Origin: Reclinomonas americana ATCC 50394
Taxonomy: Eukaryota
Reading direction: 5' to 3'
Length of the DNA stretch: 64,000 nt
Assembly (NCBI GenBank): GCA_048213135.1
Contig: PS015016.1
Span: 1-64,000 of the forward strand
Shown here piece after piece: positions 1 to 64,000 of the stretch. The translations under genes were made by a program, and so were the position numbers. Below the pieces are notes generated by a model. That model worked only from the letters and a program-made list of their open reading frames with translations. It made no database searches and was not told the origin of the DNA. Numbering within the stretch: position 1 is the stretch's first letter; each line of letters begins with the position of its first letter.

Positions 1-102
1 ACCGTAACCGAACGTAACGTTACGTCGACTACGTCGACGTACGTACGAACGAACAAACGAAACGTAACGACACGTACGTGTCGGTCGCGACGATAACTAC
101 TA

Positions 103-104
<2 letters not shown>

Positions 105-171
<67 letters not shown>
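105..171. repeat. (AC)n microsatellite
   Basis: About 33 uninterrupted AC units, probably inside an intron of the minus-strand beta-helix gene. Confidence 0.95.
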
Positions 172-172
<1 letters not shown>

Positions 173-175
173 CAC

Positions 176-3100
176 CATTGTTGGGATTGACACCATCAAG
201 CATCAGTGGACAGTTTGTGCTGAGGTACTGGAGGCTGCTGACAGACCCGCCAAGATACACACCGCCACCACCGCCAACGGGATTGGTGGCGGTAATCGGG
301 AACTCTTCCAGAGCATCATTGAAGCCAAACAGCGACTGCACGGCGCAGTGAGAGAAGCCAGTCGCTGAACACAGCGACAGAACAAGTACGTACCTGTCCA
401 CCGAAACCAATGACGCACGGCGGCACTGACTGAGTTGTAGTGGCGCTCAGCAGGACGTCGTCTGCATCAATGTAGATGCCGGCCCCCATGCTGGCCGAGT
501 TGCGCATGGCTGTCACCGAGTTGAAGATGGCGGCGTTGGTGCTGCCCAAGTACGCAGCGCCTGATACGCGGACAATCAGGTCAGTCACGCCATGCACTCA
601 TACGAATATACACGTGCACAAAAGGCCTCCACGTACCGCCTTGCAACTGCGCTGTGTTACCGTTGAGTGTGGTGTTGCTGATCATGAGGGTGGAGGCCTC
701 ATCCGTCTGCAGACAGCCGCCCTGTCGCGAGGCCTGATGGTTCAAGAACACAGACTGCGTGATGTTCAATGCCGCAAAGTTGTTGGTGCTGGCACACGCG
801 CCAATGACCGCCATGCCATCTGTGTGTCACCAGCAAACGGTTAGGTGAATTGGACTTTCTCATTCCGCACAGCGCGCCACGAAACTAGAAAACGTGGAGT
901 TGGAGACTGATAATGTCGACGAGCCCTTCAAGAAAAAGTTGCCGCCACGATCACTCGACTGGCACTGCGCTCCGGTAACGCGCAACACAATGGCTTGCGC
1001 CACATCCGACAGTCGCAAGAAGCCACCGGATTGTGAGGCAACCGCATTCACCACGGAAGAGTCGGACACGACTAGACGGGAGAGCTGACGCATCGAAATG
1101 GCTGCACGTGGATAACCAAAAAAGGGATGCCGATTAGCAACGACGACGACGACTCCTCCCCGCGCAAAGAAGGGACATATGCGAGTCAGCACTCACCACC
1201 GCCATTGGCTGCAGAGTTGCCAGCCATCGTGCAGTTGCTCATCGTGGCACTGCCGGCTTTGCCGAGCGCCATGGCACCGCCTTCCCACTTGGCCATGTTG
1301 TTGATAAAGTAGGTCTGATTGAACGACACGGCCGAGTCACTGCGCGTACTCACTGGTGTGAGAGACGACAGTGAACAAAATGTGAGACAGACCGCGACGC
1401 AACCCTGCCACATAGACGGCGCCGCCACTGGAGCCAGCGGCCTGGTTCTGATAGAACGTAATATTCTTCGCCGAACTGATGGGCGACACGGAGAAGGCGA
1501 GTCCACCGCCAAAGGCCGCTGTGCAGTACGCAAAGTAGCAGCTCGACATGGTGAGCTCGCCACCGACAAACGACACGCCGCCGCCAGTGATATTCGCCGT
1601 GTTGTACACGAACTGACACGAAGTGATGGTTGACTGCGAGCTGCCAACAGACTGCGACACAACCGGTGCGTGAGACACTGCAATGCAGTGACAAGGGACA
1701 CACACACACACGCAAACGCACCAGAGCACCGCCCTCCTCCGCAGCCGTGTTGGACGCAAAGTAAGAGTCGTGAATGACACTGACGCCCGTAGTACGCAGG
1801 CATCCACCATCGGCGCCGCACGAGTTGTACGAACACGTCAGATTGCCGGCCACCATGTACCCATCCGCGCGAATGGCGCCACCGTTGGACTGCGCAATGT
1901 TGTACGTGAACAGATTGTCCGTCAATGTCAGCGCCGCTTGCGTGGAGGTGAAGAGGGCACCGCCGAGACCAGCGCTGTTGTACGAAAACGTGCACCTCGT
2001 AAATTGCACAGCGAGCACGTCGATGAGGGCGGCACCACCAATGGCTGCACAGCGACGGCGTCAGTCGACTGCAGTGGAGATTGTGACAAGATGCCTGAGA
2101 CGCAACTCTCAAAGTTGCTGATGTACTGCTGGAAGGTGACTGCGTTGTTGAGGAACTGCGAGAGAGTGATGTTGACAACTGACGAGTCCGAGCTGGCAAA
2201 CGATGAAGGGCGCTACGAGCGAGAAAAAAACAACGTCAATCACGAGTCGCACCATTATTGATTCCGCGTTAACCACCGCAACGCAACTGCCGTCACGAGG
2301 AGCGCTCCACCGCCAGTGGAGAACTGCGAATCTTGAGGCAGTGGTTGCAATCCTGGGAACGCCACAGCGTTGTTGGAGAAGATGCAACGGTTTACAGTGA
2401 ACCGAGTCTGTCGCAGGCCAATATGGATGGGGAGGTGAGCTGGAATGCTGTACTCACACACACACTCACACACACGCACACGCACACACGCAACGAATGG
2501 AATCTGTGTCGTTGGTGACACGGAGGTGATGGCTCCACCGCCAGCCACAAGATAGCCGGTGCCGGACGACGTGTCGCCGAGGGACACGTAGTTGCCAGTC
2601 ATGTTCGTGTTTGTCAGCGTGGTGATCATGTTGGTGGCCGACAGAGATCGGCCCACGACTGCGAATGGAGAGAGAGAGAGAGAGAGTCGAGTCAGCGCAG
2701 TGGGAAATCGCCACAGCGTGTGCGTACGCTTACCGTAGACGCCGCCACCGCCGGCAATGACCTTTTGTGTGGAACCCACAAATGCATTGACGATTCTGTT
2801 GCCGGCAAAGGTGCAGTCTTGCACCGTCAGCGTGTTCGACACGGAGCCCTGGCTGTGGACAGCAAACGAATAGACACCACCACCACCAAAGAAGGAGGTG
2901 ACTGCCGAGTCCATGAAGCCGCTCACACTGTTGTTGACGAATGATGATCCCTCCAACAGCTGGATAGAAACCACAAAATGCCACAAACAATCATCATCAT
3001 CATCATCACATCATCAGTGGAAGAATGCACATACCAAGTCCATGAGAGCCTCCACACTGCTGTCGGTGGCCACATCGGCGTCCGAGACAAAGAACATGCT

Positions 3101-4827
3101 GCCGCCGCCACCAAACGTGGTGGGACCGAACGAGTTCGAGTTCTCCACCGACACCGAGTTGAAGGCGAACGTAGAACGCTCGACGGTAGCGCGCACCATC
3201 GACGATCCAGTTGAACTGGATCTGCATCGCGCGCACCACCATACGAGTGAGATACAACACGAACGTGCTAGCACGGGTATTCAGGGATGAGACGACGCAA
3301 CGATACCACATAGGAAAATCCACCGCCATTCTCGTTACCGACCGAGGTCGAGTTCACCAGCTGTGCTTGGTTGCCGTTGCCGATGACTTCCAAGAATGAG
3401 ACCACAATGTTGGCCTCCAGATTGCGCGCATTGATGTACACGCCACCGCCTTTGCGCGAGTGAGCGCACAAAGGCGAACAAAGAACGACGACTGCCGGGA
3501 CGACGACTCACCGCCGAGCTGATTGTCATCGGCAGACGCCACATTGTTGGAGGCCACAACCGTGTTATTTGACATTCCGGAGCGACTGAACAGCGCTGTG
3601 ACATTGCTGTTTCCGATTGGATCGTCCACCGGCAACGCCAACAGGTACAACTGTCGTCGCAGGATGATGAGCAACATGGTAAATTCCCGACGCAAACCTC
3701 AGCTACTTGCGTGAGACTCACTCCACCGCCTCCGTTCTGGTTCAGACTGGCTGTGCCCAAGACGCTGTTTGTTGTTGCATTGACCACGTTGTAGTCCATC
3801 GATGTCCGGTCAACCGACACCTCAATCACCACATCAGACAGCTCACTTGTCGACAGCAGGTACACACTGCCGCCTGTACAAGTGCATCACAAGCACACAA
3901 GCAAGACACACACGCGCGCGCGATATCGTGTGAGTCTCGTGCCATACGCTTATTGAGATGCGAAAGTCTCACCGCCTGCGCATGCCACAACATGTATGAG
4001 TAACATGAACCACAACAACCCATCGACGAGGAAAGTGGTACGCACCGTTTGTGTTCGAGCTCGTCGGCTCCGTACACACGCATTCACTTGCAGAAACAGT
4101 GTTGTTGCGGAAAGTACTGCCGGCGATTGAAGCCACCACGGTGCTCTGACTGCCGTGGGAGTAACTCAACATGTACAACCCGCCACCTGCGTTGCCTGTC
4201 AGTCGGAAGGTCATGCAGAAGAAAAAATGCATTGCTCTCGTACCTCCGTTGGCGTTGCCACCGTACGCAGCAGTGCCGTAGTCAGCGAACACGCGGTTCG
4301 CCTCAAAGCGGCAATTCGTCACCGTCCCATTCACAGTGGACGGCAAGTCAGTGGCGACACCGAGAGCATACAACGACCCACCTGCGCACGACGACAAACA
4401 TATAAGTTGAGGTGAGATCCCACCCGCCATGGTGTAGCCACCACTTGTCATCACCTCCGTTGAGGTTGTACAGTGTGCTCACTGCGTTTTCGACAAACGC
4501 CTGGTTGCGATAGAACTGCGTGTTCACGAGGGAATACGTCGCCGTCGCACTGACGCCGGTAGAGACAAGAAGAACAGCACCGCCTGCGCAACGACAGAGG
4601 GTGAGGGCGGCAACACTGCAAGGTTCGACAACACCGACAGCTCACCTCCGCTAGTATTGAGTCCGGGGCTACTGGAGGTGACCTGCGTGTACTGGCTGCT
4701 CATCTGGTTGTCGGAGAAGATGCAGTCGTTCGCCGTCAGCGTCACAACGGGGGTGAGGCCGAGGCTAGCGCTGACGAGGTTCGCAGCACCGCCTGTTGTA
4801 CGGGAAACGAAGAATGAGGCTATGATC

Positions 4828-4869
<42 letters not shown>

Positions 4870-7800
4870 CATTCGAAGCGTACCGCCATTGTTTGTCTGC
4901 GCCGCCGCGGTGTTGTAGTCGGCAACTGCAGAGTTCCCGAAAAAGTTGGCTCGCAGCAGCGACACTTGGTTGGTGGTAGCCGTGTGGCAAAACGTGGAAA
5001 TGTAAATTGCGCCACCTGCAACGGCAACAATAACAGTCAGAAGTGTAAACAACAAAACAAAGCATGGTCTCGACAGAATCGTTATTCAGTCACCTCCTGC
5101 AGGTGTGGTAACATTTACAGCGTGAGTACAACAAAACTGACAGTCGTGGCAAGAACATCAGACCGCAAGCACGAGACTAACCATTCACCACCGACGAACT
5201 GGCTTGGTTGCCGACGGCAGACACTGCGTTCTGCGAAAACATCGAGTCCGTGATCGACACCGAGTTCAGAACGCGGTCGGCAATGGCTGTGACTGCCAGC
5301 GCTCCGCCTGCACACACAAGCACTGTGAGACAGGGACAGAGGCGACTTACAGCTTGCAGAATACGATCGCACCTCCGTTGAAATTCGACATGAGGCTGTT
5401 GATTTGAGGCTGCGCGAACGACGTGCAGTAGTCGGCCGAGACAAAGTTGCCCACGAACTGGACGTTGCTAATGTACGTATCCATCGTCGTAGTTGACCAG
5501 GGACTGTACATGACAATGGAGAGCGAGCCACCGTTGACGTTGCCGAGCGCCAGCTGTGTTGACGGCTTCACTGTCTGTTGCACAGCGTTGCCGTCGACCA
5601 GAATCTGCACTCGAGATGGTCAGCAGAACAACGCAGTCGTTTTCGCACGCACAGCACAGCACACCGATCCGTCAATAAAGGAGCTCTGCGACACAGTCGT
5701 AGTCACAGCCACCTTGCTGGACGTTTGGAGAGCCGAATTCGCCGTCGCAGCAGTTGCAATGTGCAAATGTGAACCGCCTGCCCTCACAACACATCAGTAT
5801 AACTTTCTGCTCGAACGCAGCGCAGCGACTCACCTTGCAGGTTGAGCAGGTATGCTGTTGAGTTGCGCACGTCGGTGAGCGATCCCAGGAATTCCGTATT
5901 CCTCACGACAGACGTGACGTTGACGACAAGCTGAGCGAGCGCGAACACGTAGGCAGCACCTGCTCGAGAAAGAACTGAGTCTCGAAGAAAGCCGCGTGCA
6001 AGCGAGGTTGTTGGCACGTACCGCCTCCATTCACATTGACGCCGAGCGGTGCGGCACTAAACGAGGCCACCAACGTGCTGTTCAGGAAGTGACACGAGTC
6101 CATGGTCTGCGATACGGTCGACGACAGGACGCCGGTGCTGAAGACCAGCGAAGCGCCACCTGCGAGCACACACTCTGCACGGTGAAAAACAACTCATTGT
6201 GGGACGTGCAAGAGCCGGGACGCACCGCCATTGGCGTTCACCGGGTTCGAGCCCGTCCCACTGCCGGCGACAAGGGCACTGCCAGTGGCCACTGCCGTGT
6301 TGTTGGCAAACTTGGAACCCAACAGTGCATTCACCAAAGTGCCCGTCATTGCAGATCCGTACGAAATGAGAGAGCCGCCACCCGCCACGTTGCCGTGGTA
6401 GCTCATCTGAGCCGTGTGGAGCACGTTGTTGCGGAAAAAGTTGCTATTGGAGACTGTTGTGTTCATGGCATAGCCGGATTGCCAGCCAGACAAGGAGCTG
6501 ATCTGAGAGCTGCAGAGTGCGTAGATTGCGGCACCGCCATTGACATTGTCGGTGGCGGTCGTGTTAGACGTCCGCACACTGTTGTCGAAGAAATCCGAGT
6601 TTTGCGTCAACAGATTCAACGAGGTAAACGAGTTGTTCTGGGCAGATGCGCGTGAGCGTGGTACATAGACACACTGAATGTGTGCGAGCGCGCATAAACA
6701 CAACACTCACCGACACGGCCGCGCTGACAATGTACACGGCACCTCCGCCAATGTTGTTGGTGACATTGGCTGTGGCGCTGGTGTGCACGACCGAGTTGGA
6801 GTAAAAGTGACTGGAGTCGGCAAAAGCCGCCACTATGGCTGAGTTCTCGACGGGCGTCTCCAGCTGCGATACGGCGTTCACCATGTAGGCGGCGCCGATG
6901 GAGTTGTTGCCTGGAGTTGTAGCTCGTGCGCTCTGCATGCAGCAAGTGAGACGACCAGAGAACGAGAGAGACAGAAGATGTGTGATCGATCAGGCGTACC
7001 GTGACCGAGTTTGCAAAGAATGTGGAACGAGTGAGCGTGTTAGTAATGAGAGCGTTGCCGCCGAAACTCTGAGAGTTGATCATCACCGCAGAGCCGCCAA
7101 GAATGTTGCCGATCTAAATACGCGCCGACACAAGCACGCGGTAAGACAATGATCACGGTGGCTCGTCTGCCGGCATCGCAAGCAGCACGCACCGTGGCCT
7201 GGCAGTCGGTGATATTGGCCGACCCGAATGCAAAGTCGCAGTCGGTAATCTGGGAGGTCACCGACACGGTGCGCAGTATACTGCCGGGCACAACCAGCTG
7301 TCCGTCGACTCCGGATATCAGCACAAACGCACCGCTGCATACACGACAGTTAGTTTGATCACACACGCGCGTGCACAAAAGAAAAGAACCCAAGCACCAC
7401 GTACCCATTGGAATTGATTTCGCTGGCCACCGCGTTCGCCACTTGCACATCACCGTCGCTGAAATTGCAGGACGTGATGTTGTATTGAACGTCAATGCTT
7501 GCTGCCGCCGCTCCGGCTGCGGAGACTGCCAGAGAGCCACCGCCGCAAAAGTTGAGACTGCCTTGCACGTCGCGCACGGTAACCGAATTGCGCATAAAAG
7601 TAGAACGAGTCACAGCACCCAGCACGCGGATCAAGTCTTGCGGCAGTCCGCCGTCCGCCACGGTCACCTGAAACACGGCGCCACCTGCAAAAAGATAGCA
7701 GTGTTATATCGAGGTTCTCTCCAATGTCGTCCTCACTCGCGACGAACCAGCAATGCTATTGCCGCCATTGACAAGGGGCGTGGACGCTGCGACGGCTTCG

Positions 7801-10315
7801 ACAGAGTTGTCGTGGAATATGCAGTCGTCGATGATGCTGGCGACCACGGCGCTCGACGTGTATCCGTCGGCGAACAGCAGAATCGCACCACCACCGTTCT
7901 GGTTGGCCGAGGCAGCGGCTCTGAGAAGGAGTTGTCAACCGGTGAGCACAACCACGACGACTTGCCCCGAAAAACGTATGAGTACGCAACCCGACGCCCG
8001 TAGTGGCACTGTTGTGACATTGCACGAGGTGGTTCGAGAACGTGGAATTCGTAATTGTGGCTTGCATCATGGGGTTGGTAAACACTTGACACGCGGCACA
8101 GCCGGCGAATGCATAAATGCCACCGCCGCCATTCACATTGTAAGCGGCGGCGGTGTTGTTCACGGCAGTGAACGACCCCGAATCGAATGTACTTGCATGT
8201 ACGCTGCCGTATTTACGCGCGCGAATGAGCCGATTCACACACACACGGCACACACAAGGAGTCGTCAAGAATACGAAACAGCAAGTTCAGTGCACTTGAT
8301 GGTGCGCTGGTGCTAAACGCATTCTGATTGGTAATGTGGAGAGCCGCACCACCTGACGCCACATCGTTTTGTCAGCGTGAAATATATACGGCGCACACCA
8401 CACCACCGCACACGGCTTACCGTTGGCGTTTCCATTCGACTGCGTGCTCCCAGAGGCGTCGAGCGCATTAGCAGTAAAGTAACTGTTATATACGGAGAGC
8501 GACGTGGACAGCGAGGTAATGTTCTGCGACCCGCTGGCCACCAGCACGGTTCCCCCTGGTCATCATGCACGGTCAGCACACATCCTCATTCCCCGCACAC
8601 GTGTGCCGGCACGGCCACACACCAATCGAGTTCTCGGCGGTGTGACCGACGACATTCCGCGCAGTCACCGAGTTCGACGTGAAGGTGCCCGACATGATCT
8701 CCACGTATGCCGCGGCGGCGGTGCCGACACCGCGAAGCACCACACACAGCGAAGCTGCGCCGCAAGCAGGTGAGCCTGACCATACAACGACACACAGGCA
8801 ACACGCACTCACCTCCACCGACAATGCTGCCATACGACGCGACTGCGCCATCGGCGTTGACGGAGTTTCCGGCAAACGTTGTCGTGTCGACGTGAACTTG
8901 TGGGGTCCTGAAACCTGCTCCGAGGCCGTGCGAAAAGTGAAAGACGGCACCACCAATGACATTGGTGTTGGTCTGCAGTCCAGGCTGCTGCCAGTGCTGC
9001 GCCGCAAGCGTCACTGAATTGTTCGTAAAGTGTGAGTTGGTGATGTTGGTCCACCACGGCAACATGTTGGCCAGCGAAGCGACTGTGCGTACACACGTCA
9101 CACACAATACTCCCCAGCCTTCGGCGAAAATCACGCGAGACATACCAGCGGCCGTGTCGGAGACAATCATCATGGCTGAGCCACCGACCGGGTACAACTC
9201 GTCGGCCACCATGTTGGTTGTGGTGGCGTGACCGGTGGCCGCCACCGTGTTGGACGTCAGGAGACAGCCAGCGACGCTGACGACAGGTGGCGTCGTCGCG
9301 GTGGTGCTCGGCGTGGGCGGAAAGAGCAGCAGCGCGCCGCCACCGCGCATGCCGTTGAAGGGACCCCACGTGCTGGTGCTCACTGAGTTGCCGGTGAACT
9401 GCGAGTTGACGAGCTGCGTGTTGCCGGAGAGAGCAAGCCACACGGCGCCACCGCCACTGTTGCCGACCTGTGGCCACTGCTGCGCCACCGCCGGCTGCAA
9501 CGTGTACGTGTCTGGCGTGGCCACATTGCCGGAGAACTGGCAGTTGCTCAGCGTGGCGGCCGAGGCCAGCGCCAGCACCGCAGCGCCGCTTGCCGCCGTG
9601 TTATTCGCAAACAATGTGTGGTCCAGCAGCAGCGAGCCAGCGCGCCAGTCGACAGCCAACGCGCCGCCTCCCGCCGCCGAATTGGCAAACGCACAGCCAG
9701 CCACTCGCATCTGCAGTGCCGACGGCAACCCCTGCACCACCACCAATCGACTGCCACTGGGCGTCGCCACACCGGGCCCCCGGAACGACACACCCTGCAG
9801 TGTCAGCGTCGACGCCTGCTGCACCCACAACTGCGACGTGGCCGAGCTCGCCGTCACCAGAAACACCGACGGCACCGTATCGCTGGAGGCTCCACTGCTC
9901 GCAATCGTCACACTCGTCGCGGAGATTGGATGCATCGACGCGTCGTAGCCCGTCATGTCGTACGTTCCGGGCGCAATGGTAATCTACACGCACCCCCTAC
10001 CATGAGCGGAGACACGCACAGCAAACACACATTTTGATTATTCGACAAAGAACACACCGTCACCACATCGTACGTCATGGAGGCGCACTGCAGAAAGGCA
10101 TCGCGCACAGCAGTACTGCTGGCGCCCATCATCACCGTCTGCTGGCACTGCGTCAGCGCCTGCGCGTCACCAATGCATGCCGCCGCCGCCACAATGACCA
10201 GCACTGAGAGAAGAAGTGAGGTCGTGATTCTTCTTCTTCTCCTCCTCTGCCTCGGTCTTCTCCACACGCGCTCGCCCTCGCAGCCGGCGGCGCCTGAGCG
10301 GCCGCTGGTCTGCAT
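176..10315 (-). CDS. Very large secreted/surface protein with polymorphic-membrane-protein (PMP)-like GGA(I/L/V)/FxxN repeats (right-handed beta-helix); multi-exon, 3' end runs off the window
   Basis: N-terminal hydrophobic stretch (TSLLLSVLVIVAAAACIGDAQA), then dozens of FxxN...GGA(I/V/L)Y motifs (e.g. FANNTAASGAAV, FTYNIAQSNGGAI, FINNMAKWEGGAM) over many GT-AG exons. The last visible exon ends at a donor near 176-179. Confidence 0.8.
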
Positions 10316-10515
10316 CGGGGTGTGCGAGTTGCGACGAGGCTTTTGTGGGCCTTTGTGAGACTTTTGCGTGGACAGATGCAATGCACGTGGACAGCTCGAG
10401 CACTGTCCGGGTTCGGTTTTTCTTCGTTTTTGGGGTATTGTGCGATAGATTTTTTTGGTTATTTTGCTCGAGCCGTGTGTGTGTGTGAGTGCATGCGGTA
10501 ACAGCCATAGGAAAA

Positions 10516-11717
10516 ATGTCGTCGGCGATCCGTCTCCAGATTGCGCGTAACACACGGCGCACGCGCGATCGATCGGCCAACACGTCGCAGAGTGTGAACT
10601 CGCCGGGTGTCGTTTCGGGTGCCGGAGTCAGCTTCTTCAGCAACAGCAGCAACGGCAGCAACAACAGTGGTGGCAGTGGTGGCAACAATGGGAGTGGAGG
10701 CAACAATGGTGCGAGTGCCGGAGGATCTGGAGGTGCGACTGGTGCATCGGGACCAACGTCGCCAGTGTCCGGTGGATCGTCCGGCAAGTCGTTGCAATCG
10801 TCGTCGTCGGCGAGCAACAACACCAACAGCGGTGGCGGCTCAAGCAACGGCAACAGCAGCAGCAGCACTAACGCCAACGCAAAAGCGCGTGCCCTCGATA
10901 CTCCAGACGCTGTACGGTTTGTTTGGTGTTTCGCGCGCGTGTGTCTGTGGTTGTTGTGCGACATTTTCCACTCANNNNNNNNNNNNNNNNNNNNGATATC
11001 GCCGTCGGCAAGTCACCGTACGTGTGCGGAGGCAGCTTTGGTGGTTATCGCGGTCATCGCACCAGTGTGTCGGAGTTCGAGGCCAGCTCGACCAGCTTCT
11101 TTCTGTCCTCCACCATCCACCGGCGCTCCGAGGTCGAGCCGAAGGCGCACACCAGATCACCGTTTGACGTGTACACCTACGTGAGTTCCAGCAGCGGATC
11201 GTCGCGCAGCAGCAGCCCAGACAGTGGATCCGACTTGGAGGACAGCGATTTGCAAGCCGTCGAGTCGTCGTATCGGAACACCGTGAACGAGATCGCCGAC
11301 ATTGTCGGCAACAACAACAACAACAACAACAACCACAACAGCAACGGAAGCGTCACTGCAGACGAGCGCGCTTTTGCCGATACGCCCACGTGTGACTCGC
11401 TACTTGACGAGCTTGCCGTTCCGGAACTTGTACCACTGATCTTCAACAGTCCAGCCTTGACACACGCCATGGAGTCGGCAGCCAGCAGTTTGCTCCCCAA
11501 TGGTGGCGATGTGGCCAAGTTTATGAGTGAGATTCAAGGGGTGAGTTTGCGTGACCAACCAAGGTCGATGCGTGCTCCCGCACTCACGTGTTACTGTTGT
11601 TGTTGTCACAGACTATTACGCGCCTGACGGAGCGACGGGAACGTCGCAATGTGGAGCGCGAGAAGCTTCGCGATTTGGAGAACCGCCTCGGCGGATCAGC
11701 AGCACCTGGCGAAGCCC

Positions 11718-11755
<38 letters not shown>

Positions 11756-13240
11756 CGACCGCAGTCGTCGCCAAATTCAGCGTCGGTGTCACCGAGGCCA
11801 CCAGTGCCAGTCGCAGCTGTCGCTTCATCACAGCAGTCGCCAGTGACGGTGAGTGAGTGGGTTGGGCGGATGAGAACCACGTAGTTGCAGTGATTGACGT
11901 TTTGCATTGATGATAGGTGCAGACGATTGAGCAAGCAGCTGTACAGTCGGCTGCCGCAGATGAGCCTGCGGTGTGTACTCATTTTGCCATCTGGTTTTTA
12001 AGATTGCCCACTCACGTGCTGACCGCAGACCGACACCAATGCCGTCCGCACTACCGACAGCGGCGCCGCTTCTGAAGCGAGTGAGCATGTGGAGACAGCG
12101 CCCCAGGTTTGTCGTGTGCAGTCAGCTTGCAGTCGGCGCACATGTGACTCATGGAGATCCGTTTGCGTGTGTGTGACAACAGGAGACGTCGCGTGACAGC
12201 TCAAGGTATCCACTCTTCCCTGTCGCCGTTGCATCTCGTGGCAAGGTGGTCTCATCATCTCTCTGTTGACTCTCGCGTCTGCAGTCCAGTGGAATCCCTG
12301 TCGGAGAGCTTCGACACGGTGACTGCTGTGCACGAGGTCATGCGTCAGATTGACGCACACTTGGCAAGCAAGGAGGCGAGTGCCTCTCCGCAACCCCTGG
12401 TCGCACCACCACCACCACCACGGCCAGCGGCGACGGGAGCGGAAAATGAGTTTGAGACAGCGCTGTACGAACATCTTGATCCGTTGCCCCCACCACCGCC
12501 GTCCACACATGCCCGCCCGACCGCCTCGATGAAGCACGCAGTGGAGGTTTGTACACCAACGTCAATGTGTGTGCGCGTCTCTGTGCACCCATCTCACCAT
12601 CCTACCTCCAGCTCATTCAACCGTATCAACCAATTGCACACCCACCTGGCTCCACCACGGTGCTCTCGTCGCCGCAGCGTCTCGCCACGCTACTTGACTC
12701 GCTCCAGTCGCGTGGTCAAGGAGGTACGTGTCGCGGCAGTGAGCTTGATCGATCGATGCAGGTGGAGTGACTCATTTTGTGGTCTGCGCGCAGCATCCAC
12801 AGTCGGCACGGCACCTGTGATCCCGTCGCCTGAGCGTAATGCCGCCTCTGCTACACCACCTTTGCGCTCTCCCGCGACGGCGGCAGCCAGCGATGAACGA
12901 GCGTCAATTTTGTCGTCGCCACCCTCGTTCCCGCCTCCGCCTCCGCCGCCGCAGCAGCAGCCGCCGCCGCCACCGCAACAGCAGCAGTCGCAGTCGCAGT
13001 CGCAGCCTGAACAGAGTCCTCTCCGGTGCGTCCCGTCGTGTCCATCGACACACGCGTCGCTCGTCGCCCACAGGCCTCTGTGATCTCGACAGAGCTGTTT
13101 CGACGCCGGATGAGGCACTGAGTGTGCTGGCTCTGCGGTCTCCAATGGCACAGCGCCTGGCCGCCACCGTCATGGAGTCACGGGCGGCCCGCAACATGGT
13201 CCTGGGCAATCGGCCAGCCGGCTCACCCGCCAACAGATGA
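10516..13240 (+). CDS. Uncharacterised low-complexity (Ser/Gly/Asn/Gln/Pro-rich) protein, multi-exon
   Basis: ATG at 10516, a chain of open exons with GT-AG junctions, polyN/polyQ/polyP tracts and a short coiled-coil (TITRLTERRERRNVEREKLRDLENRL); stop at 13238-13240. No recognisable domain. Confidence 0.55.
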
Positions 13241-13446
13241 AAATGACGATCTCGGCCGGCCAAGGAAAAATACAACATCGCGGACGAAGAAAGACGAGCG
13301 TCGGGTCTCCCTCTTGTCGCGAATGCACGTGAATATAGCACACAATGTCGTACGCTATGTCTTGCACTTTACATCCATCTGCTCCGCTCCTCTCAAGCTC
13401 CCACTCCCACCCTCTCGCACTCACACAAATACTCGCACCCTGTCGC

Positions 13447-14383
13447 TCAGTCTGCGGGTACCTCCACACGCGGCTTGTTCGGATTGTTGGCCAGCAACCA
13501 GTTGGCGAGCCACGCCTGCACGGAAGAAAGTAAGCGACAGTGCACGCTCCGAGACCTACAGTGAAGTGACTGACCACCGGCTGTGCGGGCTTCTCCTTGC
13601 ACAGCTCCGTGAGCGCCTGTCGCAAAATCGTCGACAGCCTCTCCTCCATGACCTCACGCGCCTCCTTGGGTCCCAACAGCGGCACACTCACTGCAACGCA
13701 ACGCACCAGTGAGTATGACACAGAGAGGAGAAGCAGAACAAGAACACGCACCCGAGGGGAAAAAGTACTTGATCTCGCGTCTTGCGCTCTCGCTGCTGTC
13801 GCTTCCGTGCACCGCATTGTACGTCGTGTCCGTGCCGTACTTGGCACGCAGTCTTTGGCGCCGCACACGTGAGCGCCTTGAGCAAGAGAGCAAGAGAACA
13901 AGAGTGTATGCGCAACGAGTTGGGATGATCTCGACGTGCCACCTCGACATTCGTCGGTCCCATCAACGCGCGCCAATCCTTGATCGCGTTCTCCTTGGCC
14001 AGCACCAGCACACGCACCGGTCCACTCGTCATAAAGTCCATCAGAGTCTCGTAGAAACGCTTGCCCTGTTCAACAGCGTTGAGATGAAGAGTAACAGAAA
14101 GAGTGCCAAGTGTATATCAAAAAGGGCACCTCATGCTCCGCGTAGAAGCCAGCAGCGCGCTCTCGTGTGAGCTGCAGTCTTTGCTCGGAGACAATGACAA
14201 AGCCAGCCTCGCGCAAGTCATCGCGAATGGCCTCCTCGTAGCCTGCGCGCACTGCGTCTGGCTTGATAATCCCAAAGGTCTTTTCCACGTTGGCGAACGA
14301 TTGCACCTGTGAGTGAGCAGAGAGAGAGAGAGTGAGAACAGAGAGTGAGCAGTGAGCAGTGAAAGAGGAGCACGCACCGACAT
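13447..14383 (-). CDS. NME5: Nucleoside diphosphate kinase with C-terminal Dpy-30 motif (NME5/RSP23-like)
   Basis: EKTFGIIKPDAV, FMTSGP, WRALMGPTN, LRAKYGTDTTYNAVHGSDS (catalytic His), then Dpy-30-like LRQALTELCKEKPAQPV/WLANWLLANNPNKP. An alternative start at 14443 is possible. Confidence 0.88.
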
Positions 14384-14481
14384 GGCTGGCTTAACTGACT
14401 GGACAGAGGACAGCGGCGCTCGCGGGCTTCCCGACTCGCGCATTCGATTGTCTCGGCGTGTTTGCATTCGTTGTGTTTGAG

Positions 14482-14506
14482 ATGGGAAGACGATTGGAGC
14501 CTATTG

Positions 14507-14541
<35 letters not shown>

Positions 14542-15400
14542 GGAGAGAGTGAGAAGGCATGAGCGAGCGCACACTGACTTTCTTTTGTGTGCAGAGTGGA
14601 GGGAACCGAGTGAGAAGACGATTGGGCAACTGCGCAAGTTGAACCAGGCCACCTTCCCGGTGTCATATAGCCCGGTGCGTGCATGCGCTCTGTTGCAGAG
14701 AGAGTGGCTCGTTGTGTGTGTGTGTGCACGACATGTCTGACACGCACTCTTTATGCAGAAATTCTACGAGCAAGTGCTGTCGATCCCGCAGTTCAGCCGC
14801 TTGGGTGTGCATGCTCTGCTCTCCCTCTCACTCTCTCTCTCTCTCTCATCGCATCTGACTGGCATCTTCTCTCTCTATTTGCAGCGTATCATCAAGATGT
14901 GTTGATCGGAGCGCTGTGCAGTCGACTGGAGAACGTGGAGGGCGGCCACGTGCACATGTACATCATGACGTTGGGCGTGCTGGCACCCTATCGCCACTTG
15001 GGCATTGGTGCGTGTACGCCAAGAGACACGAGAGAGAGAGTCGTGCCCTCACTCTCTCCGCCGCTCAGGCACTCGGCTGTTCGACGAGGCGCTGAAGATG
15101 GCGATTGAGCACGACGAAGTGGAGGAGATCTATCTGCATGTACAGACCAGCAACGAGGATGCGCTGCGCTTTTACGCGCGTTTTGGATTCGTGCAGGCGG
15201 AGACCATTGAGAATTACTATCAGCGCATTGAGCCGACATCGTGTTTCGTGCTGCGCAAGCGCATTCGTGAGGGAGCCGGAGCGCAGCCACTGCCGGACGT
15301 GAATGTGGGGTTTGAGTGGGCGGCAGCTGCGGCTGCGGCTGCGGCGGCAGGCGATGCTGGAGCAGGTGGCTCGGCTGCTTCAACGGCCGTGGCAACATGA
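14482..15400 (+). CDS. NAA50: N-terminal acetyltransferase NatE catalytic subunit (GNAT)
   Basis: QLRKLNQATFPVSY, YIMTLGVLAPYRHLGIG, IYLHVQTSNEDALRFYARFGF and NYYQRIEP motifs typical of Naa50/San. Confidence 0.9.
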
Positions 15401-15485
15401 GCAGTCACGCGCGCGTGTGCGTGTGCATTGTATCTTGTGTGTCGTGGCACGAGTGAAGTAGTAGATCTCGATTCACTCGCCGTCG

Positions 15486-16536
15486 CTATCTGTTCTCGAA
15501 TCCAATCGGCAAGTTGCGCAAGTAGGCCAAGGCCGATAACCTGGCGGCAGCGGCCGTCGATGCACAACCAGGACTCAGCAGCATGTCTACAGGGGCGTTT
15601 GCTTTTGAGCGCGACGCATTGGGCGCCACTCGGCGATCGGTGAGCAGCGCCTGCACCGTGCGTGGTGACGACGTGTCGGAGGTGGAGCCGGACACCACGC
15701 CCGTCAGGACGGCTGCAGGTGCCGCGGCCGGAGAATCGACGGCCGTGGGCTCGGAGCGCGGCGAGGTGAACTGCAGCAGCTGCTCAAAGAACTCGGCGGC
15801 CGTGTTTCGTCCGCGCGGTGGCGAGCACGAGTGCCGTGTTCCGCGGAGTGGCAGCGGCAGCGCCAGCTGCAGCTTCAGCGGTCCCAGTGGCGGCTGCTGA
15901 CTCGCAGCTTTCGGCGCCTCCTTGTCGTCCGCCGCCGTCACAGTGGCAGAAGTTGTCGTCACCACTGGCGGCAACTTACTCCTGTCCGAATCCGCTCCAC
16001 TGTCGCCATGTGGCAGACGTCGTCGCGCCGCCGCCACAGCCGCCAGCTGCTTCTCCTTTAGTGCCGACACGTGTGCGGCGAAGCGGTCTGCGGCAGAGGG
16101 AGGCTGTGCGACGATGACCCAATGAGCTCCTCAAAATCAGAGTTGTTAGACGAGATGATCGTCATCAACCAACGCACCTCGCCACTGCCTGTCGCCTGGC
16201 TCTGCTGTGGTGCGTGACGCTGCTCTACATTGTCTTGTTGCTTCTGTGGCAGAGCAAGTGGTGCGAGTGCGCGTCGACCTTTTGCCGTGATTGTTGGATC
16301 TGAGAGCGCGGAGGGCAGTGGCGGGACCACTGTCGGTGACTGTTGCTGGTGGTGGTGGTGGTGGTGATGATGGTGATGGCTCCAGCGTGGGCGACCTGCT
16401 CTCGATGAACAGGGGAAGGGAGAGTGCGTGAGAAACATGCAGCGAGTGAGAAAAGTAGACAAGTCGTCGAAACGCAACGAGGTGGCTCACTCGGTTTGCT
16501 GGCTGGAGGCTCAGGCAGTGCCGACATGTCAATCAT
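15486..16536 (-). CDS. Hypothetical low-complexity protein (Pro/Ala/His-rich)
   Basis: 194-aa open exon 15486-16070 plus upstream open segments. No domain recognised; the 5' end is near an assembly gap. Confidence 0.4.
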
Positions 16537-17291
16537 GTGAGACGTGTGGTGTGTGTCGGAGAGAGGAGGAGAGGGAGGGAGGTGCAGGCGATCTTCTCTC
16601 GCTCGACAGATGAATATTGATTGGTTGGANNNNNNNNNNNNNNNNNNNNNNNNNNNNNNNNNNNNNNNNNNNNNNNNNNNNNNNNNNNNNNNNNNNNNNN
16701 NNNNNNNNNNNNNNNNNNNNNNNNNNNNNNNNNNNNNNNNNNNNNNNNNNNNNNNNNNNNNNNNNNNNNNNNNNNNNNNNNNNNNNNNNNNNNNNNNNNN
16801 NNNNNNNNNNNNNNNNNNNNNNNNNNNNNNNNNNNNNNNNNNNNNNNNNNNNNNNNNNNNNNNNNNNNNNNNNNNNNNNNNNNNNNNNNNNNNNNNNNNN
16901 NNNNNNNNNNNNNNNNNNNNNNNNNNNNNNNNNNNNNNNNNNNNNNNNNNNNNNNNNNNNNNNNNNNNNNNNNNNNNNNNNNNNNNNNNNNNNTAATACA
17001 GGGTGGTTGGTTACCGGAGCAACCGCCAGTTCGGTTTGCAGCCGCCTCGTGCGGGGTGATGATGAGGATGCGGTGGGGGGGGGCGCCGAGTGGCTGCGTG
17101 GGAAAGCCGGTTGCTCCGGACACCGCCAATAAAAAGACGCAAGCATGCATTTTTCACTGTCGTCGAGCTCAAGATCCTTCTGAGCAGTCTGGCCAGCGCT
17201 GGACGACTCGCGCTTGTCGTTGCAGTCGACGGCTGGCCTCCTTGCATGCGCGTTTTGCCGGTCACATGCCGCCGCAATCGAGTCGCAGCCC

Positions 17292-18740
17292 TCATGCACT
17301 GACGTCGGCTGGTGGCGGTGTTCCGCGCATCTGCGCAGACAACAAGAAGCGATGAGACTGACGGGGGCGACAATGCATGCATCTGCAAGCAGCTCACCAG
17401 ATGCGCCATGTTCCACAGCTCGAGTGGCTTCTTGGCATAATTGCTCTCGGAATTGGCCGCAGTGGCTTTGAGCAGACCATGTCGTACGAGCCAGCGCCAC
17501 ACTTGTGCGCGACCGCGCGCCGTGTTCTCCGGCATGCGATCGGCGCCGCCGATCGGCACGTGATATCGCGTTGGCACGGTGGAATTCGGATCGGTGGCAG
17601 CCGAGTCGCCGGTGGTCGCCGCCGTGGCGGCTCCGTTGCGCACTCGAATGTCGTAGTGCACAATCGCGTGATCAAAGGCGCCGTACACATCTGCACAAAG
17701 TGAGCTTCACGAGGTGAGGGTGACGACGATTTTGCGCCCGACGCACCGAATATCCACGGATCCACGTACAACGAGCGCCAGTGCACCTGCAGATAATGTG
17801 TGAGTCCATGCCTCGCCACCGCCACCGCAGCTCAGGAGCACGCACCGCGTAATAGACGTTATCGAAAATCTCGAGGTGGGTCCGGTGAGTCTGCATGCAT
17901 GCACGCAATGAGTGCAACTGCGCGGGTGCCTCTTCCCCACGCACACACACACACCATATGGAAGGTCGGGTAGTTGCGCTTCGAGTGCTGCGCATCGCCG
18001 CCCGTTGGACTCAAGTCGCTGCATGAGGGGGATGAGCGCGAAAACAACACAAAAGCGTGGGAGAAACCTGCTTACCAAAACGATACCACGCCCACATTAT
18101 CCATCTGCGCCAGCGTCTGCGTGGCCAGCGTCGTCCACCCAGGCGTCAACAACAGCATATCATCGTTGGTGGGCACAAAGTAATCGCAGCGATCCTCGGT
18201 GAGCGCCAAGCCCGCCAAGTGATTCCAAATCCCCGTTAACGCCCCTCCACTGTACCCATACAGTCGCACCCAGCGCAAGTGCACAGCCACTCCCATGCCC
18301 GCCTTGGCCACCTCTTGCTGCAAGTGGCGACTGTAGGCGGCCTGCACCTCGGGGCGATCGTATCCATAGTCCCACATGTCAAAGCCCACATACAAAAAGT
18401 ACTCAAAGCCGCGCTCGCCCGTGCGCGCCAGAGTCGGCACAAACGCCGCCAGTGAAGGCAGCTTGGTGACGTCAGACTTGTCGCCCTTGAAGCCGTTGGA
18501 GGTCACCGGGTGCAGCAGTGCCACGCGTGGTTTCATCTGTTGCATTCGTTGAGTGTGCTGCTCGCGTGTGTGTGTGTGCGCAGAGAGAATGAGCCCCACC
18601 ACTCGTGTCATGGGCGTCCACATGGCAAAGAGCACAAGCGCCACCAGGCCAACAGGGATGAGCCACAGAGCATAGCCGCGCACGCGTTCCATGTCGAAGG
18701 ACAAACGGACTTGGCGGACTTCCGTCACTTTCTTTCTCAT
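17292..18740 (-). CDS. Type II membrane GT-A-fold glycosyltransferase-like protein
   Basis: N-terminal TM (ALWLIPVGLVALVLFAMW), LYVGFD, GALTGIWNHLA, CDYFVPTNDDMLL (DxD-like NDD) and YVDPWIF motifs. Confidence 0.7.
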
Positions 18741-18916
18741 GGCCTCTCTCGCGACAGCGTTGTTTGCCCGTGCGGTCTGTCTCACGCTCACTCAACACAC
18801 ATGCTTGTTGTCTTTGCTGCTGCTGCTGACTCACTCATTGTGGCGCGCAGGTGGGTTTCGTGGAGAACTTGGTGCTTGGTGCCGATGGCAACTATCACAG
18901 CATGAGTGAGGTACCG

Positions 18917-21761
<2,845 letters not shown>

Positions 21762-21769
21762 GCGCAGCT

Positions 21770-24391
21770 CTACGCTGCCGGGCCTGAGTGTGCTTTCCAA
21801 CGCTGCCAGTCGTCCTCACACATGGTAAACGTGGCCACTTGTTGTTGACTGAGATGTCCGCCAAAGTAGCTGGCGATTTCTGTTGTGTGTTTGACAGAGT
21901 GAGTGCGAGGGGGGAGGGAGAGAAGGGGGAGCAGGCGTTGTGACGCACTGTTTCTGTCATCATTGTCGTCTGGGGATACGCTGCGCAGAAGCACCTTGAC
22001 ACGGCTGCAGCTGCGATGGATGTGGTGAGTACTTGCTGCTGTGTTGTGCAAGCAGGTTGATGCGCGTCACCTCGGCTGTTCTCCCTGTTGCTCCTGTGTC
22101 GCCATTGTGTTATCCACGGCTGCGCAGAAGCACACAAAAGGCAGAAGGTAACGTGAGTGGCAGTGTCGCATAGGGAAAAGGTGGGGAACAAACGACGCAC
22201 CACACGCCACGGCACCCAGCGGTCGGTATCCGGCAGCTGCGTGCAGAAGGAGCGACCGGTAAGTGTACATTCATTGACCTCGCGTTCGCGTATTTCGAAC
22301 AGACCTGCGCTGGCTTCGGCCAGAGCGAGACTGAGTTCCGGAGTGAGGTTGGCGACACTCGGTGGGATCTGTGTGTGTGGCGACTAGGGATGGTCGGCAG
22401 CGATCCTTCTCTGGTGACTGCAACAGCACGGACCTCAATTCCCAGGCATCGTACCGCTGGTGAGGGTGACATTGGTGATGATAGTGAGCAAGCTGCTTCA
22501 CATCCCCGGAATGCGTGACACTCACCGTGATCGCTTTGCAGACTGATTTCAATCGGGAACGACTCGTGCACCAGCTCGTCGACCTTGCGCTGTCTGTCAT
22601 CGAGAACCTTCTTGCCGAGAGCAATGACTGCCGACGGCGGCAGCGACACGAGCTTGTCGAAGAGGTCGGGATGCTTGGCCACGTCCAGCTCCAACTCGAG
22701 TGCTGACAGAGGACAACAATGACATTGGTTGATACCTCTATGACTTGGTACAACGCACGCCTGAGCTCACCCGACAGGCCGACTGTATACGCCTACACGC
22801 GCGGATGTGTTAGCAGCGCATCAAGGGCTCAACGCAGAAGACGGTCAGTAGCTCACCTTGGAGTCGGGGACTGTGATCGGGAAGAAGAGAGGCCGAAAAG
22901 TGAGTAATTGTTTGCTCTGTCATCTTTGCCTGTCGCCACTTACTCACGTTGGTGGCGCCACAGCTTGTTGTCCTATACGTACGTGCATGCACAACACGTG
23001 CGTGAGACGCAGGCGCGGAACAAGCGCGGTGAGAGCGTACCTCAATGTTACGAAAGGCTTGCATGAGCTGCTCTGCCGAGTCGCCGTGCGGCGTGCCAGC
23101 CAGCAACGTACCGGGCGTGCTCCCGCGTGGTCGTTGAGTTTTTCCAACCCACAGCAGTGTGCTGAAGTAGTCCCACGCCATGGTGGCACTCGAGCGCAAC
23201 GAGTCGACATGCAGTTCCAGATTGGCCGGCATCTGGCCAGTCTGTGACGATCGTGTGAGTTATCAACAGTCACTCATTGAATGGAGAGATGTGTTCGACG
23301 CAGACCACAATGAGCTCGGTGGTGTACTCTAGTGCCTGCTTGTGATGATCGAGGACGATAATCTGTGGCGCGAAACAGTGAGTGCCTGTCGGTGCAGTGT
23401 GCTCCGAGCACGAACCTTGGTGTTCGGCAGTGCGGTGGCCAGTTTTGTGAGGAACCCTGCCGGCCCAATGTAGTCACAGACGTACACTGCGCAGAGAAGA
23501 AGCATGAGTGGAGAATGACACGCACTGGCGAGAACACTGCCAAGCATACCTCGCTTGGTTGTGCGCGGATCCACCGGCAGCGCACCAATATCGAGCGGCC
23601 GATCCTCACAATGTGCGACGAACCCCACCGACTCACCACTACGCATTCATATACTCAGTATCGCGTCGAAAGAGAGGATCACAGACAGGGAGCGATCGCA
23701 ACGTCCTGCGGTGATACAGCCAGGCCGCCAGCGCAGCAAAGACACCGTCGACGCACTGCACGAGATGTTGGTGACAACAACAACAACTTTACTAACCCAA
23801 ACAGCAACACAGACGATGATCTCACTGAAACACACGATGGTCTTCGAGCTCACGCACCGGATGATGATAGAGGACGAGAGACGACGGCAGGCAACCACGG
23901 GCGTCCTGCATATCTATGCCAACAAAAACAAAACCGTGATCGCGTGAGTTCGAAAACACCGGTTTTTCTCCGATCGCAAGAGAATCTCTCCTTAGCAAGC
24001 GACTGTGCCACTCACCCGGCAGCACAGTGTTTCCGCTCTGGAACTGAGCAATGCGGTCCACTGTCTCCCGAATGCCCACGCCCTCGTGCTCATCCGCCTG
24101 CGGTGCAGTACTCGGCGTGATTCCTTTCGTTTTCCCCTGTGCTCTCTGCACCGACGCTGGCGGCGTGAAATGGTGCTCCAGAGTCGGCAGTGCATCGCCC
24201 GGAGCCGAATGTGCTTCTGGACCGTCTCCACCCGCCGCTCGTTCTCGCGATCCCTCGTCTCGCGCCGCGTCTCCGTTGCCCAGTTGCTCGCCAAGCAGCT
24301 GGCGATGCAGCACGGTGTTGCCGCCCACCACGAACCCGTACAGACCGGTGGTGCCAGCCAGTGAGCAGACCAGCAGGCGTTTCCACAGCAT
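21770..24391 (-). CDS. DHH/DHHA1-family phosphoesterase (possibly organelle-targeted)
   Basis: Spliced motifs LVLYHHP|CVDGVFAALAAWLY, VYVCDY, IIVLDHHKQA, RSSATMAWDYF, IE|DNKLWR and C-terminal VKVLLRS...EIASYFGGH...WQRWK follow the DHH-DHHA1 layout. Confidence 0.75.
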
Positions 24392-24513
24392 GTGCTTGTT
24401 GGCTCTTGTTTTTCTGGGTCGTTTTTCTTGCAAGTGGAATCCATGGAGTCGCGATGGACAGACTGCTGCAGTCGCCACATAACACACTACACTCTCACTT
24501 TGGTCGCACTCAC

Positions 24514-26989
24514 ATGCTACTACGTGCGCTGTGTTCCAGTCGCCTCGCGCACTGGATGCGACCAGCGCCCGGACCATCATCGCTCTCTGCACTTGTCACT
24601 GGGCAGTTGCGTTGGTTCACCAAGTCCAGCGGCAACACCAAGGACACCACTCCACCCACCGCCGCCAAGACTGCACCTGCTCGACAACATGCACCGCCAC
24701 AACGAGCGGGAGCCACATCGCCACCTCCACCGACATTGTCTTCTGCTCTGCAGCGCAAACCCACGCATGTGCGTCGTCGCCCGCCAGCTGCGTCTTCCAC
24801 TGCACCTGCAAGTGCGGCGGCAGCAGCGGCAGCAGCAACAGTCGCAGGAGGAGGAGCATCGCGACCACCGCCACGCCGTCATGTGAGTGGCGCAGTGGCG
24901 GGTGCTGCTCACTCACAGCATGCACATGCACCGCGAGTGCATGGCAAAGGCGACGATCATCACAGGAGACGCACCACGCGCCCACACGTTGCAGTTGCGT
25001 CTCTCTCTCTCTCTCTCTCTCTCTCATTCGTGTGTGCGTGCATTGGGCACTGACAATGTGTGTGTATACACAGCGGCAAAAGTTGGTTCGCACGCTGGAG
25101 AGTGTGGCCGAGTCGCTGGCCAATGCGGCGTCGCCAGGCGAGCTCGGCCCGCACCATTACGCCACGGCGGTCACCTCGCTGCGCGGTCGTCGGAATCGCC
25201 CGGATGCTGTGCCGGCCGAGCATCTGGCGCCCGTCACACGCGATGTTTCGCATCCCGAGGTTCTGTGCGCCCAGCCGCGCTCGCAGCCACTGTCCGACAC
25301 CGCGCAGGCGCTCGTGCACGGCAAGACGCAACTGGTGTTTGCGGCAGGCACGCTGCATGGTGGGTGGTCCTCTTTGCGTTGCCTGCTTCTCCGGTCGTGT
25401 GTGTAACGATATCCGTGTGTGCTGCAGCGATTCAACCGCCGGTGAACATACCCGTACCGCAGCTGGCGCACTCGCTGCGCGATGTCATCTTCCGTGGCGG
25501 CTTGCACACACTGCGTGAGCTCCCGTTTGGACGCTTCAATTTTTCGCCGTATCTGCGCACGGTCGTGCAGCCGCAGAACATTGGTACGTGCACGCTTCTC
25601 ACACGCTTCTTGCGCGTATGTATGAATCCTCCTCACTCATTGTCACCGCTTGCGCAGATTTTGATGCACTGCCGTCGTTTGTCACACCGTCGTCGGATGT
25701 GCAGCTGGCCGAGTTGGCGGTGCGCCAGCAGTGTCGCTTCACTGGCTCGACTTCCAGTGTCACGGGCATTCTGTCGCAGCTGTACTTTGCCATCAGCAAC
25801 TTCCGTCCCGTGTCGATGGACCGGCTGCACACGTTCAGCAATGCGCCGAGCCACTTTACTCCCAGCACGCGAAAACCCGTGGCTGTGTTTGTACGGTGAG
25901 GATCAGACAAGTGCTTGTCCGTGCAGTCTCGCTCGTGTCTGTCGTGCTCACCTTGTGGCACGGTAGACCACGCACGCTGGATGCCGACAGCAAGGGCGCA
26001 CCGGGCAGGCGCGTGTACTCGGTCGACTCGAACTCGTTGCTGTCTGTGAGCCGCTCGCCGATTTTGTTGGACCTCGGCAAGAGTCTCGAACGCATGCTCA
26101 CGCTCTCCGAAGAGGACTTCAACAAGTACCTCGTGCGCGGGCCGTCAGCCAATGGTGTGTGTGTGTGGACTATGTGAATCTTTTATTTACGCTGTCGTTC
26201 CCTCTTTTATTCTCAATGGTGGAATGCAGTGCCGTACTCGGAGCCGGTGGCCTACAACTACCTGCAAGTCGGCGACATGTTGCTACGCTCGCAGTTGGAT
26301 TGCTATGACCCGGACCTGCCGCCGCCGTGCCAGACCTTTGACCTGAAGACGCGTGCGACGCTGGCCATCCGCACCGACCTGGAGAATTACGCGCAGCGTC
26401 TGAACTACAAGCTGGAGTATCTCACTGGCTATTCGCGCTCGTACGAGCGCGAGTTCTACGACATGGTGCGCTCCGTCTTCATCAAGTACTGCTTCCAGGC
26501 GCGCATCGGTCGCATGCACGGCATCTTTGTGACGTACCACAACACGGACGAGATCTTTGGTTTCGAGTACGTGTCGCTGGCGGAGATGGAGCGACGAGTG
26601 TACGGCAGCACCGAGTGTGCCAAGCAGGTGTTTGGCATCACCAGCGTGTTGATGAACCGGATGCTGACCGAACTCGTCAACCGCTTCCCCGACAAGGTGA
26701 GACGTGCGGTGAAGGAGTTCAGTGGTGAGGGCTCTGACGGTTGCTGCGTTGCAGGTGCTGAATGTGCTGGTAAGTGTGCCGCACTCTGACCGGCAGGCCA
26801 AGGGCTCGTGTGAGATCCAGCAACTGCACGTCTTCTACGAGCCCATGGATGCGCAGGATGATCCCGGATGGACCGACGCGTCGGCGGCCGATTCGATTCG
26901 GCATGCCATGATAAGTAACTACATGACAGCCATGCTGCGCGGTACGTTTCCCTCTCTACTTTCTGTCTGTGAAAGAGAGATTGACTCTG

Positions 26990-27052
<63 letters not shown>

Positions 27053-27479
27053 NNNNNNNNNNNNNNNNNNNNNNNNNNNNNNNNNNNNNNNNNNNNNNNN
27101 NNNNNNNNNNNNNNNNNNNNNNNNNNNNNNNNNNNNNNNNNNNNNNNNNNNNNNNNNNNNNNNNNNNNNNNNNNNNNNNNNNNNNNNNNNNNNNNNNNNN
27201 NNNNNNNNNNNNNNNNNNNNNNNNNNNNNNNNNNNNNNNNNNNNNNTGCACACTCACTCTCTCTCTCGTTTGCTCGAGTTTTGCCATCTCACTCTCTCAC
27301 AGGTGTACTATTCGTTCAAACACGCGGGCAACACGCTCGACGACCAGCAAGTACGCGAGGAGTGTGTCCGCGCCTACTGCAAAGCGGCCATGGACGACAT
27401 TCCGAATCCCACTGGCAGCACACCAACAACAACAACAACAACAGCGGCGACGACGCCAACGGATGACAAGGGCGGCTAA
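24514..27479 (+). CDS. PET127: Mitochondrial 5'-3' RNA-processing exonuclease Pet127
   Basis: Arg-rich presequence; VPQLAHSL, FTGSTSSVTGILSQLYF, LLRSQLDCYD, FDLKTRA and YEREFYDMVRSVFIKYCFQARIGRMHGIFVTYHNTDEIFGFEY are Pet127 signatures. Confidence 0.92.
26991..27052. repeat. (TG)n microsatellite abutting an assembly gap
   Basis: About 31 TG units in a PET127 intron. Confidence 0.9.
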
Positions 27480-27530
27480 ACCAACGATAATACACGATCT
27501 ACTCAATACTCGCCACTCGCGTGATGGATG

Positions 27531-28182
27531 TCACTCTTCATCGTCATCGTCGTCCCAACCCTCGGTGGAGTAGTTCTCGACAAGATCATCGTGGCGGCCA
27601 AACTTGCTCAAGAAACCCGCCGCGCCATACTGCAGCACGTACACCTTGCACTTGTGCGGATTGCCGCTCTCGGCCAGCGCCTCGGCAAACTCGGAGGCCG
27701 CCGACGGACCACGCACTTGCGAAAACATGCTGATTGCGTTCCTCAATCAGTACACAGAAGCGCGCAGAGAACAGCGTGTGCACTCACCAGTGAAACACGT
27801 ACGTGCGAGGCTCCCGCTGCGCCTCCTGCACCAACTTTTCCACCTGCACGGCACCAAAGCTGCGCGTGCTGCGGATTTCAGTTGTCTCTCTCTCTGCACA
27901 CGTGCACAGATCATGGCTTGCAGCACGCACCGTGCCGAGGGCATGTTGCGTGCCCCCACCAAGTTACCACCGGCAAAGTCCGAGTCGCGCATGTCAATGA
28001 TGGAGAGCTTACCGACAGGTGTCGCCTCGCTCGAACGCATCCACGTGGCCAGCACCTCATTGCTCACCTGCATTCACAGTCACACTCACAAACTGACAAC
28101 AGCTATTTGCCTGCTCCGTTTCGCACGCAACATACGCCCATCCCTCCTCACTGTCGCCTCCTCCATCGGCCGCACTCATCAT
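27531..28182 (-). CDS. Rhodanese-fold Cdc25-like phosphatase / arsenate reductase (Acr2/Ibp1/Ych1-like)
   Basis: IIDMRDSDFAGGNLVGARNMPS, spliced active site YVFHC|MFSQVRGP (CX5R), and VYVLQYG. Confidence 0.85.
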
Positions 28183-28388
28183 CGGTGTGGTTGACGACGA
28201 TCGGAGAAACTGGCGGCAACGTGCAGAAATCACGCGTCGACACAGACTAAACAAACCCGCGGGAAGGCCCACCACAAAGAACAGCGCGCTGCTCACGAAC
28301 ACCACCACCACAGTGACGAGGTGAAGCACAACGCGAACTATTCTTGAAAGACACAAAGCGCGCGCGCGCGCGCGAGTGTATTTTTGTC

Positions 28389-28407
28389 AAAGGCAGGTGG
28401 GTCAACT
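28389..28407 (+). repeat. Left terminal inverted repeat AAAGGCAGGTGGGTCAACT
   Basis: Exact reverse complement of 40619-40637. Followed by GTAAGCCGACAG (28411-28422), whose inverse is at 40593-40604. Confidence 0.95.
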
Positions 28408-28907
28408 GATGTAAGCCGACAGCGCAAAATCCCGTCGATTGGCAGTCCAAACTGGATTTTGGAGACACATGGTGGTCACGGCGGCCGAGGTGGGGCGGGC
28501 CCAGTGAAGGTGCACGCGTGGACTGTATTGGCTCATTTCGTAGCCAATGAAACGAGCTACAAAGTGATGTCTGCGGATCTGCTCGGCGACCTTCCGTCGA
28601 GGAGAGCGGCGCGTCCAAAGTCAAAAGTGCCGATTTTTCGCCAGAAATCGACCTTTGTTGTCGTCGTGCCGACACCTTCCTCCGAGGCGCTGAGGTCACA
28701 CCGAGGGTCATCTGAAAGGCCTTTCGCTGGGCTATTGTGTAAATTCAGAAAAAACAACGCCACTATTTCCTGTCGTCCAGGAGGACTGAAACACATGCCG
28801 AGATCCACATTTCGCGCGCGCGCGAAACGTTGCCTCGGAAATAACAACTCTGTCTTTCTTTTGTGTCGCGAGAGGGGGCCAACAGGGTCTTGTGGGGGGC
28901 GCCGACC

Positions 28908-31900
28908 ATGGCCAGCGGCCATGATGTCGAGATGCATGACCTCGCGTCGCGATCGTGCCTCGTGTCTCCGCCAGCGCCCACTCGGCATTGGCGCCGGCAG
29001 TCTCCTGTCACCCCCACTGGGGCACAAGCCGCCGCAGCTGCAGCGCACGTTGCACGAGCAAGTGTGCATGCATCAAACGGCAGTGGCAGCGGTGTCGCGC
29101 AGCTGCAGGTGAGAACGTGCCTGACTGCCTCTCGACACTCGAGTTGTCTCTCTCACTGTTCCTTGACCACAGTTTGGCGCACACCCCTCCGCCTCAACCG
29201 CACGCGTTCTGGCGTCGTCGTCAGACCCCCAGTTCACCATGCCGGTGCCCAGTGATGCCATGTTGTGGTCCCCGATGTTGCCGACGCCTCCTCAATCAAT
29301 TCCGGTCAGTTTCCCGCTCGGAAGTCCGCCACAGCTGCCCCCTTCGCTCTACGGTCACCAGTGGACCCCTCCCGCGGTTGGCATGTCATCCGTGGTGCAG
29401 ACGTACGGTGGCGCTGCACCAAGCACCGTCACCATCAACTTCAGTGGCACGCCGGAAGGACAAGCCACGTACGACGTCGCCTCCCTCTCTCGCTTGCCTC
29501 ATGGTTTGGGCGCGGATGCCAGTGGCAGCTTGTTCCTGACGCCGACGTCACCGTTGTCGCCGCCGCCGCCGCCGCCGCCCGCTGCTGCTGCCGCGTCGCG
29601 CACATTCGTAAAACTGGTGCGCAACCCTGGACTGCTGGCCAAACTCGTGTGCTCCTTGGTCAAGGCCCCGTCGTCTGCGGAAGGAGTCGCCTGTGATGTG
29701 CGTGCGTGCGTGCGTGCATGTGTGTGAGAGAGAGAGAGAGAACGGTTGTGAGCTCATTGTCGTGCATTCTCCCTCCTCAGCCCGAGTTCACGCCGTTTGC
29801 GGCGAGAGTGCAGTCGTCGCTGTGCACGGACTTGTCAGCGACAGTGGTGGACATGCTGTGCGCGCATCAGCGTGACGGTGCACCTGCGCGGCAAGGTCGA
29901 GCCCGCGGAATGCCGACATCGCTCGCCGAGGCACTTGTCGAGAGGCTTGTCGGCACAGTGCAACAGATCCCCAGTTCCAGTGACGACGACGACGACGACG
30001 ACGGCCTACAGTTGCTAGCCGAGCGCCGATCGCTCACCGCTGTCCTCTTCATCAACCACTACCACATGAACTCGCGCCTGCGGTCGAGCGACGCCACCCC
30101 CCTCAATGCTCACGAGAAGGCGATCTGGACGCTTATCTGCTGGCGACTGGCAGATGCGCTGCAGGCTTCCAGGCGCAACAAGCGACGCGCACCAGCAAAT
30201 GAGCGTGATTATGCGGCCGAGATCGACGCCGATCATTCGCTGGTGTCCCAGATCGACGGCACAGGTCAGCTAGACAACATCATCACCAGCGCAATCACCA
30301 CCGTCCTCTCTGTCGACAAGAGTGATGGTGTGAGAAATGCTCTCGGTCGCGCCCTTCGGATCAACGCAGCCAGGTCGACCTCCAGTCAGTCAGGCGGCGC
30401 CATGCGATTCAGTCGTTCTGGCATTTTGTCACTGCTGGATGGCCTCAGCGAACCCGCCGTGGTGGTGCTCGATGCACTGTACAGTGTCATCGACGCAGCG
30501 CGTCTGGCCGACCGCGATGCCGTGGCCGTTGTTCCTCCGCCACCTTCAATGCCGCAGCCGTTCGCGTGGTCTCTGCAACGGTTGGAGGTCAGCACTACTG
30601 CGCGGTTGTTTCGCACTGAGCTTGCCGCGCAAGCGTTTGCGGCAGTGGTTGCCGATCCTCCTCCCGCTCCAGCCGGCCCGGTGCAACTTTCCAGTGAACA
30701 ATTGTTCATGTTGGGTCGGAACCATCACCGTCGCGAGTTCAATAGGCGCAACGCGGAGCATCTGCGCTCCACCACTCCTCGCAAGCTCGACCTCGACGCC
30801 CAGGATCCGGATGCGGCCGGGCAGGTGCAAGTGCGTGGCGATCTTCCGCTCCGACCTTTACACCAGGCACGGTTGCAGTTGCCTGCAGCAGACGCCGATG
30901 CCGGGTCGCGCGTCAATGGCGGGGAATACGACCTGAAGTTCAAGAGCGTTGAGCGTCCGCGGGCGGGTGCACCAAAGGCCGGATCTGGCCAGTGCGTGTG
31001 CCTCAAGTACTCCAGCGGCGCTGAAAAGGGCATTTACTGCGCCTCTTTGTGCGACTCCAAGGAGCAACCTGCGAAGATGCTGTCCACCGCGACTGCTTTC
31101 GACCGCAACAGGGGATGTTGTGTGGAGGTTGGCGCGCACGTGGGCAAGACTTGCCGCTCCTGCCGTGACAAGCATGACGAGCCGCATGGTAAGCTGGCAG
31201 CAGGTGCCGCTGTCGCCGTGACCAGTCGGAAGAAGGCGAATCGCGCACCTGGACGACCACGAGGTAATAAGCAGAGTCGAGTGCGGCCTGACCTGAAACC
31301 GAATCGGCGTCTGCGCAAGTCGCAGGTGAGTTGCTGTGACGACGTATTCTCCAAGTCGATGCAATCGCCCATACTGTGAACAACTTCTTTGTCTTAGAAA
31401 CTGAGCGACCAGTCTGCCGCACTGCCAGCTGTTGCAAGTGACGCTGTTCCGGAGGGGTTTGTGGTGGCCGATGAGGAGGAGGTGATTCCCCCCACACTGT
31501 GCCCATGTCGCACACCTGTGCTTGTATATCCTGATCAAACTGTCGTATATACGCAGCTGGCCATGGTCCAGCAGCCAGATCCCATGCGTCCATTGTACGA
31601 TCACCTCCACATCCTCGCTGACGGCGATGGGGGGGACGAGAGTGAGCGCGCCCAAGGTCAGCGGCCGGAAGAGATGCCTGCCGATGTCAGCGCCGTGTTG
31701 GACCAAGTGGCTGATAACGTCCGCAATGGTGACATGGACCGAATGCTGGACGACCCGATGAAGTTGCACTCGCTGGAGATGGAGGTACTTTTCAACGATT
31801 CTGACTCTCCGCTCACTGCTGCTTCCTCGCTCAACGAACTCGCTCGTGCTCTGCAGGGGGTCTCTCGCCCGTTGCACGCTGCTCGAGCGCTGCATAATGG

Positions 31901-34900
31901 CACTGAAGGGAACACATTTGAGGATCAGTGTGCTGGGTGTGGCGGAGGCGTGTTGCTTTGTGGAGCGCGGTCGTGCAATAGTGGCCTGGTGCTGAAGTGC
32001 TCGACTGATCGATTGTCGACCCCGTGCCTGTTCCGATGTGCGTGCCACCTCATCCGTCCCGACTCCGATGGCGTGCCAAAACTTCGACTGCCATCGCTCG
32101 GCAATGCCGATTGGTTTACCGTCGAACGTGTGTCGGACGAGACGCAGCGAAATGTGTTGCGTCCTGCCACTCAGTGTGCTTATGCCTCGCCCTCTTTCAC
32201 GTTCCGTGCACTGTGTGGCTCTCTCTCCCCCCTCAATTTCTCTCTCCCTTCGCCTCCCTCCTATTCCCACCCTTCCTGACACGAGTGTGCCTTTTTCCCA
32301 TTTCACAGACTCCCGTTTCTCTGCGAGTCGTGCATCCGATCGAGCGTCGAGCAGCAGGTCTTCGTCGGAGAAGCATTTGGCACAATTGCTTCGGTGGGTT
32401 CAGTGCGGTTCCACGCGGTGGTGAATCACGTCAATCGAGTCGCCCGCCTCTGTTCGTCGCACCACTGGGGCAAGCGTGTCTCGGACGCCGAACATGATGC
32501 AACAGCCGACCCGGAGCCCGGGACGTATTCGTGGAGTCTTGCGGTGAACGGCAAGACAAGTGCGTCTCCCTTCGACTCCAGTGGACGGTCGGTCGTGTCG
32601 GTCACTGCGTACGACGGCGTCACGTTCATCTTTTCTCGGGCAGACGTTACGGATCCGCCGTCGTCGGCACCGTCGCCTTCGGGGTCGGCCTCGGCTGATG
32701 ATGCGAGTGCGCTTGAAGGCGAAAGCATCCGTGATGCGCGACACACTATGGTGAGAGACAGCGAGGCACCCATGGTCACTTGCTTCCCTTTTCGCTCACT
32801 TCCCTCTTTGCGTCCATCATAGGTTGTCCTTGCCAGTAACAATTCCATTGCTGTCTTCGTCGGTGGTAAGCGGCTCAGCCTCGGATCCCTCATCCTCGAT
32901 GACTTCTGGCCTCAGATCTCCGAGTCCGGCCCAGCTGTGCACCAAGGGACTCATTCCTGGTATCCGGCGACGGAGCACCTAAAGTCGTCAGGTTCGTCGC
33001 ATTAATCTGCTTAAGCTTGTGTCACAGGGCCAGCTCTGCGTCTTCTCATGAGTATAGTCTCTCATCTGCACCAGGTGTCGATGATGCTGACGTACTTGCT
33101 GCGGTGTCGTGGGCGATGGCTGTGAAAGCCGGTAACCTTGATGATCGGATCCACAATCTGTCGACACTGCGCGGAGTGTTGGCCATTCTGACTGTCTGTC
33201 GGCCCTGCAGCGGCATCGACAACGAGGTGTCCTCTCGCACAGAGGAAATCTTGTCTCACCACACCGACAAGGTGACATTCGACTACCCGTTTCCGGCCTC
33301 CATCTTTCGCAGTTTTGTGAAACCCAGTTCCGCACCGCCGCTGTCACCGTCGTCGACCGTGTATCGCTCTCGTGGCTGTGCCAGCTTGGCGTTCGTGGTT
33401 GGTGGCGGTTCGTACTTTCCTCCCGGGATCCCGGCCCTTTGATCGCGCCCAGTGTCGGGCAGTGATTGTGACTCATTGGCTTGGGATTGCACAGGTTCGA
33501 ACAAGCCTGCGCGAAATATGTGCGCCGCTTGCAGGCGCGCATTGGGCGCATGTGACACAGAAGCATCACGAGCTCGAGGAGCAGCGCGGTCTGAAGCTGG
33601 CCGGGCGACGGTTGACGAAGCCGTCAAGTTATTGACCCGCCCTCAGCGTGCGTTTTCGTTGCTTTTAGTGCGCGTGTTGGCTTGCCGCGTGCAGGCGCCG
33701 TTGCTGACTGCCTCTTTGAACGTCAGCGGGCGTATCACAGCAGATGCAGATGGCTTTCGCACGTGCGGCGGTGGACTTACGCAACACTCGTACCTCGGAT
33801 ATTCACGGCACCAATAACGGACGACGCTTTGCTGACTCTTGTTACAAAGTGGCGATGGCAATGCGCATGACGAGTTGCGTTCCACTGGATGACTTCCGTT
33901 GCATTTACCTTCCATTGACCGACACCACTCCGTGCGCTACATGCAGTGACGAAGAAAGCGTACACGGCCCTCCGCTCAGTGGTCACTTGGATTCCGTCAG
34001 TCTCCTCGCTTCACCGGAGGCTGGCGGGTACGGAGTATCGCACGGAGGCAACCGGCCTCGTCCACAAGACAGTGCATGAATTTATGCAAGCCGTCAAGAG
34101 CGGGGAGGTTTCGCGGGTCGTTGCGATGACCTACGATGAGATGAGCCTCCAGCCAGGTGAGTGATATCAGGCGATGCGTATTTTTTGTTGCATTTCTCTG
34201 GCGTTCCAACACATGTTGCACATGATAGGCGTGCAAATCTCACTGCATGATGGCCGACTTCTCGGGTTCAAGACGGTTGCGCCACTCCACGAGCACCAAG
34301 AATCGGGTGCGGTGTAGTTAGTTGTTCTCCGTCCAATGCGTGCCATTGTCCTGTCCCCTCACACAAAACTCTTGTTGCTATGCAGAGGCCATCAAACGGC
34401 GCACATTGCTCACCGACGCTAACGAGCCCAGGGCGCATGCCAATGGTCCCACGCCTCCTCCCTCTGTGGTGTTGTCTGTGGACCAGGCCGCCGCATTGGA
34501 TGGCAGCGGCGAACAGGTGGCCGACGGTGACGACCGCGTGTCGTCGGCCGCTGAGTCGGTTGACATCAGCATGACATCGAAGCGTGGAGAGGTTGCCGTG
34601 GACAACGTGGCAAGCCATCTGTTTCGAGTCTACATCACGACTATCGATGGTCGATTCAGTGGTGCTGTGTATCATGCATTCACCAACGGCAAGTCTGACG
34701 CCGCCGAGATTGAGGCGATTGTGAGTAGAGCGAGAGACTTGCTTCGTGCGACGGTGCCATCAATTGTGGTGAGTGCATGTACTGCGTGTGTTTGTTGTGA
34801 CGTTTGTTGCTCCTGACATGCACCTCGTGCGTTCAGTTTGCCATGGAGATCAGTGATGCTGCCTCTGTGAACGCCAAGATTCGCCGGGGACTTGAGTGCG

Positions 34901-37900
34901 CCTGTTACCTGGAGACTGTTGACTGCATTCGATGCCGTTTCCACTTTGCTGTCGGAGAGCAGAGCGAGAGTCGGACGGCTGAAGTGGAAAAACTTTTGCA
35001 GCACCACTTTCACCACGACCACAAACTGAACGAAGCGGAGGTACGTGCACGCAGGTGGGTGGAAGTATCTTGTGCAGCTCACTTGCGTCGTCGTCACACA
35101 CAGGTCGAACAGCACCTTGCGGAATTCAGGGAAAAGGAAGCGATTCGACTGGCTGTTGGCAAACCGGATTCGTCGCTCGTTGATCACGCCCTGTTGGTGC
35201 ACGGTGTCAACAAGACCGCGTTACCGATGTTCAAGGCCATCCGTGCAGAGACCGACGTCGTCCACTTGATGAAGCGCATATTCAAGGTGCCTCACCCGAG
35301 TTCCATTGCCCCAGCTGCAGTCCGTTGCCGCTACTCTGCTGAACTCTCTCGTGAACAGGCGTTCATTCGTCATGGTGACTGCATGATGACGTATGGCCGG
35401 AGTCAGTTTGCGCCGCTCGTCAACGTTGACGTAAATTCGGTGGAGGAGAAGATGGTTTGTTCCATTGCTTGTCCAGTGCACGCCAGTGTTGGACTCGTGT
35501 CTAACGGGCGCTGCACGCAGGCCGTGGAGAGCATGATCGAGCCGCTTCGTCGCTTGGAAATTCTCTTGTCGCACAAGATGAACATTGCCCGCAAGCGTTC
35601 ATTGCGGGAATTGACACGCGACACGCTGCCATTCTGCGAGGTTTACGCTGTCCTTTGCGAATGGATTGCGCTGGTGCGAGGTCCAGCCGCAGGTGGGCAG
35701 GTGGCCGACGACGCTGACAGCGAAGGTGAGTTTTCAGTCCCGGAAAAAGTGGACCACATACTCACTCTCGTCTGCGCAGTTGCTGGATTGTCTTGGCAGC
35801 ACCGGTGCAAGTCTCGCATCGCAACTTTGATTGATGAACACGACTGCGTTATAAGAACAGAGCATCTGGCGGCACAGGGTGCGGCGCTGATGAAGACGTC
35901 TCTCGCCACGGACTATTTCTCCTTCAACACCGCTATTTATCTCATCAAGCAATCTGTAGCCAGCACTCCGCGTCAAGATGGCTGGTTCGAACACGTGGTG
36001 AGTGCCATCTCCCTCCTCTCCCTCCCTCCTCTCTCTCTCTCTCACACACACTCACTCCTGGCTGATCTCGTACCGGGGAAACTCAGCTTGACATCGTCAT
36101 GTTTGCCGTCTGGTACCGCTGCGTGACATTCTTCGCCGAGTTCGACATTCGCACCGAAGAGTCAAACGAGGCACTGCAGAGCCTGGCCTGCATCTTGGAA
36201 CTCGTCGTGAATCGGACGCGGATGATTGACGAGCACCGTGAGAAGTGCGCTTAGATTTGCATCGTGCAACCGACTCGTGTGCCCCGATTTGACTCGTCGT
36301 GCAGATACAAGGAGTTCCACCCAGACTCGGATCCTGTGTCGTTGGACAGCGGAGTCCTTTTCATCGGTCGTGACTTGACGGTGTGTGCGGCGTCGACGAT
36401 AAGTTTTCTCGTCGACCTTCGAAACCTTGCCGTCAATGAAGACCCGCTGGATGCGTCGTGCTCCGAGTCGCAACGCATGCGCGACTGCATGTTCATGGTT
36501 CGTTGGTGGTCGTCGGTGCTCCGCGCAAAATTCCACGTCTCACCGCCTTTCATGCAGGTGAACATTAATGCCATCTCGCAACAGTCCTTGGAGTCTTCGT
36601 TCAGTGGCACGCGTGCTGCTGTTGCCGGTGGCGCCCCAGGACCACGTGAGGCCGCGGCCATTGCGACTGGCCAGGCGCAGCGTGACGCCGCGCGCAACAT
36701 TGGTCTCCGGCCTCGTGATAATCGCCCAGAAGCCGCTGTGTACCGAGCCCAGCACACAGCAGATCAGCTGCGGGTGTTCACACACGGCGCACAGGTCGCC
36801 ATTGCTGAGCGCGAGCGTGCTCAGGGTGCCGACCTCCTGCAGCAGGCTGCCGGTCGGGAGGAGCCACGTATTGAGGATTTCCTCAGTCCTCCTGCTCCCG
36901 TGTGCCGGGCACGTGGTCCCGAGATAAGACCCACCGACAACGAGGCGTACGCTCGCGTGTGGGACATTCGTGAATGTGCGTGTCGCTTGTGCTGTTGCCG
37001 TCACGCTCGCTGAGATCGACTTCACCGTACTCACTTTGTAAATTTTTTGCTCTCCGCAGCGTACGTTCCACCAGACCCTGTGAATGTCGACCGCCTGCAG
37101 AGGTGGGCTTCGAACAGCAGCAAGCTCATCCCCTACCTGTATGACGACATCGTGTCGGAGGTGACCTTGGGCGTGTACGAGTCGTCGATCGTCGACCGCA
37201 TGAGTCGCCAGGTCAATCATGGTGGCTTGATGGTTCACCAGGATGTCGTTGCCGCGACTTATGATAGAATCGGCCACAACAGACAACTGCTTCCGCTCCT
37301 GCACCACCTGCGCTCTATGCGAGACCCCAAGAGCCCGCTGATTGGCATCGCTCTTGCGGTGAACGAGCTGCTACATCACAATGCGATACCGTACTGCTTT
37401 GTGGAGACGACCTTCTCCGATTTGCTCTCGCTGTTTTCGGATACCAGTGACGAATCGCATGCACAACTCTGGCTGCTGTGGCGACGGATGATTGTTGATG
37501 TGTATCCGGTTGCAATGGAGGTCGACCGTGGCGCTGCAGCAGCGGTATCGGTGCGTCTCCGCTTGATCCCCTGTCTGACTGCAGCTCGACAACCTGCAAT
37601 GTTGGCCACTCACTTACCCGTGTTGCAGGCCGAAGAGATTCTCAGCCAGTGGAAGATGGTGTTTCGTGAGTTTGTTCACAACCTCCTCTTTCGACTCTTG
37701 ACCAACCTCATTGCCGAGTGCGGGCTGTCGCCGAGGAGCAAGAAGCAGGCGCCTGTCCGTGCACTGTGGGCTCGAAAAATTTCCCGAGCTGCCCAGCCAG
37801 GTGAGACGAGTGTGCACTCAGTGGTGCGGCATTTTCTTTGTATGATTCTCATTCTGTCTTCTGGAATAGACGTCGCGATGGGCGATGACGGCGTGCCTGC

Positions 37901-40008
37901 GGAAGTGGTGAAGGCGCCAGTGACTGCCGCCGAGCGTCTCCAACACGTGGGCGCAGCAATCACATGTTTTAACTGTGATCGCAAGGGACACGACGCATAC
38001 GTCTGTGGTGCGCTCATCCGAGCAAAGAAATGCCATCGGTGTGGAGAACCTGGCCACTTCCAGGTAAACTGCCCGTTGATGTTCCGCGCAACGCGGCTGA
38101 ACATTGTGCGAGACCGGGAGGACGCTGGCTTGGCTGCGGATGGGGGGCCGCACAACGCCGATGCCGTCTTGGCAATGCGACCGGTGTGTGGCATCCACGT
38201 TTGCTGTGATGTTTTCTCCGTAACCCTCGTGAACCTCTCACTGTGGCTCGTTGCTCCGTAGTGCCCGTTCTTGAATGTGGACATGGAGAATCCGAAAAAG
38301 GGAAATCCCAAGCCATGCAAAAGTGAATACCGGATCGGATCGCGGGCGGTGTCCTCGTTGTCGAAACACATTGTCAACTGTCACATGGGTCACGCTGTGC
38401 GTTCGGGTCTTGTTGATGCCGCCGTGGCAGCGAAGTCATTTGAAGGTATGAATAGTTGCCTGTGCCTGCGACGGGTGCATGCATCACGCGACTCATTGAC
38501 AATCGATGGACAACAGAGCGCATAAATGCGGTGAGGGCAGCCCTTAAGCTTGTTGCCAAATACGAAGACCTGGTCGACATGGCGATACACATTCGGCCAA
38601 GTGTGGAGTACGAACCCAACCCTCTCGCTCTCTCGGCTCCATCTCGCGACAAGTGGGAACCCGAGTTTCTCAGAGCGTCGCTCCTCCCGGGTTCCTCGTG
38701 CCATCCCTCGCTGGCTGCTGATGAGGAACACGCTCGCACCGGTGCTCTTGTACAGGGGTCTGCAGAGTGGCACCAAGAGCGCATCGGCCGTGCCGATGTT
38801 CATCGGTTCACTGCCAGCCAAGTCGGTGCCATGGTGGGCATCATGGACGCGACGTGCTGCATTGTGAGTGGCGCGTTCCCGCGCCTCTACTTTTCGGTCT
38901 CCGTTGCAACAGCCGTGGCTGAGCACGTGGCACGTCTCCTCGCGATCGAGTACGGTGTGGAAATCGGTCGGCTGTTGCGTCTTTGTGTGCGTGTGGGAAA
39001 GGAACCAGAGTGGCGATTATTCCTCACATGTGTGCCGCCCTCTGTGCGCAGGGAGCCGAATGCGGCGATGCTGTGGGGTACCCATCACGAGGACTGCGCA
39101 CTTCTCACGTTCTGTCTGAATCACCCCCACGAGGTGGTGCTGAAGACGGGAGGGTATTTGCGAATCGCGCACTGCCCAGTGCAGGATGCACTCGGCGGGC
39201 AAGTTACTGTACCCGTTGAGGTGTTCGCCTCACCAGATGGTAGGTCATCTGGTTGCTTGTTCTTCGCATCATCACATCGCTATGTTGCTCATTGATTGGT
39301 GTCACGCCGCAGCAATGAGCGCCACTGAGAGTGCCGATGGGTATCACTACTTGCTGGAGGTCAAGTGTCCGTCACCATTCTCCGCCACCTCCTTCGCTCT
39401 GTCGAAACCGCCACGTCGCTTCGTTTCCGCCCAATACATGGTTCAAGTTCAGCTCCAGCTCTATGCGACAAACTTTCGCTTGTGAGTGTCGACGCGCGTC
39501 TGAGCCCGCGCGCGGTATCCACGATGCGGTACCGATTCAGCCAACTCATCAACCGTGTGCACAATGTAGGGCAAAGTTGCTGTCGTGGACGCCGAGTGGC
39601 ATGTTCGTCTTCGAGATCCCTCGCGATGACACACTCCTCGGGCTGCTGTTCCCGCTGCTGGGCCACATGGCTGGTGTCGTTCAGCGAGTATTCGAGTACA
39701 GTCGCGGTCGCGGCCACGGCTCACGCAGCACCGACGTCAAGTTCCCGGCCGAATGGGGCGACGATCCACATACCTGGCGACCTCTGCAGGCCACTACCGA
39801 GATCATGGAGAAGTTTGAGCGCTTTGTGTGCCGCCTCTCGCGTGCTTGTCGGAAGGCCGAGGAAACCTGCCGAGCCTACAAGGACGTGTACACTGGGCCG
39901 CTGGGCAGACTGTGGGTGCGTAACGCGGTTCCTATGGTGCCGCCGGTGCCTGCGGCGGACGTGGAGATGGCCGCGGCCGAGGCGGTCGGTCCCAACGGCG
40001 CGCAATGA
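28908..40008 (+). CDS. Transposon polyprotein: Cys-rich N-terminal region + P-element/THAP9-like DDE transposase + 2x CCHC knuckle + C2H2/BED-like finger + YqaJ (lambda-exonuclease) domain; ~20+ introns, ~3,100 aa
   Basis: KKAYTALRSVVTWIPSVSSLHRRL; YDEMSLQPG (D, 34135); ISDAASVN (D, 34855); TDVVHLMK (DxxH, 35254); SQQSLESSFSGTR (E, 36591); NHGGL; CFNCDRKGHDAYVC and CHRCGEPGHFQVNC; QGSAEW..R..TAS, WGTHHE, ASPD, LEVKCP and YMVQVQLQL. Phase-compatible GT-AG introns link all exons. Confidence 0.8.
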
Positions 40009-40618
40009 TCTTCCGATAATGTAATGCAAGAGCCTTCCTTTCCTCCACCAGCGAATGCTTTGCTGCTCCGTTTTCACGTGCAATGGTGGGAGAGAGAGTT
40101 TGGGTATGGTTCGCTCTTACTGGAATGGTCGCGAAGCTGCGAGGAGTCATGTCACGGTGGGTCGGCGACGATGCATGAAATGTGACGAATTCATGAGCAA
40201 AAAAATTGACGGATTTCTCGGTCGCTCTTGGTGTCACGCGCACAGCGCGACACCCACCGACTCACTCGCCGATGTCCTGAATTTACACACTACCTGAAGC
40301 GCTGCTCTACACGCTCATATGACGCACGTCGCCACAGACGAGGGCAGATGTGTCGGCACGACGCACACTTTGAGCGCTTCGATTTTTTCGCGCCGAAACT
40401 TGCAGGCTCTTGTCGTTTTTCTCGCGCCACGAGTAAGCACGGCAGTCGTGCCGAGGCTCAGCAGGTGCGCCCGTGAGTCGCGCGTCGAATGGCCTTAGTC
40501 AGGGCGCAAGGAGGTGCGTGGGTGACGAGAACGGGCAATTTCTGCGCGAGGGGGTGTCGATCTTTGACTCAGCCGATATTCGCGCCTCACTTCTGTCGGC
40601 TTACTGACAAATCGACGA

Positions 40619-40637
40619 AGTTGACCCACCTGCCTTT
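40619..40637 (-). repeat. Right terminal inverted repeat AGTTGACCCACCTGCCTTT
   Basis: Exact reverse complement of 28389-28407. Confidence 0.95.
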
Positions 40638-40693
40638 ATTTTTGTCACTCTTCTCTTTTTTTGTTTACACGTACGCGCGCGCAAGAAGTACAC

Positions 40694-43363
40694 ATGGCAT
40701 CGTTGGACGGGGCAGACTTTGATGTAGTGGTGCTGGGCACTGGACTGGTGGAGAGCGTGGTCGCTGGGTTCGTTCTCACACACGTGAGCTCTCACACACA
40801 CACGCACTCATGAGCTTACACAAACTCTGCTCCCTCATTCTCACACTTGCACACACAGCGCATGTGCACGCATTGGCAAGCAAGTGCTCCACCTGGACCG
40901 CACAGGCGCCTACGGAGCTGCGTGGGGATCACTGTGCTTCCAGGAGGTGCAGGAGTTTGTGCGCAACGGAGGCCAGTTGAGTGACACTGTTGGGGAGGGC
41001 GAGCGCGAGCGCGATGGACACGGTGCGCAGCTGCTGTTCTCGCAGTGTGGAGTGGTGCACTGCGATGAGGAGGACTTGCCGCGCTTGGAAGCAGTTGCGG
41101 TCTTCGTTCATTCATCCGCTTCTGGTGCTGCTTTCTCTCTCTAACTCGTTGGTGCGACGCACAGAGCAACCGCGGCTTCAACCTCGACTTGCCGGTGAAG
41201 CTCGTGCAGGCACGCACGGACCTCGTGGACGCCATGATCACGTCGGGCGTGTCGCGGTACATGGAGTTCTACGACCTGCGCAACTCGTACATGTTCCGAG
41301 GAGGGCGCTTTGTGCGAGTTGCGTGCCGAAGTGGTCGCTTGCCTCTCTACGTGTTCTCTCATGGGTGTGTGTTGGGGGGAACGATCAGGTGCCGAGCTCG
41401 CGTGGCGACGTGTTCCAGAGCAAGGACTTGGATCTGAAGCAGAAGCGCACGTTGATGAAGTTTATCAAGTCGTGTGTGGAAGACGAGGCTCTGGGTCAGC
41501 TGCCAGGTGCGCTGTTTCTGTGTGTGTGGAGTGGGCTGTGCGTCTGTCGTGCTCACTGCGCAAGACAGAGCACGAGAGTCTGGCTTTTGTGGACTTTTTG
41601 GAGCAGCAGGGTCTCGACGAGCAGTTGCGCGATTTCGTCTTGTACGCTATTGCGTCGCTGTACCACGGCCAGGATGATGGTATGTGCGCGCGCCCTGCTG
41701 CACTGCGTTTCGTGCAGCACATGCTGATTGTTATAAAAACGCACAGCATCGAGCCCCCATCGTTGCACACTGGCGGAGGGCGTGGAGCGGATACGCCGCT
41801 TCTCCACCTCGATTGGGCGTTTCTCCGAGTCGGCCTACATCTACCCGCTGTTTGGCATCAGTGAGATCAGCCAGGCGTTTTGCCGGTGAGCGCTTGTTGT
41901 GTTTCTTTTCTCCTGTGTGTGCATGCATGCTGACAGCAGTGCGTTGTGCAGCCTGTGTGCCGTGTTTGGTGGCATTTACGTTCTGCGGCGGTCGATTGTG
42001 CGATGCGAGGTGAATGCGGAGAATGTGGAGCATCCGCTGAGTGTCGCCATGACGGAGGGGGAGACGGTGCGCACGCGTCACTTGGTGGCGTCGCCAGAAT
42101 ACTTCCCCGAGAATGTCACCACCACCGAGTACGTGATACATGTGGTGTCGACTCGAGAGAATGCACACACACACTCACTCACTCCACCAAACAACAGGCA
42201 CCTCTCGCGCTGCATTGCCATTCTGTCGCATCCGCTCTTCCGACAGGAGCCACCTGCCGACGAGCACGTTAGCGAGACGGCACACTTGTCGATGAAGTAC
42301 CAGCTCGGATGCTTCTACGCGGTGCTGCCACCGCACACTTTTGGCAATGCGCACCCCATTCATGTGATTCAGGTGGACCACCACTTCAACACGGTGCCGA
42401 ATGGCTACTACGCCGTGCAGATGACGACTGTGAGCTCTGGCGACGCTCGTGCCGATCTCACTCCCGCGCTGGAGGCGCTGGTGGAGAATGCGCATGCGGA
42501 GTGGACTACGCACTATGCTGAGGAGCAGGCGGCCGCCGAGGCGGCTGCGGTTGCTGCGGCCGCTGATGCCGCCGAAGCCGCCGAGATTGCTGCTGCTGTT
42601 GCGGCTGCGGAGGCTGCAGAGGCTGCAGAGGAGGCTGCTGCCGCTGCGGCTGCTGCGGGCAGTGAAGAAGAGGGAGCGTCCAGTGATACTGCTGCTGTGG
42701 CCGCTGAATCCACAGTGGTGGCACAGGCGGTGGTCGCCGACGCCTTGTCGGCGGTGGAGGCGGCAGTAGCCTCGCCTGTAGCCGCGCCAGCAGAGCCAGT
42801 GCCGGCACCGATGCCCAAGGGTCCGCACATCATGTGGTCGGCGGTGTTCCAGCAGGCGATTCGAAAGGTTTTCTGTCGTGTTGCAGTCGTCCTCTTGTCA
42901 ACGTGTCGCTCAATCACTGTGGTTGATCGGTACAGGTGGATCCAACCGTGGAGCGCCATGCCAACATGCACATTACGGCGTCGCCGCAGGCCACACTCGA
43001 CTGCGACGATGTGATGCCACTCGCTCGTGCCATCTTTGACCGCATGTTCCCGGGCGAGGAGTTCTTGCCTCGTGTTCCCAACCCCGAGGACGAGGTGTGT
43101 GTCGCGTGCTTTGCCTCTCTTCATCCGTACTCCTTCTCACACCTTTACAGTGGGAGGCCGTGCCCGATGAGGAAGAGGAGCCGACGGCCGGCGAGGGCTC
43201 GGGTGTGGTGTCTGCCGAGCCGGTGGAGGGAGCAGCGGGCAGCACTGCGCCATCACAGCCCGACGATGCGGTTCCCGAGTCCGGGGCGGCGGCCGCGGAA
43301 CCGATTCCGACTGCTGAGCCGGTCGCCGATGCCGAGACACCGGTGGAGGCCACGGCTCCCTAA
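40694..43363 (+). CDS. Rab escort protein (REP/CHM/Mrs6; GDI superfamily)
   Basis: [95 protein letters not shown] and FPGEEFLPRVPNPED. Confidence 0.9.
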
Positions 43364-43542
43364 TTGCACTTGTGCCGTCCGCGAGAGAGAGAGAATAGTG
43401 TATAGATTCGACATTGGTTCTGTTTGCACATGTGCGCACACACATACATACGCGTCTGCATTTCGCTCAAAACAAATCATTCCTCTAAAACAAAACAAAC
43501 ACGCACGCACAAGAGCACACACACAAACACAAAGAGAGAGAG

Positions 43543-46033
43543 TTACACAAACTCCTCAATATCAATCTCGACCACCGACACTGGAGTCTCGATGCCAAAG
43601 TTCTTGAGGACCAGCGGGTGTACCACACCGACGTAGCCAATGGGGCGGCCATGATACAGCACGTGCGCCTGCTGACCAGGGAACAGGAACGGCTCTGTGT
43701 GCCGACAAGAACATGTGAGCGATAATTGACGAAATCACTCGAGCAAGTGCAGATTACGCCCGAACCAGCGGATTCTGCGAGACGGAAGCCATCGTCAGTG
43801 TGTGGCTCCCATTCCACACTCAACACTTGCATTGTGCGATCCAGCAAGCCGTGCACCGTCTGCGTATACACACACACACACGCAAAGCTGTCAGCTCATG
43901 AAACGCAACGATCATGAACAAACATATACACACCTCAAAGCTCGACGCCTTGGAGACGTAGGCTGCGGCGAGCTTGCGCACGTTGCGTGCGCCAACGTCA
44001 GCCGCCGCATCCTTGACCACGGCGTCCGACAGCTCGAAGAAGTGCAGCGGCAGCGGCTCGGTGCGGTTGTGTGCAATTGTTCTCAACAGCCCCGACAGCA
44101 GCGTCGTCCGCACAGTCTGGAACTCGGTGTTCTTCGGGTTGGCCACGGTAATGGCGAGTCCATCGTCTGGCCGCAGAAGCATCTCGTACAATTCGTCACG
44201 CGAGCACTGAGAGAGCACGCAGTGGCGGGGGCGGTGGCGGTGAGTGGCAAGAGAGAGAGAGGAAACGAGGGGGAGAACGAGTGGGACTCACCAATGCCAG
44301 CGTGAGTACTTCGGTGTAGCCTGCAAAGCCCATTTCTAGCCGCAGCAGGTCGCTGAGCTTGTTGAGTGGTTGTGGCTTGCCGGTGGTGGTGGTCTTGGGG
44401 TATGTGCGAGGCACGCGGTTGTAGCCGTACGCAATGCAAATGTCCTCCACCACGTCACATGCGTGCAACACATCGGGCCGTGTCGGTGGTGCCGACGTCC
44501 GAATGTACGTCGCATCGTCCGGGTCGACCTCCGACGGCAGCTGCATCCGTTGCAACAGCGCGCAGCACTCGGCCGCCGTGATGTCCGACACACCAATTGT
44601 GCGATGCACGTCTGCCAGGGCCACACGGAAGTGGCTCCACGAGAGGTCCGGATAGGAGCACGAACGGCCGTCGGGGTACACCACGGAGACGGGTTCAATG
44701 CTGCGCATGGGGGATCGATGGTGAGAAGGGAGAATGGGGAATAGAAGAAGAGGGGAGAGAGGCAAGAGGCGAACGCACTGGAACTTGTTGGCGCAATAGC
44801 ACGAGAAGCCGGCCACGATCATGTTGAGCGTGATAATGGCCTTGGTGAGATCGGTGGCGGTGGCCTCGATGAGCACGTTGCGAGTGCGCAGAGCGATGCG
44901 CGAGTGGTTGCCGTTGATGATCGGCGGCATGGAGAGGACCACACGATTGGCGTCGTAGATCACCGGGTACACTGGCGAGTCGCGGATAATGGGCAGGAAC
45001 TGTCGCAGCTTCAGATCCGACTCGTACATGACCATCATCTCGGCGGCTGCACGCATCGCAAGCGTCAGGAGAGGCACCCAGAAGGTGAGTAAAGTACGCA
45101 TGCCGCACCATTCATCTCCACAGTCTTGTTGAGCGGCACGAAGCGAATCTGGTCCGGCGGCAGCGCCTCGTACGTGAACGGTGCCTGGATGGTGTCCAAA
45201 TCGTGCGTGCCAATGGCCACGAGTGTGCGCCGGCGGCACAGGTTCTGATGCAGCTTGTCCTGGAACTCAATGAAGCGATTGTAGTTCTTCTCGTCAAAGG
45301 TCACATCCCGCAGCACGGCGCTGACAATGTGCGGACGGATGCGAGCCGTATCCGGGTGCACCGTGATCACAATCGGCTCTGCAGGCAGACACACACACGC
45401 ATGTCAGGCCTCTCACTTGTCGACGAATGAATGCACAACAAGCAGACCTCCACGAGGCGGATCAATCGTCAGCGCCGGCGGTGCACCGCGTCCTCGGAAC
45501 ACGCGCAACGCTGCTGCCAGACCCTCCAAGCACCTGCACATCATCACTCATCAGCTGTGCACACACACACACACCTCTCCTGGCACGCAACAGCAAGTCG
45601 TAGCGATTGGCCGGCACCTCAATCTTGTAAATGATCTCGTTGGAGGTCTCCGAGACACCGACCAGTGTGCTCGGGTCGCCCTCCACTCCGCGCTCCTTGC
45701 GCAACATGGTGGCCTCCGTGGTCTTTTGTCACAAGGAAATGTGAGTTGCTCAAGTACCTCCCCAATGTGCTCCCTTTCCTTACATCTCCCACGCACCACA
45801 TCGTCCAGCTCAATGCCGAACTCGAAGCACAGATCCTCGAACTGAGAGTCAGCTGTGTGCGCGAGACAGAGAAAGACAGGAACGAGTGTGCAAGTGTGAG
45901 TTGAGCATGACATGTCACTTCTCTCTCACACGCACGCACACACACTCTCGCGTGGCACGGGATGCATCACTCAACTGAACTCCTCGCCGAGAGCGGCCAT
46001 GAGGTCGGCCTTGGGAATGGCAACTACTGGCAT
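43543..46033 (-). CDS. FARSB: Phenylalanyl-tRNA synthetase beta subunit (cytosolic)
   Basis: [96 protein letters not shown] and GVVHPLVL. Confidence 0.96.
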
Positions 46034-46305
46034 GGTGGTGTGTGCGTGTGCGTGACAATCCGTCAGTGGTGTGGTCTGTCCCACAATCGAGTGATGCGTG
46101 ACATGGTGACAAGTCGAGTGGACGTCGTGCGGCTGCGCTTTTTTCTTATAAAAAGGTCTGGCCCACGCGAGTGTGGTCTCCGGGCTGCGCCCCGGTGATG
46201 GAATGGCCCATCAAGACATTCCTCCAGAAGTATTTGTCTGCATTTGCTGGGGAGGCGCATACCTCGCTTCCCCCCACCTTACACAACGAGAAAAACGAAG
46301 GAAGA

Positions 46306-48270
46306 TTACAGCTTGCAGTTGCCGTACGATCGCGGGAACGGGATGGCGTCGCGAATGTTGTCGAGGCCGCACACGAATTGCACGAGACGATCGAAACCCA
46401 TGCCCTGCAACAGCGAATGAGAGGGAGGAGAAGGGGAGGAAGCAGAGCAACGTTCAAGTGCCCACCATGCCGCCGTGCGGAACCGATCCGTACTGCCGGA
46501 GCTGCTTGTACCAGCTGAGCTCGGCGGCCGCACTCGAATTCTTTTCCAAAAGAATTGTGAGCGCACGGCGTGAATCGAGCGCGCAAGGCTGCCACGCAAC
46601 ACGCACCCCGATATGTTGCTCCAGCGCGTCGAGTCGCCACTCTCTCATACTTCCACCACACAGTTCGCCGACGCGCGGCATCAGCAAGTCGAAACAGGCC
46701 ACGGTTTCACTTGGAGCATCTGTGCTGGGATTCGTCTCCATGTAAAAGGGTTTCAGCGAGCGTGGATAGTCGTAGACGACCACCTGCTCGACAATATACA
46801 GCGTGAGTGAGTGCGGCACTCGCCGAGACTGCACTCAGCGCAGCGACGCACCGGTTGTCCGTCAAACACCACCTCGCACAGGTACCGTTCGTGTTCGCTC
46901 TTCAGGTCGTCGCCCCACTTCTCTAGTCGATTCTTCACCTTTTGTGGCGGCGCCTGTTGCACCATGGCCACCGCATCTGTGTACGAGATGCGTGGAAACC
47001 CCTGGTGACGGCTCACGGCCTCCAGCTGCTGTCGCAAGCCTGGCTGCATTCGCGCATCGAAAAACGAGACCTCGGCATCGCACTGCGTATTTTCAGCGAC
47101 TGTGTAAGCACGGCCTCCACACACGCACACATCGTCCACTGAGCGACGCAACTTGTTGTAGCGCTGCGGCCACGCACGACTTGACGCACTGCTCGGTCAT
47201 GCTGATCAGTTCCGGCAGCGTGATGAACGCGATCTCGGGCTCCACCATCCAGAATTCGGCCAGATGGCGCGGCGTGTCGGAGGGATCGGCACGGAAACAC
47301 GGTCCAAACGTGTAAATCCGCGACAAGCCACACGCCACCGCCTCACCCTGCGTGTGTGCGTGGTTCAGTGCCAGATCACCAGCACACGATTCGAGGAAGC
47401 GCAACGCACATGCAGCTGGCCCGACACCGTCAAGTACACCTTGTGTCGGAAGAAACGCTCTGCTTCCGGCAGCTTCTCGTCGCCTTCGGTCTTCACCACA
47501 AACGTCTCACCGGCACCTTCGCAATCGTTGGCCGTCAACAGTGGCGTGTGCACATACAAGCACTGCTGTTGTTGGAAGAACGAATGCACAGCCATCGCCA
47601 GAGCATTCCGCACACGCGCCACCGCCCCAAACGTGTTGGAGCGCACTCTCAAGTGCAGCAACTCGCGCAAGTGCTCCAACGTGTGGAACTTTTTCTGCAG
47701 CGGATACGACTGCGCCGACGAGTGTGAGAGCAGCACAAGGAAAAAAGAGTCGATCGCGAGGCCGTCGCACACCTGCTCACACTCGCCGAGCACCTGCACC
47801 TGCGACGCCGACAGCTCCACCTGTTGCGTCTTTGGGTTGCGCACGAGCTGGCCCTGCACGTCCACCGAGCAGCCAGTTTGCAACGACGGGGGCCACGCCT
47901 GTGTAGAGATGACTTGCAGGTTGGCCTGGGTGGAGCCGTCGCTCAACTCCAGGAACGACATGGTCTTCATCTGTCGAGCTGTCCTGACCCATCTGTCTCT
48001 CGTGTGAGTGAATGCATCGCACCCGCCCACACACACACACACACACACACACAGAGGCACGTACCCACTGACACGTGTCTCTGTGGACGAGAGCGAGTCT
48101 GCACGCGAGGCCAGCACATCCACGATTCTACACACACACACAATGAGCAAGTCGATGCATGCATGCATGCTCACTCTCTCATTCTCTCTCACACACACAG
48201 ACCGCATTCGTGTTGGCTGGGCACTGGCAGTGCTCAGCAATCGCCTGGCGGTGAGCCCGAGCAGATGCAT
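46306..48270 (-). CDS. NARS2: Asparaginyl-tRNA synthetase, bacterial-type, with mitochondrial presequence
   Basis: [13 protein letters not shown] presequence; [33 protein letters not shown]...[47 protein letters not shown] and RDAIPFPR. Confidence 0.93.
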
Positions 48271-49005
48271 CCGCTCACAAGTCGACGATGAAGAAAGTTT
48301 ACATCGATAACAAAAGGGGGGTGGGGACAACGAAAGCATTATTTCTTTTGGGACCGGCATTTTTTCTTTTGGCCTGGCATTATAACTTTCCGGCCCCTGC
48401 TGCCCAAACGACCCCAACGCTCGTCCGCTTGCGTCTACCACCAGCGCAGCCTTCGCGACACTTGAAATTTCACATCGTCGAAGCCGTACAATAGTCGAGC
48501 TCCACGCGCGCGCGCCCCCCTCTCTATGTAAAAAGACTAGCACTTCTATGCGCGCGCCGCTATTTTTTCTCCCCAGAATAGGGCTCCGGTGAATTGAAGT
48601 TCCGTCGACCGATATCAGACAGATTGACTTGTGAACTTCGACGCTTTGTTTCTCCCCAAAGCCAACTTGTCGACTGTCCTCGGACAGCGGGCGCTTGTAG
48701 AACCTGGTCACCTACGTAGCTGCTGCGTCAGGTCCCCCAACACGTTCATACTAGGCACAAAAAGGCAGCCGCTTCGAATTTGAACCACGTTTCCGGCCGT
48801 TTCTAGGCACTTTACAGCGAGGCATTAATTGTTTTTCTCGACCAGCATAATTTCTTTTTGCTTTGGAATGCCGGGCATTATTTCTTTTAAAGTATTAATA
48901 CTTCGACCTACAAAAGGCGCGTACAGCATCGATGGTTTGCGTTTCTATGTCATTTGTTTGCATTACTTTTCCTTTGCACCCTCCCCCACCTCTTCCTTCC
49001 CCTCA

Positions 49006-50425
49006 CTACGGCCGCAGGGCAGAGTAGTATGCGGATCCGGGTTGCCGCAGTGACTGCCACCAGACGTGACCGAGTCGTCCGTAGAGGNNNNNNNNNNNNN
49101 NNNNNNNNNNNNNNNNNNNNNNNNNNNNNNNNNNNNNNNNNNNNNNNNNNNNNNNNNATAGATAATGTTGGCCGGGTGACCCTCCACATACGCTGCAAGT
49201 GTGGCGAGTGAGACACAGCCTGCTCTCTCTCTTGCCATCCCTCTCTTCTTTCTCTTCCCACACTCACCAATGTCGGGCGGCAGCTCCGCGCGCAGCGCAT
49301 TCCACTGCCACGACAGGTCGAGAATCGGATACGTGTACCACAACCACGGCTGCATGCCGGCAAGCGGCACAAAGTTGAGGAGGCGCGGTCGTGCGCAGTC
49401 CATGTCCCACTTGAAGCGCGGATAGAACAGCCAGTGCTCCACGTTGAAGTAGAGCGGCAAGCGATAGAGGTCGCTGTCGGCCGGGTGGCCCTCCTCGTTG
49501 GAGAGACCGACACGGCGCATGCGATCCTCCAGCTGCGCCAGCGACTGCGTTGGCGGCAAATCACGAATGGAGAAGTTCTCGGGAGAGCGCGGCACACTGC
49601 CAGCACCCTCGAACAGTGGCGCCTCCGGCATGCCCACAAAGTACTGATTGAGGAAGCGCCCGGGATCGTCGCTGGCACCCGAGTACGTGCGCAAGTGCGC
49701 ATCCATGTCACGATACAGGCCCTCGTCCGGCTGCAGCACCATCACCGCCGGGTGGAAGCTGCACGGCTGCGTCATCACCGCACACAGTCGACCCGGGCAC
49801 GCAAACACATCGTCGATCGCGCCAAACGCCATAATGCCCGGCGCCAAGTACAACACTCGTCGGTACTCGGCCAGCCGCCACAGCATAAGCACGCGCGAGA
49901 TGCGCTGGTACATGGGCGGGAAGTCGTCGGGGGTAGACGAGGCGCCTGCAGCAGAGGCCGCCACTGCAGCGGCCTCAGAGGCGGCCGCACTTGCCGCCGC
50001 CGCCTCGTCGACATCCTCAATGTCAATCAGTCGTGCATTGAAGGTGCTCGAGAGCAGCAGACCGCGCACTCGCAGCGACACGTGGCGAGTGACCAGTGCA
50101 GTGACCTCGCGTCGCGTGCCCGAGCGCAGCACCGAGTGCAGTGTCACAAACGCCGCCAACTGCATGCACGCGCGTGTGTGACACGTGTGTGTCTGTGTAA
50201 TGAGAAGAGCGACGAGGGGGGCGCAACTGCTTCGTCGTCTGAGCTGATCAGTGTGACAATGGCCTCCTCGCCTGCGCGTGCACGCGGGGTGGTGACAGGC
50301 GAGGAGGAGGAGGTCTGTGTTGACGAGGGCGGCTGTGATGTCGAGGAGGCGGCATTCACTGCAGCCACGATGCACACCAGCAGGAGTGCTGCGGTGACAC
50401 CCGCCGCAAGCCTCCTTGCGCGCAT
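49006..50425 (-). CDS. Glycosyltransferase family 8 protein, PGSIP7/8-like (3' end uncertain, N-gap)
   Basis: Signal anchor, LWRLAEYRRVLYL, IDDVFACPGRLCAVMTQPCSFHPAVMVLQP, RFLNQYF, RLPLYFN and QPWLWYTYPILDLSWQW resemble plant PGSIP7/8 blocks. Confidence 0.72.
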
Positions 50426-50521
50426 GGGTGTGTGTGTGCGTGTGTGTGGTGTAGTGGAAGAACGAAAATGCATAGCANNNNNNNNNNNNNNNNNNNNACG
50501 GCCGACGACGAGAACGACGAC

Positions 50522-51365
50522 ATGGGAATGTCCGCAGGTGCTGTTCGCGGAACTTGCCAGCAGTACCGTGTACATTGGTTTCATCGTTAACATTGCGTGC
50601 GCAGACGCCATGCAAGCAATCTCCACACCCGGCCAGGCATTGTATGCGCCACGGAGTAGTGTCGCTGCAGCCTCGGCTGCTGCCGGCGCCGCCCCGGCAT
50701 CGGCTGTCCCCTATTCTGCCGCCGCCGCCGGCGGCATGTCGTCATCGACGACCACAACAACAACAACCACGCCGGGTTACCTTGGCGCACCCCCATCGGC
50801 GCCACCACGACCTGGGCGCGCTGATCACCCAGCGTCGCGTCTGTTGACGTCGACCACGGCGAGAATGGCGGAGACCGCCACTGACGATTACGATGATGCG
50901 GGATTGGACGGAGAGCCAGGCGGACCGGGAAGCGCCTCACTGCAAGTGCGGCGACAGGAGTTTGATCGAACCGTGTTTATGACGGCGCAGGCGCTGGAGG
51001 AGGAGCGGTTGCGCGAGCTGCAGGCGCTGGAGGCCGATATTGAGGATCTGGCCGAGCTGTTTGAGGTGCGTTCGAGTCATGCGCTACCTCGCGCGCCATC
51101 GTTTTACAGTGCACTCACTCGTGGTGCGCGCTGCCAGGATTTCAATGCGGAAGTGTACGCACAAGCCAAGGACATTGAGACGCTGTCGGATAACATCCAA
51201 CGCGTGGACGACTACACAAACCAGGGCTTCCAGGCCGTGCTGCAAGTTTCGTGCGATTGTGGGTCCTCCTTCTTTCCACCCCCTCGCGTGTCTTACCCCT
51301 CGTCTGTGCAGGCTCGAAAGCATCAGATTTCGGCACGCAAAAAGATGATGTGCTCGGTGATGTAG
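50522..51365 (+). CDS. Syntaxin-like (Qa) t-SNARE domain protein ending in a CaaX motif
   Basis: EEERLRELQALEADIEDLAELFE|DFNAEVYAQAKDIETLSDNIQRVDDYTNQG (zero-layer Q), C-terminus ARKKMMCSVM*. Start is 50522 or 50610. Confidence 0.8.
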
Positions 51366-51475
51366 TAGTTGTGGCGTAATGAACTTTGATTGGCTGTTTT
51401 TTTTGTGATTGCCTGCATGCCATCATCGTTCATCAACAAGAGGCGGTTCATTATTGCAAAAAAACAAAAACACTA

Positions 51476-54433
51476 CTATGAGCCACTGTCACCGGCGCTG
51501 TCAGCCTCCTTGACACCGAACTTTATGCCGTCGTCCTCCTCCATCAGCGCAGTGAGGAATCCGCCAATGTTTCGTCGCTTCGGCTCCTCGGCCGACGGTG
51601 GTTCGCTCCGCGAGCTGGCGCGCGGATCCCACGCCCGCTCGCCGTCGGGCTTCACAGTGAACACCCGTGATGCATTGCGCCGCCGCGGTGGACCAATGTC
51701 ACCCGCCGCCATTGCTCCCACACTGGTCCCCATGCTGTTGCGCCCCATTCCACCGCCAATCTGCGGTGGGCCACGCACACGCGGTGGTGGTGCTTGTCGC
51801 GACAGCACGTGGCGCAGCCCACTCGGTTGCAGCATCACGGGCTTCTGCAGCGGCGATTCGTCACCTGCCGCACCACTGTCGTCGGAAATGCCGGAGGTGC
51901 CGGCGCCGAATGCAGGAGCAGCGGCCGACTTTGCAGGAGTGGCCTTGCGCCACACGGGCTCGTATCTGGTGAAGCCACCGACTTGACGCAGAGCCGCTCG
52001 CACCTCGGCTGCACACACGGAGCTGATGAGTGCGCGTCACACACAACAGGCATGAACAAACACACAGACACGCGCACACCTCTTTGTGGCCGAGCAGAGG
52101 AAAACATTCGACCCCGGTCGTCTTGTTGCATGTAAAAGTCGCTGATATCGGAGATACTTGAGGTGTCACTCTCCGCGTCGGTGTCGTACCGGCGGCGCAC
52201 GGGACTCGGCACGCGCGCACTCTCCCTGTTGTACTTGTTTGTCATCATCGACGAGGTGCTGCGGCTGTCGTCGTCGTCCGTGTCGGTCGGCGGCACATGC
52301 GTCATCATTACGTAGCGCATGGCAGCCTCCACCGTCACCAAGTGGAAACCCAGCTCTGAGGCAACAAGCGTGTGTGAGAGACACATTGGGAGAGGACGAC
52401 ATGAGAGCAGAATGCTGATAACTCACCTGTGGGTGCCACAGCCTGCGGCATGCACTCACGCATGTATTCGCAGTTGGCAAACACACACCGCGCTTGTGTT
52501 TGCACAAGAGCCCAGGCCACCAACGGCAGCAACTCATCCGTGGTCAGCAGCTGCGCCGTACCGCCTGTGACAAGAAAGAGTCAGTCAACAAATGTTGCGT
52601 GTTGTGCGTGTAAGCAGTCTAGCGCACCAGTTTGTGAGGCCTGACTCTCCGACGCCGAGTTGGCGGCCGTGGCCACCGATCGCACAAATCCCGAGAGCAC
52701 ATACAGTTTCTCCAGTGGATTGGTGAACTGATTGAGCGCATGCAACACTCGTCCACGCTGCGGCAACTCCACCATGCCCACCCAGTCGGCGACGCCAAAA
52801 TCCTGCGGCGTACGATCCTGCAAGCTCTCGTAGGCCTCCTCCAGCTGCACGTCTTGCTCCCGGTTGACGGTGCGAATGTGATCAAACAGCTTCTCGTACA
52901 CTGCCGCGCCAACGGGGTGAGTATTGTGAAGCACATGAGCATTCAGAGAGAGGAAATCTCACCATAGTGATGCACATACGAATGCATGGCCTTGCTGATC
53001 TTGGGTGCCAGCGAGGGATCTGTCTGGCACGTGGCAGCCGTGCGAACATCGCTGTTGATGTATGCGTCGGTGAACTGGTTGTGCAGTCGGTCCAGCTTGT
53101 CAATGGACTGGCGCTCGTAGCCCGGCAAGAGAATCATGGACCGGTTGAACTCGCCGAGTTTCACGCGCAGTCGCAGGAGGACTTTGGCGCCCTCGCTGCC
53201 GGCACACGTCTTCAAAAAGTCTTCCATACTGCACGCAAACATACGCATACACACAGACAAGGATGAGGATGAGCATGGAAGTGCCTTGTGGAAGCACTGT
53301 CATTGTCCACGCACGCTCGGAAACCCCATGGAATGATGCTGGTATCCTCGCGCTGTGCAGCAGCAGCAGCAGCTGCCGACGACGATGACGACTTGCCCGC
53401 CTGTCCATTCACATGAGCAGCGGCCACAGGCACACCGGCGCCAGCCGCCGCCTTTAGATCGTCGACACTGGCCGAGCCGGCCAACGAGCGCGGCGAATGC
53501 GTGGCAGACGACGACGACGGACTGATATTGCCCGACGACGACACACTGCCGGCGGCCGCCGCCAGCGCCACAGGTGCATGGTACGGCAACGTACTCAGAT
53601 CGAGCTTGGCCGGCAACGCACCGCTCTCCGCCGGTCGGTACTCATTCAACGGGAACGGAATGCTGATCAGCCGCAGCGTCGCCGACGCCGATCGTCTCCG
53701 CGAGACCGAATCCGCAGCTGCTGCTCCTCCTCCATTACCACCACTGTTGCCACCACCAGAGACATCCTCGTAATCATCGTCGGGAGTCGCGGTGCGGTGG
53801 TGATGCTGACCAGTGGAGAAACGCGCCTCCTCGGCCAACACCGGCACTCGCATACCCGTGGGGAAACCACCATTCTGCTCACCGACGTGTCAGCTGCAGA
53901 GACAGCTCATCGAGAGCACACAAGACTCACCGGTACTGCCACGAGGTATCCATCGGCAATCGTCACCTGCTGATCTCGGCTCGTGATGAAACGACCTCGA
54001 AAGTACGGCGACGGGAAGAAAATGTGTGACACTGTGCAGTCACAGTAAGTCAATGACCCCCATATGTGTGTACAGAGTGCGTGTTTGTGCATGTGTGCGT
54101 GTCAGAGAGAGTAGAAGAGGACGATACGCAACAGAGTGCATCTCGCCGCCGTGTTTTGCGCGTGGCCGCTGACTCTGACGATGATGACGACATTGCTCCT
54201 CCTCCTGCTCCTCCCAGTGATGACACACCAGCACCACCACCACCAGCAAGAGCAGAAGGAGGAGGTGGAGGTGGTGGAGGAGGAGGTTGTGCATTGGGCA
54301 AGCCGAGCAGCCACTCACAGCGACTGGTGGGCAGTGCCACGACTCCACCCATGGCATTCGCTCGTGCAATCTCCTCGCCACACTCGGCACATAGCACACG
54401 CAGGAGCGGGTGGTCAGCCAGTGAAACCTCCAT
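51476..54433 (-). CDS. VPS9-domain Rab5/Rab21 GEF with VARP/ANKRD27-like N-terminus
   Basis: SHIFFPSPYFRGRFIT, VPVLAEE, helical bundle, NQFTNPLEKLYVL, LTTDELLPLVAWALVQ and ELGFHLVTVEAAMRYV (VPS9 core). Confidence 0.8.
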
Positions 54434-54517
54434 TCGTTCGTTTGCAGAGAGAGAGAGTGGTTGTGACAGTCTGATCGCGCGAGCTTGACTGCACCACTTC
54501 GTTCTCACCCTGTCACC

Positions 54518-55643
54518 ATGGGCCAAGATCTGTCAAACATCCACGAGTCTGCTCGACTCGTAGAGTTGCGCACCACACACCACGCAGTCGTTGAATGTGT
54601 GGCTGACACGCGCGCACCCAGCTCGACTCTGATGCCTCCGCCTCCACGTTCCTCTCCTCTTCCTCCTCCTCCTCCTGCTGCTGCTGCTCCTCCTCCCACT
54701 GCTCCTGCTACTGTGACAGTGACAGAAGCAACAGCAGCAGCGCCAGAAGCCGAAACAACACAGGTCACTGGCGCATATCGCCTCTTTATCTCTCTCCTCC
54801 CTGTCTGACAGAAGCACACACAGAAGCAGGAAGAGAAACCACCACCTCGTGGCAAGGGCAAGGTCAAGGGCGGCCTGAACATCATTGTGGCGACAGAAGG
54901 ACGCTTTGTGCTGGAGGAACCTCGTGGGAATGCGCACGTGTCGTTTGGACGCTCGGCACCGGGTGGAAAGCCGCTGTTGGCGCCCTCGGAGGCACTCTAC
55001 ATGCACGGCATGCGTCGTGCGTGTGTGAAGCGAAAGGCCACCGATGCCAACAATATCAAGATCCGTGATCTGTACGGCATGTGCTCGGCCGTTCGTGTGG
55101 CGGCCGGCGACGTGCGGGATCCGGATGTGCGGATGGATTGGGGAGAGTTTGCGGCGTACTCGTTGTTGCGACAGGACGCGGTGGCGCGGTTGCGTTTGTC
55201 GAGCAGGCGGCAGCAGCGTCGCGGTCGTCGCAGTCGACACCACGGCTCGTCGGTGCTGCACTATGCCGGTGGACGGTGGAATTCGAGACTTGCCGATGAT
55301 GCAGAAGAAGGAGAAGAAGCGCAGGTGGAGCAGATGGATGAGATGGAAGAGGTGCCGCAGACCATGGTGGACGTCTTTCAAGCTGCAAGCACCCGTCGAC
55401 AGATGGAGACGCAACGTGAGCACAAGCTGACGGGAGTGGCCTTGGTCGTACCGTGCGTACCACATGCTTGTCGTTGCTGCCTCCTGCGGGTTTTCTCGTT
55501 CACTCACGCATCGCAGCATGGAGGAGCGCCTGACTACGGATATTGCGCGTGCCGCGTGTAATCGCAGCGGAGTCTCCTTGCTGGCCATGTCGACGCCACG
55601 CAATGTCACCATCTATCGCACGGCCGACGGCATTAACGAGTGA
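54518..55643 (+). CDS. Putative tRNA-splicing endonuclease subunit Sen54-like protein
   Basis: PRGNAHVSFGRSAPGGKPLLAPSEALYM and FAAYSLLRQ resemble Sen54 N-terminal motifs. A spliced terminal exon ends at TGA 55641-55643; the start is uncertain. Confidence 0.5.
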
Positions 55644-55646
55644 CGT

Positions 55647-56637
55647 TTACTTGCGCGTACGTGCCCGTTTCTTTGGTGGCGCCTCTTTTTCTTCTTGCGA
55701 CGGTGGAGGCGCGGCCGCCGTGGATCCAGACGCCTCGTCGGCTGTTCGCTTGTCGCCTGCCTTTGCTGCTGCCGGCGGGGATGGCAATGGCGACTGCAGG
55801 CCGTGCTTGGCACGAGCGTGAAACACCCACAACGCCCGCTCCAGCTGCCGCGGAGTGACGCCAAGCTCGGTGGCGCGCTCGCACATGGCCGTCGCGTAGC
55901 GCATGTAGTAGGGAACAGTGAAGGCCACCTTGCCCAGCTCTGGCACCAAGTGCGCCATGTCCTCATCGAAAAACGGCACACCCTCGGTCATGCACGAGAG
56001 GAACGCCGACGCCGTGGCCGGTCCAACGCCGCTCAACTCGCACAGCGTCGTAATCGCCCCACGCAGATCGCCGTCGACCTTGAACAGCCGATAAGCACGC
56101 TCCGATAGCTGTCGCACAGTGGCATCGTCGTTCGAGGCCACTGCACCACAATAAGCATGATACGACACGACATGAGACAAACACGACGACTCAACCGAGA
56201 GCGCCATTCCGCGGTCGGAACTGCACGCAGAGAGTGAGGAACATAAGGACAATGGTAGCAACAGTTGCTGCTCCCACCTTGCCACGAGCCATCTGCGCGG
56301 AGAGTAAGCACGTGCATGCATGCAAAGACAACGATCTTCCCTCCCAACCAAACCTTCCAGGAAGTAATGATCGACGCCTCGTCACGAGTCATGTACACAG
56401 CATCGTCGCCCACTCGCTGCTGCACGGCCGCACGAACCTGCACGCCACAGACACACGCGCGTGAGACAACAACAACACAAGAGGTCGACATCGACCTCCA
56501 GCTGCAACCTTGCCAAACGCCTCCTCCATCTCGCGCAGCTTGTCGCCAGCCTTCCCCGGCACAGCTCGCACTGCGGCATCGTATGCCGCCGCATCGGAAA
56601 GCTGCAACACGGCCTCTGCGCTCTCCACAGGCCACAT
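55647..56637 (-). CDS. Amun-like helix-hairpin-helix (DNA-glycosylase-like) protein
   Basis: ITSWK|MARGK|FRPR, VASNDDATV, LCELSGVGPATASAFLS (HhH), PFFDED, QLERALW and a basic NLS-like tail PPKKRARTRK. Confidence 0.78.
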
Positions 56638-56685
56638 ATGAGAAGTCAATCAGTCGACAGAGTGAAAGCTTCTCTAATATAACGA

Positions 56686-59600
56686 ATGGTCAAGCAGCAG
56701 TGGTGGTTGCTTGTCGCGCTGGTCGCTGTTGCCTGGTGCACTGTGAGCTCCACTGCGAGCAGCACTGGTGGTGTGCCGCACTATGTCGATGTGCACGGAG
56801 TGCCACTCCACGTCGAACCCTCCTCTCTGCATCTCGACGCGGGTCCCAGTTGCGTGTGTGTGCGAGAGAGAGCAGAAGGCGCATTGTGTGCACATAAAGA
56901 CACTCACATCTGCGTGTGTGTGTGCAGCTGTCACGAGTGTTTCTCCGGAGGTTTGCATTGCATTTGCATTCTGTGCTCTGCATCTTCTTCCTCCAACTCA
57001 CTGCACACACACACACACACACACAGAAAATCGTGCGCGTGTTGGATCACCAACTGACAGTCAAGGGCACTGGGTTTACGACGACCGACAAGGCGCAGTT
57101 TGCGGTCGGTGGCCACGGATGCGAGACCGCGGTCGATGACATGGTGGTGTCGACTGTGACGGTGACTGCGGCCGATCCCACCACCATGGTGGTGGCCATG
57201 TTTGCGCATGTGTCGGCAGGCGGGCGCTACTGGTTGTGCGTGCAGTCGCAGGGCATGGGCCCGTGGCTGAATTTCACAAACAGTCACGTGGAGGTGCTGA
57301 GTTGCGTTCGTTGGACACACACTGCTCTTGCGTCTCTGCTTCTCTTCTTGCTTTGAGGTTCACACGGTGTTTCTTTTTGTGCAGTGGGTATGACGAGCAG
57401 CTTTTATCCGCGTCTGCTGGACAACCACGGTCCGAGCATGTTGCAGTTGTATGGCACGAGTCTGCCGATCACCGCGCCGGCGACTGCGTTCCGCTTTATT
57501 GATGCCACTGGCGGCAACAACTTTTCGTGCCAGGTGCTTTTCTTTTTTGCAATCCCCTGCTCTCGCTGCGATGCATGTGCTTACTGTGTTCGAAAAAGAC
57601 CGCGGATCCCAAGCCAGCGATTAACACCATCACCATTACCGCGGTGCCGCAACCGACCGCCGAGCATGTGACGCTGCAGCTGACACCCACCACCACCTTC
57701 TCGGGTCTGGCGTTCCTCTGCGTACTGTGCGTTGTGGTCGATGGGGGTGTGCTGTTGTCGACGGCGGATTGCTGACTTTTTGAACACAGCTTCCCGGGCA
57801 TGGACATTTACGAGCCCGCGTCGCACGGCGGTGCTGTGCCGTTGCCGATTCACATTACGGAGAACGCCGAACCCACTCTGACTGGCCTCACGCCGCTGCA
57901 GACGAGCCTGTGGTCCTCGATCACTGTCAGCGTGCAGGGCACGCAGCTGAGGTGAGTGTTTCATCGCTTCCCCCCTTGCCGACAGCCAAGCTGAGCTCGT
58001 GACGCGATGCAGCGCGATGGAGGACGTCATTGTCATCAACGCTGTGGGCAACTGCTCGCCGCCCACTGCTTCCCCGGACTCGGTGGTAAGTGTGCACTCC
58101 TGTCCGTCATCGTCGTGCAGTGTTTTTTTCTCACGCTGCTGTCTTTCGCAGATCCAAGGCGTGCCCGACATTGTCAGCGACACTGCCATTGACTTTATGC
58201 TGAAGATCGGCGGTTCGTACAACCTGCAAGTGTGCATCAAGTTCACCGGTCAGGCAGACTACACCATGGTTCCTGGTGGACCCATTGCGGTGCTCTGTTG
58301 CGTTCGCCTCCCTGCGTGTGCACATCCTCCTGCTCTTCCTTCTGACGACGATTCGACTCGTTCTTTTGTTTCACAGCGCCTTCGGTGAAGACTTTTACGC
58401 CGCCGACAATCGCGCCCAACATTCTCACGGTCATCACCTTTACTGGAGACAATCTCGCGGGGTGAGTCGTCTCGCGGCTGATGTCACTGCTCTCATCGCC
58501 GCAAAAGGTCTCACCGTGCGTGAACAGTGGCACACAGCAGCTGCTGGTCACCGACGCCAACAACAACTGCGTCGCGAACTCGGCCAGCATCACGGTCGGA
58601 AAGACGGCCGCACCGGATGCCCAGCATCTCACCTTTGAGGGTGCGTTTGCATGCGCTTATTTGTCTTTCATCATGGCAAGCAGAGCGTGACTAAATTCTC
58701 CGCTTGTGCAGTGACGACCACGGCCGCTGCTGGCACCAGCTATTCCATGTGCATCAAGTTGCGTTGCGACCGGCTGCGTGACTCTTGCCACACCTTCAGC
58801 ACATCCAACTTACCCCGCATGCTGATAATGTAGATACTCTGGCGCTCCGGCCTTCGCCCCGCTGACTGGATCATCGCTCAAGGTGGCGACGTCCACCCTC
58901 ACCGGCATCGCGCCGGGACTCGTGTCACTGACTGCGGCGACCACGGTCACCATCTCGGGCACCGTTCTCGGCGGCGTCACCGACGTGATTGTCATTCAGT
59001 CCACACAAACCTGCGCCTCTGGCCAGACGGTCCGTCTCGCCATTTCGCCACTCCCTGTGTCTCTTGTTATCTCGCTTCCTTCCCCTGACTGGTGTATGTT
59101 TGTGCAGCCGCTGGCGCCGGTCACCAAGGTCACTCCGTCCGCAAACCAAGTGACGTTCTCCGTGCAGCCGACCCAGGCTGGCGTCTACAGCGCATGCGCT
59201 CGTCTTGCCACCGGTGCTGCGTACACGGCGGTGCCTGGCACATTCAGTGCTGGCGCCAGCACGAGCGGAGTGCAGCCGAGCACGATTCCGGTGGTGGCTG
59301 TCACCACGATGAGCATCTCTGGTGTGGATCTGGACAACTCGACCGTGCTCACGGTGGTCGCGGCCGGCGAAACTTGCATGTTCACCAACCCTCCGCCACT
59401 TCCTGTTGCGTCTGCCGCCGCCGCCGCTGTGCCCCATCCACCTCCGATCTCCACTCACTGCTGTCGCGTGTAGAACGGCTTGCAACTGTCGAACTTTGCC
59501 GTGGTCTCGCCGCAGCTGCTCACCATTGGAGTGAGCGCGCCGTTCCCCGCCGCCAACTACAAGTTCTGCATCATGCTGTCGCCGGCCGGCTACTCGGATG

Positions 59601-61600
59601 TGACGAATGGCGGCTTTGCGGCCGCGGTGCCGACCGGAACCAAGATCACACCCGATCAGGTGCCGCTCGGCATTGCTTCCACCGTCACTGTGCTGGGCAC
59701 GCTGTTCTCGCCGCTGGTGAAGATCTCGGCCGTGCTGCCCAGCGACACGTGCGTGACGCAGACGCCCAACACGCCAGTTTCGTGTGCATCGTGATCAGTG
59801 TGTGTGTGCGTGCGTGTTCTCATCAATTCACAGGCGTGGGTCACCATCAACAACCTCATGCTGGTGTCGTCGAGCTCCATCACGGTCACTGTGCTCGGCC
59901 AGAACACTGTCGGCATGGTCAAGTTCTGCCTGCAGGCGTTCCCCAACTCCAACTACATGGACGTGCAGAATGGCGTGCTGTTCATCGCGCCAGGAGCACT
60001 CACCGCCAACGCCTTCCCCATGAACATTGGTGTCAGCGTGCAAACGCAAATCAGTCTGTACGGCAACAACCTGTACGTGCAAGATTCACAGCTCTTCATC
60101 CTCGACGATGGCGTGGCGTGCGACAACATGGTTTGTCGGGCTCATTTTTTCTGCTGTCTGCATTGTGCTGCGCGGTCTCATTATCTCTTCTCGAACAGGA
60201 CACTGTTACCGGTTCGCAGTACGCCACCGTGGGCCCGCTGACGGGCGGCCCGTCCACCATGTTCGCGCAGATCACGGTGTCGCAAGCTGGCAACTACATT
60301 CCGTGCATGCGTGTCACGGGCGCACCCAAATTCAAGACTGTCCCCGGCAGTCCGCTGATGGTGTTGGGTAAGTGGCTTTCCTTGTGCGATGTGGATTTGT
60401 GAAGGGCGGGTGCTGAACGGCCNNNNNNNNNNNNNNNNNNNNNNNNNNNNNNNNNNNNNNNNNNNNNNNNNNNNNNNNNNNNNNNNNNNNNNNNNNNNNN
60501 NNNNNNNNNNNNNNNNNNNNNNNNNNNNNNNNNNNNNNNNNNNNNNNNNNNNNNNNGCGTGGCCGGTGACGTGTGCGTTCCGTCAGCGCTTCATCATTTC
60601 GCTCACGATGCTGCCATTCATCATCAGGCCCGCAAGCCACCGAGTTTGTGCCGCACCTGACGTTCTCGTCGCCGGCCTTTGTGCATCAGGTGACGGTCAC
60701 CGGCCAGGGTCTGTCATACCTCGACTCTGTGGTGGTCATCAACGCGGCCGGCGCGTGCACCAATCCTGTGTTCGCCGACGGTGTTTCGATCAACACACCG
60801 TTCACGAGCACCGACGCCACGCAGCTGTACTTTGGTCTCACTGGTGCGTGTTTCGGCGTGCATACATGCATGCATGCGCTCGCACTCCACTCACCGACTG
60901 TGTCACCAGTGAATACGGCCGGCACCTACTCGTACTGCATCAAATACCCGCAGACCACCGCCTACGTGCCCATTGGCTCCTCATTCTCCGTGCAGCGGTT
61001 GTACGTCAGCGATTTCTCGCCGTCGTTGATCCCCACCAGCCAGTCGAGCATCAGTGTCACCATCACTGGCTCGGCACTGCGTGCCAGCGACATGATTCGT
61101 GTGATCCCCTGGACGAGCCCGTGCATGGGTACCGACCTCGTCAACGCCAATGGCATCCAGATCGGCGCCGTCAGTTGCGTTCTCTCTCGTACATCTCATT
61201 TGCGTGTGGCAGTCGATCTCACCTCGTGACGCACAGCTGCCAATCCGAGCGGCTCGAGTCTGGTGGTGCCGGTTATGGCGAACACGCCCGGTACTTACCG
61301 CATCTGCATTCGCTTCACGGAAACCGTTGAATTCGGTGGCATTGTGGGTGGCCAGCTGGTGGTCGAAGGTCTACCGCTTTGTCGTCGTCTGCTTTTTGTG
61401 TGGTCTTTCCGTCGTTGACCCCCTTGCGTGTCTCAGGCTCCAATGGCAGCGGCCTGTCGCCCGGCGTCCTGGCCGTGGTCATCATCGTCCCCATTGTGGC
61501 TGTGGCGGTCCTTGTGGTGCTCGGCTTGTGGTGGTGGCGCCGACGTCGCGCACCGCGCAATGTCGACGCCTCGGACACGGGTCCGTACGGCACCCTGTGA
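56686..61600 (+). CDS. Type I transmembrane surface protein with tandem Ig-like (IPT/TIG-like) ~100-aa repeats
   Basis: Signal peptide MVKQQWWLLVALVAVAW; repeated units (P..vp......vTvtG..L...C ... aG.Y..C......Y..vPG...V); TM GVLAVVIIVPIVAVAVLVVLGLWWW, RRRR stop-transfer and tail GPYGTL*. Confidence 0.8.
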
Positions 61601-61732
61601 GCCACAGCTCGACATCGAGGCCCCTCCACTGCTCCCTTTCCTCTGGACTATGAAATGAATCGCAACCCTGCTGTTTTGCCATGTGTGAGTTGTCTTCAGC
61701 GCGTCCTGCAGTCACGTTCATCAGACACCGCA

Positions 61733-64000
61733 ATGGCATCGTCACCCCGATCGCCACCGTCGCTGAGCCGCTCCACACCACGCTCTCCACCAGCCGCGTC
61801 CTCGGTTCGCTCACCATCCTCCCTCGGCAGCGGGAGTGGGAGTGGAGGCGGCTCGCCACCACGATCTGCACGACAAGGCGCCTCGCCCAGCGCCAATGTG
61901 GCAGCCGCCGCAGCTGTGGCCGCAGCTGCATCGCCGGCGACCACCGACGGCAACGCAGCACGTCGAGCCAATCAACTCTTGACTGCGGCAGTGGAGCGAT
62001 GTCGACGCGGCAGCAAAGAGGTGCGTGGATTGGCGCGCACTCTTCAACAATCATCTTCAGTCTCACTTCTCTCTCTGTGTGTAGGTGGATCTGTCGATGA
62101 AAGCACTGGGCGGTTTGCCGATTGGAGAGAAGCGTCTGCAGGAGGCATGCAAGCAGCTGTCATCTCTCGACGTGCAACGACTGAACATGTCGGGTGTATC
62201 TGGTATTGAATACTTCGTCTCTCTCACACACACGCGCGTGTGTGCACTGCTCTCACGCCTGGCTCGTGGCAGTGTTTGTGCGAAACTCGCTGGGAGACAC
62301 GCAGGCGCGCCTCATTGCACGATCGTTTTCTCGACTGACGACTCTGGTGATCTCCAACAACGAGGTCCGTCTTCTTCCTCTGTCATGCTCGCTCTCGCCC
62401 TTGTGCATGCTGATGGTGAGACGCCACATTGCAGATCTCGTTCGAGGGCGTGCGCTTCCTGGCCACCGGCTGCCCAAACCTCACCCATCTGGATGTTGCG
62501 TCGCGCTTCATGCCACGCACTCCAGCTGCCCCTCACCGGTCACTCACTCGGCGTGCGACCTCAGATATCGTACAACATCATCGCATGCGACGGTGTCAAG
62601 GAACTGGCATCGCGACTGCCGCACCTGACCTGGCTCGACGTGCGAGGCAACGATGTCGGCAACGATGGCGCCGCTGTTATCGGCGAACAGATGCCTCAAC
62701 TTCGTTTTCTGAGTATCGAATGTTGCGTGGGGTTTTTTGTGGGTGCCTCCGATCCATCGTGGTGCTAACACCTGCTGCGGGTCGGTGCAGCCAATGTGAT
62801 TGGCACGGTCGGCACCATGGCTCTCGCCAAGCTGTGCAACTTGACAGAGCTGAGTCTCAGTGGCAACTCGATCGGCGACGGCGGCTGCTACGTTCTCGGG
62901 CGCACCTCGTCTCCACTCAAGAAGCTCAACATGTTGCGTTGCACGTCAAGTGTGCGCAGCTCATAGCCTGTCACTCACACGCGTGCATGTGCCATTGCAG
63001 ATCATGTATGTGTGCATATCGTGCCTTCATCATCACCGTTCTCCTCACGATGCTCACTTGCGCAGACAATGTCGTCACACACACTGGCCTGATCGACGTG
63101 CTGCGCTTACTCACCATGCTTTCGTCGCTGAATCTGCGAGGTTGCGAGATCGGTCCCTCGGCCGGCTACGCGATCCAGGAGTACTTGTCGCCGCACCTGA
63201 CCGACCTGGACCTGGCCTACAACAACCTGAACGACTCGAGCATGGAAGACATGGCGGTGGGAGCCACGACGACACTCATCGGATTGCGCACGCTTGTTCT
63301 GCGCGGCAACAGCATCGCTGACGAGGGTGCCAAGCATTTGGCACAATTCCAACAGCTCACCACCCTCGACATCTCCTGCAATCCCGTGGGAGCAGCGGGT
63401 GTGGCGGCTCTTGGCCGCGGTCTGACACGACTCAAGACACTACACATTGGGGAGGTGAAGTGGGCCTGGGACTGTGCAGCGGAGCTGGCACGCGGTCGAT
63501 GGACGTCCACGCTGCGAACGTTGGATGTGCGTGGCACGTTTGATTTGAGTGACGGCGAGGCGAGGCTCATGCTCGAGTGCTCCAACCTCACCGCCCTCAA
63601 CATTTCCTGTTGCGTCGCATCTTCTTGCTTGTCTCTCTGCTTGTGTATATTCACGGCATGCTTCTATTTTCTGCAGCCACGGGAGTCTCACGGAATGCCG
63701 CACGCGGTCTGGCCATGCAGCTGCCGCTGCTGGTCAAACTTGATACCACCGACGGTTTGCAACCAGTGCCCGTGTGCAGTGGCGCTCCGTCTGCTCCTCA
63801 CCTTCTACGCCCGCAGAGGAGATTCGTCTGGCTGCGCAGCCGTATTTGGCACTCAACTACGAACCGTTCCGTTGATTGTTGCACTCGTTGCTGTGCGATG
63901 GTGCTGACTCTCCGCTCCGCAGCTTCCTCATCGAACGTGCCCGCTCGGTGCTGCTGTCTGCACAACGAAAACAACAGCTGATCAGCAGCGGCAGCAGTAG
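61733..64000 (+). CDS. RI-like leucine-rich-repeat protein (runs off the window end)
   Basis: Ser/Pro-rich N-terminus, then repeats such as LTWLDVRGNDVGNDGA, LTDLDLAYNNLNDSS, LRTLVLRGNSIADEGAKHLA and LTTLDISCNPVGAAGV. Confidence 0.85.

Follow-up and report, generated by a model that had tools for sequence, protein, structure and literature searches.

Background

In transposases of the P superfamily, an insertion domain separates a [C/D](2)H element from the E residue, and the spacings D to D, D to [C/D](2)H and [C/D](2)H to E are given as 73, 36 and 192 residues for the Drosophila enzyme (structure 6P5A) and as 70, 40 and 199 for human THAP9 (PMC8230255). The target-site duplications of this superfamily are described as 8 bp for P and 7 bp for 1360 and Galileo, with 9-bp duplications known in the Drosophila buzzatii P element and its MITE BuT5, for which the range is 8-9 bp (PMC3698922).

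A YqaJ exonuclease domain is linked to eukaryotic DNA transposons, in the literature searched, solely in ISL2EU of the PIF/Harbinger-ISL2EU-Spy (PHIS) superfamily. These elements are described as having an AT dinucleotide duplication, terminal inverted repeats (TIRs) that usually start with GG, a mean length of about 4.8 kb, a Harbinger-type transposase with THAP/HTH and a YqaJ domain on a second ORF, the function of the YqaJ protein being called unknown (PMC4482050).

The present analysis concerns a window of 64,000 nucleotides of Reclinomonas americana ATCC 50394, this being the whole stretch of DNA that was analysed, and a TIR-bounded element within it. On balance, the element is best explained as a large uncatalogued TIR transposon in which a putative expanded DDE core of P/THAP9-like appearance would be joined to the zinc knuckles and the YqaJ domain, and which would operate by the mechanism proposed below.

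Ends of the element and insertion site

The element spans 12,249 bp and is delimited by perfect TIRs, each abutted on its outer side by one copy of a perfect 9-bp target-site duplication. The terminal features are as follows.

28380-28388, left copy of the target-site duplication, 9 bp ATTTTTGTC, read directly, identical to 40638-40646
28389-28407, plus strand, left TIR, 19 bp AAAGGCAGGTGGGTCAACT, found as an inverted-repeat pair and by local alignment
28662-28748, left subterminal islands, CGTCGTGCCGACAC at 28662-28675 and TGTGTAAATTCAG at 28736-28748, found by shared 9-mers and alignment
40619-40637, minus strand, right TIR, 19 bp, reverse complement of AAAGGCAGGTGGGTCAACT, 19 of 19 positions complementary
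40638-40646, right copy of the target-site duplication, 9 bp ATTTTTGTC, 9 of 9 positions identical to the left copy

The perfect 19-bp TIRs and the target-site duplication reported in an earlier sequence-only reading of this DNA were thus both recovered, the former with 100% complementarity and the latter as two identical 9-bp copies. The TIR begins with AAAGG; its left copy runs on imperfectly to about 28422 (GTAAGCCGACAG), and GTAAGCCGACAG is present at the right end too, past an 11-bp indel. With up to three mismatches allowed, the TIR matches the window twice, at the two element ends, and two matches were reached by none of 100 shuffles. The subterminal islands recur inverted at 40350-40363 (CGTCGTGCCGACAC) and 40277-40289 (TGTGTAAATTCAG), at nearly equal distance from the right end, and may represent candidate transposase-binding sites or leftovers of longer TIRs. 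The insertion point precedes the start codon of a Rab-GDI/REP-like host gene by 47 bp. The sequence-only reading proposed a probably recent or active lineage; the intact element ends fit a recent insertion, and the element is a real, intact-looking TIR DNA transposon that was probably inserted recently. Neither an empty site nor a relative or transcript of the element turned up in the collections searched.

It is highly improbable that the region is instead not mobile, that is, an ordinary or domesticated host gene flanked by a chance inverted repeat and a chance direct repeat. Such a gene would agree with a codon usage like that of the host genes (see below) and with the single copy seen, no second copy of the element being found elsewhere in the 64-kb window; a search of metagenomes with the TIR returned two matches, neither of which extends past the 19-mer. 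However, chance would hardly place a perfect 19-bp inverted repeat against a perfect 9-bp direct repeat, as the shuffles indicate, the probability that a given 9-mer recurs at a fixed position being about 4e-6; the near-equidistant inverted islands and the location 47 bp ahead of a host start codon also speak for an insertion.

Coding sequence, splicing and protein length

The plus strand of the element carries real coding sequence, with ORFs of 560, 441 and 415 aa. The features of its first part are listed below.

28908-28910, plus strand, putative start ATG proposed earlier, chosen by three of four free-start ab initio models and imposed in another run
29845-32175, plus strand, N-terminal coding block of two predicted long exons (ORFs of 560 and 293 aa) with a 72-nt GT-AG intron at 31326-31397
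32176-33740, plus strand, stretch joining the N-terminal block to the core, on the exons of which the ab initio models disagree

Both gene limits of the sequence-only reading, ATG 28908 and TGA 40006-40008, are present in the DNA. Its hand splicing of the intervening 11.1 kb without stops stood in part: a stop-free GT-AG path does exist on the plus strand, but it is no evidence of a gene because the minus strand and all 10 shuffles give one too. The evidence lies in the low number of introns needed for the crossing, which is 12 on the plus strand as against 21 on the minus strand, the 10 shuffles needing 24-29. Hand curation of the exons over 33741-40008, separated by 13 GT-AG introns of 60-138 nt, yields a reading of 1,744 aa free of stops, and six ab initio gene models gave proteins of 2,311, 2,553, 2,459, 2,386, 2,880 and 2,452 aa, the last of which (intron penalty 20) terminates at 38261 instead of 40008. 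A protein of about 2,300-3,100 aa is predicted, and the length of about 3,100 aa is possible.

A codon model, for which the core exons only served as the training set, scored two host genes positive and an antisense ORF of 513 aa at -0.055 bits/codon, and by this model codon usage is uniform and resembles that of the host genes. The two N-terminal exons scored +0.075 and +0.089 bits/codon in frame and negative in the other frames; scores were about zero over 28908-29108 and about zero or lower for the ORF pieces in 32176-33740. The minus strand gave no gene signal, with no Pfam family in any of six minus-strand ORFs. The N-terminal block (more than 800 aa) has no recognisable domain, neither Pfam nor NCBIfam giving a match.

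The putative DDE core

The coding block is followed by a stretch whose motifs suggest the core of a DDE transposase, as listed below.

33741-37059, plus strand, putative DDE (RNase H-like) transposase core, eight exons curated by hand and free of stops, separated by GT-AG introns of 60-89 nt
33955, plus strand, core motif KAY..LR...PS..L
34135-34137, plus strand, core D1 (YDEMS)
34855-34857, plus strand, core D2 (ISDAASVN)
35254-35265, plus strand, core motif DVVHLMK
36591-36593, plus strand, core E (SQQSLESSF)
37221-37229, plus strand, 'GGL' motif, in exon 37060-38183

These motifs look typical of P transposases, and KAY..LR...PS..L followed by DEM and later by DxxHLMK looks more P/THAP9-like than hAT- or MULE-like. 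The codons and contexts of D 34135, D 34855 and E 36591, put forward in the sequence-only reading, were confirmed; the D, D, [C/D](2)H, insertion and E elements are all present and in order, and the 9-bp duplication lies inside the 7-9 bp range of the P superfamily. With the curated splicing, the spacings are 167 aa from D1 to D2, 133 aa from D2 to DxxH and 376 aa from DxxH to E, two to three times those of P/THAP9.

The earlier view that the motif order constitutes a P-element/THAP9 signature found no backing in any profile or sequence search, and the proposed membership of the P superfamily is supported by no statistic. At the exon level, Pfam gave no transposase family on 41 ORF or exon pieces of the element (several overlapping), part of these scans admitting E-values up to 10, and NCBIfam gave none on 10 pieces. 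A phmmer search of PDB sequences found no transposase with any of six queries, the P-element transposase included, the structure 6P5A presumably being in the library searched. The 441-aa central exon had no match by phmmer among 1.84e9 (1.84 billion) representative proteins, and an atlas search gave no usable match for the element. Neither a THAP domain (Pfam, plus-strand ORF pieces of 28348-34164) nor any other DNA-binding domain was found. AlphaFold modelling of a single contiguous core exon gave a mean pLDDT of 35.4, too low for the model to be used, and an RNase H fold would span seven exons. The silence of Pfam is not a matter of exon size alone, because the 55-aa YqaJ exon described below exceeds the Pfam threshold while core exons of 69-139 aa match nothing. 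Judged by its motifs, the element appears P-like in layout only, and its lineage uncatalogued.

The same negative searches, the long spacings, the lack of a detected THAP domain and the contrast between the YqaJ and core exons would also suit a mobile element whose transposase lies outside the P superfamily, be it an insertion-domain DDE enzyme of some other group with 8-9-bp duplications, whether Mutator-like, hAT-like or Zisupton-like, or the product of an undescribed superfamily, the P-like motifs then being generic features of the RNase H fold. A duplication of 9 bp suits this reading as well, being the classic Mutator length in a Mutator/MULE range of 9-11 bp. We nevertheless regard it as rather unlikely: Pfam, which includes models for hAT, MULE, KDZ and Harbinger-type transposases, gave no match to these either, P elements with 9-bp duplications exist, and the run of KAY, DEM and DxxHLMK motifs points towards P/THAP9 rather than hAT or MULE.

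That the DDE-like motifs arose by coincidence, in an element that is non-autonomous or cargo-laden and moved in trans, with large ORFs that are captured or unrelated, is a weaker proposition and appears improbable. It would accord with the failure of every tool to detect a transposase family, with the domainless N-terminal part and with the frequent presence of captured sequence in giant cut-and-paste elements (PMC6431247). Nonetheless, one strand bears seven motifs that are collinear and whose order and secondary-structure context are as expected for an RNase H transposase, codon usage is uniform, and nothing hints at the capture of a host gene, since homologues of any kind were not found in the searches made.

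Zinc knuckles, the YqaJ domain and their junction

The DDE-like core is followed on the same strand by the features listed below, the YqaJ motifs being read from the sequence.

37060-38183, plus strand, uninterrupted exon of 374 codons carrying GGL and a tandem pair of CCHC zinc knuckles
37965-38006 and 38031-38072, plus strand, CCHC zinc knuckles, CX2CX4HX4C
38184-38516, plus strand, linker, comprising an intron at 38184-38261 (78 nt), a Cys/His-rich exon at 38262-38445 and an intron at 38446-38516 (71 nt)
38517-40008, plus strand, YqaJ/lambda-exonuclease-like PD-(D/E)XK nuclease, four exons, stop TGA 40006-40008
38756-38788, plus strand, YqaJ N-terminal motif GSAEWHQERIG
39236-39238 (D), 39357-39359 (E) and 39363-39365 (K), plus strand, YqaJ D...ExK
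39444-39461, plus strand, YqaJ motif QVQLQL

The zinc knuckle noticed earlier proved to be two tandem CCHC knuckles, matched by Pfam zf-CCHC (PF00098) with an E-value of 8.4e-7 and 29.2 bits against a cutoff of 20.8; in the phmmer search of PDB sequences both align with retroviral nucleocapsids, the best being 2ec7_A (E=2.2e-5). The YqaJ domain, likewise claimed before, is borne out by a Pfam match above the gathering score and by D 39236, E 39357 and K 39363, which we take to be the catalytic positions of the YqaJ family. The match to PF09588 (E=2.5e-5, 25.1 bits, cutoff 22) lies on exon 39315-39479 and covers profile positions 101-149 of 150, the C-terminal third only, the remainder being on other exons; the ORF at 39144-39485 gave E=5.4e-5 and 24 bits. 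The NCBIfam lambda-exonuclease model TIGR03033 matched with E=0.002, under its cutoff, and a tblastn search of 50,697 phage records was without a match.

Within the YqaJ region, the strongest pairing of donor and acceptor (38864/39051) does not keep the frame, which is kept only by use of a weak AAG acceptor at 39001, by a micro-exon of 26 nt or by retention of the intron. YqaJ is fused to the upstream protein only if both predicted linker introns are spliced out: retention of intron 38184-38261 brings a stop at 38259-38261, behind which an in-frame ATG lies at 38283. This arrangement, together with the ab initio model that terminates at 38261, the want of a convincing exon chain in 32176-33740 and the location of the ISL2EU YqaJ on a separate ORF (PMC4482050, PMC4122938, PMC9179366), makes it a real possibility, if a doubtful one, that the element holds at least two genes and no giant fusion, namely one for a transposase that ends at 38261 and may or may not include the knuckles, a separate YqaJ gene starting at ATG 38283 and, maybe, the N-terminal block as a third gene. 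Against this, both linker introns resemble the 11 other curated introns in length and in GT...YAG, the frame is kept across them, and the stop and ATG 38283 are only 22 nt apart, which leaves no room for a promoter. A single polypeptide is predicted in the preferred reading.

Proposed mechanism and significance

In the preferred reading of a P/THAP9-looking transposon with knuckles and YqaJ, the element would have integrated by a 9-bp staggered cut of the target, upstream of the GDI/REP-like gene of a eukaryotic host with short GT-AG introns. Its protein or proteins would be very large and multi-exon, with four parts: a domainless N-terminus, an expanded P/THAP9-type DDE core, two CCHC knuckles and a C-terminal YqaJ nuclease. 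The DDE core would bind the TIRs and the subterminal islands and perform cut-and-paste transposition, and the 5'-3' exonuclease and the single-strand-binding knuckles would resect and chaperone the broken ends. Such resection may favour homology-directed repair of the donor gap, by which the element would be restored there, or it may serve to process the excised ends. A further step, unlikely and put forward tentatively, is that the element represents an undescribed cut-and-paste lineage at the superfamily level, in which a single chain of about 3,000 aa would combine the expanded DDE core with a phage-style recombination module made up of YqaJ and the knuckles, the knuckles replacing an annealing protein and donor-gap repair being directed by the element so that a copy is gained per jump.

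If true, the proposed scheme would provide a eukaryotic DNA transposon with its own machinery for end resection and single-strand handling and with a built-in bias of excision-gap repair toward copying the element back, and the fused YqaJ would offer a direct handle for testing the role of this nuclease, the function of which is called unknown in ISL2EU. The element would also illustrate the extent of transposase drift, and such elements escape homology-based repeat annotation, as its 441-aa exon matches none of the 1.84 billion proteins. An intact-looking copy near a housekeeping gene is a candidate that may still be active and may influence how that gene is expressed.

Comparison with known systems

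ISL2EU resembles the element in the presence of YqaJ only and differs from it in that the element has a 9-bp duplication, a TIR beginning with AAAGG and a YqaJ domain apparently spliced to the upstream ORF. Membership of ISL2EU was rejected on the duplication, the TIR start and the lack of any Harbinger-type domain in the Pfam search. Mutator/MULE membership was also rejected, as the 9-bp duplication fits but no MULE, SWIM or FAR1 profile matched in Pfam.

The knuckles are like those of retroviral nucleocapsid/Gag proteins, with two CX2CX4HX4C units that lie 24 residues apart from Cys to Cys and align to HIV/SIV nucleocapsids, but they are found here within a DNA-transposon ORF, and Pfam found no Gag, protease, reverse transcriptase or integrase in the element. 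Phage YqaJ, lambda Exo and RecE share with it the Pfam match over the ExK and QxQ region, the weak lambda-exonuclease match and D...ExK, whereas the domain here is split by introns and C-terminal in a eukaryotic transposon protein; in contrast to the phage two-component modules, no RecT/Redbeta-type annealing partner was found, and two CCHC knuckles lie upstream.

P and THAP9 are likened to the element by the TIRs, a 7-9-bp duplication, a putative multi-exon transposase gene and the collinear layout of D, D, [C/D](2)H and E with a large insertion between D(2)H and E (PMC8230255). They differ from it in their much shorter spacings and in the lack of detectable sequence or profile similarity at the exon level; the searches revealed no THAP domain here, and the 19-bp TIR begins with AAAGG. 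The element is also far larger, at 12.2 kb versus 2.9 kb, its predicted protein has more than 2,300 aa versus 751-903 aa, and it adds the CCHC knuckles and the YqaJ nuclease domain.

Element boundaries and insertion site

A perfect 19-bp terminal inverted repeat (TIR), AAAGGCAGGTGGGTCAACT, is present at 28389-28407, with its reverse complement at 40619-40637. When up to 3 mismatches were allowed, the TIR was found at two sites in the 64 kb, both of them element ends, and two matches were obtained in none of the 100 dinucleotide shuffles. The 9-mer ATTTTTGTC abuts both TIRs on the outside (28380-28388 and 40638-40646); the target-site duplication, claimed in the sequence-only reading without a length, is thus confirmed as 9 bp in identical copies. 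Since the TIRs are bounded directly by this duplication, the element occupies 28389-40637 (12,249 bp).

The similarity between the ends extends past 19 bp, GTAAGCCGACAG coming after an 11-bp indel, and the inverted islands CGTCGTGCCGACAC and TGTGTAAATTCAG are nearly equidistant from the two ends (273 and 274 bp for the former, 347 and 348 bp for the latter). This pattern points to putative subterminal sites for binding, or to TIRs that were once longer and have decayed. The rest of the approximately 500 bp around the shared islands aligns poorly.

Features of the element ends and the downstream flank
28411-28422 / 40593-40604, inverted island common to both ends
28662-28675 / 40350-40363, inverted subterminal island pair, one of two pairs near-equidistant from the termini
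28736-28748 / 40277-40289, inverted subterminal island pair, the other near-equidistant pair
40694-43014, + strand, GDI/Rab-escort-like host gene (Pfam GDI E=5e-8, RAE1/2 domain E=3.3e-5)
44196-45266, - strand, phenylalanyl-tRNA synthetase beta host gene (B5 domain E=4.6e-15)

The GDI/REP-like gene starts at ATG 40694, 47 bp after the end of the right duplication, its N-terminus being assigned by eye and its Pfam GDI match (E=5e-8) lying farther downstream. The window contains seven N runs of 20-364 bases in the range 10975-60556, the closest at 27053-27246 and none within the element. Nothing relevant emerged when the element was scanned for Rfam families, tRNAs and tandem repeats. Its longest inverted pair is formed by microsatellites, (GTGC)n/(GT)n/(GA)n and (CT)n/(CA)n, at 29697-29745 and 36009-36055 in putative introns.

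Coding content and exon structure

The + strand of the element carries ORFs of 560, 441, 415, 293 and 279 aa. The sequence-only reading had spliced a single gene by hand without stops, and such a path does exist when GT-AG introns of 45-250 nt are allowed, but the minus strand and 10 of 10 shuffles also have one. A stop-free spliced path is a weak argument by itself, and the distinguishing feature is the number of introns required, which is 12 on the + strand, 21 on the minus strand and 24-29 in the shuffles (n=10). The region 33741-40008, curated by eye, comprises 14 exons separated by 13 GT-AG introns, which are 60-138 nt long and usually of the form GTGAGT...YAG, and is stop-free over 1,744 aa. 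Ab initio gene models of 2,311, 2,553, 2,459, 2,386, 2,880 and 2,452 aa (the last stopping at 38261) were obtained with our own dynamic programme and a small trained matrix, which over-splits and is unstable upstream of 33741, and are taken as a range only.

A codon model trained solely on the domain- or motif-bearing exons of the core was applied to the upstream sequence. The exons of the N-terminal block, 29845-31325 and 31398-32175, score +0.075 and +0.089 bits/codon in frame, with other frames negative; two host genes score +0.082 and +0.145. As the in-frame scores are positive and the out-of-frame and antisense scores negative, this block encodes protein on the + strand, and its codon usage is host-like. 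For 28908-29700 and 32176-33740 the score is about zero, and the ab initio models conflict in both pieces. A minus-strand ORF of 513 aa (30858-32399) overlapping the N-terminal block has a codon score of -0.055 and no Pfam matches, and is probably a by-product of sense-strand codon bias. By eye, the block is Cys-rich at 31900-32030 and 31080-31240 (e.g. CAGCGGG...C...C...C and C.C...C...C...CC...C..C..H, both lacking profile support); these stretches could be candidate zinc fingers, representing the missing DNA-binding domain.

Zinc knuckles and YqaJ nuclease

The zinc knuckle and the YqaJ exonuclease anticipated from the sequence were both recovered by profile searches. Exon 37060-38183 carries two tandem CCHC knuckles, at 37965-38006 and 38031-38072 (Pfam zf-CCHC E=8.4e-7), both of which align with retroviral nucleocapsids (best PDB sequence 2ec7_A, E=2.2e-5). 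Exon 39315-39479 matches positions 101-149 of the 150-position Pfam YqaJ profile with 25.1 bits (cutoff 22; E=2.5e-5), and matches the NCBIfam lambda-exonuclease family weakly, under cutoff (E=0.002). The adjoining sequence includes GSAEWHQERIG...FTASQ, presumably the N-terminal motif of the YqaJ family. With the SPD aspartate (39236) and the Glu and Lys of LLEVKCP (39357, 39363) in place, the predicted PD-(D/E)XK nuclease site looks intact. Between knuckles and YqaJ, exon 38262-38445 is Cys/His-rich (C...C...H....CH...H by eye) and without Pfam matches at E up to 10; it may be a candidate for a further zinc-binding module. Within the YqaJ region, the best donor (GTGAGT, 38864) and the best acceptor (pyrimidine-rich ...GCGCAG, ending 39051) are mutually out of frame. 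The frame is kept if a weak AAG acceptor (39001) is used, if a micro-exon of 26 nt is included or if the intron is retained, the 279-aa ORF having no stop across it. The mismatch could thus reflect a micro-exon or intron retention, or else a lesion of 1 nt.

The knuckles and the GGL region lie within one uninterrupted exon, 37060-38183, and their linkage is therefore independent of splicing. Linkage of YqaJ to the upstream protein requires introns 38184-38261 and 38446-38516. YqaJ could instead be a separate protein starting at ATG 38283, as retention of the first intron would place a stop at 38259-38261 and end the upstream ORF at 38261, and YqaJ is described as a second ORF in ISL2EU elements (PMC4482050, PMC4122938, PMC9179366); however, both introns resemble the remaining ones and preserve the frame. 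Fusion of YqaJ to the transposase-knuckle protein is modestly favoured.

Putative transposase core

The D/D/E codons were correctly located in the sequence-only reading, at 34135 (VVAMTYDEMSL), 34855 (FAMEISDAASVN) and 36591 (AISQQSLESSF). DVVHLMK is found at 35254, KKAYTALRSVVTWIPSVSSL lies upstream of the D/D/E motifs and HGGL downstream, a layout which we take to resemble that of P/THAP9 transposases. The stronger claim, that this motif order is a P/THAP9 signature, was not upheld. No transposase families were found by Pfam in 41 element pieces at E limits of 0.1 to 10, or by NCBIfam; PDB sequences yielded no transposase in any of six queries from the element; phmmer of the 441-aa central exon against 1.84e9 representative proteins gave no matches; protein atlas searches returned no usable ones; and no THAP domain was found in the element. 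A single-sequence AlphaFold model of exon 34837-35997 had a pLDDT of 35.4, too low to be of use. The core spacings are 167, 133 and 376 aa, as against 73/36/192 in the Drosophila and 70/40/199 in the human enzyme (PMC8230255). According to the same source, the P signature includes D, D and [C/D](2)H, followed by an insertion domain and then E.

Exon-by-exon queries lower the power of such searches through intron splitting; since the 55-aa YqaJ exon was still detected by Pfam, the divergence of the core is real. The putative core likely works as a P-type DDE transposase, its P-superfamily membership being unproven.

Copies and relatives

No second copy was found within the 64-kb window. Homologous-protein searches yielded no longer proteins for the 441-aa exon and no longer or near proteins for the YqaJ ORF; none of 68 pattern matches in metagenome proteins and none of 12 in viral contigs was confirmed, and tblastn against phages gave no matches. 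The TIR 19-mer also occurs in two metagenome contigs (46-50% GC) that have no similarity to the element past it, and these were rejected as chance or unrelated matches. Both share the same 21-mer, the 19-mer plus one base per side (L001, 358-378; L002, 1320-1340), probably a conserved bacterial coding segment unconnected with the element. The element may be recent or active, as judged solely from its perfect TIRs, perfect duplication and open reading frames.

Proposed mechanism

Recognition of the TIRs and subterminal islands would fall to the DDE core, which would also cut the element out and integrate it at a target staggered by 9 bp. Double-strand ends would be resected by the YqaJ 5'-3' exonuclease, with the nucleocapsid-like knuckles binding or annealing single strands; together these would bias donor-gap repair to a homology-directed route, by which copies would be gained. 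Alternatively, YqaJ and the knuckles may process the excised ends.

Comparison with known transposons

Kolobok elements carry a TTAA duplication and were ruled out by its length, as was ISL2EU (AT), against 9 bp here. ISL2EU also carries YqaJ, but differs from the element in duplication, TIRs, size and transposase type, as far as it is described in PMC4482050; in the full-text literature searched, it was the only link found between YqaJ and a eukaryotic DNA transposon or transposase. Cut-and-paste elements over about 7-10 kb are described as uncommon, with En/Spm elements enlarged to 16-20 kb reported (PMC6431247). P-family target duplications are given as 7 to 9 bp, and the Drosophila buzzatii P element has a duplication of 9 bp, the length seen here (PMC3698922). 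The order D, D, DxxH, E, with a large insertion between DxxH and E, resembles that of P/THAP9 transposases, but the spacings are larger and no THAP domain was found. A relative may already be catalogued; set against the full-text literature searched, the element is a TIR DNA transposon whose transposase-like protein is a greatly expanded orphan and whose knuckle-plus-exonuclease module is unusual.

Follow-up and report, generated by a model that had tools for sequence, protein, structure and literature searches.

A 12.2-kb DNA transposon insertion in Reclinomonas americana whose gene apparently joins a divergent DDE-like region to a YqaJ/lambda-exonuclease domain

Introduction

The only group of eukaryotic DNA transposons that we found in print to carry a YqaJ exonuclease is ISL2EU, in which YqaJ is encoded by a separate second ORF (PMC4482050, PMC4122938). 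The elements average ∼4.8 kb and have a PIF/Harbinger-like transposase with a THAP domain, a proposed A|AT|T target that gives a 2-bp AT duplication, and terminal inverted repeats (TIRs) that usually start with GG (PMC4482050). Both reports state that the function of the ISL2EU YqaJ protein is unknown (PMC4482050, PMC4122938). An earlier note on the DNA analyzed herein had remarked that YqaJ domains occur near other eukaryotic DDE transposases, and ISL2EU is the case in point.

Two further systems are relevant. At double-stranded DNA ends, lambda-type exonucleases degrade the 5′ strand, so that long 3′ overhangs remain (PMC3424549). Drosophila P and zebrafish Pdre2 generate an 8-bp target-site duplication, and P-element donor breaks are repaired by homologous recombination or by nonhomologous end joining (PMC7776569). 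The DDE triad of P/THAP9 transposases has been described with a D(2)H signature string (PMC8230255), and an insertion domain lies between beta5 and alpha4. Here, we analyze a 64-kb stretch of R. americana DNA (the window), for which the earlier note had proposed a YqaJ domain fused in frame to a P-type transposase.

Results

A 12.2-kb transposon encloses the YqaJ gene

The YqaJ gene is enclosed by a 12,249-bp element at positions 28389-40637, the ends of which are listed with all other features in Table 1. The 19-nt TIRs are perfect, as is the 9-bp duplication that flanks them, and the element is therefore a genuine transposon insertion. When up to three mismatches were allowed, the 19-nt TIR had two matches in the window, a number reached in 0 of 100 shuffles, and 19-mer inverted repeats were absent from all 300 of 300 Markov-1 simulated regions. 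The subterminal repeat GTAAGCCGACAG also has two matches in the window, one per end, which 2 of 100 shuffles reached. Two exact matches to the TIR in metagenomes had unrelated flanks and were taken as chance. The gene downstream of the insertion is Rab GDI/REP-like (PF00996 match). Positions 28389-40637 represent one inserted cut-and-paste DNA transposon of 12.2 kb. TIRs, a duplication, and an enclosed gene, as expected of a class II TIR transposon, are all present, with the transposase identity of that gene at the motif level only.

Table 1. Features of the element and its flanks (window coordinates).
Feature	Position	Strand	Evidence or remark
Left target-site duplication ATTTTTGTC, 9 bp	28380..28388	.	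Identical to 40638-40646; abuts left inverted repeat
Left terminal inverted repeat AAAGGCAGGTGGGTCAACT, 19 nt	28389..28407	+	100% complementary to right repeat
Left subterminal repeat GTAAGCCGACAG, 12 nt	28411..28422	+	3 nt inside inverted repeat
Upstream coding-looking ORFs inside element	29167..32822	+	Long frames, no Pfam match
Exon A, ..AMTYDEMSLQPG, candidate first catalytic D at 34135-34137	33919..34156	+	At least 33919-34156; by-eye THAP9 motif 8
Intron A-B, GTGAGT..TAG	34157-34228	+	72 nt
Exon B (..LLGFKTV..)	34229..34306	+	Splice logic
Intron B-C	34307-34385	+	79 nt
Exon C (..ASHLFRVYITTIDGRFSGAVYHAF..)	34386..34768	+	Splice logic
Intron C-D, GTGAGT..CAG	34769-34836	+	68 nt
Exon D	34837..35997	+	Splice logic
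Candidate second D in FAMEISDAAS (exon D)	34855-34857	+	Motif
D(2)H-like motif in TDVVHLMK (exon D), its D	35254-35256	+	Motif
Intron D-E, GTGAGT..CAG	35998-36086	+	89 nt
Exon E	36087..36237	+	Splice logic
Intron E-F, GTGAGA..CAG	36238-36324	+	87 nt; alternative 36245-36304 also preserves frame
Exon F, SQQSLESSFSGTR, candidate catalytic E at 36591-36593	36325..36969	+	Motif
Intron F-G	36970-37059	+	90 nt
Exon G, CCHC zinc knuckles at 37962-38003 (first) and 38028-38069 (second)	37060..38183	+	PF00098, pattern
Candidate intron G-H, GTGTGT..GTAG, phase 0	38184..38261	+	78 nt; fusion hinges on this
Exon H, linker, with ATG 38283 (MENPKK..)	38262..38445	+	Translation, splice logic
Intron H-I, GTATGA..CAG, phase 1	38446-38516	+	71 nt
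Frame with QGSAEWHQERIG..FTASQVG, EPNAAMLWGTHHE, FASPD	38456-39295	+	Stop-to-stop translation
Exon I, N-terminal YqaJ half (QGSAEW..R..FTAS, NAAMLWG..HE, ASPD)	38517..39239	+	hhalign, TIGR03033
Frame with LLEVKCP, YMVQVQLQL	39144-39485	+	Stop-to-stop translation
Catalytic D (ASPD)	39236-39238	+	hmmalign to lambda D119
Intron I-J, GTAGGT..CAG	39240-39312	+	73 nt
Exon J, LLEVKCP and YMVQVQLQLYAT	39313..39481	+	PF09588, hhalign, TIGR03033
Frame with LLSWTP..EIPRDD	39319-40008	+	Stop-to-stop translation
Catalytic E (LLEVKCP)	39357-39359	+	hmmalign to lambda E129
Catalytic K (LLEVKCP)	39363-39365	+	hmmalign to lambda K131
Intron J-K, GTGAGT..TAG	39482-39569	+	88 nt
Exon K, final nuclease-core strands (LLSWTPSGMFVFEIPRDD), ∼125-aa tail, TGA 40006-40008	39570..40008	+	HMM alignment
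Right subterminal repeat GTAAGCCGACAG	40593..40604	-	14 nt inside inverted repeat
Right terminal inverted repeat, 19 nt	40619..40637	-	19/19 match
Right target-site duplication ATTTTTGTC	40638..40646	.	47 nt upstream of Rab GDI/REP-like gene ATG (40694)

The gene carries a YqaJ/lambda-exonuclease domain

All six motifs quoted in the earlier note are present in stop-to-stop frames where it had placed them, and its end coordinate, 40008, is indeed the last base of the TGA stop. Three GT..AG introns (71, 73, and 88 nt) connect the YqaJ pieces in phase. The first had been placed one base too far downstream, at 38447; the GT is at 38446-38447 and the AG at 38515-38516, and the intron therefore begins at 38446. 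The junction residue read at that time holds, as G38445 and AG38517-18 form GAG (E), followed by RINAV.

The assignment of the domain to the YqaJ/lambda-exonuclease family, previously made from motifs, is borne out by PF09588, by hhalign of both halves, by an HMM of phage YqaJ proteins, and by TIGR03033. In the PF09588 search that the earlier note had proposed, exon J (ORF 39300-39482) covered profile positions 100-149 of 150 with a score of 24.8 bits and an E value of 2.9e-5, so that one exon by itself passes the curated cut-off of 22 bits. The N-terminal YqaJ exon pieces alone gave no Pfam match, and exon J is the only exon to reach this threshold. TIGR03033 was the sole NCBIfam family matched, and it matched both exons at collinear positions (residues 77-108 of exon I on profile positions 2-28; exon J with E 7.9e-4), with scores under the 68-bit cut-off because each exon carries just part of the domain.

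A custom HMM was then built from 69 phage YqaJ proteins, the seed being an annotated phage YqaJ exonuclease that was a tblastn match of exon J at only E = 5. The spliced product scored 39.8-40.7 bits against this HMM, and the controls, consisting of 2000 shuffles and the reversed sequence, reached a maximum of 3.4 bits. Among the 1215 six-frame ORFs of at least 30 aa in the window, the top two were exons I and J (19.2 and 11.9 bits), followed by a third-best ORF at 5.7 bits. The YqaJ match is thus far above chance. Using hhalign, exon I was matched to the phage YqaJ family at 87% (E 3.9e-6) and exon J at 92% (E 6.7e-7), and the family profile in turn matched exonucleases of known structure, namely 3SYY (1e-35), mimivirus R354 (5e-21), and lambda exonuclease 1AVQ (1e-15).

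At the residue level, hhalign and the HMM place the N-terminal motif Q-x-S-x-E-W..R-x-G..T-A-S and the motif N-A-x-x-x-G..E ahead of the core, with NAAMLWGTHHE aligned by the HMM to the family's N..A..yG..hE. The HMM alignment continues through exon K to profile position 180, and the ∼125-aa tail of that exon had no family match. The catalytic residues that the earlier note had read as present are intact, with D, E, and K aligned by hmmalign to lambda exonuclease D119, E129, and K131. In addition, an N-terminal Arg (38780-38782) aligns with lambda R28 through hhalign and hmmalign. R28 of lambda exonuclease binds the 5′ phosphate. The product is predicted to contain a complete YqaJ/lambda-exonuclease (PD-(D/E)XK) domain with the active-site D, E, and K in place.

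Approximately 40 extra residues separate the TAS and NAAM motifs, unless an unrecognized intron is present. A 78-nt intron (38974-39051) or a 198-nt intron (38854-39051) is possible within exon I. A 188-nt candidate at 38864-39051 (GTGAGT..GCAG) was rejected; it breaks the NAAMLWG frame, and its codon-position GC looks coding.

The upstream exons show a by-eye resemblance to P/THAP9 transposase motifs

Ten GT..AG introns of 68-90 nt yield a single stop-free frame of 1,764 codons that runs from at least 33919 to 40008. The T content is 0.33-0.37 in 7 of the 10 introns (38184-38261 included) versus 0.22 in exons. The frame encodes, in order, a DDE-like region, a long region without a family, two CCHC knuckles, a linker, and the YqaJ domain. 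Of the two knuckles, the second matched PF00098 (29.2 bits) and the first was identified in the translation by its C-x2-C-x4-H-x4-C pattern.

Candidate D (34135), D (34855), D..H (35254), and E (36591) residues are collinear within the upstream exons. In an unscored comparison by eye with the THAP9 MEME motifs in Table 1 of PMC10824691, they and their surroundings resemble five motifs (8, 2, 1, 7, and 10), in the order D region, GF..GYFF, second D, D(2)H, and SQD.LE. We regard the upstream region as a candidate divergent DDE-like region that resembles P/THAP9 transposases, with putative D, D, D(2)H, and E residues. The firmer label of the earlier note, a P-type transposase, found no support in any profile or search, and the duplication is 9 bp rather than 8 bp. 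Pfam P-element families gave no match at E ≤ 1 on 8 ORFs and none at E ≤ 0.1 on 49 (13 + 36) ORFs; these scans were run exon by exon and their sensitivity is accordingly lower. The same exon-by-exon scans gave no PF05485 (THAP) match and no match to PIF/Harbinger families. The upstream exons likewise did not match a P transposase in the PDB, the protein libraries, or the ESM Atlas.

Further upstream, the coding-looking ORFs can be joined through GT..AG introns at 29698-29780, 31326-31397, and 32213-32308 and could represent a second gene or, through some exon path between 32.75 and 33.9 kb, an N-terminal extension of the exon A gene. When a THAP (C2CH) DNA-binding domain was looked for, a regex found a C-x2-C-x41-C-x2-H spacing at 32322-32462, in this ORF region, which may or may not connect to the DDE exons.

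Relatives were sought with individual exons. A phmmer search with exon I (240 aa) returned 0 matches at E ≤ 0.001 among 1,835,955,588 representatives, and word-indexed searches of protein libraries found no relatives of the exon D ORF (7997 and 7999 candidates scored) or of exon J (13 candidates). In the ESM Atlas, exon I reached 0.80 at best, with unrelated plant clusters, and a 441-aa ORF had no usable match. Searches of the PDB with phmmer, for which the queries were exon A, exon J, the 441-aa ORF, and ORF 36255-37013, yielded at most chance rows (E 0.4-1.4). For exon F, neither Pfam nor the PDB gave a match. Exon D had no family, homolog, or fold match in the Pfam, protein-library, ESM Atlas, PDB, and metagenome searches, the last of which yielded 91 pattern matches and 0 relatives; its single-sequence AlphaFold2 model was unusable (mean pLDDT 35.4). 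A viral-contig match to exon J spanned 19 residues only, and 0 of 5 overlapping listed ORFs had YqaJ motifs; it was discarded.

One polypeptide or two

Judging from splice logic, the YqaJ exons are likely fused in frame to the transposase-like exons. Of the fusion claimed earlier, what stands is that the two sets of exons can be joined by a phase 0 splice; a YqaJ protein made separately or from a bicistronic RNA could start at ATG 38283. The only in-frame stop is TAG 38259-38261, the last two bases of which are the acceptor AG of candidate intron G-H. Removal of this intron would therefore remove the stop, and the open frame resumes directly after the acceptor.

The alternative is a pair of proteins as in ISL2EU, in which the transposase-like protein would end at TAG 38259-38261, YqaJ would start at ATG 38283, and the nuclease would be an accessory protein and not a domain of the transposase. 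Several routes could lead to this arrangement: transcription from an internal promoter, translation of a bicistronic RNA, trans-splicing of a spliced leader to AG 38260-38261, or, much as for P-element IVS3, a regulated failure to remove the 78-nt intron. The start codon is in the right frame only 21 nt past the stop, which makes a separate cistron possible, the ISL2EU precedent is of this kind, and the donor of the 78-nt intron, GTGTGT, is weaker than GTGAGT, which five other introns have. However, a 21-nt gap is too short for a terminator plus promoter, and the 78-nt segment is like the other nine introns in its length, its GT..AG ends, and its T content (0.35, with GC 0.54, versus T 0.22 and GC 0.58 in exons). 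Its translation, by eye, is also rich in Cys, Val, and Leu, as are those of other introns. On balance, we consider two proteins unlikely, though this is the strongest of the alternatives.

Discussion

We favor, with moderate confidence, the reading that the locus is one transposon insertion encoding a single polypeptide in which a DDE-like region, CCHC knuckles, and a YqaJ domain are joined, and in which the exonuclease resects the ends left by excision. Splicing would place the YqaJ and transposase-like parts in one polypeptide, and the fused nuclease would act as a 5′-to-3′ exonuclease on the double-strand ends created at excision. The long 3′ tails that result could then direct repair of the empty donor site by homologous recombination from the sister or homolog, which would restore the element at the donor site, and the knuckles may hold the resulting single strand. 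A role in break processing or homologous repair had been proposed in the earlier note; drawing on lambda-type exonucleases and on P-element donor repair, we infer that resection would favor homologous donor repair.

A TnsA-like role for the nuclease is improbable. In that case, the PD-(D/E)XK domain would process the non-transferred (5′) strand at the element ends, by cutting or trimming it, and the DDE region would cut and join the 3′ ends. In favor of such a role, TnsA is itself a PD-(D/E)XK transposase subunit (PMC3424549), the one-ORF model would tie the nuclease physically to the transposase-like part, and the order in which P elements make the staggered second-strand cut, as well as the mechanism, is described as unknown (PMC7776569). 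Against it, the domain is of the processive exonuclease type (YqaJ/lambda exo) rather than a member of the TnsA family, its match includes the Arg aligned with lambda R28, and canonical P and THAP9 transposases require no such partner (PMC8230255). It is highly improbable that the gene has decayed or been domesticated, with a nuclease that is idle in transposition, or that the repeats are unrelated to it. The 1,764-codon stop-free frame, the intact catalytic residues, the perfect 19/19 TIRs, and the perfect 9/9 duplications speak for an insertion that is young and intact, and the repeats enclose the gene, leaving about 0.6-0.85 kb of noncoding sequence at the ends, even with no second copy in the 64-kb window and no relatives from the protein-library and metagenome searches.

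The fusion reading, if true, has several consequences. A covalent transposase-exonuclease would act at the transposase's own breaks, so that one protein would link excision to repair-pathway choice in a form addressable by point mutation. Since searches of libraries with 1.8 to 5.8 billion proteins detected no relatives, the element would mark a transposon lineage missed by annotation pipelines. We would go further only speculatively, to a doubtful proposal: the element could be the founding copy of an unrecognized family of large P-related transposons, in which transposase, single-strand-binding CCHC knuckles, and an active lambda-type 5′-3′ exonuclease are covalently joined in a self-contained "cut, then resect" enzyme that steers the donor break toward homologous repair, so that a cut-and-paste element copies itself. 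Whenever the 78-nt intron is kept, together with its in-frame stop, the nuclease might be turned off, much as in P-element IVS3 control.

A transposase-like protein joined to a lambda-exonuclease domain is an arrangement that has apparently not been described before, and the known systems each share part of it. Like ISL2EU, of the PHIS superfamily, this is a eukaryotic TIR DNA transposon with a YqaJ exonuclease domain beside a candidate DDE transposase. Unlike ISL2EU, it has a 9-bp duplication, TIRs that start with AAAGG, a length of 12.2 kb, and YqaJ exons apparently spliced to transposase-like exons; the ISL2EU combination of a PIF/Harbinger transposase, a separate YqaJ ORF, a 2-bp duplication, and GG TIRs was not found. 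Tn7 TnsA/TnsB also pairs a PD-(D/E)XK nuclease with a DDE transposase (PMC3424549), but TnsA is of another PD-(D/E)XK family and is a separate, bacterial subunit that acts as an endonuclease at the transposon ends. Lambda exonuclease, LHK-exo (3SYY), and mimivirus R354 (5YEU) have the same motif set with the catalytic D..ExK aligned. Those viral or prophage enzymes stand alone as proteins and mostly have an annealing protein as partner, whereas the domain here is predicted to be C-terminal in an intron-split eukaryotic transposon gene, with ∼40 extra residues past TAS and a ∼125-residue tail without a family.

To our knowledge, the known P/THAP9 members have neither CCHC knuckles nor a nuclease domain, and P-like transposases are otherwise compact single-function enzymes. 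Our literature search found no paper naming both YqaJ and the P element. The locus also differs from P/THAP9 in having ∼520 residues between the candidate second D and E versus 228 in Drosophila P, a 9-bp versus an 8-bp duplication, and no P Pfam domain, P-transposase PDB match, or THAP Pfam match. Alongside the by-eye motifs, it would share with P/THAP9 transposases a long inserted stretch between the candidate second D and E, and it shares with P elements an insertion in a 5′ gene region and terminal plus subterminal inverted repeats that are unequally spaced at the two ends (PMC7776569). If the element is P-like, it would extend the P-like transposases to another domain architecture, a 9-bp duplication, and a 12-kb size class.

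Identification of the YqaJ nuclease domain

An earlier note on this DNA had read a YqaJ/lambda-exonuclease domain at 38447-40008, and every peptide string that it quoted was recovered by stop-to-stop translation from three + strand frames between 38456 and 40008, the latter being the final base of a TGA stop. A Pfam search matched PF09588 to the region of the exon that carries the E-x-K core (exon J; 39300-39482, 24.8 bits against a cut-off of 22, E 2.9e-5, profile positions 100-149 of 150), and the frame 39144-39485 scored 24.0 bits. The N-terminal YqaJ pieces by themselves had no Pfam match, PF09588 being seen on one exon only, and a phmmer search of the N-terminal exon (exon I) against 1.84 billion representatives returned 0 hits. 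Therefore, we built our own YqaJ profile, seeded by a weak tblastn match of exon J (E = 5) on an annotated YqaJ exonuclease of Pseudoalteromonas phage H103, the gene of which scores 85.9 bits with PF09588. The first alignment, A1, consisted of 8 phage H103 YqaJ relatives from IMG/VR and was later enlarged to 69 distinct sequences. Against solved structures, A1 matched 3SYY (1.2e-35), mimivirus R354 (4.8e-21), and lambda exonuclease 1AVQ (9.5e-16).

Within the window, hhalign paired A1 with the N-terminal exon across the QxSxEW..R.G..TAS..VGA motif (87% probability, E 3.9e-6) and with exon J across the ExKCP and YxxQxQ motifs (92%, E 6.7e-7). When joined by coordinates, the three YqaJ exons reached 30-32 bits with the HMM of A1, and the HMM of 69 sequences raised this to 39.8-40.7 bits (profile positions 7-180). 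In the controls, neither the reversed sequence nor any of 2000 shuffles exceeded 3.4 bits, and two YqaJ exons ranked top among 1215 six-frame ORFs of the window (19.2 and 11.9 bits; next, 5.7). In NCBIfam both exons matched a single family, TIGR03033 "lambda-exonuclease family", at the collinear positions 2-28 (E 0.18) and 102-141 (E 7.9e-4), and the top PHROGs matches were weak exonuclease families.

To compare catalytic residues, lambda exonuclease was read from the lambda record, where residues 28, 119, 129, and 131 were confirmed as R, D, E, and K. With both sequences on the HMM, D119 aligns with the D of ASPD (39236-38), and E129 and K131 with the E and K of LLEVK (39357-59 and 39363-65). 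The Arg of EWHQERIG (38780-82) pairs with the family Arg by hhalign, which in turn pairs with lambda R28 in the HMM alignment. The earlier note had named a failure of these catalytic residues to align as grounds for rejecting its reading, and no such failure was seen. The YqaJ domain is real and, judged by its sequence, looks active. Two introns, 39240-39312 and 39482-39569, are the sole candidates that restore the motif order of the family. The spacing from TAS to NAAM is ∼40 residues longer than in phage YqaJ proteins or lambda. At 38864-39051, an obvious GTGAGT..CAG pair was rejected as an intron because it breaks the frame; in-frame options are 78 or 198 nt, and the codon-position GC of the stretch is coding-like. 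Whether this stretch is coding or intron leaves the YqaJ conclusion unaffected.

The gene lies within a TIR transposon

Scanning for inverted repeats revealed that 28389-28407 and 40619-40637 form a perfect 19-nt pair, AAAGGCAGGTGGGTCAACT. These are the only two matches within the window when up to 3 mismatches are allowed, and 0 of 100 shuffles reached two; likewise, when the 14.2-kb region was simulated 300 times with a Markov-1 model, no run contained a 19-mer inverted repeat with arms 1 kb or more apart. An identical 9-mer, ATTTTTGTC, abuts both arms on the outside (28380-28388 and 40638-40646), and GTAAGCCGACAG occurs inside both, 3 nt from the left TIR and 14 nt from the right. Such an arrangement is the hallmark of a single inserted TIR transposon, here 12,249 bp long and with 9 bp of target site duplicated. 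The earlier note had not recorded these repeats around the gene. No second copy of the element is present elsewhere within the 64-kb window, and two exact matches to the 19-nt TIR in metagenomes have unrelated flanks and were taken as chance.

The window is a eukaryotic scaffold with seven N runs and a GC content of 0.48-0.62 per 2 kb. A Rab GDI/REP-like gene (PF00996, + strand) starts at ATG 40694, 47 nt downstream of the right duplication, which places the insertion in a promoter or 5' UTR. Microsatellites explain most of the remaining long inverted-repeat pairs; those at 29.7 and 36.0 kb fall within candidate introns of the element, and that at 40.8 kb comes directly after the host gene's first coding stretch.

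Gene structure and the case for a fusion

From 33919 to 40008, wherever the open frame shifts, a GT..AG intron of 68-90 nt can connect the two sides. Removal of the ten introns leaves 5,295 nt with one stop, which is terminal (1,764 codons), and seven of the ten have a T content of 0.33-0.37, compared to 0.22 in exons. The intron said to link the YqaJ exons to the exon upstream begins at 38446 rather than 38447 (G38445 / GTATGA...ACAG / AG38517); the codon across it is G+AG, giving E followed by RINAV, as had been proposed.

Candidate introns and other features of the window
Feature	Position	Strand	Remarks
Intron	34157-34228	+	72 nt
Intron	34307-34385	+	79 nt
Intron	34769-34836	+	68 nt
Intron	35998-36086	+	89 nt
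Intron	36238-36324	+	87 nt
Intron	36970-37059	+	90 nt
Intron, fusion-critical	38184-38261	+	78 nt, phase 0, T 0.35, donor GTGTGT
Intron	38446-38516	+	71 nt
Intron	39240-39312	+	73 nt, GTAGGT..CAG, phase 1
Intron	39482-39569	+	88 nt, GTGAGT..TAG, phase 2
Two retroviral-type CCHC zinc knuckles	37962-38003, 38028-38069	+	PF00098 on second; first by pattern
PheRS beta chain (phenylalanyl-tRNA synthetase) gene	44196-45266	-	beyond Rab GDI/REP-like gene
(TG)n(GA)n and (CA)n microsatellites	29694-29750, 36024-36055, 40769-40837 and others		

The in-frame fusion claimed by the earlier note depends on 38184-38261. The only in-frame stop, a TAG, ends with the acceptor AG of this segment, and the frame is open from the first base downstream. 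The length, phase, and T content of the segment, together with an acceptor within the stop, argue for an intron, and the YqaJ exons are probably fused to the transposase-like exons upstream. The GTGTGT donor and an in-frame ATG at 38283, 21 nt past the TAG, count against an intron. It is possible that YqaJ is translated separately or that the intron is retained under regulation. If the intron were retained, the protein would, speculatively, end just ahead of the nuclease module, which is reminiscent of the truncated protein produced by P-element IVS3 retention. Further upstream within the element, three GT..AG introns can link long, coding-looking + strand frames (29167-32822, ∼3.6 kb), which match no Pfam family and could be either a second gene or a long extension at the N terminus.

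Possible relationship of the upstream part to P elements

The label "P-type transposase" found no backing with any tool: neither P-element nor THAP nor any further transposase family was detected by Pfam at E ≤ 1 (8 ORFs) or E ≤ 0.1 (49 ORFs), and nothing turned up in a metagenome scan, the protein libraries, the PDB sequences, or the Atlas. The only Pfam match there was the CCHC knuckle PF00098 (29.2 bits), and ∼190 codons separate the knuckles from the YqaJ domain downstream. Single-sequence AlphaFold of exon D gave an unusable model (mean pLDDT 35.4). By regular expression only, the + strand shows a C-x2-C-x41-C-x2-H spacing of the kind found in THAP zinc fingers at 32322-32462 (..RFH.. and ..CSSHH..) and a stretch rich in Cys at 31929-32048; PF05485 (THAP) has no match there.

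Compared by eye and unscored, the ordered series FMQAVKSGE..AMTYDEMSLQ, LLGF..ASHLFRVYITTIDGRFSGAVYHAF, FAMEISDAAS, TDVVHLMKRIF, and SQQSLESSFSGTR resembles THAP9 MEME motifs 8, 2, 1, 7, and 10 (PMC10824691, Table 1), and where motifs can be read as neighbors in that table, they follow the window's order. The series also fits, by eye, the D, D, D(2)H, E "signature string" of the P superfamily, as described in PMC8230255. Terminal and subterminal repeats are unequally spaced at the two ends, as in P (PMC7776569), which counts for membership. Counting against it, P and Pdre2 are described in the same source as having an 8-bp duplication in contrast to 9 bp here, and the second D to E distance is ∼520 residues as opposed to 228 in Drosophila P. 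We lean toward a P-related upstream part, as a candidate rather than an assigned member of the family.

Proposed mechanism and comparison with known systems

Enzymes of the YqaJ/lambda family bind the ends of dsDNA and degrade the 5' strand, which produces long 3' overhangs (PMC3424549), and P-element excision breaks are repaired by HR or NHEJ (PMC7776569). Excision by a DDE transposase leaves double-strand breaks, and a transposase-tethered nuclease would be brought to the excision ends. In the most economical model, it would start resection there and favor repair that recopies the element from the sister or homologue, and the two adjacent CCHC knuckles could bind the resulting single strand. 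In rival models, the nuclease would be a separate accessory protein, as in ISL2EU, or would take part in 5'-strand cleavage in the manner of TnsA.

In the literature searched (without subscription journals, Repbase Reports, and supplements), only ISL2EU appears as a eukaryotic DNA transposon with YqaJ, and YqaJ and P element were not found named together. Titles and abstract openings for YqaJ with THAP point to ISL2EU, Spy, and Harbinger transposons, giant-virus gene lists, and bacterial, phage, and animal genomes; for YqaJ-transposase fusions, no title among the matches listed indicates a eukaryotic transposase fusion. The element described here is a 12-kb TIR transposon with a 9-bp duplication in which YqaJ is apparently fused to a P-like transposase. 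YqaJ-carrying TIR transposons are already known: in ISL2EU, YqaJ is a separate second ORF, with its function stated as unknown in PMC4482050 and PMC4122938, whereas here it is apparently joined to the transposase itself.
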